Origin: Lysobacteraceae bacterium | Lineage (GTDB): Bacteria; Bdellovibrionota; UBA1018; JAGTJX01 | Assembly: GCA_023657465.1 (NCBI GenBank) | Contig: JAGTJX010000003.1 | Span: 39,436-71,435, forward strand | Length of the DNA: 32,000 nt | Direction of reading: 5' to 3' | Shown: positions 1-32,000 of the stretch, in pieces | Layout: each line of letters begins with the position of its first letter | How positions within the stretch are numbered: position 1 is the first letter of the stretch | Notes under the pieces: model-generated | Told to the model about the DNA's origin: nothing | Seen by the model: only the letters and a program-made list of their open reading frames with translations | Databases searched by the model: none | Program-made: the position numbers and the translations under genes

Positions 1-792
1 CTCGCTTGGGAGAAAATTGGCTTCTCATTCTTCACGACTTCTCATTGGAATCCTGTAAAGCATCAATACGGAGTGGCAGCATTCGCGTGGGCCACACTCG
101 TGACCTCACTCCTAGCACTTCTGATTTCGACTCCACTCTCTCTAGCAGTCGCAGTGAGTGTGACTGAACTCATGAAGAAGCGCGCAGGTCGCGTATTTGG
201 ATTCTTCGTGGATATGCTGGCCGCAATCCCTAGCGTAGTCTACGGACTCTGGGGAATATTCGTACTCGTCCCACTCATGCGCACGCAAGTGCAGCCCTGG
301 TTGTTTGAGAACTTGGGATGGATAGGAATTTTCTCCGAAGTTCCATACGGAGTGGGGATCCTCACTGCATCGATCGTGCTTGCGATCATGATTCTACCCA
401 CGATGAGCTCATTGCTCAGGGAGGTATTCCAAACGATTCCACTCACTCAGAAAGAAGCAGCCCTGGGATTAGGCGCGACGAAGACGGAAATGATTTATCT
501 CTCTGTGGTGAAATCATCTAAGAGCTCGATCGTAGCTGCTATGGTTTTAGGCTTGGCGCGAGCACTGGGCGAAACAATGGCAGTTACTATGGTAATCGGC
601 AATCGTAACGACTGGATGAAGTCGATCTTCTCTCCCGCACAAACTATGGCATCACTCATCGCCAACGAATACGTCGAAGCTACTCATGATCTACACCTCT
701 CTGCATTGGCGCTGGTGGGCGTGACGTTGCTTATGATCTCATCTGTGATTCAACTCGTCTTCCGTGCGATTTATGCCAGAGGGAGGAAATAA
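1..792 (+). CDS. pstC: phosphate ABC transporter permease PstC (5' truncated by window edge)
   Basis: Reading frame is open from base 1 (LAWEKIGFSFFTTSHWNPVKHQYGVAAF...); binding-protein-dependent permease signature EAALGLGATKTEMIYLSVVKSSKSSIVAAMVLGLARALGETMAV; followed by pstA and pstB. Confidence 0.93.
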   Translation, partial: LAWEKIGFSFFTTSHWNPVKHQYGVAAFAWATLVTSLLALLISTPLSLAVAVSVTELMKKRAGRVFGFFVDMLAAIPSVVYGLWGIFVLVPLMRTQVQPWLFENLGWIGIFSEVPYGVGILTASIVLAIMILPTMSSLLREVFQTIPLTQKEAALGLGATKTEMIYLSVVKSSKSSIVAAMVLGLARALGETMAVTMVIGNRNDWMKSIFSPAQTMASLIANEYVEATHDLHLSALALVGVTLLMISSVIQLVFRAIYARGRK

Positions 793-794
793 AA

Positions 795-1637
795 ATGAAA
801 AGTAATTTCCGAAAAACTAAAGATCTATCACTTAAAGTGCTCTATATTATGGGGGTACTCATAGCAATTGCGCCACTCGTTTCTGTGCTCTGGACAGTCG
901 TCCGAGAAGGATATGGAGCACTGACTCCGACATTCTTCACGAATACACCTGCGCCAGTAGGCGAAGTAGGAGGAGGGATTGCGCATGCGATTATAGGAAG
1001 TTTTGTAGTTGTAGGGCTTGCATCAATCGTTGCAATTCCTTGGGGAATTATTCTTGGGATTGCGAGATCTGAGTTTCCTAAGACAATTACTGATAATATT
1101 TTAGGATTCGCGATTGATCTCTTCATGAGTATTCCGACATTATTAATCGGTTTGTTTGCTTATGGACTCATCGTCATGCGGATGAGAACATTCTCTGCTT
1201 GGTCGGGAGCGTTTGCTCTCATGCTCATTATGGTTCCACTCATTACGAAGACGACTGAAGAGATGTTGAAGCAGGTGCCACTCACAGTACGTGAAGCAGG
1301 ATTGGCCTTAGGATTACCGCGTTGGAAAGTGATTCTGCGAATCATTTTGCCGGGATCTATAGGGGCTGTGAGCTCAGGTGTTCTCCTAGCGTTGGCTAGA
1401 ATATCAGGTGAAACCGCTCCCTTGCTGTTTACAGCATTTGGTATGAGGACTTTCTCACAATCACTCTCCGAACCCATTGCAACACTACCCGTTCAAATTT
1501 ATACCTATTCCATCTCGCCTTATGATGAGTGGAGATCACAGAGTTGGGGAGCGGCTCTGGTGTTAGTGATGTTGGCTCTAGTTGTGAATGGGGTGACTCG
1601 AGCATTAATCGGTTCCCGAACCAGAGGTAAAAAATGA
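795..1637 (+). CDS. pstA: phosphate ABC transporter permease PstA
   Basis: Permease motif [48 protein letters not shown]; position between pstC and pstB. Confidence 0.95.
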
Positions 1638-2410
1638 GCGCTGAATTTACACCATCTCCCATCCTTCAAGTTGAGAACGTCAATGCGTACTTCTCAGGTT
1701 TCCATGCGGTGAAGAATATTTCTCTGGCGGTTCCTGAACATCAAGTCACTGCACTTATTGGACCCTCAGGTTGCGGTAAGTCCACATTCATCAGATCACT
1801 CAATCGTCTTCACGAAGAAACTGAAGGTGCTACGCTGACAGGTGAAGTGAGACTAGCTGGAAAAAATATTTATACTCCAGGAGTCGATCCTGTTGAGATC
1901 AGGCGTCAAATCGGAATGGTTTTTCAGAAAGCAAATCCATTCCCAGGCATGTCGATTTATGAAAACGTTGCTGTGGGGCTCACACTCCAAGGTGGATTCT
2001 CAAAAGTCGAAATTGAAAACCGAGTGGAGAAGGCACTTCGTTCATCCGCACTCTGGGATGAAGTGAAAGACAAGTTGAAGAAGCCAGGTACTTCGCTCTC
2101 GGGTGGTCAGAGTCAGCGTCTGTGTATCGCACGTGCTCTTGCAGTGGAGCCTAAGGTGATTCTGATGGATGAGCCGACTTCAGCTCTTGATCCGATTTCT
2201 ACAGCACGCATTGAAGAACTTATTTTTGAACTGAAGAAACAAACCACAGTTGTGATCGTCACGCATAATATGCAGCAGGCAGCGAGGGTTTCAGATTTTA
2301 CAGCGTTCTTCCTCATGGGAGAGCTCATTGAGATGGGGATCACGAAGACGATATTCACTAATCCTAAAGAGCGACAAACTGAACACTACATCACAGGGAG
2401 GTTCGGATGA
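1634..2410 (+). CDS. pstB: phosphate ABC transporter ATP-binding protein PstB
   Basis: Walker [10 protein letters not shown], signature [16 protein letters not shown], Walker [14 protein letters not shown]; [14 protein letters not shown] start typical of PstB; 4-nt overlap with pstA. Confidence 0.97.
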
Positions 2411-3108
2411 GTACAAATGGAAAGATCCTGATTGTAGAAGATGAATCCGATATTCGTGATCTCATGATGCTTCACTTAACCCGAGCAGGATATGAGTGCC
2501 TGGGGTTTTCTGAAGTCGGTGGATCGTTGGATAATATTAAGACAGGCGATATCTCTCTTGCGATTGTAGATTGGATGTTACCCGATATCAGCGGCTTAGA
2601 ACTCATTCGCCAAATTCGTAGGGTGAAGACTTCAGATGCACTTGGAGTTCTCATGGTCACTGCTAAGGGTGAACCCTCGGATGTGATCTTAGGTCTTGAA
2701 GTAGGAGCTGATGATTATCTTATTAAGCCGTTTGATGTTCAGGTGCTCACAGCTCGTGTTCGGGCACTCATGCGAAGGATTTCTGTTTCGAAGGAAGTGG
2801 CGTCACATCCTAAGTCTATTCTCACGTTGGGAAAACTTTCACTCAACACAGATTCATTCGAAGCGACAATCGACGGCGAGAAGGTGCCTCTGACCAAGAG
2901 CGAGTTCATGCTTCTCCAAGTATTACTAGAGAACCGAGGCAAGGTGCTATCGCGTGAAAAGCTCATGGATTGTATCCAGGGCGAAGGAGTGAACACAGTA
3001 GATCGCGTAATCGATACGCACGTCTTCGGACTGCGCAAGAAAATCGGTGAAGTCGCAGATCAGATTGAAACCGTACGAGGCATTGGTTATCGGGTGAAGT
3101 GGGAATGA
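2407..3108 (+). CDS. phoB: PhoB/OmpR-family response regulator
   Basis: Receiver domain ([24 protein letters not shown] in VTAKGEPSD) plus winged-helix C-terminus ([27 protein letters not shown]...[13 protein letters not shown]); directly follows pstB. Confidence 0.9.
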
Positions 3109-4235
3109 GTTGGTTAAGTCGCGACTCCTCTCGTGAGAAAATCATTCACACTCTCAAATCCTGGACTCCAGGTGAGCCACTTCCTGTAGCAGAAATTCCT
3201 GAACTAGAAGAATGGTTCAAGCGGATCAATCAAATTGCATTGGGAGAGAAGGATCTCTGGCAGGGCATCTTAAATGCACAGCCTGATCCTGCGTGTTTAC
3301 TAAGCTTAGTAGGTAAAATCGAAGCGAAGAATCATAAATTCAAAGATAAATTCGGAGAAGGCAAGCGCATTGAGGATTCTGTGCGTGATCCAAAGGTTCT
3401 TGAGACTGTAGAAGGCGTACGCAAAGGATCGATAGGCGCTTCATCCAAGATCGAAGTCAAAATTTCTGAGAGATTCTATAAACTACGGGTCTCTCGCCTT
3501 GAGGCGTATGTTTATTGTGTGTTTCAGGATCAGACGGATCTCAAACATGCGATTGAAGACAGATCTCAGTTACTGAGTGATATCGCACACGAGTTACGTA
3601 CACCACTTACAGCCATCTTGGGTTTCAGTCAGACATTGAAGCAAGATCTGAAGACGACGCCGATCGAAGAGTGTGCGTCGTTCATCGAAATCATCGCACG
3701 AAACGCTGAGAGATTAGGGGTTCTGGTTAATGAGTTCTTAGATCTCACCAGGCTCGAATCCAATGCGTTTAAAATCAACCGTGAAGTGGTCGGAGTAGAG
3801 TTACTCTGTGCTCAGGTGCTTGATCAGTTGCGTTTCGCAATCGATGAAAAGATAATCGACCTACGGATCGATCTTCAGGTGAAGTCTCTCTCTGTGGACA
3901 AGGCTCTTTTTGAACGTGCGTTTCGCAATGTGATTGAGAATGCGATTAAGTATTCTCCTCCTAAGAGCAAGATGGAGATTAGATTTAAGGCTACGTCTGG
4001 TGGATTGCGAGTTGAAGTTCAAGATGAAGGTCCAGGGATTGCTAAGGAGTTCCAAGAGCGGATCTTCGATCGCTTCTTCCGTATTGAGACTTCCAGGGCG
4101 CGCGATCAAAAGATCAGTGGATCCGGACTTGGCTTGGCTCTCGTGAAGCGTATCGTGCAAGCTCATGGTGGCACAGTCGGTGTGGAGAGTGAACTTGGTC
4201 AGGGTTCGCTGTTCTGGATTGAGCTTAGGAGCTAG
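3099..4235 (+). CDS. PhoR-like sensor histidine kinase without obvious transmembrane segments (start probably 3105)
   Basis: H-box SDIAHELRTPLTAILGFSQTLK, N-box IENAIKYSPP, G-boxes DEGPGIAKEF and GSGLGLALVKRIV; overlaps the regulator gene. Confidence 0.88.
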   Translation: MGMSWLSRDSSREKIIHTLKSWTPGEPLPVAEIPELEEWFKRINQIALGEKDLWQGILNAQPDPACLLSLVGKIEAKNHKFKDKFGEGKRIEDSVRDPKVLETVEGVRKGSIGASSKIEVKISERFYKLRVSRLEAYVYCVFQDQTDLKHAIEDRSQLLSDIAHELRTPLTAILGFSQTLKQDLKTTPIEECASFIEIIARNAERLGVLVNEFLDLTRLESNAFKINREVVGVELLCAQVLDQLRFAIDEKIIDLRIDLQVKSLSVDKALFERAFRNVIENAIKYSPPKSKMEIRFKATSGGLRVEVQDEGPGIAKEFQERIFDRFFRIETSRARDQKISGSGLGLALVKRIVQAHGGTVGVESELGQGSLFWIELRS

Positions 4236-4268
4236 TTTTTAAAATCAACGCTCTCACTCCCTTATCAC

Positions 4269-4372
4269 GTTGTGGCATGAATGTGGCATCACTCAGTTAA
4301 ATTTTATAAGCACTTGAATAGAAATTCGCCAGGACTATTGCGCCTGTAAACGTGCCACATTCATGCCACAAC
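4269..4372. repeat. 20-nt perfect inverted repeat (arms 4269-4288 and 4353-4372)
   Basis: gttgtggcatgaatgtggca ... tgccacattcatgccacaac, 64-nt spacer, in the convergent intergenic space. Confidence 0.9.
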
Positions 4373-4412
4373 CTGAAAAAAGAGAAGATGCTTTATAAAA
4401 TCCAAGTGAGTT

Positions 4413-5606
4413 CTATTTAATTTTATTTAAAAACGATTCACGCTGTTCAGGATGAAGCTTCAGTCTCTGCTTCACAGCTTCTGCGAGATCTTCAAGCTCA
4501 GGAATTCCTGTCTTCATTGGCGCGCTTGCGCCACCTGATTTCAAATCACGAATGAGCTGATCTCGCTCAAGGAGTTGTTTCTGAAGAGACTGGATTTTAG
4601 ATTCGCTGCCTTTTGCGACGGGTGTATCTCCCATGTGAAGGAGCGTGATCTCAGGAAGTGAGCGATAACCGCTCTCAGTTTTAGAAATAAGAAGAGGCTC
4701 TTCTGCAAGAAGTTCTGAACCCACAGGTTCAAGCCAGATCGCACGAACGATAGGTGCAGTCATTCGCTCAGAAGGTTTAGTGCTCATGAAGATGAGTGTG
4801 ATCTCAAGTTGGTGAGGGGTAGATGACCACTGAACCCGCATGAAATCTGAGTACCTGGAAGCCGTACGTATTGGTGAGAGACCAGACTTAGTCTTAAGCC
4901 AGAAGGACTGAATGGTTTCATTATGTGGTGGAGTTGCAAGGTGAGTTCCGACTCTCACGACTGCTGTCTCAGAATCACAGGCGAAGTGGACGAAGGGGTT
5001 GCCAGATTTGCTCACTTCTGTAGAGAAAAGAAAATCCTTCACGCCATCAATTGCAGTTGCGATTGCGTGTCTGCGTTCTTTCCAAGGTCCTGCAAACTCT
5101 TGAAGCTCAAACCAACCCTCAGTCATGAGTGAGGTGTGTTCCTTGCCATTCCATTCATAGAAGTAGATGGGGGTTCCTGCGCGGAGTAGCGGCTTGATCC
5201 CTGTGCGAGTCTTGGGGGTGATCAGTGCAGAGATGAGATTTAAATTCTCAAGAGGAGTGTACTTCGTGAGATCGAATAAATAAAATCTTGGATAATCCGG
5301 AAGATCTGGAATGTTCTTGGGATCGATGACTTCTACTGAATATGCAGCGACTGTGGGTCCAGTGTCACGTGTGAGGCCGTAATACCCTTCGACCTTCTTC
5401 CAAGCAAGATACTTGTACCAAGGGAGCATGACGAGTGCGAACTTGCCCTTCTCCATGAGCTCGACTACAGATTCTTGAGAAAGTGTGCCGTCTATGGTTT
5501 GAACATCGATCGTGGGTTTCAGTGTAGCAATGACCTTAGCGACCGTCTTCGCTGATTCTCCGTCAAGCCTTTCGTCTAGTACCCAGGCGATGATTGGGCG
5601 TTTCAT
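4413..5606 (-). CDS. conserved-looking hypothetical protein with C-terminal coiled-coil-like segment
   Basis: 397-aa ORF MKRPIIAWVLDERLDGESAKTVAKVIATL..., 4-nt overlap with metG; no family recognised. Confidence 0.75.
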   Translation of the reverse strand: MKRPIIAWVLDERLDGESAKTVAKVIATLKPTIDVQTIDGTLSQESVVELMEKGKFALVMLPWYKYLAWKKVEGYYGLTRDTGPTVAAYSVEVIDPKNIPDLPDYPRFYLFDLTKYTPLENLNLISALITPKTRTGIKPLLRAGTPIYFYEWNGKEHTSLMTEGWFELQEFAGPWKERRHAIATAIDGVKDFLFSTEVSKSGNPFVHFACDSETAVVRVGTHLATPPHNETIQSFWLKTKSGLSPIRTASRYSDFMRVQWSSTPHQLEITLIFMSTKPSERMTAPIVRAIWLEPVGSELLAEEPLLISKTESGYRSLPEITLLHMGDTPVAKGSESKIQSLQKQLLERDQLIRDLKSGGASAPMKTGIPELEDLAEAVKQRLKLHPEQRESFLNKIK

Positions 5607-7159
5607 GCTTCAGCTTTCGGAAGTTCAACACGCATGAAGAGCGGAGCTTCGTTTGCAATCACGGTTCCTGGTTTGAGCGCCAAAAACTTTGAAGCTTCTG
5701 ACCAAGCACCGCTTGTACCACCTAGGCGCTTGAGTAATTCTTCGCACTTCGTAGGCATCACAGGAGTGAGGAGGATCGCTGCGATGCGCACACACTCAAG
5801 CGATATAGTGAGAGTTTCACCTGCATGAGGAAGATCAGTCTTAGCCATCTTCCAAGGTTCGCGATCAGCCAAGTACTGATTCGCATTGGTAAGCATATCG
5901 ATCACCACACCTAAAGCTTCTTGTAGTTCGTTCGATGCAAGGTGTGCTTCGAGTTTAGTGTGAGTGGAAAGTGCTACAGCTTTCAGGGCTTCAGACTTCT
6001 CAGAGAGTTTCTCTACGACTGGAAGCTGGCCGCCAAAGTACTTCGCAATCAGGCTGCAAGTACGACTGAGAAGATTACCGAAGTTATTGGAGAGTTCACT
6101 GTTCACCCTATTAATCACAAGTTCGATTGAGAATTGAGAATCATTGCCGAGACGAACATCTCTGGAGAGGAAGTATCTGAGAGCATCCACTCCGATGATG
6201 TTTTTCACATCGAGAGGCTTCACGACTGTGCCTTTGGACTTAGACATTTTCTCGTTACTTTGGGTCAACCACCAGCCATGAGCATAGATTGTACGTGGAA
6301 GCTCAAGACCTAAGGCCATGAGCATTGTTGGCCAATAGACCGAGTGAGTGGTGAGGATGTCCTTGCCGAGTAAGTGCATGACGGGGCTAGGGGACGCGTT
6401 CCACCACTTCTTGAACTCATCAGTCTTTCCAGATTGTTTGAGTCCCACACCAGTTGCGTAGTTCAAGAGAGCATCAAACCAAACATAGGTGACATAGTCG
6501 CGATCAAACGGAAGTTCAATTCCCCAAGAGAGTCTACTCTTAGGACGAGAGATACAGAGATCGTTCAGTGGCTGGCGTAAGAATCCCAAAACTTCGTTCT
6601 TACGGTATGAAGGCTCAATGAAACCAGGATTCTTTTCAATATGTGAGATCAAGCGCTCTTGATACTTAGACATTTTGAAGAAGTAATTCTTCTCAGTAAT
6701 CTTGGTGACTTCTGTTCCGGTGGGAGCTTTTCCATCCACGAGATCTTTCTCGGTGTAGAATATCTCATCGGCTTGTGCGTACCAGCCTTCGTATTCCTTG
6801 GTGTAGATTTCGCCCGCATCATGGAGTTGGCTTAAACAATCTTGGACAGCCTTCTTGTGAAATGAATCGGTTGTGCGAAAGAAGATGTCGTTACTGATAT
6901 TGAGTTCTTTCCAAATCGCGCGGAAGTTCTCAGCCATCTCATCGCAATGCTTCTTAGGATCGAGTCCTCGCTTCTCAGCTGCGGCCTGAACTTTCTGTCC
7001 ATGCTCGTCGACACCCGTGAGAAACAGAGTCGGAACACCCATGAGCCTGTGATAGCGAGCTAGCACGTCTGCCACGACAGTGCAGTACGCATGTCCAATA
7101 TGTGGGATGTCGTTCACGTAGTAGATCGGGGTGGTGATGTAGAAGGGTGCCTTGCTCAT
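5603..7159 (-). CDS. metG: methionyl-tRNA synthetase
   Basis: MSKAPFYITTPIYYVNDIPHIGHAYCTVVADVLARYHRLMG (HIGH), KMSKSKGTVVKP (KMSKS). The ORF extends to 7225 but the internal ATG at 7159 matches the expected N-terminus. Confidence 0.96.
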   Translation of the reverse strand: MSKAPFYITTPIYYVNDIPHIGHAYCTVVADVLARYHRLMGVPTLFLTGVDEHGQKVQAAAEKRGLDPKKHCDEMAENFRAIWKELNISNDIFFRTTDSFHKKAVQDCLSQLHDAGEIYTKEYEGWYAQADEIFYTEKDLVDGKAPTGTEVTKITEKNYFFKMSKYQERLISHIEKNPGFIEPSYRKNEVLGFLRQPLNDLCISRPKSRLSWGIELPFDRDYVTYVWFDALLNYATGVGLKQSGKTDEFKKWWNASPSPVMHLLGKDILTTHSVYWPTMLMALGLELPRTIYAHGWWLTQSNEKMSKSKGTVVKPLDVKNIIGVDALRYFLSRDVRLGNDSQFSIELVINRVNSELSNNFGNLLSRTCSLIAKYFGGQLPVVEKLSEKSEALKAVALSTHTKLEAHLASNELQEALGVVIDMLTNANQYLADREPWKMAKTDLPHAGETLTISLECVRIAAILLTPVMPTKCEELLKRLGGTSGAWSEASKFLALKPGTVIANEAPLFMRVELPKAEA

Positions 7160-7221
7160 GTCAGAACAGGTTATCACAAAGGGAGCACAGCGCGAAATAG
7201 CATTGCTATTCCCCAAAGGGC

Positions 7222-8283
7222 TCACTCGTGAGCTGTAAAGGAGCTCTGGCCGTATACGAAATAATAGATTTCGCTCACAATGACTTTAAGCGCTGTAGCA
7301 ATCGGAATCGAAATGAGCATTCCGATGAGTCCGTAATATTCCTGACCGATCATGACGACACCAATCAGAAGGAGCGGGTGCAGGTTCACAAGTTTCGCAA
7401 CAAGTAATGGGAAAATCAGTACAGTATCGACGACGTTAGCGATGAGATAGATCGCAACCACTGGCCACAGTAAGTGCTGATACTCAGGTGCGGCTGCGAC
7501 GATAAGAATTCCTGGGATTGCGCCGAAGAGTGGACCCACGTAAGGAACGATGTTCGTCACTCCTGCAATGCCCGCTAGCACTAATGCATAAGGCGCATCT
7601 ATGATTCCTAAGCCTACAGCGGTGATGATACCTACGAGGAGTGCCTCTACAAGTTTTGCACGGATGTAATCGCTAAGCGATGCCGTGATTTGGTGAGAGA
7701 CCATGAAGGTCGTCTCGAAGAAACGATTGGGTACCAATTCATAGAAGCGCTTACGGAATCTGCGGCCGTCTTTCAGTAACACGAAGCTAATAATAGGAAC
7801 TAAGAAGAGGAGAGTGAGTATGTTGCCTAGCATTCCAGCGCCATGTGAAAGGAACCAGCCTGTGGTTTTGTCTTTGAATACCTTAAGAGAGTCTGCAATC
7901 TGAACGCTCTTAAGAAACGGATACTGATCCTTCCATCCTTGTTCGTAAGTTTCTAAACGCTTCAGTGTACTATCGAAGTACTGAGGAGCAGACACAGAGA
8001 ATTCATCCCACTGAGAAATAAGGGATACTGAGCCCAAGTAAGCTCCCATACCTAATCCACTCACAAGTAATATATAGATCACAGTGAGTGCGCTCGATCT
8101 GGAATATCCCTTACGCTCAACTGCAGAGACGACAGGGGTCAGAAGAATTGAGAAAACAATAGAGAGAAGTACGGCAGTACCTAAGCTCGGTGTTTGTGCA
8201 AGTAGCACAAACGTCAGCACTGTCATCGCTAGGATGAACAGGATTTTGAAAACGTCGCTTTTACTTATTCCTGAGTTTTTCAT
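7222..8283 (-). CDS. AI-2E family transporter / PerM-like permease
   Basis: Multi-pass protein with GIIDAPYALVLAGIAGVTNIVPYVGPLFGAIPGILI and HPLLLIGVVMIGQEYYGLIGMLISIPIATALKVI, typical of the family. Confidence 0.88.
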   Translation of the reverse strand: MKNSGISKSDVFKILFILAMTVLTFVLLAQTPSLGTAVLLSIVFSILLTPVVSAVERKGYSRSSALTVIYILLVSGLGMGAYLGSVSLISQWDEFSVSAPQYFDSTLKRLETYEQGWKDQYPFLKSVQIADSLKVFKDKTTGWFLSHGAGMLGNILTLLFLVPIISFVLLKDGRRFRKRFYELVPNRFFETTFMVSHQITASLSDYIRAKLVEALLVGIITAVGLGIIDAPYALVLAGIAGVTNIVPYVGPLFGAIPGILIVAAAPEYQHLLWPVVAIYLIANVVDTVLIFPLLVAKLVNLHPLLLIGVVMIGQEYYGLIGMLISIPIATALKVIVSEIYYFVYGQSSFTAHE

Positions 8284-8794
8284 TTTCGAGCTCTGAGATT
8301 CTATCGGTGGTTTCTACGAGTCTCTGACCCAAGACTTGGGCGAGTTGAAGTAAGATTTTGATTCCCATGTTGGGTTTGCGTTCGATGATCTCCATGAGAT
8401 CGGGCTTGAAAAGTCCAATGAGTGTACAAGGTTCAATCGCAGTAGCTGAAGCAGATCTAAGAGCTTCCGTATCGATGAGTGAGAGCTCTCCGAAGAATTC
8501 ACCCTTACTTAATGTGAGAATATAATCTGAGGGTGTGCCGGTGTGCTCTTGTTTGATCCCGATTAAGCCTCGAGTGATGATGTACATTCCGAAGCCACGG
8601 TCGTTTTGTTTGAAGATGTTTTCATTCGCTTCGTAGGTGCGCTCATAGACGAAGTTGGAGAGATAGATGAGTTCTTTATTGTTGAGAGTAGAGAAGAGCA
8701 AGTTTTCTTTTAAGAGATCAATCGTTCCTGCAGATTTGTTTTTCTTCGGGTTGAAAAACTGAGCCCAAAGGATGGATTTGGAAGGAGAGCTCAT
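8261..8794 (-). CDS. cyclic-nucleotide-binding domain (Crp-like) protein without obvious DNA-binding domain
   Basis: IFKQNDRGFGMYIITRGLIGI...LSKGEFFGELSLIDTEALRSASATAIEPCTLIGL matches the cNMP-binding fold signature. Confidence 0.85.
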   Translation of the reverse strand: MSSPSKSILWAQFFNPKKNKSAGTIDLLKENLLFSTLNNKELIYLSNFVYERTYEANENIFKQNDRGFGMYIITRGLIGIKQEHTGTPSDYILTLSKGEFFGELSLIDTEALRSASATAIEPCTLIGLFKPDLMEIIERKPNMGIKILLQLAQVLGQRLVETTDRISELENEKLRNK

Positions 8795-9166
8795 TTAGGT
8801 TTGACCTACTTTTTGTGAAAACTCATTCCAGTAATTCTTCATCTCGATACACTCATTCTCATCGAGGAGATAGGAATGAGTGAGTTTGATTTGTGTGAGA
8901 TTCTCGTTTTGCTTTTCTAGCACTTGGGTTGTGCTCTTTGGAAGTGAGGATTTCCAGAGGGTTTTGAGCTCGTTTGGGCTTAAGTTTGAGTCAAACTCGA
9001 GGCTGATTTGCTCTCCAGAACCACCAAATTCAACAGTCAGGCGGGAAGACGTGTCCATAAATGTCGTTTCGGCGCGTTGCTGGTCGAACATTACAGGAAT
9101 TCTAGCTCCGACGCATGCTGTCAGTCCTTGACGATCTGCAGGCTTTACTGCTAAACGGGTAGTCAC
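8795..9166 (-). CDS. hypothetical protein
   Basis: 123-aa ORF abutting the cNMP-binding gene on the same strand. Confidence 0.6.
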   Translation of the reverse strand: MTTRLAVKPADRQGLTACVGARIPVMFDQQRAETTFMDTSSRLTVEFGGSGEQISLEFDSNLSPNELKTLWKSSLPKSTTQVLEKQNENLTQIKLTHSYLLDENECIEMKNYWNEFSQKVGQT

Positions 9167-9195
9167 TTAAAGAAATTAAAAGGAAGGTCTCTATA

Positions 9196-9438
9196 ATGGT
9201 TACGATTCGTTTGATGCGTCAGGGTGCAAAGAAAGCTCCACAATATATGATTGTTGCGGTTAACAAGCGCGGCAAGCGTGACGGTGGCTACCTTGAGAAA
9301 TTGGGCTATTACTTCCCAAAAGCGAAGACCAAAGCAGAGAAACTCAAAATCAATGCTGAAGCAGTTCATTCTTGGCTTAAAAAGGGTGCACAGCCTTCAC
9401 AGACTGTTTCTGAGCTCATTGTTGACCTAGCTAAGTAA
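9196..9438 (+). CDS. rpsP: 30S ribosomal protein S16
   Basis: MVTIRLMRQGAKKAPQYMIVAVNKRGKRDGGYLEKLGYYFP; Shine-Dalgarno-like aaaggaagg upstream. Confidence 0.96.
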   Translation: MVTIRLMRQGAKKAPQYMIVAVNKRGKRDGGYLEKLGYYFPKAKTKAEKLKINAEAVHSWLKKGAQPSQTVSELIVDLAK

Positions 9439-9442
9439 ATAA

Positions 9443-10132
9443 GTGTCCTTTAAAATCAGTGTATTAACGCTTTTCCCTGAAGTCTTTCGTGAGACTCTAA
9501 GCGCAAGCTTGATTGGCAAGGCCATCAAGAATCAGCATCTCGATATTGAAATCATTCAAATTAGAGACTCTGCGACCGACAGACATCGTTCGGTTGACGA
9601 TACTCCCTATGGCGGAGGAGAAGGCATGCTCATGCGTGCTGACGTTCTCTACAACGCTTGGAAGAGTATGGTTCCCGAGAAGTCGGGTGCAGTTAAAACG
9701 ATTATGCTCTCGCCCCAGGGGACGCTATTGACACAGGAAATTGCTAAGAGCTGGATGATACCTGTGCCTCAGTTTGAACATTTGGTTCTCGTGTGCGGCC
9801 ATTACGAAGGCGTCGATGAGAGATTCATCGAGCTCTGTGTGGATCAAGAGATCTCAGTTGGCGATTATGTTTGTACGGGTGGTGAGTTCCCCGCACTCAT
9901 CCTTATTGATGTCCTCTCAAGACTCATTCCTGGAGTAGTCAAGAATCCCGACTCAGTTTCAAATGATAGCTTTGAAGGAGGACTGCTTAAGTACCCTCAG
10001 TACACGAAACCTCAGACCTTCAAAGGACTCTCAGTCCCTGAAGTACTGCTCTCTGGAGATCACGCGAAGATCGCTACTTTCCGCGCGGAAGAATCTAGGA
10101 AACGAACGAAGAAGAAGCGTCCCGATCTATGA
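9443..10132 (+). CDS. trmD: tRNA (guanine-N1)-methyltransferase
   Basis: MSFKISVLTLFPEVF..., DDTPYGGGEGMLM, LVCGHYEGVDERFIE, ISVGDYVCTGGEFPALILIDVLSRLIPGV. Confidence 0.97.
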   Translation: MSFKISVLTLFPEVFRETLSASLIGKAIKNQHLDIEIIQIRDSATDRHRSVDDTPYGGGEGMLMRADVLYNAWKSMVPEKSGAVKTIMLSPQGTLLTQEIAKSWMIPVPQFEHLVLVCGHYEGVDERFIELCVDQEISVGDYVCTGGEFPALILIDVLSRLIPGVVKNPDSVSNDSFEGGLLKYPQYTKPQTFKGLSVPEVLLSGDHAKIATFRAEESRKRTKKKRPDL

Positions 10133-10713
10133 ATCAATCCGTGAACATATACCTAGTCCTCCTGCATTATCCCATGACCAATCGTAATGGTGAGCGCGTG
10201 ACGACGTCTGTGACCAATATGGATATTCACGATATTTCGCGCACCTGTCGTACTTACGGGATTAAGAACTATTACATAGTCACGCCACTAGTCGATCAGC
10301 ACACCATTGTGGGGAGACTGCTTGACCATTGGAAGACCGAGAAGTCGCGTGAGTTCCATCCCGATAGAGTAGAGGCGCTCTCTCGAGTGAAGCTCCTCTC
10401 GAGTTTCGATGAAGTGATGGAAGACATTGCAGCTCAGAATGGGGGAGACAAAGCCGAAGTCGTTCTGACTGACGCCAGACCTCAGTTAGAGAAACAAATG
10501 AGCTACTCGGAGTATAGAGAAGTGTTGAAGAGCCCCACGCGCACCAGACCTTCGGTGATCGTGTTCGGCACAGGTTGGGGAGTGCATCCCAGTTTCCACT
10601 CCCGAGTCGATGTGATCTTAGACCCAGTATTGGGGTCTGAGGGTGCAGGGGGGTACAATCACCTCTCGGTACGGGCTGCAGTGGCAATTATTCTCGATCG
10701 ACTCTCATTCTGA
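10129..10713 (+). CDS. SPOUT-family RNA methyltransferase (Methyltrn_RNA_4-like)
   Basis: IYLVLLHYPMTNRNGERVTTSVTNMDIHDISRTCRTYGIKNYYIVTPL and VIVFGTGWGVHP...DPVLGSEGAGGYNHLSVRAAVAIILDRL; overlaps trmD by 4 nt. Confidence 0.85.
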   Translation: MNQSVNIYLVLLHYPMTNRNGERVTTSVTNMDIHDISRTCRTYGIKNYYIVTPLVDQHTIVGRLLDHWKTEKSREFHPDRVEALSRVKLLSSFDEVMEDIAAQNGGDKAEVVLTDARPQLEKQMSYSEYREVLKSPTRTRPSVIVFGTGWGVHPSFHSRVDVILDPVLGSEGAGGYNHLSVRAAVAIILDRLSF

Positions 10714-10792
10714 ATACAAGTTGTAATCAGATTTGCAGCGCGTCGGTTGATTTCACTTTTGAAATACGCTTCAGTTAATATAGCTTCCGCTC

Positions 10793-11617
10793 ATGAAAAA
10801 AATACTATCTGCATTAGTCGTTCTTCTTTTTGTACTTACAAATGTTCAGGCTCAGGAAAATTCTGAACCCAAGTCAGCTCTTGATCTAGAGATCGACCAA
10901 CTCAAAGCATTCCGCACCTACTACAACGTACAGCTCGAGTCGCTCAGCGCACATCAGCTCGAAGTCTGGTATCACTCCAAAGAAAACCAATGGGAAATTG
11001 CACTCCTAGCGCTGAAGTCTAGCGACGATGCTTCTCAGATCAAAAAAGAACAGTACATCCCCAATCACACAGCATACGCAGGATGGCCACAGCCTGCGAA
11101 AGAATACACTCGCGTTCCTGAAAGATTCAACTCTATGAAGAAGAATACTCGAGAGTGCAGCTGAGTATCTTAAAAGCGGTCAAATCCATGGAGAAAAAAG
11201 TTCTCGCTGGAAAAACACCGAAGTCAAACTTGCCAAAAATCTTGAAGGCTAAAGGCTCAGCTGATTATCCTTCCTGTATCATCCCAAGACTTCTCGTTCA
11301 CTAAAGTAGAACCTAAAACGGGTATTCAGTTCGCATTTTCAGGTAACCTTAAAACCGGTGTTATGAAAGTCGAAGTAAAAGATACTGCTGGAAACGTTCG
11401 AGGATTAGATAAGAAGCTTGATCGTAAATACTATACACTCACCGAAGTTTCTGGCGGAAGAGCCTTTATAGAGGGGTTTACAGAGTTTGAGAGGGATGAA
11501 AATGCCTCTTATGACGCTGATCAATTAGAGTTTCCTGGATCTGGGATCTATACGAGTTTTGATATCTCTCCAGGTCGTTTCGACGGGCTCCAATTCACCC
11601 TAAAAGGGATTAAATAG
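10793..11617 (+). pseudogene. frame-disrupted gene for an exported protein (signal peptide MKKILSALVVLLFVLTNVQAQ)
   Basis: Three consecutive coding-like segments in frames 2, 1, 2: 10793-11164, about 11158-11304, about 11280-11617 (SSQDFSFTKVEPKTGIQFAFSGNLKTGVMKVEVKDTAGNVRG...). Confidence 0.65.
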
Positions 11618-11696
11618 GATAAAAACCTCCTTGCAGAGGATTGCTACCTGCGGTAAGTGAGTAGCTCGGTTAATTTTAAATAAAGGCGAATAACAC

Positions 11697-12155
11697 ATGG
11701 CACAAAAGAGATTTACAGTTAAGAACAGATCCAAAGGCAAAAATGCTCCTTCACGCGGCTTAGCTGCTAAGGTTGCACTCGCAGAAAAAATGATCAAAAG
11801 CGTAGAGCTCCCTGAGTTCAAAGCCGGTGACACTGTAAAAGTTCACGTAAAAATCATGGAAGGCGAAAAAGAGCGTATCCAGATTTACGAAGGCGTTGTG
11901 ATCGCTCGTAAGAATCATGGAAAAGGCCGTTCATTCATCGTCCGTAAGATTTCTCACGGCGTAGGCGTTGAGCGTATTTTCATGGAATCTTCACCAAGAA
12001 TTGCAAAACTAGACGTCGTTCAATCCGGTAAAGTACGTAGAGCAAAACTCTATTACATCCGTGGTCTTGAAGGTAAGAGTGCTAAGATTGACCGTGAAGT
12101 CACCACTCAAGCTGCAGCAGCTGCTTCTGAAGCAGCTTCTAAGACGAAGAATTGA
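11697..12155 (+). CDS. rplS: 50S ribosomal protein L19 (C-terminally extended)
   Basis: [69 protein letters not shown]. Confidence 0.97.
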
Positions 12156-12174
12156 TTTTATATAAAGTTTATTG

Positions 12175-12212
12175 AAAAGGCCTGGTTCCCAATCGGATTC
12201 ATGCCTTTTTTT
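12175..12212 (+). terminator. candidate Rho-independent terminator after rplS
   Basis: aaaaggc ... gcctttttttt; short stem followed by a T run. Confidence 0.5.
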
Positions 12213-12267
12213 TGACCATTATTTGGTTTCTGGTGATAGAGCTAGCCCCACAAGGGGAATTAAAATC

Positions 12268-12849
12268 ATGAAAACAATCGTTCTGTTCATTTTGCTGGGA
12301 TTCACAAGCGCACAAGCCGCTGTAGTTAAAACCAAGTTCAAAGTTACGGGTCGTTACTACGATTCAACAGGTGACTCTAAGAAGCTAGTGAGAACTCGTA
12401 CGTTCATTAAGTACGACGATGCAGCTTCGATCTTGTCTGCAGGCGCGAGCGATAATTGCGAAGTCACTGTAGGGAAGAACGATATTGGAAGTCTTTGGAA
12501 TGGTGAAGAGAAGAGTCCTTGCGTATCGAGCAAGACTTTCGCGATTGTTCCTGAAGATGCGGTGATTGATATGTTTTATCAATCTGCGATTTTTGCAGCT
12601 TTTGACAGCGATTCAGTTTCACGAGTCACACGCATCTGGATGAATAGTAGAGTGATCAATGGATCCATGAACGCTGAGGCATCGAGCCTCTCGGGTACTT
12701 TGCTTTCTGTAGCCAGAAGTTACTTAGGTAAGGCTACAAAGACTCAAGTGGTTTCACTCAAGGGTGAGACTCAGTTTGAGATGAAGAGCCCATCAGGTGA
12801 ACGTCTGGTGATCAAGCTCACTCCTGTTAAGACTAAAGCAGTAAAATAA
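12268..12849 (+). CDS. exported hypothetical protein
   Basis: Start at 12268 gives the signal peptide MKTIVLFILLGFTSAQAA, preceded by aagggga. Confidence 0.75.
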   Translation: MKTIVLFILLGFTSAQAAVVKTKFKVTGRYYDSTGDSKKLVRTRTFIKYDDAASILSAGASDNCEVTVGKNDIGSLWNGEEKSPCVSSKTFAIVPEDAVIDMFYQSAIFAAFDSDSVSRVTRIWMNSRVINGSMNAEASSLSGTLLSVARSYLGKATKTQVVSLKGETQFEMKSPSGERLVIKLTPVKTKAVK

Positions 12850-12854
12850 AGTTC

Positions 12855-13514
12855 GTGAATCACTTCCCGACTCTCAAGATCGAACATGAATTCGGATATC
12901 CTAAGCGCACGATCATCGGTCTCGATGAAGTTGGACGGGGATGCATTGCGGGTCCCGTAGTGGCGGCAGCAGCGGTGTTGCCCGCTGGGTTAGAGTCTGC
13001 GCGTTCGTCTTGGAGTCCGGAATGGCTACGAGATGTCCAGGATTCGAAGAAGCTGTCGGTGCGAGCGAGAGAAGAATTATCTGAAAAACTCAAAGGTTGG
13101 CTCGCAGGTTACTCCGTTGCTTATTGTTCTAGTGATGAAATCGATGAGATCAATATTCACCATGCTTCGCTACTTGCGATGGACCGAGCACTTGAGGCAA
13201 TCCCTGCAAAGGATCGTAAGAACGCGTATCATCTGGTTGATGGAAAGTGGCTGACAAAGTCATTAAAGAGTTCCTCTGCTAAAGCCATAATCAAGGGTGA
13301 TTTGAAATGTCTTTCAATTGCCTGCGCTTCGATCATCGCTAAGGTTCACAGGGATCAGTGGATGGAGAGATTAGATCAAGAGTTCCAGGGCTACGGCCTT
13401 GCAAAACATAAAGGCTATCCCACAGCTGCGCATGTGAAGGCGCTCGGTACTCTCGGAGTCACGTCCATTCATCGCAAGACATTCGGTCCTGTGAGTCGCG
13501 CACTTCAATCTTAG
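12855..13514 (+). CDS. rnhB: ribonuclease HII
   Basis: IIGLDEVGRGCIAGPVVAAAAVLP, DSKKLSVRARE, IIKGDLKCLSIACASIIAKVHRD, GYGLAKHKGYPTAAHVKAL. Confidence 0.96.
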   Translation: MNHFPTLKIEHEFGYPKRTIIGLDEVGRGCIAGPVVAAAAVLPAGLESARSSWSPEWLRDVQDSKKLSVRAREELSEKLKGWLAGYSVAYCSSDEIDEINIHHASLLAMDRALEAIPAKDRKNAYHLVDGKWLTKSLKSSSAKAIIKGDLKCLSIACASIIAKVHRDQWMERLDQEFQGYGLAKHKGYPTAAHVKALGTLGVTSIHRKTFGPVSRALQS

Positions 13515-13562
13515 GCATAAGTTTTGCTGAGTAGATTAATGTCAAATCGAGCGGTGTAGAAT

Positions 13563-13598
13563 TCCCAGAGTAGGCAGTTAGAGCTGTTTACTTTGGGA
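13563..13598. other. long nucleic-acid hairpin in the rnhB-yraN intergenic region
   Basis: tcccagagtaggcag-ttagag-ctgtttactttggga; continuous stem of about 15 bp including G-T pairs. Confidence 0.65.
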
Positions 13599-13859
13599 GA
13601 CCTACCTCTTTTCCAAAAGAAAGGAGTGATCTTATGAATAAAAACGTTTCACGACGCTATTAATCTTATCGGATCCAGATCGAGAAACTTAAGTTGATTA
13701 CGGCGTTACTAATGGTAATTGCTCGTATTCTGCTTTTTTTAATCGCGCTCATACACCTACAGAGGTGAGTGAGGAGGCTCAGGGATACAGCATTAACCCG
13801 GAGACACTCATGAATGAGTGCCGCTCGATTTGGCACCTTATTGTAGTCAAGGAGTGAAC

Positions 13860-14228
13860 GTGAAAGCAGATATTCCAAACACATCTACTCGTGGAGCACA
13901 GGCAGAAGAGCAAGTCGTTCTGTACTTGGAGCGTAGGCATCCGGATTTCAGACTGATCGGAAGGAACGTTCGTTTCAAGTGCGGGGAGATCGATATTGTT
14001 TATGAAAACATTCTTCCATCAGGTGCACGTGAACTCGTATTCGTTGAAGTGAAGTCGAGTCATGAATCGATGAAGATGGCTGTATGGAATTTCACACCAC
14101 AAAAGCGAATGAAGATGAATCGCGCAGTGCAAGTTTACTTATCTCAGTATAGTGGACGAGCCACAGAGATGCGAATGGAGCTAGCAGTGTGTGCAGGAGT
14201 AGAGACTCAATTGATTCCGATCTACTGA
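13860..14228 (+). CDS. UPF0102 / YraN family endonuclease-like protein
   Basis: GTG start after aaggag; TRGAQAEEQVVLYLERRHPDFRLIGRNVRFKCGEIDIVYE...LVFVEVKSS is the YraN signature. Confidence 0.85.
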   Translation: MKADIPNTSTRGAQAEEQVVLYLERRHPDFRLIGRNVRFKCGEIDIVYENILPSGARELVFVEVKSSHESMKMAVWNFTPQKRMKMNRAVQVYLSQYSGRATEMRMELAVCAGVETQLIPIY

Positions 14229-14593
14229 TCAAACCTCGTATTGCCCTTGTCGCCTGATTCAGAATCGAGGAAATCAAGTAAGCTCGTTTCATCGTAGGCT
14301 TTGAAAATCTTCTTAAACTCAGAACTCACGTTGATGATTCTCGCCTTCACAGGTGAGCGGGATTGAAAGTCTTTGATTGCTTGGACGAACATCGAGATGT
14401 GGCTTGAGCCTACGAACTTAAGCTCGAGCATATTGATCACGACATTGGGAGAAGTGCCGGCTGCAGTAAGAGCCGTAGCGTTTCGCATGATCTTGCTTAA
14501 GTCTTGCTTCAGCGAATCCTGGGCTTCGTAGTTGATGTTGCCGCCTAATTCGATTTCGATGGTGTTGCCTGTTTTTTGGATTTTGCTTTTCAT
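14222..14593 (-). CDS. STAS-domain protein (anti-sigma-factor-antagonist-like)
   Basis: MKSKIQKTGNTIEIELGGNINYEAQDSL...VVINMLELKFVGSSHISMFVQAIKDFQ; start at 14593 chosen over 14866. Confidence 0.7.
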   Translation of the reverse strand: MKSKIQKTGNTIEIELGGNINYEAQDSLKQDLSKIMRNATALTAAGTSPNVVINMLELKFVGSSHISMFVQAIKDFQSRSPVKARIINVSSEFKKIFKAYDETSLLDFLDSESGDKGNTRFDQ

Positions 14594-14632
14594 GCTTTGA
14601 TTCTCCCTGTTTCCTAACTTAGTATCGGGATT

Positions 14633-15541
14633 ATGGGTGAAACAATAAAGAGGCATAGTTTGCCTAGTCTTAAGCCAGGATTTTATTTTGTTTCGACACC
14701 CATTGGGAACCTGGGCGATCTGAGTGCACGCGCGAGACAAGTGCTCGAGCAAGCAGACGTCATTCTCTGTGAAGACACGCGTTCTACTCTCGATCTCTAC
14801 CGAGCACTCGGTCTCACACCGAAGAAACTCCTGAGATCCGATCAGCATTCGACTGAAAATGATCAAAAACAGTTCGGCGAACTGTTTTTGAGTAGTCCAG
14901 GTATTTGGGCTGTCGTCTCAGACGCTGGAACACCCGGAGTCTCAGATCCTGGCGCTCTGATTGCGAGGCTAGCTGCTGAAGAAGGGATCGCACTCTTCAC
15001 CATTCCAGGCGCAAGTTCTGCTACAGCGCTGCTTTCGATTGCAGGATTTGAATCGACAGAATTTGCGTTTATGGGGTTTTTCCCTCGTGAATCGAAGGAA
15101 ATTATAAAAACGATTTCTTCTATTGAGGCTATTGAGCCGATCAAAACATTTATTTTCTTTGAGTCCCCTCACCGAATCGAAAACGCACTTGAGCAGTTAG
15201 AGAAGAATCTGAAAAAAGAAAACGGATGGATCATCGCCGTTGGAAAAGAACTCACCAAGCTCCACGAAAAGTTTTGGCGGGGGGATTTGGCGCAGGTCTC
15301 AGAGCAAATAAAAAATGAAGTACGTTCAGAAGGCGAGAGAGGCGAGTGGGTGTTCGCACTTCATAGAACATGTTATCAAATTGTGAAGGAGACTGAAGAT
15401 TCCAGTTGGATCAACGCTTTAGACTGTCTTCTTCACGCAGAAGTTTCAACTAAGCTGGCTTCACAAATTGTGAGCCGTCAATTTCATGTTCCTAAGAACG
15501 ATGTCTATGAGCTCGCAATCAAAAAAAAATCAAAAAAATAA
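14633..15541 (+). CDS. rsmI: 16S rRNA 2'-O-ribose C1402 methyltransferase
   Basis: GFYFVSTPIGNLGDLSARARQVLEQADVILCEDTR, VSDAGTPGVSDPG, FFESPHRIENALEQL. Confidence 0.95.
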   Translation: MGETIKRHSLPSLKPGFYFVSTPIGNLGDLSARARQVLEQADVILCEDTRSTLDLYRALGLTPKKLLRSDQHSTENDQKQFGELFLSSPGIWAVVSDAGTPGVSDPGALIARLAAEEGIALFTIPGASSATALLSIAGFESTEFAFMGFFPRESKEIIKTISSIEAIEPIKTFIFFESPHRIENALEQLEKNLKKENGWIIAVGKELTKLHEKFWRGDLAQVSEQIKNEVRSEGERGEWVFALHRTCYQIVKETEDSSWINALDCLLHAEVSTKLASQIVSRQFHVPKNDVYELAIKKKSKK

Positions 15542-15662
15542 TTGAACCGCTTGACCCAAGGCCTACTTCCCCCCAGACTTAAAAATGTGGTTGTGGAAAG
15601 AGTCCATGGATGGATTCTAGGAGAAAGCATCTTTAGATAGTTAGCAACACATAACGCTCCGG

Positions 15663-15706
15663 GCCCTGGCGATCTTATGGAAGATCAAATCGCCAGGGCT
15701 TTTTTA
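15663..15706 (+). terminator. Rho-independent terminator between rsmI and accD
   Basis: gccctggcgat ... atcgccagggc followed by ttttttt. Confidence 0.9.
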
Positions 15707-15754
15707 TTGATTATAGCTAATCCCCTCAGTTAACTTCATAGGGTAAAAAACTCT

Positions 15755-16636
15755 ATGGCATGGTTCGACGATCTTAAAACACCACGTGTTCAAAAGCAGG
15801 ATACGACCTCAAAAACTTCCCGTGTGCCAGAAGGCGCATGGAGCAAGTGTAATGAGTGTGGAGAGATCCAGCATTCCCGTATTTTAAGCTCAAATTTCAA
15901 TGTTTGTCCAATCTGTCAGGCCCATGGAAGGCTCACAGCTTGGGAGCGAATTAAGCTCATGACCGACGAGGGAGCGTCTGACTTCAAAGAATACGGTGCA
16001 AGCTTGATCTCAAAAGACCCACTCGAATTCGATGACACCGTTCCCTATAGGGTCAGATTAGAGAAATCCATCGGCCGTTTTAACCAAAATGACGCGATCA
16101 TTGCAGGCAAAGCTAAGATCAACAAAATTCCCTACCATCTAGCCGTGTTTGACTTCCAGTTTATGGGGGGCAGCATGGGTGTCGTCGTAGGAGAAAAAGT
16201 AGCCATGACCATGGCAGGCGCGCTTAAGGATCAAATCCCTGCAGTCATCGTCTGCGCATCAGGTGGAGCACGCATGCAAGAAGGTGTTTATTCACTTCTT
16301 CAGATGGCGAAGACTTCCTCTTTAGTGAGTCAGCTTAAGAAAAAAGGTATTCCCATGATCACACTTCTCACGAATCCCACAACGGGTGGCGTGGCAGCGT
16401 CGTTTGCGATGCAAGCAGATGTGATCTTAGCTGAGCCTAAGGCACTCATTGGGTTTGCAGGCCCCAGAGTGATCGAACAAACCATCAGACAGAAACTTCC
16501 TGAAGGTTTCCAGCGTAGTGAGTTCCTCCTCATCCATGGATTCGTCGATCGCATCGTGCACCGTAAGAATCTCAAGAAAGAATTATCAGACCTTCTTTGG
16601 CGTCTGGGAATGAGAACGTGCCGGTTCGGAAAATAA
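15755..16636 (+). CDS. accD: acetyl-CoA carboxylase carboxyltransferase subunit beta
   Basis: Zinc finger CNECGE...CPICQ; VVVGEKVAMTMAGAL, CASGGARMQEGVYSLLQMAKTS, PTTGGVAASFAM, GFAGPRVIEQTIRQKLPEGFQRSEFLL. Confidence 0.97.
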   Translation: MAWFDDLKTPRVQKQDTTSKTSRVPEGAWSKCNECGEIQHSRILSSNFNVCPICQAHGRLTAWERIKLMTDEGASDFKEYGASLISKDPLEFDDTVPYRVRLEKSIGRFNQNDAIIAGKAKINKIPYHLAVFDFQFMGGSMGVVVGEKVAMTMAGALKDQIPAVIVCASGGARMQEGVYSLLQMAKTSSLVSQLKKKGIPMITLLTNPTTGGVAASFAMQADVILAEPKALIGFAGPRVIEQTIRQKLPEGFQRSEFLLIHGFVDRIVHRKNLKKELSDLLWRLGMRTCRFGK

Positions 16637-18948
16637 AGTTTTTCCTCATATTCAATTTGTTGTTTGCGGTCAGTAGTTTCGCACAAACATCGCTGCATTG
16701 GTCGGGTAAGAAAACTCGTTGGGACCGAAAAAACAATATTGTCGAACTCTTCGAGAAAGCCCAAGTCTCTCGATCAAACGAAATCATCACCGCCAATTAT
16801 ATCAAGTTTAACACAGAGACTTACGATCTCGATGCCGTAGGCCAATGCGTGTATGTGATGCCGGATATGGTCGTGCGCGCTGAGGAGCTTCACTTCAATC
16901 TCAATACGAGATTAGGTCAGATGATCCGAGGCAAGATCACCAATGGTCAATTCTCACTTCAAGGAAATCTCATCACTAGGACGGGCGGGGACAGCTTCAT
17001 AGCAGAGACCGCGGAGTATACCACTTGCCAAGATTGCGCAAGTGCATGGTCTCTCCTCTCAAACGAAATCCGAGTTCAAATCAATGGCTACGCGAGTATG
17101 TCGACGGTTTATTTTAAGATCAAAGATAATCCCATCTTTTGGTTTCCATATTTGATTCTACCGATCAAAAACAAACGTGAGAGCGGAGTACTCATGCCGA
17201 AGACCAGGCTTGCGACTCCGAATGGGTCTGAGATTATTCTTCCGCTTTATTGGGCGATTAATTCGTTTTCTGACATGACGTTAGGTATCGGAACTTACAC
17301 TTCCAGAGGACTAAGACTCGAGTGGGAAGGAAGATACACACTCACAGATAAGAGTGGTGCTCAAATTAATTTTTTTTATAACGATTGGAAGTTTGCGGAT
17401 ATAGATGCAGATAAGCCAGTCATGCGTGGACTTTTGAGCTCGAGATGGGCAGCGTCGATGAATCAAACACAAGTGCTGCCTTGGGGAATTACTCAAAAAC
17501 TCCAGCTGCGAGAGGTGAGTGATAATTATGTTCCGGATTTTTATCTGCCAGATATTCCTAGGAATGCTAATCCTTATCTCTCCAGTGAGCTCTCACTCTC
17601 TAAATCTTCTTCAGACTTCAGCGGATTCATAGAGTTCAAACGAACGAGAAACATGATCTTAGAATCGTCGAAGGATCTAAGAACGTTTGATGATCGTACG
17701 GTGCAGCTTGCACCTAGGATCGTTCTCTCGACAAATGATCAGAGTATTGTTGGTACACCCCTTGTGACTGGATTTTTGGTCGGTTTTAATCAGTACACTC
17801 GTCCGATTGGATTTTTTGATAAAGATCCTGAAGTCATAGGCTCAGACCCGAACACATTTGTTTCCACCGCAACTCAGGTGGATCCGATTCGAAAAGCAAT
17901 TCGAGTGAACTTCCAGCCTTCGATTTATACAACGTTAAGACCGATCAATGGGGTCTCGCTCATTCCATCAGCTCAGTATCGCTATAATGTTTATCACTTT
18001 GGAAATTCCGTCGACAGCCTGGGTCGTGGATATCCACTCTTAAGAGCAGAGCTCTCTTTCCAGCTCGAACGCACGTTTGACACTAAGAATCCTCTTTCCC
18101 CTAGGGTCAAACACTTGATGAGGCCACTCCTTACATATAATTATATTCCTAGTGTTCAACAGCCAGATACGCATCCCTTCGTAAGGCAAATAGAGCGAAG
18201 TCCATCTTATGTTTTTGATAACAACGACTTGATTCCGTTTAATGTGACAAGAAACTTTCAAAGTTTCCAGATACCCCTTGGTAATTCTCTTACCTATGGA
18301 TTCGTCACTCAGGTCATTAGACGAAATGGGCACTTAGATTTGACTACTGCAACCTATGAAAAATTGTTCGAATTCTCAGCCACTCAAAATATTAATTTTT
18401 TACAACTTTCTCAGTCTGTGTCTAACCGCATTCCTCTTTCACGACTTCAATCAAATTTATTTTTTGGATCAGGTCCTTGGGGATGGGGAACAGACTATCA
18501 ATGGATTCCAGACATCGAGAAGTATGGGAGGCCATGGTCAGATTCATTCATGGTGAACTCGAGCTTCTCATACACACTTGTGGGAACAAGATCAGGGATG
18601 AGTGTGTTCAATCGATCGATCAGTATCGGCGCTTCTTACAATCCAGGTTTTTATAATCCTGGCGGTCCTCCCACAGTAGCGCTCACCACAGGGCTCAGGT
18701 ACTCGATCAGTGATTATATTATGCCTTCGATAGTGCTAGCCTACGACCTGACGAATAGAGTTTGGATCTCTCAGAATTTCAATCTCACTCTTCAAGATGC
18801 GTCACAATGTTGGCAGCTCTCATCTGGGTTCGTGAGAAATAACCAAGGTGCTTTTGGATTCTCATTCGATATTAAAATCAATCTCACGGGGTCTGGCTTC
18901 GGAAACATCACCGATGCAGCTAGTTATGTTGCTCCACCTAACAGTTAG
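16597..18948 (+). CDS. lptD: LPS-assembly protein LptD-like outer-membrane protein
   Basis: OstA-like N-terminal region after signal peptide (IKFFLIFNLLFAVSSFAQ), ITANYIKFNTETYDLDAVG..., IFWFPYLILPIKNKRESGVLMP; large beta-rich C-terminal domain. N-terminus overlaps the accD 3' end; true start may be slightly downstream. Confidence 0.85.
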   Translation: MASGNENVPVRKIKFFLIFNLLFAVSSFAQTSLHWSGKKTRWDRKNNIVELFEKAQVSRSNEIITANYIKFNTETYDLDAVGQCVYVMPDMVVRAEELHFNLNTRLGQMIRGKITNGQFSLQGNLITRTGGDSFIAETAEYTTCQDCASAWSLLSNEIRVQINGYASMSTVYFKIKDNPIFWFPYLILPIKNKRESGVLMPKTRLATPNGSEIILPLYWAINSFSDMTLGIGTYTSRGLRLEWEGRYTLTDKSGAQINFFYNDWKFADIDADKPVMRGLLSSRWAASMNQTQVLPWGITQKLQLREVSDNYVPDFYLPDIPRNANPYLSSELSLSKSSSDFSGFIEFKRTRNMILESSKDLRTFDDRTVQLAPRIVLSTNDQSIVGTPLVTGFLVGFNQYTRPIGFFDKDPEVIGSDPNTFVSTATQVDPIRKAIRVNFQPSIYTTLRPINGVSLIPSAQYRYNVYHFGNSVDSLGRGYPLLRAELSFQLERTFDTKNPLSPRVKHLMRPLLTYNYIPSVQQPDTHPFVRQIERSPSYVFDNNDLIPFNVTRNFQSFQIPLGNSLTYGFVTQVIRRNGHLDLTTATYEKLFEFSATQNINFLQLSQSVSNRIPLSRLQSNLFFGSGPWGWGTDYQWIPDIEKYGRPWSDSFMVNSSFSYTLVGTRSGMSVFNRSISIGASYNPGFYNPGGPPTVALTTGLRYSISDYIMPSIVLAYDLTNRVWISQNFNLTLQDASQCWQLSSGFVRNNQGAFGFSFDIKINLTGSGFGNITDAASYVAPPNS

Positions 18949-18972
18949 ATGTGTTAGACTAATAATCAGATC

Positions 18973-19737
18973 ATGCAAATTCTCGTTACAAATGATGATG
19001 GTGTTCACGCACCCGGAATTAGGCATCTAGCCCACGCTTTGAAAGAGAAGTTTAAGAACGTGGTTGTTGTCGCTCCGTTAGAAGAAAAGAGCACCACAGG
19101 GCATTCGCTCACTCTTCACAAGCCTTTAAGAATCACTGAGATTGATAAGAATGTGTATGGAGTCAATGGCTCTCCAGCAGATTGTGTTTATCTCGCAATC
19201 AAAAAAATCATGAAGAAAAAACCTGACTTCGTGATTTCAGGCATCAACCGTGGAAGCAACATGGGGCAGGACGTTTACTACTCAGGAACAGTCTCCGGCG
19301 CACGTGAAGCGTGTATCATGGGTATCCCATCGATCGCAGTGAGCTTATCAGCAGATGCAAAAGCAAATTCAAAACCAATTAAAACACTTCATTTCGACTC
19401 TGCAGCAGAGAGCTCAGTACAGCTTATCTTGAGATTAGTGAAGCAGCCGCTACCGCATCACACACTCATGAACTTGAACGTGCCTAATCTTCCGCTAGGT
19501 AAGATCAAAGGTTTTAAGGCAGGTAAACAAGGTTTCAGGTATTACGGTGGCAAGATCATTGAGCGTGTTGATCATAGAGGTAGTCCCTATTTTTGGATTG
19601 GCGGTCAATACGAAGGATTCAAAAACGAATCAGACACAGATTGTGATGTTGTCGCTCAAGGCTACGCAGCCCTCACTCCTCTGCAGCTCGATTCGACTGA
19701 TTATTCTTTCTTAAGAGAATTTGAGGCTGACAAGTGA
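18973..19737 (+). CDS. surE: 5'/3'-nucleotidase SurE
   Basis: MQILVTNDDGVHAPGIRHLAHAL, VNGSPADCVYLAI, SGINRGSNMGQDVYYSGTVSGAREA. Confidence 0.96.
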   Translation: MQILVTNDDGVHAPGIRHLAHALKEKFKNVVVVAPLEEKSTTGHSLTLHKPLRITEIDKNVYGVNGSPADCVYLAIKKIMKKKPDFVISGINRGSNMGQDVYYSGTVSGAREACIMGIPSIAVSLSADAKANSKPIKTLHFDSAAESSVQLILRLVKQPLPHHTLMNLNVPNLPLGKIKGFKAGKQGFRYYGGKIIERVDHRGSPYFWIGGQYEGFKNESDTDCDVVAQGYAALTPLQLDSTDYSFLREFEADK

Positions 19738-20390
19738 AGAATTTAGTTCTTGTTCTCACGTTTGGGTTTGCCATTATTCAAGGCTGCTCATCTGTTCCAA
19801 GATCGAAGTCCAAGCGTATTGGCCTTGCAGAGCGCTGGTCTCATCCCATGGAAAATTTTGAATCAGAAAAACTGGGTCGTAAACTCGACACCAAAGACTT
19901 TGATTCTATTCCTACAAAAACTGCAGATTTAGGAACTTGGATCTGGCCATTGGAAGATGTGAAAATTAATTCGAGATTCGGCAAGCGTAGACGTGGATTC
20001 CATGAGGGGATTGATCTCAAAGCTGCAGTAGGTACTCCAGTCTATGCCACTCAGGCGGGTCAAGTGATCTATGCGGATAACAAAATCGGTGGATATGGAA
20101 ACATGGTCGTTGTGAAACACTCGACAGGATTGTTTTCAGTTTATGCTCACTTATCCAAAATGAGTGTCGAAGCAGGCGAGCATATTAAGCAAAGAGATCC
20201 GATTGGACTCAGCGGTAAGAGTGGAAGAACACGCGGCCCACATCTTCACTTCGAAGTGAGAAGAGGATCGGTTGCTCTAAATCCAGTGAATTTCTATGAA
20301 CGTGGTAATCTCTTCACAGCTCCTGGACGTGCACTTGCTTCAAAAACAAAATCAGTGAAGATCTCAAAATCAAAACGACGGAGGTCATAA
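19734..20390 (+). CDS. M23-family (LytM-like) peptidase, putative lipoprotein
   Basis: Lipobox-like FAIIQGC; RKRRGFHEGIDLKAAVGTPVYATQAGQVIY, GLFSVYAHL, GRTRGPHLHFEVRRGSVALNPVNF. Confidence 0.92.
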   Translation: MKNLVLVLTFGFAIIQGCSSVPRSKSKRIGLAERWSHPMENFESEKLGRKLDTKDFDSIPTKTADLGTWIWPLEDVKINSRFGKRRRGFHEGIDLKAAVGTPVYATQAGQVIYADNKIGGYGNMVVVKHSTGLFSVYAHLSKMSVEAGEHIKQRDPIGLSGKSGRTRGPHLHFEVRRGSVALNPVNFYERGNLFTAPGRALASKTKSVKISKSKRRRS

Positions 20391-20396
20391 GGCTTT

Positions 20397-21080
20397 ATGG
20401 AAACAACACTTTCATTCATTCAGCTTGTTGAGTTTTTCCTTCCTAAGCTTGGATTTGCAGTCGTTTGTGGTGGCGTGCTGGGTTTAGAGCGTGAAATGAA
20501 AATGAAGCCTGCAGGTATCAAGACTAATATTCTGATCTGCGTAGGCTCTATGCTTTTCACTGGCGCTTCCGTTTTGATCTCATCTACTAATGCAGCATCT
20601 GGACATTACGGTGATGCTGGAAGGCTAGCGGCTCAAGTCGTGTCTGGTATTGGTTTTCTAGGCGGTGGCGTGATCATGCAATCTCGTGGCACGGTCGTGG
20701 GTCTCACCACTGCTGCGACAATGTGGGTGGTCTCAGCGTTAGGTATATGTGTGGGCTTGGGTCATGGTTGGATCGCTGTAGCGATTGCAGTAGGCGTAGT
20801 CCTCATGCTCATTGTGACTACTTTCTTCGAGCATCAAGTATTCCAAAGACAGCAAAGTTTTGAATGTGAAGTCTCTGCACACGACCCTCGCGGTGAGTTC
20901 AAGGACAAGGTGAGTCAATATCTTGCGGCCAATGATCTCTCGATTGAGGACTATGATCTCGCCAAAGATGGCGACATTAAAAGGCTGCGTGTTAAGTGTC
21001 ATGGCCGTTCTAAGGACTATCGCAAATTCATCTTAGATCTCTGGGAACTCGAGTCCATCGAGGAAGTAAAACAAAGATAG
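20397..21080 (+). CDS. MgtC/SapB family protein
   Basis: LGLEREMKMKPAGIKTNILICVGSMLFT, AQVVSGIGFLGGGVIMQSRGTVVGLTTAATMWVVSALGICVGLG. Confidence 0.93.
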   Translation: METTLSFIQLVEFFLPKLGFAVVCGGVLGLEREMKMKPAGIKTNILICVGSMLFTGASVLISSTNAASGHYGDAGRLAAQVVSGIGFLGGGVIMQSRGTVVGLTTAATMWVVSALGICVGLGHGWIAVAIAVGVVLMLIVTTFFEHQVFQRQQSFECEVSAHDPRGEFKDKVSQYLAANDLSIEDYDLAKDGDIKRLRVKCHGRSKDYRKFILDLWELESIEEVKQR

Positions 21081-21443
21081 TTCACTCTGAGCCTTTATTG
21101 CCTTTATTCGTACTCAGTATTTAAACTTTCCCTATCCTTACCTTTAGTACCTTCTTAAAAGGTTCTTCCAAGCGTTATGCGTCTTCTCTTTTATACTTTT
21201 ATATACTTTTATATACTTTTATGTATTGCTTTCGGTCGGGCTCCTTTGGCGCTTAACTTCAAATTTATACAATATTTGCAGCTAGCGCTTATCGACTCGC
21301 ATCAAGCTCGATAAAACCTCATTCCATACATAAAAGTATAAGAGAGAAGTAGAAGAAAGCAGGAGCTGCCCTCTTAGTAAAGTACTAAAGGCCAAGGATA
21401 GAAAGAGAGTAAGTGATGAGTACAAATAAAGGCTCAGAGTGAA
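21081..21443. repeat. 363-bp imperfect inverted repeat with 19-nt perfect ends, MITE-like
   Basis: ttcactctgagcctttatt (21081-21099) vs aataaaggctcagagtgaa (21425-21443); further matching blocks inward and a 10-bp tandem repeat in the left arm. Confidence 0.88.
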
Positions 21444-21485
21444 AAATCTCTTGAAAAAATCACTAGTTATACTTACCGTAAAGAT

Positions 21486-21767
21486 ATGACCAAAGCAGAT
21501 CTTGTGAACCTCATCGCAGAAAAAGCCAAGCTCCAGCATAAGCAAGCTGAAGTCGTAGTGAACATGGTTTTTGATATGATGTCGGATTCGCTCAAGAAGG
21601 ATGACCGTATTGAGATCCGTGGCTTTGGATCATTTGTGAACCGTAGTTATGGAAGCTACAAAGGTCGTAATCCTAAAACAGGAGATATGGTCGAAGTTCC
21701 GTCGAAGCGCGTTCCGTTTTTCAAAGTGGGCAAAGAGCTCAAAGAAAAAGTCGACGCTTCAAAATAG
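21486..21767 (+). CDS. HU/IHF-family DNA-binding protein
   Basis: MTKADLVNLIAEKAKLQHKQAEVVVNMVFDMMSDSLKKDDRIEIRGFGSFVNRSYGSYKGRNPKTGDMVEVPSKRVPFFKVGKELKEKV. Confidence 0.95.
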   Translation: MTKADLVNLIAEKAKLQHKQAEVVVNMVFDMMSDSLKKDDRIEIRGFGSFVNRSYGSYKGRNPKTGDMVEVPSKRVPFFKVGKELKEKVDASK

Positions 21768-21776
21768 AAACTCCCA

Positions 21777-22580
21777 TTAAAAGAATAACGTCACGACTGC
21801 GCCAACAACGCCTATCGCAATTCTGTACCAACCGTAGTTCGAGAGGTTTCTCGATTCAATGGTTTGTTTGAATGAGATCGCAGCGAAGTAACTTCCGACT
21901 GAAGCCAATACAATCGCTAAAAATACATTGATTGATAACCATTCTGTTCCACCGGCTTGAGTAGCCTCCAAGGCTTGAGCAAGGAGAAACGGAGTCGCAG
22001 TGAGGGCTGCGTACTTATAGATAGCGTCCCAATGGTAATGCTTCATTCCGCCTACGATCACAGCAGGAGAGAATAATCCCACGCCTGGAATCAAGCTTGT
22101 GATCTGAGCGATTCCTACGACGATGGAGTCGATGAGATTCCATACGAAGAAAGTCTTAAGTCTCCTGTTCTGTGACTGGATGCGGAGGAACGAGAGACCA
22201 ATAACAAAGCTCACGATCCAGAGAGTCCAGGGGGATTGAAAGAGTGAATTGATTCCTGGCTCAGGAAGGTATGTCTTCAGGAAAAGAGTAGGGGCAACTA
22301 TGAAAATGAGAAAAAAAGGAAACCGCTCATCAAATGTCATGGGCTTCTTGCGATAAAGAATCATCGTGATAGTCGAACTCACAATACTGAGCCAATCGTG
22401 AATGAATGCAAAAAACATTCCCGCGAATAGTCCCCAGTTGATGGCTGATGCGACAGTCGTATCGCTCATGCTCCATCCAGTGAACTGGGTGAGGAGAGTC
22501 AGGTGAGCTTGAGCGCCGACTGGAATGATTTCTGTAACAGATGTGAGAAGCGACAGAATGATGACTTGGAACGTAGACAT
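21777..22580 (-). CDS. UppP/BacA-like membrane protein with atypical catalytic motifs
   Basis: Multi-pass protein with LTSVTEIIPVGAQAHL and VGIAQITSLIPGVGLFSPAVIVGG in the positions of the UppP motifs. Confidence 0.65.
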   Translation of the reverse strand: MSTFQVIILSLLTSVTEIIPVGAQAHLTLLTQFTGWSMSDTTVASAINWGLFAGMFFAFIHDWLSIVSSTITMILYRKKPMTFDERFPFFLIFIVAPTLFLKTYLPEPGINSLFQSPWTLWIVSFVIGLSFLRIQSQNRRLKTFFVWNLIDSIVVGIAQITSLIPGVGLFSPAVIVGGMKHYHWDAIYKYAALTATPFLLAQALEATQAGGTEWLSINVFLAIVLASVGSYFAAISFKQTIESRNLSNYGWYRIAIGVVGAVVTLFF

Positions 22581-22604
22581 ATTAGTTAAGTATATCGAAA
22601 TGAA

Positions 22605-23161
22605 TCACTGATACCAGTCCAATATTAAAGAACCTTCACTGACAAAAAAGGATGAAGCAGGTGCAGTGTTGGAAGTAAAATAAGGAGTATTAACCCAGTT
22701 CTGTAGATGATAGGCCGCAACTACTCCAAGCTGAACACCCTTCATGATGGGTTTCAGTGTGCTGAGATAGATCCAGTGCTTGTAAACTAATCCTATTGCA
22801 TAGTTCAGCGGAACGTAGGTTTCATACTGAAAAAAAAAGTTCAAAGGGGTGAGTCGTTCTCCATCCAGACATTGTCCTTCTCTCAAATGACAGTGTAAAA
22901 CTTAGTACCTCTCACTCCCATGACGGCGCTCTTTGTTCTTGCAGTTCACTTGAGCGAAGACTGCGCCGCTATCGAGCATCACCGTTGGTGTTGACTCATT
23001 CGTAAGAGTGACTTCTTGAGTACTGTTCCAGTAGGCTCAAGAGTCAATGTGCCAGTAAGTTCTGAAACAGTTCCCATGAGTGCAAGCGATTGAGTCGAGA
23101 GTAAGAGAGCGAATAGTGTGTTCATGTGAACTATTGTTGCAAATATTAGTAGAAACGACAC
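22605..23161 (-). pseudogene. frame-disrupted exported FecR-like gene remnant
   Basis: Signal-peptide-like MNTLFALLLSTQSLALMG, then shifted frames VTLTNESTPTVMLDSGAVFAQVNCKNK (stop at 22902) and MGVRGTKFYTVI (stop at 22883), then open frame HLREGQCLDG... to 22605. Confidence 0.55.
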
Positions 23162-23176
23162 TAGTCAGTACGTTGA

Positions 23177-25246
23177 CTACTTTTTTCTAGATACGCGGTT
23201 TTTAGATCTAGATTTACCTTCTACAGGCTTACTATTGTACTGATCAGTCGTTTTGATGCCATCCAGTGGTGATTTGCGTTCATCAAATCTTGGTAATCCA
23301 GGAGGGAAGAAATCCTCTGGATCTTGTGGTTCATCAGCATTTGGAAAAAACGATCCACGTTCTTGGAATAAGAGTTGAATTGTTTCTTCGTCATAAATAA
23401 ATCCTACTGAGGAGTTTGCTGCAGAAGGACCTCGTTGATAACCTTGTCTTCCTAATAGTTCTCCTACGCGACCACCTTGCCCGTCTTCAGTAGTTGCATG
23501 AGTGTGCCCAGACATGCTGACACCGAAACTTGCACGCATTTGGGCAACACTAATACCTTTAGCACCGTTCACTCCGTTTTGGGCATGTTGAGAGACGTCT
23601 ACACCTTGCACCATTGAGAATGGATTAGGATTTTCAGGATCGATTCCAAGGCGGTAAGTATCTGAAGCTTTGAGAAACACGACTCTGTCTGTATTAATTC
23701 CATAATATTGGAAAATTCTTTTGTAAGGGTCAACTCCTTCATTGATTGCTTCGTAAGTTAACTTTAATACGAGCGGTAGATCTTTGGGTTTAGAGTTTTT
23801 AAAGAGATCCCCTGATTGAAGTTTTTTCATGAGCCATTCAGCACCATGATTATCTTCAGGAACTATGATTAGAGTATTCGGTAACATAGTCAGTAGTTGT
23901 TTCATCCAAGCAGCAGCGTTTTGAAAATGATTCTCTAAATCGAGAGCACCTTCACGGTCACTCATTGCCTTTGAGATGAGGCTTTCTAAAATATATCTAG
24001 AGTTTGGAGTGCCATTCACTAGATCTTCGAGAACAATGGCTCCTAATTGTGTTTCACCCTGTGTGTATTCGTACTCATTGAAGGCGCCGTATTTTGGGTT
24101 TTTCTCAATAATCTTCATGTGCTTCAAAAGCTCATTGACGGCTTTGAGTGAACCAGGATTAGTGATGCCTAAGTGAATGTCTCCTAAAACCATTCCAGGA
24201 ATAATTTTTAGTTTCTTTTTCCCTTCAGGAGTATAAACATTCCCCAAATCAGCAAATCCAATTGGCTTTTCCTGGTTATCTCTCATGAGTCTCACACGTC
24301 TGGGTGCTGAACCATAAGCACCACCGGAGACATCTGAGATGAGAGGACTATAATAGAGTCTAGAGTAAACAATCGCTGACTGGTTTTTTTCTGCAGTTTT
24401 TTGAGCTTTATAATCTGTGTTCATGCTCATATTGAATTCACCTTGATAAGCAGGTTCATTGAATGAACCCGTTGTCATGAAATAAGAAGGATGAGTGTCA
24501 AAGTTTCCAGTTGGTTTTGAATTTAATTTTACTTTGTTATGAAAAACAATGACTTTGTCCGCAGGAGAAAAATTTGCAAGATTCATTAAATCTTTCTCAA
24601 GAGGATTGACTCTTTTATCGTGATAGCCAGGATCGACCCAGTGCACGTTTTTAGTGTACTGAATATCTTCAAGCATGATGAAAACGTTTGGCATTTTGAA
24701 TAGTTCAGCAAATTTTTTAGGAATGCTTCCTAGTTCTTTGAAAGTAGGTGAGAAGATGAGAGGTGCTTTTAAATCTTTAGCCATCACTAATGCGGCTTGA
24801 AGTACTTTGTCATTGATATCTTGCCCCTGGCCTAGCTTACTCATGATGATTGAGCCCGAAGATCTAATTGCCTTCATCATCTCATCCTGTTTCTTCTGAG
24901 TGAAAAATCTGTGATCAATAACATTTTGAAATGCATCAGGAAATTTATTTATCGTATCATCAATAAAATTAGAAATATTTTTGTTAGAGCCAAAATACTT
25001 ACTCAGGCTTTTGGCATCTTCGATCTCGAGATAATTTGAAAACTCTGAGAGAATTTGAGAGGGGGTTTCTGGTATTTCGTTTTTCTCTTGGACGAACTCT
25101 TTGAATTGCTTCATGAGATCTTCAGGAGTCATTGAAATTGCTGTGGAGCACTTCTTTTCCCACTGATATTTAGAAGTGTGTTTATCTTCTTCAGCGAGCG
25201 TTATGTTAGGCATCAGAAAGAGAAAGGTTATCAGTGAGAGTTTCAT
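23177..25246 (-). CDS. exported calcineurin-like metallophosphoesterase, phage T5 A1-like motif arrangement
   Basis: Signal peptide MKLSLITFLFLMPNITLA; TTGSFNEPAY; VLGDIHLG; IVPEDNHGAEWL; HAQNGVNGAKG; MSGHTHA. Confidence 0.7.
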   Translation of the reverse strand: MKLSLITFLFLMPNITLAEEDKHTSKYQWEKKCSTAISMTPEDLMKQFKEFVQEKNEIPETPSQILSEFSNYLEIEDAKSLSKYFGSNKNISNFIDDTINKFPDAFQNVIDHRFFTQKKQDEMMKAIRSSGSIIMSKLGQGQDINDKVLQAALVMAKDLKAPLIFSPTFKELGSIPKKFAELFKMPNVFIMLEDIQYTKNVHWVDPGYHDKRVNPLEKDLMNLANFSPADKVIVFHNKVKLNSKPTGNFDTHPSYFMTTGSFNEPAYQGEFNMSMNTDYKAQKTAEKNQSAIVYSRLYYSPLISDVSGGAYGSAPRRVRLMRDNQEKPIGFADLGNVYTPEGKKKLKIIPGMVLGDIHLGITNPGSLKAVNELLKHMKIIEKNPKYGAFNEYEYTQGETQLGAIVLEDLVNGTPNSRYILESLISKAMSDREGALDLENHFQNAAAWMKQLLTMLPNTLIIVPEDNHGAEWLMKKLQSGDLFKNSKPKDLPLVLKLTYEAINEGVDPYKRIFQYYGINTDRVVFLKASDTYRLGIDPENPNPFSMVQGVDVSQHAQNGVNGAKGISVAQMRASFGVSMSGHTHATTEDGQGGRVGELLGRQGYQRGPSAANSSVGFIYDEETIQLLFQERGSFFPNADEPQDPEDFFPPGLPRFDERKSPLDGIKTTDQYNSKPVEGKSRSKNRVSRKK

Positions 25247-26433
25247 TTTTGATCTCTCCCAGGTTCAGCAAATATTTTTCTTCTTGCACTTTGCTCGACA
25301 CCGATCATCCAGTTTGTACAGGCGTGAGGGTTTTTTTCCATCGATTTTATGACGAAGGAAGATGCGTCTCTGAGACTCATCCCAAGTGATAGCTCGAAAA
25401 CTCTAAGCATGTCATCTGTTCTTTCGATTCTGTTCGGCCAGAAGACACTGACTCGGGACATTTTCTCAGTTTGTATGAGAGGACTATCATCCCAACTCTT
25501 GGGATTAGGATTTGCAAATACTTCGGGCTCAACTGCATTCACTAGAATGGGAATGACTCTCTGGCTACCCACTCCTGTATTTGAGAGTTTTTCAAAAAGT
25601 TCAGAAAGATCTTTGATGTGTTTTCTAGAGTTTTCGAACATCACTAAGAAATGAGGTGTTTTATGATTGTTCATCATCCTCTCAGAGAGATCATAATAGA
25701 GCTTAGAGAGATAATCTTTTTTGGATTCGTTGAATTCTAAAAATTTTGGATTTGTGAGATTGACGCTTGCGTTTAACTTCCAGTCTCTTTTCCCTAGTTT
25801 TAACTCGTCTCTAATGAGTTCAAGGGTAGCTTTGAGTTCTTCAGGTTCATGACCACGCATCGTGAGACCAGCTCCTACCAAGTGGTTTTCAAATTGCCTG
25901 CTAAACACGGCTGCAAAGTAAGCATAGCTTTCGAGTAAAAATTTGCCTTTTGTTTCTAGAGCTTCTGCAACAGCTTTATACATTGGCCCCTTCTTAGGGT
26001 CTTTGGTTCTCGTACGGAATTCTTCATAGCTGAACTCAGGATCAAGATAGTAGAATGCAGGAACGATTTTCTGGCCATCGCTCAGAGTGACTTCATCTTG
26101 CCCCATTCCAATTATAAATTTTCCATTCTCATCACGTCTGCCATGCATGAGCTTGGAACCAATTCTTGGACCAACGTTTCCTTCGTAGTCTTGAACTGGA
26201 ACGCAGATCTCCTCAGGAAGGCCTGAGATATTCGGGAACATTGCAGATTCAATTTGCTTGGCGCGTTTTAACCGGAAACATCCGATGTTCAGAAATAGAG
26301 TTCCGTCTATATCAAAAACAAAAACTGTACGCTGTTTGGGATCAATTATATTTTGTTCTTTGTCTTGCGCGTACACGGGTATCCCAGATGATATGAGGAG
26401 GCAGAGGAGTAGTGCGACTTTGAGTACCATCAT
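25243..26433 (-). CDS. exported HAD-superfamily-like protein
   Basis: Signal peptide MMVLKVALLLCLLISSGIPVYAQ; HAD motif I VFVFDIDGTLF; 4-nt overlap with the downstream metallophosphoesterase gene. Confidence 0.65.
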   Translation of the reverse strand: MMVLKVALLLCLLISSGIPVYAQDKEQNIIDPKQRTVFVFDIDGTLFLNIGCFRLKRAKQIESAMFPNISGLPEEICVPVQDYEGNVGPRIGSKLMHGRRDENGKFIIGMGQDEVTLSDGQKIVPAFYYLDPEFSYEEFRTRTKDPKKGPMYKAVAEALETKGKFLLESYAYFAAVFSRQFENHLVGAGLTMRGHEPEELKATLELIRDELKLGKRDWKLNASVNLTNPKFLEFNESKKDYLSKLYYDLSERMMNNHKTPHFLVMFENSRKHIKDLSELFEKLSNTGVGSQRVIPILVNAVEPEVFANPNPKSWDDSPLIQTEKMSRVSVFWPNRIERTDDMLRVFELSLGMSLRDASSFVIKSMEKNPHACTNWMIGVEQSARRKIFAEPGRDQK

Positions 26434-26486
26434 GACCTCTTCGGTACTGGATCAAATTACATTTAGTGACATTTTATTGACGAGTT

Positions 26487-27725
26487 GTGGTTAGTCCTAA
26501 TTGCTGTCAAGCTCTATCAATCATCAATCAGCACTATTTGCGGCCACAATCTGATTCTACTTCTCTGATATCTAAGCTCTGGGACTTCTGGCTATTAGGT
26601 GGTGCAAGCATTGTTTTTTGGGTGTTTATGATAACCCTTAAGCAACTCAAGGAATTTTCAGAACCATTGGAGAAACACTTCGTAGGTCTTGCTCCTGTTT
26701 TTGCCCTCTTACTGGTTTTCTGTAATTACCCGCACTTCATGATGTCCTATAAGTTTGCTTACGGGCAGGGGACGAAGTTTGTTTGGAAGAACTGGATCAG
26801 TCTCGTTGCTGTTCCTGTACTCCTGGCTGCGAGTTTTGGATTGGCATTCTTCCTATTCGAAACAGAGATCGATGCGTTTCAGTCTGTTGGGTTCATCAAT
26901 CTAGTCACAGATAAGGTGGGCTTGGACTTTCGTCTAGGTTCGCTGAAGAACTTAGGTACAGAGATACTCAGTTTCTCAGTGCTTCTCATGTTTCTTCTCG
27001 TGGGATGGCATTACTCCAAGCAAGTCTTCGGTTGTGTGATTCTCTACTCTCGCTATGAGAAGTATCCTCTCTCTCAGTTGCAAAGAAATTTAATCAAGTG
27101 GAGTTTGCTTTCTGTTGCTGTGTTTAATTTTCTTTATCTTTCAATCTATTCTCCTCAGTACAATTCTACTTCTGTTCCTAAGACTTATTTTCTGAATATT
27201 CCTTCTGTGCCTCTGGGATTACCAGGATGGTTTATTCCACTCAGTGAATTGATCGTTGGAGTACTCACAGTTGCAAGTGCTTACTTGATTTTCTATAGGA
27301 ACTACAAAAATAAAAAAATATTACCTAGCCTTAATCTCATCACGCCTTGGATCGCGTTTTATATCTGGTGGATTCCGGTTTCAAGTTTAGGTGAGTATTA
27401 TTTTCTTGCTGTGCCATTCTTCCATTCACTTCAGTATTTGGCTTTTGCATACAGAAGAGATGTTTCGCGTGCTCAGAATATGAAGAAGTTCAATTTTACT
27501 ATGTCAGTGAGAGTCGTGCTGCTTCTGTTTATGGGGCTTATAACGTTTGAGCTTCTACCTAGTTTCTTAGATTCCTACTCCGAGAGTTACTGGAATTTTA
27601 GGACGTGGTTCTTCATGATTTCGATTCCGGTATTCATTAATATTCATCATTACTTCATAGATAGTGTGACGTGGAAGTTTGAATCCAAAGAGGTGAGTGA
27701 GAGTTTATTAAAAAATTGGAGGTGA
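26487..27725 (+). CDS. multi-pass membrane protein of unknown function
   Basis: 412-aa ORF with about 10 hydrophobic segments; C-terminal FINIHHYFIDSVTWKF. Confidence 0.75.
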   Translation: MVSPNCCQALSIINQHYLRPQSDSTSLISKLWDFWLLGGASIVFWVFMITLKQLKEFSEPLEKHFVGLAPVFALLLVFCNYPHFMMSYKFAYGQGTKFVWKNWISLVAVPVLLAASFGLAFFLFETEIDAFQSVGFINLVTDKVGLDFRLGSLKNLGTEILSFSVLLMFLLVGWHYSKQVFGCVILYSRYEKYPLSQLQRNLIKWSLLSVAVFNFLYLSIYSPQYNSTSVPKTYFLNIPSVPLGLPGWFIPLSELIVGVLTVASAYLIFYRNYKNKKILPSLNLITPWIAFYIWWIPVSSLGEYYFLAVPFFHSLQYLAFAYRRDVSRAQNMKKFNFTMSVRVVLLLFMGLITFELLPSFLDSYSESYWNFRTWFFMISIPVFINIHHYFIDSVTWKFESKEVSESLLKNWR

Positions 27726-27792
27726 CGCCCGGACTCGAACCGGGAGATAACGGTTTTGCAAACCGTTCCCTTAGCCATTTGGGTACGTCACC
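27717..27792 (-). tRNA. tRNA-Cys(GCA), CCA encoded
   Basis: ggtgacgtacccaaatggctaagggaacggtttgcaaaaccgttatctcccggttcgagtccgggcgtcacctcca folds as a cloverleaf: 7-bp acceptor, anticodon loop ttGCAaa, T-arm cccggttcgagtccggg, discriminator U. Confidence 0.96.
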
Positions 27793-27806
27793 CCACAATA
27801 AAGACA

Positions 27807-27836
27807 AAACTAATCCTTAACGCTACGCATTGTCAA
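27807..27836 (-). promoter_or_regulatory. promoter candidate for tRNA-Cys
   Basis: Minus strand TTGACA-N18-TAGTTT immediately upstream of the tRNA. Confidence 0.6.
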
Positions 27837-27854
27837 TAAATCAAGCCATTGTGA

Positions 27855-27926
27855 CGATGGGCTGCTCTTGGGATCGTGGGACTGATCGCATTCATCATTG
27901 GTTTACTCATTGGAAATCGTAAATAA
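27855..27926 (+). pseudogene. C-terminal remnant resembling a DUF883/ElaB-YqjD-type protein
   Basis: RWAALGIVGLIAFIIGLLIGNRK* in an open frame directly preceded by a TGA stop and without a start codon. Confidence 0.5.
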
Positions 27927-27927
27927 A

Positions 27928-28311
27928 ATGGAAAAGCAGGATCTCAAGCCTCTTTTTGTTTTGGTCAGGCTATTCTTCGTACGAGAGAGTTCGCGCCGTC
28001 TTCAAAGCAAGGGGATTCTGTTTTATTTGAAGGCATTAAGAGCATTACGTGGTGGCGTTCAAGGCTCACTCATCGTGTTTCACTTCTTGCAGACTATTAT
28101 GCTTTCGTTTTTGTGTGCAGTCACTGCAGAAGTATTCCTTGCAGTGGAGGATCAACACACACGCTTACTCATGCTGCTTGGTTTTTTTAGTTTTCTTTTT
28201 GTGATCCCATTCATTGGAGTCGCAGCACTCTTCTCAGAAAAGCTTTGGTACAGAGCTAGCGGAGCAGAGAAGATGGTTGAAGAATTCACCCTCTCGAAAT
28301 CTACTCACTAA
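27928..28311 (+). CDS. small membrane protein of unknown function
   Basis: MEKQDLKPLFVLVRLFF...; two long hydrophobic segments; start at 27928 preferred over 27898. Confidence 0.6.
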   Translation: MEKQDLKPLFVLVRLFFVRESSRRLQSKGILFYLKALRALRGGVQGSLIVFHFLQTIMLSFLCAVTAEVFLAVEDQHTRLLMLLGFFSFLFVIPFIGVAALFSEKLWYRASGAEKMVEEFTLSKSTH

Positions 28312-28985
28312 ACCCCTGTGACGTCAGAGCCCCAAATTGCTTTATGAAGCTGGGTCTGAAGTCTTACAGACAACTTATCTTCAATGATCTTCTCAGCTAA
28401 CCACTTGAGCTCTACTCCCGGGAATTTTCCAGGCGCCATCTTTGCAGGCTGTACAGGGGAGAAGAGTGTGAGAAGCGAATTTGGATAATCAGTTGAACTG
28501 ATCACGTCACGCGCCCAGAAGTAATCATTCTGAGAGGCAATGACGAATTTGATTTCGTCTGAAGGTTTGAGAAATTTAAAATTATTCACGAATTCACCAC
28601 GAGACATCGCACTTGATGGAGTCTTGATATCCATAATGACTCTTGCGAAGGGTGCAATAGCTTCTATTGAGACTTCACCGTGAGTTTCGATGCTAACGGC
28701 ATAGCCTTGGCTTACAAGTGCACGTGCAAGCTCTTTGGTATTGCGCTGAAGGAGTGGCTCTCCACCCGTGAGGAGTACGTGCTTCGTTTCATGAGGCTTG
28801 ACCGTATCAAGGATCTCTGGAATCGACATGCGTTTTCCACCATGAAACGCATAAGCCGAATCACAGTAAGTGCATCTGAGATTGCATCCTGTGAGTCTAA
28901 TAAAACTGAAGCGTTCCCCAGTAAGCGAAGTCTCACCTTGTAGGGAGTGGAAGATTTCAGTGATTTGGAGATCAGGAAACGCCAT
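28308..28985 (-). CDS. queE: 7-carboxy-7-deazaguanine synthase
   Basis: ITEIFHSLQGETSLTGERFSFIRLTGCNLRCTYCDSAYAF (radical SAM CxxxCxxC), HVLLTGGEPLLQ, SIETHGEV, IMDIKTPSS. Confidence 0.93.
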   Translation of the reverse strand: MAFPDLQITEIFHSLQGETSLTGERFSFIRLTGCNLRCTYCDSAYAFHGGKRMSIPEILDTVKPHETKHVLLTGGEPLLQRNTKELARALVSQGYAVSIETHGEVSIEAIAPFARVIMDIKTPSSAMSRGEFVNNFKFLKPSDEIKFVIASQNDYFWARDVISSTDYPNSLLTLFSPVQPAKMAPGKFPGVELKWLAEKIIEDKLSVRLQTQLHKAIWGSDVTGV

Positions 28986-29013
28986 TGCTGTGTCATAACA
29001 TTAGTCTTAAAAG

Positions 29014-29030
29014 TTGCACAGTTTGTGCAA
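29014..29030. promoter_or_regulatory. palindrome TTGCACAGTTTGTGCAA, putative operator
   Basis: TTGCAC-N5-GTGCAA, 29 bp upstream of the queE start. Confidence 0.65.
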
Positions 29031-29064
29031 GAAAATGATTTTTTTGAGTCGAACTGAACATTTC

Positions 29065-29081
29065 TTGCACAAAACGTGCAA
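29065..29081. promoter_or_regulatory. palindrome TTGCACAAAACGTGCAA, putative operator
   Basis: Second copy of TTGCAC-N5-GTGCAA, exactly 51 bp from the first. Confidence 0.65.
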
Positions 29082-29105
29082 GATTTTTAAGTTTATCTAT
29101 CACCC

Positions 29106-29149
29106 AAAAATGGTGAAGGCGGGAAACCCATCCAGAGATTCCCGCCTTC
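29106..29149 (-). terminator. intrinsic terminator of the GEMM RNA
   Basis: Minus strand gaaggcgggaa-tctctggatgggt-ttcccgccttc-accattttt; 11-bp stem. Confidence 0.75.
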
Positions 29150-29388
29150 TTGAGATTGAAGAGGTCGCGCACCGAAGTACGGACCCGCCTTTGAACTTTT
29201 TGTCTTCCTTTGGCAACCCGGCTGACATGAAGTGGTAGGGGTAGACCACCTTTTAGTCCCGTTGGCTTTGCGTGCACAGGCTTTCACCTGGCTTGCCTTT
29301 TTCAAAGGGGTAGAATCAATCCTGATTCTGCCTCTCCAGACGTCCCCCGACCGTGGGAAACGTAATCTTTTTGCAAATCTTTCCTTAA
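29106..29388 (-). ncRNA. c-di-GMP-I (GEMM) riboswitch-type RNA; aptamer core 29207-29308
   Basis: Minus-strand cctttgaaaaaGGCAAgCCAGGTGAAAGCCTGtgcACGCAAAGCCaacGGgaCUAAA...AGCCGGGTTGCCaaagg: GNRA-capped P2, ACGCAAAGCC core, P3, closing P1. Confidence 0.88.
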
Positions 29389-29394
29389 CTAATG

Positions 29395-29423
29395 ATTTTA
29401 TGCCTAACGCATAGCGGTGTCAA
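29395..29423 (-). promoter_or_regulatory. sigma70-type promoter of the GEMM RNA
   Basis: Minus strand TTGACA (29423-29418), 17-nt spacer ccgctatgcgttaggca, TAAAAT (29400-29395). Confidence 0.8.
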
Positions 29424-29487
29424 ATGACGTGCAAATCCTTGATTTTCTTAGAAATTTGGAACGATCTTAGGTATTCTTTTAAGCAAC

Positions 29488-30528
29488 GTGTCTAACCTGT
29501 CGATATTATTATCTATTTTAGGTGCTTTAGCGGATCAGTCGCCGCAACTTGGTGTAGATATTCATGATTATCATTTGAAGTCGACAGCGGGAATCACTAT
29601 CCTTAATCATTACGGAGCAATCGAGGTTCAGGGATGGTCATTAGATAAAGTACGCGTGGAAGTGAAGAAGTCTACGAATGGGAATCTCAGTTTTGAGGTC
29701 GATCAATCTGAAAACAAGTTCGAGATTAGAACGACCGCAGGCAAAAACCAGTTTCTAGCTGAAAAAATCAAAACCAGATCCAAGCTCCCTGAAGGTGGAA
29801 TCGATCTCTTAGTGCGAGCACCTGCTCACGTGCCGCTCACCCTTCTTTCTAAGAATTCTAAAATCGTTTTAAAAGGTTGGGGTGCACTCACAGAGATTAG
29901 CGCTAGTCATGGTGATATCAAGATTGAGAACATCACATCTCCTGTGACGAGAATCGCTTGCCCAGATTGCAAAATCCGCATCGGAGATGCCAAGGGAACC
30001 ATTAAAATTTCAGGTGGCAAAGGAAACATTGATCTCAAGCAAATCGAATCGCAGGATCTCTTCATAGAATCCACCTCAGGAATAGTGAATCTAGAGCAAG
30101 TCTCTGGATCTGGAATTCTCGTCACTGACTCAGGCCAAATGAGAGCCAAGAAACTTGAAGGTCAGTACGCGTTCAAATCCAGATCTGCAGAAGTGCTGCT
30201 CACAGAAACCAAAGGTTCTATTCATGGTGAGTCTCGCTCTGGCAATATTCATATTGAAGTGAAGGAGTGGACTTCATTAGATAAACAACTCATCAGCAGT
30301 GAGGAAGGTTCCATTCACGTCTCACTTCCTCCTAGTTTTTCAGGAGAAATAGAAGCGGTTTCTCAAATGGGGAAACTCAATATGGACTTTCCACTCACGA
30401 AAACAGTTGCAAAGAAAATCTATGGACCTGAACCCATGAATCACTACATGGGTAAAGCGGGTCGTGGTGGAGAGCTTTTAAGTATCCAATCGACTAAAGG
30501 GAATATATGGCTGCTTCAAGCAATCTAA
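29488..30528 (+). CDS. DUF4097-like beta-helical/adhesin-like repeat protein
   Basis: Repeated short beta-turn units (GDIKIENITSPV, GTIKISGGKGNIDLKQIESQDLFIESTSGIVNLEQVSG, GSIHGESRSGNIHIEV). Confidence 0.65.
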   Translation: MSNLSILLSILGALADQSPQLGVDIHDYHLKSTAGITILNHYGAIEVQGWSLDKVRVEVKKSTNGNLSFEVDQSENKFEIRTTAGKNQFLAEKIKTRSKLPEGGIDLLVRAPAHVPLTLLSKNSKIVLKGWGALTEISASHGDIKIENITSPVTRIACPDCKIRIGDAKGTIKISGGKGNIDLKQIESQDLFIESTSGIVNLEQVSGSGILVTDSGQMRAKKLEGQYAFKSRSAEVLLTETKGSIHGESRSGNIHIEVKEWTSLDKQLISSEEGSIHVSLPPSFSGEIEAVSQMGKLNMDFPLTKTVAKKIYGPEPMNHYMGKAGRGGELLSIQSTKGNIWLLQAI

Positions 30529-31475
30529 AATCCCCTCGTAGAGCTTTAGTACTCAGACTCAGTAGCTTGGGAGATATCGTTCTTACGACTTCGGCTTTAG
30601 AAGTATTAAATTCTCAGTACGATGAAGTTCACTACTTAACAGAAGCACAATATGCACCTTGGTTAAAAGGACATCCAGGGATCGTACGTGTATGGGAATA
30701 TTCTAAGTCTTCTGGATTCAATGGGTGGCAGAATATCGGTCGTGAACTAGCTGCGATCGAATGGGACGCGGTTTATGATTTGCATCTGAGTCTTCGTACC
30801 CGAATCGCGCGTAGGATTTGGGGATTGAAAACGAACCATTGGGTGAGCCTTCCTAAGCCTTATTTCAGACGCTTAGGATTATTCAGTCTCAAGAAGTTTT
30901 GGCCTAAGAGTCTGAGTCCCGCAAGCTACCGTGAACTTTTTGCTGTCACTTGTGGTGGGAGTGGACGAGAGAAAACTAGCTTAAAGCATCTCCTATCTCA
31001 GCCTGTTCCCGCAACTCGGTTTGCTATTGGCGTCATGCCTTCCTCTCGATGGAGCGGAAAAGAACCTCCCGTTGAGCTGATCGTGAAGTGGTTGAAAGAA
31101 AACCATTCAGGCAAAACAATTCTCGTGTTTGGCTCTGACAAGGATTTGAAATCTCATCAATTGGTGAAGGCTTTAGAAAAAACAAAAATCCCTGTCGTCT
31201 CCAAAATTGGTGTTGCGATGAATGACCTCATCTCTTCAATCGCTACTTGTGAGCGAGTCGCTGGTGCAGACACAGGACTCATTCACGTCGCTGAGAGTAT
31301 CGGAATTCCAGTTCATGTTTGGTATGGACCAACTGCGCCAGGTCTTGGATTCGCACCTTCACTTGAGACCAGTACTTACTCTCAGTCTAGCGTGGTCTGT
31401 TCTCCCTGCTCCAAAGACGGTCGTCATTGTCAGAGAGTTTGGCAATCCTATCAGTGCTGGGTGGAGCGTTTATGA
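30507..31475 (+). CDS. glycosyltransferase family 9 (heptosyltransferase-like)
   Basis: ALVLRLSSLGDIVLTTSALEVL, YDLHLSLRTRIARRI, CERVAGADTGLIHVAESIGIPVHVWYGPTAPGLGF. Confidence 0.88.
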   Translation: MAASSNLKSPRRALVLRLSSLGDIVLTTSALEVLNSQYDEVHYLTEAQYAPWLKGHPGIVRVWEYSKSSGFNGWQNIGRELAAIEWDAVYDLHLSLRTRIARRIWGLKTNHWVSLPKPYFRRLGLFSLKKFWPKSLSPASYRELFAVTCGGSGREKTSLKHLLSQPVPATRFAIGVMPSSRWSGKEPPVELIVKWLKENHSGKTILVFGSDKDLKSHQLVKALEKTKIPVVSKIGVAMNDLISSIATCERVAGADTGLIHVAESIGIPVHVWYGPTAPGLGFAPSLETSTYSQSSVVCSPCSKDGRHCQRVWQSYQCWVERL

Positions 31476-32000
31476 CTCCTAAGACTCAGTGGTATCGGAG
31501 TATGGTGTCTAGGATTCCCATTCCTGATCGATACGCCTTTCCTTTCTCTCATCCTTATGGCGCTGCAACAAAGATTCGTGTCTGGGTTCATGGCGCAAGC
31601 GCTGGAGAATGGGAGACTTTGATTCCTATTGTAGAACGAATGTCAGATGGATCGATCGAATGGATCATGACCACATTCAGTCGTTCAGGGCTGAGCTCTG
31701 TTCAGAAGTTCTCAAACGAACTCGCAGGTAAGAATGAATCAGTCATCTATGCGGGACTCTCTCCTAGAGAAGGTGATTGGTTGAAGGCGCTCACTCTCAT
31801 GAAGCCCAAGTTCTGTATGACAGCTAAGTATGAAGCCTGGCCAGAATGGTGGATGAGCCTCAATGAGCTTTCGATTCCACTCGTGATCATTCAGACACAG
31901 TGGCGATCATCACTTGCTACTGCTAAGGGTGTGCTGACCACTTTCCTATGTCCACTTCCTAAACTCTATCTCAATACTCCAATGGGTAAGGATACTGAGA
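31472..32000 (+). CDS. 3-deoxy-D-manno-octulosonic-acid transferase-like glycosyltransferase (3' truncated by window edge)
   Basis: ATGA overlap with previous gene; IRVWVHGASAGEWETLIPIVERM...WIMTTFSRSG, MKPKFCMTAKYEAWPEWW, VIIQTQWRSS parallel the WaaA N-terminal motifs. Confidence 0.75.
   Translation, partial: MTPKTQWYRSMVSRIPIPDRYAFPFSHPYGAATKIRVWVHGASAGEWETLIPIVERMSDGSIEWIMTTFSRSGLSSVQKFSNELAGKNESVIYAGLSPREGDWLKALTLMKPKFCMTAKYEAWPEWWMSLNELSIPLVIIQTQWRSSLATAKGVLTTFLCPLPKLYLNTPMGKDTE

What the first reader, a model, noticed from the sequence alone, without database searches (positions are those of the whole stretch)
23177..26433. Coupled pair of exported phosphoesterases resembling phage T5 A1-type host-takeover proteins
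Two adjacent minus-strand genes overlap by ATGA, and both encode signal peptides. The first product has HAD motif I (FVFDIDGTLF). The second carries a metallophosphoesterase set (GDIHLG, DNHG, HAQNGVNGAKG, GHTHA) and a preceding TTGSFNEPAY segment; as I recall, this arrangement is characteristic of phage T5 A1-like proteins acting in host DNA breakdown. Finding it with a signal peptide in a chromosomal operon is unusual. If the organism is predatory, an exported nuclease/phosphatase pair could digest prey DNA or salvage prey nucleotides. Alternative uses are extracellular phosphate scavenging or a toxin-like effector. This is the strongest candidate for an undescribed system in the window.
Basis: partly seen in the sequence, partly recalled or inferred. 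Interest (0 to 1): 0.8.

Follow-up and report, generated by a model that had tools for sequence, protein, structure and literature searches.

The report
Exported phage-A1-like nuclease with phosphatase partner
Two overlapping chromosomal genes encode a secreted relative of the phage T5 protein that destroys host DNA and a secreted phosphatase-like partner; this unannotated pair recurs in relatives of the predatory Bdellovibrio bacteria and may digest DNA outside the cell.

Summary
Two minus-strand ORFs (25243-26433, 396 aa; 23177-25246, 689 aa) overlap by ATGA, start with signal-peptide-like N-termini and contain every quoted motif.

The second protein is a true homologue of phage T5 A1 (PHROG 1745 E=5.5e-20; 55-sequence profile vs T5 A1: 99.96%, E=5.9e-39). 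It keeps the full metallophosphoesterase metal-site signature.

It belongs to a distinct, unannotated lineage that differs from phage A1:
- a signal peptide, then one conserved Cys;
- HTH-like N-terminal modules;
- a conserved C-terminal tail.

The first protein matches no Pfam or NCBIfam family. It conserves HAD motifs I-IV in the right structural places; fold matches to HAD enzymes are weak.

A partner homologue lies directly upstream in 18 of 18 exported-type loci and in none of about 150 phage-type loci. The partner's C-terminal Cys and the A1-like protein's N-terminal Cys are kept in 12 of 13 pairs and lost together in one, suggesting a disulfide-linked heterodimer.

Three of five reference-genome relatives are Pseudobdellovibrionaceae MAGs.

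Best reading, inferred and not shown: an extracytoplasmic DNase plus nucleotide phosphatase, echoing T5's A1 plus Dmp. I rate it a new variant of a known kind, with moderately high interest.

The parts
25243..26433 (-). Gene A: exported HAD-like phosphatase partner, 396 aa
   Evidence: The ORF is. The family has only 12 homologues in the 5.8-billion-protein database. There is no significant Pfam or NCBIfam hit. The AF2 model has pLDDT 75.8. A homologue is conserved upstream of every exported A1-like gene.
26368..26433 (-). Gene A signal-peptide-like N-terminus (residues 1-22, MMVLKVALLLCLLISSGIPVYA|QD)
   Evidence: Sequence and hydropathy. Homologues also have N-terminal hydrophobic segments. 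No dedicated predictor was run.
26299..26313 (-). Gene A HAD motif I, D41-I-D43-G-T45, at the end of predicted strand 1
   Evidence: D41 and D43 are invariant in close and distant homologues. Strand 36-41 is followed by a one-turn helix at 42-46 and a hairpin strand at 52-57 in the model.
25882..26298 (-). Gene A large insertion between motifs I and II (residues 46-184), cap-like
   Evidence: Model secondary structure. It contains the conserved GLPEE..VPV.D.EGNVGPR and LS.G..I.PG.YY.D blocks.
25852..25866 (-). Gene A candidate HAD motif II, L190-T191-M-R193-G194
   Evidence: R193 is invariant and L190 and T/S191 are conserved. The motif sits at the end of strand 185-191.
25720..25722 (-). Gene A candidate HAD motif III, K238
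   Evidence: Invariant. It lies at the N-terminus of helix 238-251.
25630..25635 (-). Gene A candidate HAD motif IV, E267-N268 (END; DD, ED or DE in distant homologues)
   Evidence: It sits at the end of strand 261-267.
25318..25320 (-). Gene A C-terminal Cys372, proposed disulfide partner
   Evidence: Invariant in 12 close homologues. A C-terminal Cys is present in 12 of 13 pairs, and it is lost together with the gene B Cys in L017.
25243..25246 (-). ATGA stop/start overlap (translational coupling)
   Evidence: The same 4-nt overlap (gap -3) occurs in most homologous pairs.
23177..25246 (-). Gene B: exported homologue of phage T5 A1 (metallophosphoesterase), 689 aa
25193..25246 (-). Gene B signal-peptide-like N-terminus (residues 1-18, MKLSLITFLFLMPNITLA|EE)
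25148..25150 (-). Gene B Cys33, its only cysteine, proposed disulfide partner
   Evidence: The equivalent Cys is invariant in the distant sets A5 and A6.
24872..25129 (-). Gene B N-terminal helical region (about residues 40-125) with one HTH-like module (IPETPSQILSEF...SKYFGS)
   Evidence: Helices with pLDDT 60-80 in an otherwise poor model. Weak sigma70-ECF hit at E=0.034. Equivalent regions of family members match Pfam Sigma70_r3, for example P0046 at 60.7 bits with 3 stretches.
23342..24871 (-). Gene B region homologous to T5 A1 residues 91-556 (residues 126-635)
   Evidence: hhalign 99.96%, E=5.9e-39.
24446..24475 (-). TTGSFNEPAY segment (residues 258-267), aligned to T5 A1 YSTGTATLKNY
24167..24184 (-). 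Metallophosphoesterase motif I, GDIHLG (D356, H358)
   Evidence: H358 is invariant and D356 is at least 90% conserved in 55 exported members.
24023..24025 (-). Metallophosphoesterase motif II acidic residue, D408
   Evidence: Invariant.
23843..23854 (-). Metallophosphoesterase motif III, DNHG (N466, H467)
   Evidence: Invariant.
23555..23587 (-). Motif IV region, HAQNGVNGAKG (H554, G558, G561)
   Evidence: H554 and G561 are invariant. The region aligns to T5 A1 HGHNGINGSRG.
23495..23509 (-). Motif V, GHTHA (H581, H583)
   Evidence: Invariant.
23180..23341 (-). C-terminal tail specific to the exported type (residues 636-689; FFP...PR..RK.P..G..TTDQY); function unknown
   Evidence: Conserved. 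It is absent from T5 A1, which ends at the position aligned to residue 635.

Best explanation
The locus is a two-gene, translationally coupled module whose products are both exported by the Sec pathway.

Gene B is a cellular homologue of phage T5 A1. It is a binuclear-metal phosphoesterase preceded by an HTH-type DNA-binding module. It most likely cleaves DNA outside the cytoplasm, in the periplasm, the medium or a prey cell.

Gene A is a divergent HAD-type phosphatase with a large cap. It most likely removes phosphate from the nucleotides that gene B releases, or from DNA ends.

The two proteins probably act as a complex, held by a disulfide between the C-terminal Cys of A and the N-terminal Cys of B. 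The net reaction would be extracytoplasmic DNA to nucleotides to nucleosides plus phosphate. This parallels phage T5, where A1 drives host DNA breakdown and Dmp dephosphorylates the dNMPs.

Shown here: homology to A1, intact metal-site residues, export-type N-termini, strict pairing, and Cys covariation. Inferred: the DNA substrate, the phosphatase activity, complex formation, and any role in predation.
For: Homology to A1:
- PHROG 1745, E=5.5e-20;
- hhalign against the real T5 A1: 95.6% and 99.96%, E=5.9e-39, over A1 residues 91-556.

Metal site: D356/H358, D408, N466-H467, H554 and H581/H583 are invariant or nearly so across 55 exported members. Pfam Metallophos reaches its gathering score in the family member P0039.

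DNA link:
- T5 A1 is necessary and sufficient for host chromosome degradation in vivo (10.64898/2026.04.02.716235);
- Sigma70_r3-type HTH modules occur in the N-terminal regions of exported members;
- in L001/L002 an exported UshA-type 5'-nucleotidase lies directly downstream of the pair.

Export: signal-peptide-like N-termini and Cys depletion are specific to this lineage.

Partner protein:
- DxD, [TS]xR, K and an acidic pair are conserved and sit at the ends of strands 1, 2 and 4 and at a helix N-terminus in a model with pLDDT 76;
- the named BFVD fold hits are mostly HAD-type enzymes, such as a PNKP phosphatase domain at probability 0.90.

Obligate pairing: 18 of 18 exported-type loci against 0 of about 150 phage-type loci, with no third conserved gene and an ATGA overlap.

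Disulfide idea: both Cys are kept in 12 of 13 pairs and both are lost in L017.

Lineage: three of five reference-genome hits are Pseudobdellovibrionaceae MAGs.
Against: - No activity of any family member has been measured. Even T5 A1 has not been shown to be a nuclease in vitro, and it might act by activating a host nuclease.
- The window protein itself does not reach any Pfam threshold.
- The gene B structure model failed (pLDDT 46), so no fold comparison with Mre11/SbcD-type nucleases was possible.
- The HAD assignment is not statistically secure. PF00702 scores E=0.18, Foldseek against the PDB finds nothing, and hhalign to T5 Dmp matches motif I only.
- The signal peptides were judged by eye and a simple heuristic.
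- The disulfide covariation rests on a single co-loss.
- The window organism is labelled Xanthomonadaceae by its submitter and was not independently classified.
- From my own recollection, not checked here: Bdellovibrio takes up nucleoside monophosphates directly, which would make a nucleotide phosphatase less obviously useful in predation.
Confidence: 0.45

Rival explanations
1. Housekeeping periplasmic scavenging of small phosphoesters. The pair would hydrolyse nucleotides, cyclic or dinucleotides, or other small organophosphates to feed phosphate and nucleoside uptake, as UshA, CpdB (metallophosphoesterases) and AphA (a HAD-superfamily acid phosphatase) do in E. coli. Polymeric DNA would not be the substrate and predation would not be involved.
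For: Both proteins belong to, or resemble, the same two superfamilies as the E. coli periplasmic enzymes (UshA/CpdB background in PMC10454023, listed). The large cap on gene A fits small substrates, going by general knowledge of HAD caps. A pstCAB/phoBR-like cluster lies in the same window. An exported UshA-type 5'-nucleotidase sits beside the pair in L001.
Against: Gene B is specifically related to A1, whose known phenotype is chromosome degradation, and not to UshA or CpdB. The L001 5'-nucleotidase shows no similarity to it. HTH-type modules in the exported lineage point to nucleic-acid binding. The pst/pho genes are about 19 kb away and are not linked to the pair in other loci.
Confidence: 0.2
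2. Cell-envelope phosphate remodelling. The metallophosphoesterase would cleave a phosphodiester in an envelope polymer or lipid and the HAD-like enzyme would remove the remaining phosphate. In this reading the A1 homology reflects only a shared catalytic fold.
For: In the window and in L005 the pair sits next to undecaprenyl-diphosphatase (BacA/UppP). Nearby, in the window, L005 and L001, are a heptosyltransferase, DUF4097 and KdtA-type genes.
Against: This neighbourhood is not conserved in the Pseudobdellovibrionaceae loci or in the distant exported loci. Only the two genes travel together. The HTH modules and the homology to A1 over about 470 residues, well beyond the catalytic core, argue for DNA.
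Confidence: 0.08
3. DNA translocation rather than digestion. Like T5 A1, which is required for second-step DNA transfer and is membrane-associated, the exported homologue would handle DNA crossing the envelope, for example by processing incoming DNA during uptake. The partner would trim DNA ends, as a PNKP-like 3'-phosphatase does.
For: T5 A1 is annotated as a 'DNA transfer protein' and is membrane-associated. The best named fold hit for gene A is a PNKP phosphatase domain. HTH modules are present.
Against: No competence, pilus or transfer genes lie next to the pair in any locus. No A2-like partner was detected. The large cap on gene A is atypical of HAD enzymes that act on macromolecules, going by general knowledge.
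Confidence: 0.07
4. Catalytically active but unrelated in function: a domesticated phage gene now used as a secreted toxin or effector against competitors. Gene A would act as a chaperone or immunity-like partner rather than as an enzyme.
For: [quoted passage not shown] The pair is tightly coupled, as toxin and partner genes often are. Its GC content is below that of the flanks.
Against: Gene A keeps a full set of catalytic-type residues over large evolutionary distances and is itself exported, which an immunity protein for a DNase would not need to be. There are no PADLOC hits and no secretion-system genes nearby. The pair sits in core chromosome.
Confidence: 0.08

Closest known systems
Phage T5 A1 (T5.004, 'DNA transfer protein'; PHROG 1745)
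   Same: Homologous over A1 residues 91-556 (99.96%, E=5.9e-39). It has the same metallophosphoesterase motif set and the same TTG...Y segment upstream of the catalytic domain.
   Different: - Gene B has a signal peptide, a conserved post-signal Cys, a different N-terminal region and a conserved C-terminal tail of about 50 aa that A1 lacks.
- It is chromosomal, lies among housekeeping genes, and is absent from viral contigs.
- No A2-like partner was found.
- It belongs to a separate lineage on the tree.
- Identity to A1 is only about 18-24%.
The T5 pre-early pair A1 plus Dmp (dNMP 5'-phosphatase)
   Same: Functional analogy: an A1-type enzyme encoded with a phosphatase that has DxDGT, TxR and DD motifs. 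T5 Dmp has DLDGT, CTAR and IDD. In T5, DNA goes to dNMPs and then to nucleosides.
   Different: No detectable homology between gene A and Dmp beyond motif I (hhalign probability 3%). Gene A is 396 aa with a 140-aa insertion, against 244 aa for Dmp. The T5 genes are not adjacent or overlapping and their products are cytoplasmic. Phage-type loci showed no Dmp-like or gene A-like neighbour.
E. coli periplasmic nucleotide-scavenging enzymes UshA, CpdB (metallophosphoesterases) and AphA (HAD superfamily)
   Same: Exported metallophosphoesterase and HAD-type phosphatase activities acting on nucleic-acid-derived phosphoesters outside the cytoplasm. This is the same kind of system at the level of enzyme superfamilies.
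   Different: Gene B has no 5_nucleotid_C domain and is unrelated to the UshA-type enzyme next to the pair in L001. The E. coli enzymes are not encoded as a coupled pair. Gene A reaches no HAD family threshold.
Secreted nucleases of Bdellovibrio bacteriovorus (Bd0934, Bd3507, Bd1244, Bd1934)
   Same: Signal-peptide-bearing DNases of predatory bacteria that are implicated in prey or extracellular DNA degradation (PMC7925074, PMC3593177).
   Different: The paper on those enzymes does not mention metallophosphoesterases. None was compared by sequence here. Those nucleases are not essential for prey DNA degradation, and the authors allow for unidentified extracellular nucleases.
Mre11/SbcD-type metallophosphoesterase nucleases
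   Same: The same calcineurin-like metal-site signature. The T5 preprint states that A1 shares structural features with double-strand-break-repair nucleases and polymerase proofreading subunits.
   Different: No sequence match to any solved structure. The structural comparison failed here because the model was poor.

Membership tests
T5 A1 / PHROG 1745 superfamily | Significant profile match to the family model | tested here: met
   phrog_1745, E=5.5e-20, residues 331-634 on profile positions 264-540 of 542.
T5 A1 / PHROG 1745 superfamily | Homology to T5 A1 itself over most of its length | tested here: met
   hhalign 95.6%, E=1.2e-8 with 5 sequences. With 55 sequences: 99.96%, E=5.9e-39, A1 residues 91-556 against gene B residues 126-635.
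T5 A1 / PHROG 1745 superfamily | Phage genome context and a cytoplasmic product | tested here: not met
   The pair lies in core chromosomal context. The close family gave no viral-contig hits. All 80 viral loci carry the type without a signal peptide. Gene B has a signal-peptide-like N-terminus.
T5 A1 / PHROG 1745 superfamily | Association with an A2-type DNA-binding partner | tested here: not met
   phmmer with T5 A2 found nothing in any fetched locus. That is a single-sequence search, so distant relatives could be missed.
T5 A1 / PHROG 1745 superfamily | Causes degradation of cellular DNA | not testable with these tools
   Shown only for T5 A1 in vivo (10.64898/2026.04.02.716235).
Calcineurin-like metallophosphoesterases (Pfam Metallophos clan) | Motif set D-x-H / D / N-H / H / G-H-x-H | tested here: met
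   D356, H358, D408, N466, H467, H554, H581 and H583 are invariant or at least 90% conserved in 55 exported members.
Calcineurin-like metallophosphoesterases (Pfam Metallophos clan) | Pfam gathering score for PF00149 or PF12850 | tested here: inconclusive
   The window protein has no hit. Family member P0039 reaches 23.5 bits against a cutoff of 21.5, and P0047 scores 21.2.
Calcineurin-like metallophosphoesterases (Pfam Metallophos clan) | Beta-sandwich phosphoesterase fold | tested here: inconclusive
   The AF2 model has pLDDT 46, so the Foldseek result is uninformative.
HAD (haloacid dehalogenase-like) phosphatases, for gene A | Motif I, DxDx[TV], at the end of strand 1 | tested here: met
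   D41-I-D43-G-T45. D41 and D43 are invariant in close and distant homologues. The strand spans 36-41 in the model.
HAD (haloacid dehalogenase-like) phosphatases, for gene A | Motifs II (S/T), III (K/R) and IV (acidic pair) in order and at strand ends | tested here: met
   T/S191 with R193, K238, and E267-N268 (DD, ED or DE in distant members). Their placement is at the end of strand 185-191, the start of helix 238-251 and the end of strand 261-267. This rests on a predicted model.
HAD (haloacid dehalogenase-like) phosphatases, for gene A | One-turn helix and beta-hairpin directly after strand 1 (squiggle and flap) | tested here: inconclusive
   The model shows helix 42-46 and strand 52-57, which is consistent. 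It comes from a model of moderate confidence, and the coordinates were not inspected.
HAD (haloacid dehalogenase-like) phosphatases, for gene A | Significant match to a HAD family profile or a solved HAD structure | tested here: not met
   - PF00702: E=0.18, 12.6 bits against a cutoff of 26.4.
- Best PDB profile hit: the HAD-type protein 3l7y at E=0.074.
- Foldseek against the PDB: best E=0.037, TM 0.18.
- BFVD: weak hits to HAD-type proteins, probability 0.9-0.99, TM 0.27-0.46.
T5 Dmp-type dNMP phosphatase, for gene A | Homology to T5 Dmp | tested here: not met
   hhalign probability 3%, motif I only. A T5-like phage Dmp appears only at rank 44, E=1.1, in the BFVD fold search.
Known anti-phage defence systems (PADLOC) | Match to any PADLOC model | tested here: not met
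   No hits for either protein, the divergent neighbour or distant family members.

The most novel reading that the evidence does not exclude
The pair is a disulfide-linked, secreted DNA-demolition machine of Bdellovibrio-like predators: an A1-type DNase fused to DNA-binding HTH modules, with its own nucleotide phosphatase. It would account for the prey-DNA degradation that persists when the known secreted nucleases are deleted. It would also show that a predatory bacterium and a virulent phage use the same enzyme lineage, and the same two-step chemistry, to destroy a victim's chromosome. In addition, it would give a tractable cellular system for working out what A1 does biochemically.
Probability: 0.2. 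Interest if true: 0.8.

Novelty: new variant of a known kind. Interest (0 to 1): 0.62.

Why it matters
T5 A1 is the only T5 pre-early gene that is both necessary and sufficient for the very fast destruction of the host chromosome. Its biochemistry is unsolved, and it has been regarded as essentially a hallmark of Demerecviridae phages.

This locus shows a large, unannotated cellular lineage of A1 homologues that has been re-targeted to the outside of the cytoplasm. Each member is locked to a second, family-less phosphatase-like protein.

If the inferred chemistry holds, three things follow:
- It gives a concrete candidate for the unidentified extracellular or prey-directed nuclease discussed for Bdellovibrio.
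- It gives a natural two-protein system in which A1-type activity and its partner requirements can be assayed.
- It is an example of the same enzyme lineage serving both viral and bacterial attack on cells.

It also defines two protein families that are currently labelled only 'hypothetical'.

Tried and rejected
- **Single-sequence and small-profile searches of both proteins against the PDB.** Nothing relevant was found; the only hits were coiled-coil artefacts and one sub-threshold HAD protein.
- **Structure prediction of gene B.** Only five sequences were permitted in the alignment, giving pLDDT 46. The Foldseek search on that model returned meaningless hits.
- **Deepening the permitted alignment.** A third homologue search with a 55-sequence profile returned the same five proteins.
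- **Foldseek of the gene A model against the PDB.** No significant match.
- **hhalign of gene A profiles against T5 Dmp.** Motif I only, so a homologous A1-Dmp operon was rejected; only an analogy remains.
- **The 560-aa gene next to the pair in L001.** Tested as a possible A1 paralogue and rejected. It is a UshA-type 5'-nucleotidase.
- **Defence-system reading.** No PADLOC hit.
- **Prophage or island reading.** The flanks are core housekeeping genes, and no viral contig carries the exported type.
- **Lipoprotein reading of the conserved gene B Cys.** The Cys lies 2-15 residues beyond the hydrophobic core and has no lipobox.
- **Promoter and terminator scan.** No more sites than in shuffled sequence.
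- **Identifying the window organism.** Cluster names returned only the submitter's label.
- **Broad alignments A4 and A5.** Too divergent for locus scans.

Full report
**1. The observation**

The window contains two minus-strand ORFs, 25243-26433 (396 aa, gene A here) and 23177-25246 (689 aa, gene B). On the minus strand the junction reads ...caaaaATGAaactc.... The TGA stop of gene A and the ATG start of gene B therefore share four bases, and a GGGAGAG Shine-Dalgarno-like motif lies just upstream.

Both N-termini look like Sec signal peptides: MMVLKVALLLCLLISSGIPVYA|QD and MKLSLITFLFLMPNITLA|EE. I had no dedicated predictor, so this is a judgement from sequence. Family-level evidence, given in section 3, backs it up.

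**2. What gene B is**

Pfam and NCBIfam give nothing significant for the window protein. PHROGs matches residues 331-634 to phrog_1745, 'DNA transfer protein', at E=5.5e-20. tblastn against phage genomes finds weak hits (23-24% identity) to proteins annotated 'putative A1 protein'.

I fetched the real T5 left terminal repeat and compared profiles directly:
- a 5-sequence profile gives 95.6%, E=1.2e-8;
- a 55-sequence profile gives 99.96%, E=5.9e-39, aligning gene B residues 126-635 with A1 residues 91-556.

The alignment includes the TTGSFNEPAY segment (against A1 STGTATLKNY), QH..NG.NG..G and GHTH. Across 55 exported relatives the invariant or nearly invariant residues are D356, H358, D408, N466, H467, H554, H581 and H583. 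These form the canonical calcineurin-like metallophosphoesterase metal-site signature. Pfam Metallophos reaches its gathering score in one family member.

A 2026 preprint (10.64898/2026.04.02.716235) makes four relevant points:
- A1 is a predicted metallo-phosphatase.
- It is necessary and sufficient for host chromosome degradation in vivo.
- It has not yet been shown to be a nuclease in vitro.
- It appears 'predominantly associated with' Demerecviridae.

**3. A distinct exported lineage**

An exhaustive profile search of 1.84 billion cluster representatives found 819 relatives at E<=1e-3, 365 at E<=1e-10 and 62 at E<=1e-30. The best 149 fall into two types:

| Feature | Exported type | Phage type |
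|---|---|---|
| Number among the best 149 | 77 | 72 |
| Signal-peptide-like N-terminus | yes | no |
| Median length | 773 aa | 554 aa |
| Cysteines | median 1-2; 75 of 77 have one Cys shortly after the hydrophobic core | many |
| N-terminal region | signal peptide, then HTH-like modules | HTH-like ('...GITR..IR.HFGS') |

A neighbour-joining tree of the shared core has one split that holds 78 of the 80 signal-bearing sequences. Most 'non-signal' sequences on that side are heuristic misses or fragments.

On 80 IMG/VR viral loci every A1-like gene is the type without a signal peptide (median 526 aa). The close family gave no viral hit at all.

Besides the signal peptide and the Cys, the exported type has two further features. 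Its N-terminal regions match Pfam Sigma70_r3 HTH modules, up to 60.7 bits with three stretches in P0046. The window protein is an N-terminally shortened member with one such module and only a weak sigma-70 hint. The exported type also has a conserved C-terminal tail of about 50 aa (FFP...DQY) that T5 A1 lacks.

**4. What gene A is**

Gene A has only 12 homologues in the word-indexed 5.8-billion-protein database, none annotated. It has no significant Pfam, NCBIfam, PHROG or PADLOC match and no tblastn hit in phage genomes.

An AlphaFold2 model built from 12 sequences is usable (pLDDT 75.8, pTM 0.76). Across close and distant homologues the conserved residues are D41, D43, T/S191, R193, K238, H261, E267 (with a second polar or acidic residue) and C372. 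In the model they sit as follows:
- D41 and D43 at the end of strand 1, followed by a one-turn helix and a hairpin strand;
- T/S191 at the end of strand 2;
- K238 at a helix N-terminus;
- E267 at the end of the next core strand.

This is the layout expected for HAD motifs I-IV, with a 140-residue cap-like insertion after motif I.

Statistical support is nevertheless weak:
- PF00702 scores E=0.18;
- the best PDB profile hit is a HAD-type protein at E=0.074;
- Foldseek against the PDB finds nothing;
- Foldseek against BFVD gives probability 0.9-0.99 but TM only 0.27-0.46. The named hits are mostly HAD-type enzymes: a PNKP phosphatase domain, an RNA-repair HAD domain, an acid phosphatase and, at rank 44, a T5-like phage Dmp.

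T5 Dmp has the same style of motifs (DLDGT, CTAR, IDD), but profile comparison detects only motif I. I therefore call gene A 'HAD-like, probably a phosphatase', not a demonstrated member of the family.

**5. The pair is the unit**

Gene A homologues sit immediately upstream of the A1-like gene, usually with the same 4-nt overlap. This holds in every exported-type locus I could examine:
- the window;
- L001/L002, L003/L004/L010 and L005;
- five reference-genome loci, L007-L011;
- the distantly related metagenomic loci L012-L017 and L055, where gene B identity is only about 22-28% and the partner is found by HMM at E=1e-12 to 1e-5.

With a broader HMM the partner is found in 18 of 18 exported-type loci and in none of about 70 metagenomic plus 80 viral phage-type loci. 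An all-against-all comparison of neighbours found no third conserved gene.

The flanks vary. They are BacA/UppP, HU and QueE in the window and L005; an exported UshA-type 5'-nucleotidase in L001/L002; and Dus, DUF454 and GIY-YIG in the Pseudobdellovibrionaceae MAGs. The window itself is ordinary core chromosome. The pair has lower GC (0.37-0.41) than most of the window (0.43-0.49).

**6. A possible covalent complex**

In 12 of 13 pairs the mature gene A protein has a Cys 10-25 residues from its C-terminus, often its only Cys. The mature gene B protein has one Cys 2-15 residues after the signal peptide, also often its only Cys. In L017 both are absent. Unpaired conserved cysteines in two co-exported, translationally coupled proteins, lost together, are most simply explained by an intermolecular disulfide. 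This is an inference from a single co-loss event and needs testing.

**7. Organism**

The submitter labels the MAG 'Xanthomonadaceae bacterium'. Its GC of about 44% is far below what I recall as typical for that family.

Of the five species-representative genomes that carry the close family, three are labelled uncultured Pseudobdellovibrionaceae. [quoted passage not shown] The window organism is thus probably a relative of these predators. I could not classify it independently, and the taxonomy of the distant exported loci is unknown.

**8. Mechanism**

The best-supported reading is an extracytoplasmic nucleic-acid catabolic pair. Gene B would bind DNA through its HTH module and cleave it at a binuclear metal site. 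Gene A would dephosphorylate the resulting nucleotides or DNA ends. The two would probably act as a disulfide-linked heterodimer. This mirrors T5, where A1-dependent DNA breakdown is followed by Dmp-dependent dephosphorylation of dNMPs.

In Bdellovibrio the known secreted nucleases are dispensable for prey DNA degradation, and unidentified nucleases are suspected (PMC7925074). The pair is therefore a reasonable candidate. I did not show that cultured predators carry it.

| Status | Items |
|---|---|
| Shown | homology to A1, intact catalytic residues, export-type features, obligate pairing, Cys covariation |
| Inferred | substrate, activities, complex formation, localisation, biological role |

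The rivals, scored separately, are:
- small-molecule phosphate or nucleotide scavenging of the UshA/CpdB/AphA kind;
- envelope phosphate remodelling;
- DNA translocation or end-processing;
- an effector with a non-enzymatic partner.

**9. Novelty and verdict**

Both proteins belong to, or resemble, well-known catalytic superfamilies, and exported nuclease and phosphatase systems are a known kind. Several features appear to be undescribed in the databases and literature I could search:
- a cellular, exported, monophyletic branch of the A1 family;
- its HTH and C-terminal additions;
- its invariable coupling to a phosphatase-like protein that belongs to no described family;
- the Cys covariation between the two.

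I rate it a new variant of a known kind, with interest 0.62. The reasons are a solid, reproducible genomic pattern, a clear link to an open question in T5 biology and to one in predatory-bacterium biology, and no functional data so far.

Noticed in passing
window 73-4235: A phosphate-uptake and regulation cluster: two BPD_transp_1 permeases, an ABC ATPase that NCBI names as the phosphate ABC transporter ATP-binding protein, then a response regulator and histidine kinase (pstCAB plus phoBR-like). It lies about 19 kb from the pair and is not linked to it in other loci.
   Followed up: partly
whole window: The source MAG is labelled 'Xanthomonadaceae bacterium' (locus tags KA715_...). The window's GC is about 44%, and the closest genomic relatives of the pair lie in Pseudobdellovibrionaceae MAGs, so the label looks wrong.
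   Followed up: partly
window 22581-23176: There is a gap of about 600 bp between gene B and the BacA/UppP gene. In the 84%-identical relative L005 the same two genes are only 47 bp apart. The gap holds a 48-codon ORF with a signal-peptide-like start (MNTLFALLLSTQSLALMG..., about 23125 to 22979, minus strand) and a 93-aa TTG ORF. Neither was checked for conservation.
   Followed up: no
window 26487-27725 (+): A 412-aa protein is transcribed divergently from the pair. It has about 7 hydrophobic segments and matches no Pfam, NCBIfam or PADLOC family. A 403-aa ORF with no Pfam hit occupies the same divergent position in L005 (similarity not tested), with a 315-aa Lnb_N-domain gene between it and gene A. 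Its GTG start lies only 53 bp from the gene A start.
   Followed up: partly
window 27717-27792 (-): A single tRNA-Cys (GCA) gene lies right after the 412-aa membrane-protein gene.
   Followed up: yes
L001 10620-12302 and L002 4244-5926: In this lineage an exported UshA-type 5'-nucleotidase (Metallophos plus 5_nucleotid_C, with a signal-peptide-like N-terminus) lies directly downstream of the pair. It is unrelated in sequence to gene B.
   Followed up: yes
L022, L023, L028, L032, L045, L053 (phage-type loci): In six of the phage-type metagenomic loci a thymidylate kinase gene lies immediately upstream of the A1-like gene, linking phage-type A1 to nucleotide metabolism. Pfam Thymidylate_kin scored E=6e-20 and 6e-22 on the two tested.
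   Followed up: partly
gene A homologues (A3, A7; L003, L007, L008, L012, L014, L015 and others): Most gene A homologues begin with Met-Gly (MGQVYSG, MGCWG, MGNRGDK, MGRWF...) ahead of the hydrophobic segment. The window protein and L005 do not. The significance is unknown.
   Followed up: no
window 23180-23341 (gene B residues 636-689): A conserved C-terminal extension (FFP..PR..RK.P..G..TTDQY) is specific to exported A1-like proteins and absent from T5 A1. It could be a sorting or partner-binding element; this was not tested.
   Followed up: no
L051 (P0080, 573 aa) and P0125 (581 aa): Two short A1-like proteins with signal-peptide-like N-termini and a post-signal Cys fall on the phage-type side of the tree. 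L051 showed no gene A-like neighbour within the DNA held. This may be a second, independent exported variant.
   Followed up: no
plasmid NZ_OW485605.1 (Rhodovastum atsumiense), 63987-65051: The only plasmid hit to gene B (24.7% identity, E=1e-6), annotated as a hypothetical protein. Its type and context were not examined.
   Followed up: no

Follow-up and report, generated by a model that had tools for sequence, protein, structure and literature searches.

c-di-GMP riboswitches are well known and, to our knowledge, nearly all of them have been interpreted as simple leaders. The general expectation is that an aptamer followed by a terminator, upstream of a gene on the same strand, is a cis riboswitch. 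Queuosine genes have RNA regulators of their own, usually preQ1 riboswitches.

The merRNA of Bdellovibrio bacteriovorus HD100 is a 445-nt RNA encoded at 1,073,741-1,074,185 on the minus strand (Karunker et al. 2013, PMC3627812), where its neighbors are Bd1131 (BCAT) and Bd1134 (mrp) (PMC3627812, Table S1). It was reported to have no conserved downstream ORF and not to be conserved beyond the Bdellovibrio lineage, and its 3' end lies ~32 nt from Bd1131, whose expression is 15-fold up in the attack phase (PMC3627812). A c-di-GMP-I aptamer is also contained in the discrete small RNAs that carry Vc2 (Pursley and Waters 2019, doi 10.1101/617340). In those sRNAs the 3' end consists of the aptamer and arises from protection against degradation, not from termination, and the fate of the RNA, beyond that of the downstream gene alone, depends on ligand binding (doi 10.1101/617340).

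The locus described here, on the minus strand of the window (the whole 32-kb stretch of DNA that was analyzed, to which all positions refer unless stated otherwise), resembles each of these systems in part. Like merRNA, its predicted product is a riboswitch-containing non-coding RNA from the same phylum, with an apparent promoter and 3' end of its own, and like merRNA it is proposed to act as an RNA and not as a classical leader. It differs from merRNA in its neighbors, its length and its conserved downstream ORF, as judged by genomic position and published description. Its aptamer shares with the c-di-GMP-I aptamer Vc2 of V. cholerae helices P1, P2 (capped by a GAAA tetraloop) and P3, the ACGCAAAGCC core and presumed equivalents of G20, A47 and C92. 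In contrast to the Rfam c-di-GMP-I model, however, what is conserved is an RNA of ~280 nt in which two helices enclose the aptamer, three further hairpins are present and P3 bears an invariant ACCCC loop. As in the Vc2-containing sRNAs, the aptamer appears to reside in a discrete small RNA, although here it is central and is followed by a strong terminator. The element lies upstream of a queuosine-pathway gene (queE), as preQ1 riboswitches do, yet its fold and ligand are entirely different, and a second messenger rather than a pathway intermediate would be sensed.

The Aptamer and Its Predicted Transcript

An earlier note on this DNA had proposed a GEMM-I aptamer on the minus strand, driven by a TTGACA-N17-TAAAAT promoter and closed by a terminator, with a transcript of ~280 nt. 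The aptamer strings that it quoted, including CAGGT-GAAA-GCCTG, ACGCAAAGCC and GCCGGGTTGCC, were all found where they had been placed, and the covariance-model match that it predicted at 29207-29308 was obtained with RF01051 (c-di-GMP-I) at 29307-29209 (minus strand). This match spans positions 1-87 of the 87-position model and, at 61.1 bits (window E = 8.5e-10), exceeds the gathering score of 35 bits. The window's one other Rfam match was a tRNA-Cys at 27792-27720. The features of the aptamer and of the putative transcription unit are as follows.

29209-29307, minus strand: c-di-GMP-I aptamer with P2 (GAAA tetraloop), P3 and the ACGCAAAGCC core; RF01051 61.1 bits, strong covariation of P2 and P3 among family members
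29308-29303 and 29212-29207, minus strand: P1 strands, CCTTTG and CAAAGG, located by string match
29207-29212, minus strand: P1 3' strand CAAAGG, followed by a conserved purine-rich tail; standard pairs at 6/6 positions in 36/36 sequences
29395-29423, minus strand: putative sigma-70-type promoter, TTGACA-N17-TAAAAT, with 11/12 consensus positions
29106-29149, minus strand: putative terminator, a hairpin at 29149-29115 (-25.1 kcal/mol), then ACCA, then UUUUU at 29110-29106

The promoter proposed by the earlier note is present and near-consensus (29423-29395). The 32-kb window has a single match to TTGACA-N17-TAWAAT, where shuffled sequences predict 0.02, and the promoter is identical in the closest relative, locus L002; other members of the family described below have TTGnnn-N16-18-TAnnnT at the homologous place. 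Judging by the position of the -10 element, transcription would start near 29388. The terminator is likewise present as had been claimed, with hairpin strands GAAGGCGGGAA and UUCCCGCCUUC followed by ACCA and the U-run. It was missed by a simple scan because its loop exceeds 8 nt and the U-run begins 4 nt past the stem. At this position all 36 aligned family members have a hairpin (-20 to -36 kcal/mol) with a U-rich tail after it. Taken from the presumed start at 29388 to 29106, the transcript would be ~283 nt long, in agreement with the length first suggested, and its folding beats that of 200/200 shuffles (z = -2.85). The strength of the promoter, the position of the RNA 3' end and the queE start site are motif-based predictions. 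The product of the locus is probably made as a discrete RNA of ~280 nt.

A Conserved RNA Family Beside queE

Relatives of the locus were gathered by two independent routes, one starting from QueE and the other from a DNA pattern derived from the aptamer. By the first route, 8/8 distinct homologous loci (62-82% identity) were found to have a GEMM-I aptamer upstream on the same strand. The second route yielded at least 120 metagenome loci. Combined in alignment A2, 36 family sequences provided the basis for a whole-RNA profile and for the pairing percentages given below. Full-length profile matches of 134-231 bits were obtained in at least 43 loci, duplicates included, and at least 5 further copies are cut by contig ends, whereas the other GEMM-I loci (at least about 90) matched the aptamer part of the profile only, at no more than 61 bits. 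The family thus defined comprises at least about 40 loci in Bdellovibrionota-type genomes.

The window genes that flank the RNA are listed here.

28308-28985, minus strand: queE-like radical SAM gene (7-carboxy-7-deazaguanine synthase family), 225 aa; Pfam Radical_SAM 9.2e-14
29488-30528, plus strand: divergent DUF4097 (toastrack, LiaG-like) gene; Pfam DUF4097 3.9e-15
27717-27792, minus strand: tRNA-Cys (GCA), syntenic, downstream of queE; ARAGORN and Rfam

The queE assignment is supported by a full-length match to NCBIfam TIGR04349 QueE at 239.5 bits, which is below that model's 300-bit cut-off. Among the matches listed, queE (55-73% identity) is downstream of the RNA in 26/27 RNA-first loci with sufficient downstream DNA, and a divergent DUF4097 gene is upstream in ~22/28 family loci with enough flank. 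That the RNA is adjacent to queE slightly more tightly than to DUF4097 in these matches is an observation to be set against the reading that we favor below. A tRNA follows queE in most of the loci fetched with QueE. The sole exception to the queE association among the matches listed is L110, in which an intact RNA (215 bits) is followed by a convergent gene and neither queE nor DUF4097 is in the neighborhood; this orphan copy might have arisen by recent rearrangement or be an assembly error.

The other genes of the window are housekeeping genes (e.g., metG, trmD, rplS, rnhB, and surE), and queC, queD, queF and tgt were absent from the window genes scanned; queE alone is linked. The named relatives of the window's QueE and MetRS are from Bdellovibrionales, Oligoflexia and Bacteriovoracaceae, at ~60-64% identity, and the host is therefore placed in a deep Bdellovibrionota-type lineage and not in B. 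bacteriovorus. No B. bacteriovorus QueE was among the top matches of the protein searches. We also considered whether QueE here could act as a division inhibitor, a moonlighting function of E. coli QueE that is confined to enterobacterial proteins with the E45-W67 insert. The window protein matches the E. coli-type model weakly, and the idea was set aside as remote speculation.

Comparison of the family sequences revealed strong covariation in the aptamer. Changes on both sides of the helix were found at 6/6 pairs of P2 and at 4/4 inner pairs of P3, 94.6% of P2 and P3 cells are paired, and 0/500 shuffles reached the observed covariation score. Three sites are invariant across the 36 sequences: the GG in AAAGGCAA, the central A of GCAAAG, and a GCC that precedes CAAAGG. 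We take these bases to be the equivalents of G20, A47 and C92 of Vc2, with the numbering mapped from published structures. At position 20 of that numbering a G marks sensors of c-di-GMP and an A marks sensors of cGAMP. The minus-strand element is a genuine GEMM-I (c-di-GMP-I) aptamer with canonical ligand-contact nucleotides, and it is predicted to bind c-di-GMP.

Two further ideas about the aptamer were rejected. Four members (L003 and L010-L012) score best with RF03167 (c-di-GMP-I-GGC), the defining feature of which is an altered core, ACGCGAAGCC in the model consensus. They retain the canonical ACGCAAAGCC, the altered core is absent, and the assignment arises because the two models compete; the top-scoring model for the window itself is RF01051. 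Pairing of the U-tail with GAAAAAGG of the aptamer is feasible by complementarity in some members, without covariation.

As a general caution, the promoter and terminator motifs are consensus matches only, and the aptamer match or its flanks could in principle reflect chance resemblance or a decaying, functionless relic. This reading is effectively refuted by the comparative data and in our estimate has next to no probability. The match to RF01051 extends over the full model with E = 8.5e-10, P2 and P3 covary, and ~280 nt are conserved though the QueE proteins are just 55-82% identical. The aptamer recurs together with the terminator hairpin and flanking blocks in at least about 40 homologous loci, which takes the arrangement well past chance.

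The extension outside the aptamer comprises ~180 nt of conserved structure, its sequence conservation is as strong as that of the aptamer core, and no Rfam family was found to match it; neither this structure nor the conserved link to queE figured in the earlier note. It is certain that a real c-di-GMP-I aptamer lies inside a larger conserved RNA tied to the queE locus. In the searchable literature we found no report that links a c-di-GMP riboswitch to queE and no description of the Bdellovibrionota family of ~280-nt RNAs. As far as that literature shows, the clamp architecture described below and the queE association are undescribed, the aptamer class being already known.

Predicted Competing Long-Range Helices

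The elements of the RNA have the same order throughout the family. From its 5' side, the promoter is followed by hairpin L1, UGAAGAGG, hairpin L2, CCCCCUUUGAA and the aptamer. On the 3' side of the aptamer come CCAAAGGAGGA, an optional hairpin L3, UUCAAAGGGGGGUCC, a loop, GGACCCCCUCUUC, the terminator hairpin and the U-rich tail. In the window, these elements are positioned as follows.

29340-29363, minus strand: leader hairpin L1, in the minimum free energy (MFE) fold; a hairpin is present in 36/36 members, with differing stem sequences
29331-29338, minus strand: P-1 5' strand UGGAGAGG (family consensus UGAAGAGG), pairs with 29164-29157
29312-29329, minus strand: hairpin L2 of the window fold; at least 4 bp in 28/36 members, sequence variable
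29301-29310, minus strand: shared 5' strand CCCCUUUGAA, with the P1 3' strand or the distal element (P0) as alternative partners
29184-29195, minus strand: distal anti-P1 element UUCAAAGGCGGG (family consensus UUCAAAGGGGGG), the P0 3' strand; a conserved block found in the family only
29163-29186, minus strand: hairpin Pb, present in 36/36 members when folded alone; its G-run and C-run can lengthen it once P0 opens
29157-29164, minus strand: P-1 3' strand CCUCUUCA; alignment A2 columns 343-350, nearly invariant

Hairpin L3 forms at the homologous place in 30 members, with differing sequences. Across the 36 sequences, P1 (CCUUUG with CAAAGG) is 100% paired, P0 (CCCCCUUUGAA with UUCAAAGGGGG) is 94.9% paired and P-1 (UGAAGAGG with CCUCUUCA) is 94.4% paired. 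P0 and P1 are mutually exclusive because both use one 5' strand. Each of the three helices shows one or two compensatory (or wobble) changes. Where the shared strand has U in place of C, for instance, the matching A is found in the P1 partner of L116 and in the P0 partner of L155. Direct covariation support for P0 and P-1 is thin because both are nearly invariant. This near-invariance of the shared blocks may itself arise because each strand must fit two alternative partners.

Unconstrained MFE folding did not form P1 in any of the 36 members (0/36), and it formed P0 and P-1 in ~22/36, the window included (8/11 pairs of P0 and 7/8 pairs of P-1). Forcing P1 and the aptamer helices cost 0.4-11.6 kcal/mol (median ~4; 1.7 in the window), and in the forced state the G-run pairs with the downstream C-run, Pb lengthens, and P-1 often opens. 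A Kd of ~1 nM for ligand binding is quoted in the merRNA paper (PMC3627812). Ligand binding that is nanomolar or tighter could pay the penalty for P1, and the penalty would shift the response to higher ligand concentrations. These calculations are of MFE thermodynamics, with co-transcriptional kinetics and tertiary contacts outside the model, and within that frame they suggest that the RNA may switch between a closed and an open form.

Three other roles for the flanking elements were tried and rejected. An A(N)GGA motif in the L1 loop of 25/36 members could have indicated a CsrA sponge; compared with dinucleotide shuffles, GGA showed no enrichment (mean z = -0.5), a result that applies to GGA content as a global property. 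A small ORF following the conserved, Shine-Dalgarno-like AAAGGAGGA was found, on inspection of alignment A2, to be without a conserved start codon. A partner swap between L1 and the terminator, both of which have GGCCC/GGGCC in the consensus, was dropped because the resemblance is lost in members with other stems.

The Terminator and the Start of queE

The locus has an aptamer and a predicted intrinsic terminator upstream of a gene on the same strand, which is the arrangement expected of a classical cis transcriptional riboswitch. On that reading the RNA would be the 5' leader of queE, c-di-GMP would alter the efficiency of the terminator at 29149-29106, and queE would be switched by read-through. 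Several observations are in its favor. The RNA is upstream of queE on the same strand in 8/8 QueE-first loci and in 26/27 RNA-first loci among the matches listed, every member has a terminator between the aptamer and the gene, the U-run is often just 20-40 nt from the queE start, and there is a conserved competitor of P1, as expression platforms should have. In addition, the 5' strand of P-1, GAAGAGGC, shares GAGGC with the base of the terminator 5' arm, and in one clade GAGGG is found in both.

This strand was the sole candidate antiterminator. MFE folding of the 36 members with and without the aptamer forced revealed no ligand-dependent antiterminator and no structure that excludes the terminator: the terminator hairpin folds in 36/36 members in either state, and in transcripts truncated before its 3' arm the occupancy of the 5' arm is 0.57 apo versus 0.57 holo. 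When complementarity of the P-1 5' strand to its own terminator 3' arm was compared with that to shuffled partners, the preference was weak and non-significant (permutation p = 0.09). Termination thus appears constitutive in the models, in which antiterminators can be missed because kinetics and tertiary contacts are ignored.

The DNA between the terminator and queE also contains signals of interest.

28992-29000, minus strand: extended -10-like motif TGtTATGAC, 6 nt before the queE ATG; from the family motif count
29081-29065 and 29030-29014, no strand assigned: two perfect palindromes, TTGCAC-N5-GTGCAA; no further match in the window (0.08 expected)

A TGNTA(N4) motif is present within 22 nt of the queE start in 22/34 family loci, against 4.2% of random positions, with a modal spacing of 6 nt to the start codon, and queE mostly has no Shine-Dalgarno sequence. 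Several other genes of the window have the same -10, then 6-7 nt, then ATG, a layout that suggests leaderless mRNAs. That queE has a -10-like motif of its own and mostly no Shine-Dalgarno sequence speaks against the riboswitch reading, as does the intervening DNA in some loci. In L002, a 225-aa signal-peptide gene lies between the RNA and queE, and the TGNTA motif remains with queE. In the window, the spacer from terminator to queE is 120 nt and holds the two palindromes, which are a possible operator pair. They are window-specific, being absent from the 175 fetched loci; matches to miRNA families of Rfam at 29010-29083 are far below threshold, reflect these palindromes, and were disregarded. 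Also at odds with a leader of queE are L110, which retains the RNA without queE, and the extension, since expression platforms are not usually conserved in sequence as strongly as the core of the aptamer. We consider a queE riboswitch unlikely on balance; it keeps real weight because the prior for such riboswitches is strong and the adjacency of the RNA to queE is nearly absolute.

The reading that we adopt, tentatively, is that the locus specifies a discrete, bistable c-di-GMP-sensing RNA that is tied to the queE locus as a separate transcription unit, with the terminated RNA as its main product. A separate unit is favored because the terminator looks constitutive, queE has a promoter-like motif of its own, the extension is conserved in sequence, other DNA intervenes before queE in the window and in L002, and an orphan copy exists. 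If the terminator is constitutive, as it appears to be, the terminated RNA would be the main product, and the locus would then be a gene for a c-di-GMP-sensing RNA and not a simple 5' leader.

In outline, such an RNA would be ~283 nt long and structured, would run from ~29388 to ~29106 on the minus strand, from the sigma-70 promoter to the hairpin and U-run, and would carry its aptamer centrally. Two long-range helices, P0 (CCCCUUUGAA with UUCAAAGGGGGG) and P-1 (UGAAGAGG with CCUCUUCA), would enclose the aptamer. The ligand-free RNA is expected to be in the closed form, with P0 and P-1 paired and the aptamer unlocked, because P0 and the ligand-dependent P1 compete for the same 5' strand. On binding of c-di-GMP, P1 would form, the G-run thus released would pair with the C-run downstream of it to give a longer hairpin, and P-1 would loosen. 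The RNA would be maintained beside the promoter-like element of queE, and if it affected queE, it would do so through residual read-through or by interfering with the promoter. Alternatively, the output would be the ligand-dependent conformation or stability of the RNA itself. Candidate consequences of the change in form are altered RNA stability, as for the Vc2 sRNAs, buffering of the ligand, as proposed for merRNA, and binding of a partner.

Relationship to merRNA

The earlier note had also suggested that this locus looks like an equivalent of merRNA, and this claim was not established. As in merRNA, a c-di-GMP-I aptamer lies within a longer non-coding transcript, with the transcript boundaries predicted from motifs. 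The position between homologues of Bd1131 and Bd1134 is not shared: the neighbors are DUF4097 and queE, and tblastn with IlvE detected no BCAT gene in the 175 fetched loci. Orthology by synteny was rejected on these grounds (different neighbors, BCAT gene in 0/175 loci). Nor does the RNA lack a conserved downstream ORF, as queE follows it in 26/27 RNA-first loci among the matches listed.

A true counterpart of merRNA would be expressed massively in the attack phase, would take up c-di-GMP and give it back upon a change of state, and would have no role in queE expression. Consistent with this are the presence, in a Bdellovibrionota genome, of a c-di-GMP-I aptamer within a longer RNA that appears to have a promoter and a terminator of its own, the near-consensus promoter in the window and the orphan copy in L110. 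The folding model adds that competition from P0 would allow binding to be tuned and reversed, which a buffer would require. merRNA, too, ends ~32 nt from a neighboring gene, Bd1131, that is 15-fold up in the attack phase, and with the 3' end so close to Bd1131, merRNA and the queE-linked RNA may share a layout. These similarities have to be weighed against the neighbors (BCAT and mrp in HD100 versus DUF4097 and queE, with BCAT in 0/175 loci), the length (445 nt versus ~283 nt) and the reported restriction of merRNA to the Bdellovibrio lineage without a conserved downstream ORF (PMC3627812), and a true counterpart is improbable overall. Failure to group with merRNA leaves room for a similar mode of action.

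Implications for c-di-GMP Signaling in Bdellovibrionota

In this RNA the parts outside the aptamer match the ligand pocket in conservation, P1 has a rival pairing built into the molecule, and the terminator appears to be unregulated. A broader proposal, which we regard as speculative and rather unlikely in its entirety, is that these features mark a stand-alone, ligand-gated device. The RNA would then represent a phylum-wide Bdellovibrionota family (~280-310 nt) in which the double clamp of P0 and P-1 sets the c-di-GMP threshold and the open or closed state, not the terminator, is the output. As a buffer or a trans-acting regulator it would tie the second messenger to queE and to 7-deazaguanine/queuosine metabolism in predatory bacteria, and merRNA would be a relocated and enlarged member. 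If the favored picture of the RNA is right, the family would provide a tractable and phylogenetically broad case of a riboswitch within an RNA gene, an idea raised for merRNA, and it would show how an aptamer with picomolar-to-nanomolar affinity may be detuned to physiological levels of its ligand. If the RNA is instead an ordinary queE riboswitch, it would represent a new gene association with an unusually elaborate expression platform. Overall, the association points to a previously unreported connection between c-di-GMP signaling and queE in predatory bacteria.

DNA between the RNA terminator and queE

Several elements lie in the window upstream of queE, past the terminator of the family RNA:

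29081-29065 and 29030-29014, two perfect copies of the palindrome TTGCAC-N5-GTGCAA, between the RNA terminator and queE
29000-28992, minus strand, an extended -10-like motif, TGNTA(N4), upstream of queE

Of 34 family loci among the matches listed, 22 showed the -10-like motif ahead of queE, against a background of 4.2%, and in most cases it ended 6 nt before the queE start codon. This short distance suggests that the queE mRNA is leaderless or has a very short leader. A comparable layout of -10 motif and start codon was noted in the window at surE and at a TP_methylase gene.

The two palindromes are spaced 51 bp apart and have no further copy in the window, where 0.08 were expected; none was found in any of the 175 fetched loci. 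In the second copy, the right half coincides in part with where the -35 element of the putative queE promoter would lie. Based on this overlap, and on their being unique to the window relative to the fetched loci, the palindromes look like a candidate lineage-specific operator pair.

Variation in gene order and surroundings

Comparison of the loci revealed departures from the usual gene order, as well as additional features in the wider surroundings:

L110 5563-5839, an intact, orphan copy of the family RNA
L002 3291-3968, a 225-aa ORF inserted between the RNA and queE
Window 27898-28311, plus strand, a 137-aa ORF between queE and tRNA-Cys
L004 1-116, L005 1-116 and L007 1-557, 16S rRNA gene sequence (5' end) directly past the DUF4097 gene

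The orphan copy, the only one among 27 evaluable RNA-found loci (among the matches listed), adjoins neither queE nor the DUF4097 gene. Its neighbours are instead an ORF of the XRE-type HTH kind and, in convergent orientation, one resembling endonuclease/exonuclease/phosphatase proteins. The insertion in L002 is in the closest relative (82% QueE identity to the window), and its ORF, whose N-terminus resembles a signal peptide, is preceded by -10-like and SD-like signals of its own. The 137-aa ORF is convergent to queE, with a 4-nt overlap with the queE stop codon, and contains hydrophobic stretches; it had no Pfam match. The positions of the 16S rRNA genes indicate that the DUF4097-RNA-queE-tRNA block abuts an rRNA operon in some members.

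The source MAG of the window, including proteins P0001 and P0160, is labelled "Xanthomonadaceae bacterium" (MCM0605987.1; 982-kb contig). This label is probably wrong, as all other named relatives of QueE and MetRS were from Bdellovibrionales, Oligoflexia, Bacteriovoracaceae or unclassified bacteria, the last being those labelled Pseudomonadota, Proteobacteria or "bacterium".

Aptamer class

In the family members L003 (3363-3460) and L010-L012 (1658-1756), the best Rfam model was the c-di-GMP-I-GGC variant, RF03167. An altered-specificity variant was rejected for these members since they retain the canonical ACGCAAAGCC core, and the RF03167 score is an effect of model competition. Two or three tandem aptamers were observed in L054, L058, L062, L071, L080, L086, L121, L156, L157 and L160, which are other GEMM-I loci caught by the same DNA pattern (among the matches listed) and have neither the family extension nor queE.

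Conserved loops in the family RNA

Outside and within the aptamer, the following loop motifs and one masked region were noted:

Columns ~20-40 of A2, the alignment of 36 family RNAs, A(N)GGA in the L1 hairpin loop, in 25 of 36 members
Columns ~154-160 of A2 (window 29236-29240, minus strand), the P3 loop (U)ACCCC(GA)
L001 478-516, a masked run of N immediately upstream of the aptamer

The masked run hides the L1, P-1 and L2 region in Bacteriovoracaceae bacterium UBA1018, the sole relative from genome contigs. The L1 loop motif resembles a CsrA-type site. A role for the family RNA as a CsrA sponge was rejected, as GGA showed no enrichment when the full-length RNA was considered (mean z = -0.5); the conservation of the motif is local.

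The P3 loop is near-invariant across the family, a conservation that is not present in the Rfam consensus, and L059 and L066 have a second hairpin, within Pb, bearing the same ACCCC loop. The ACCCC of the P3 loop could base-pair with the G-run that is conserved in the distal element, the 3' strand of P0, and a pseudoknot between the two is therefore possible.
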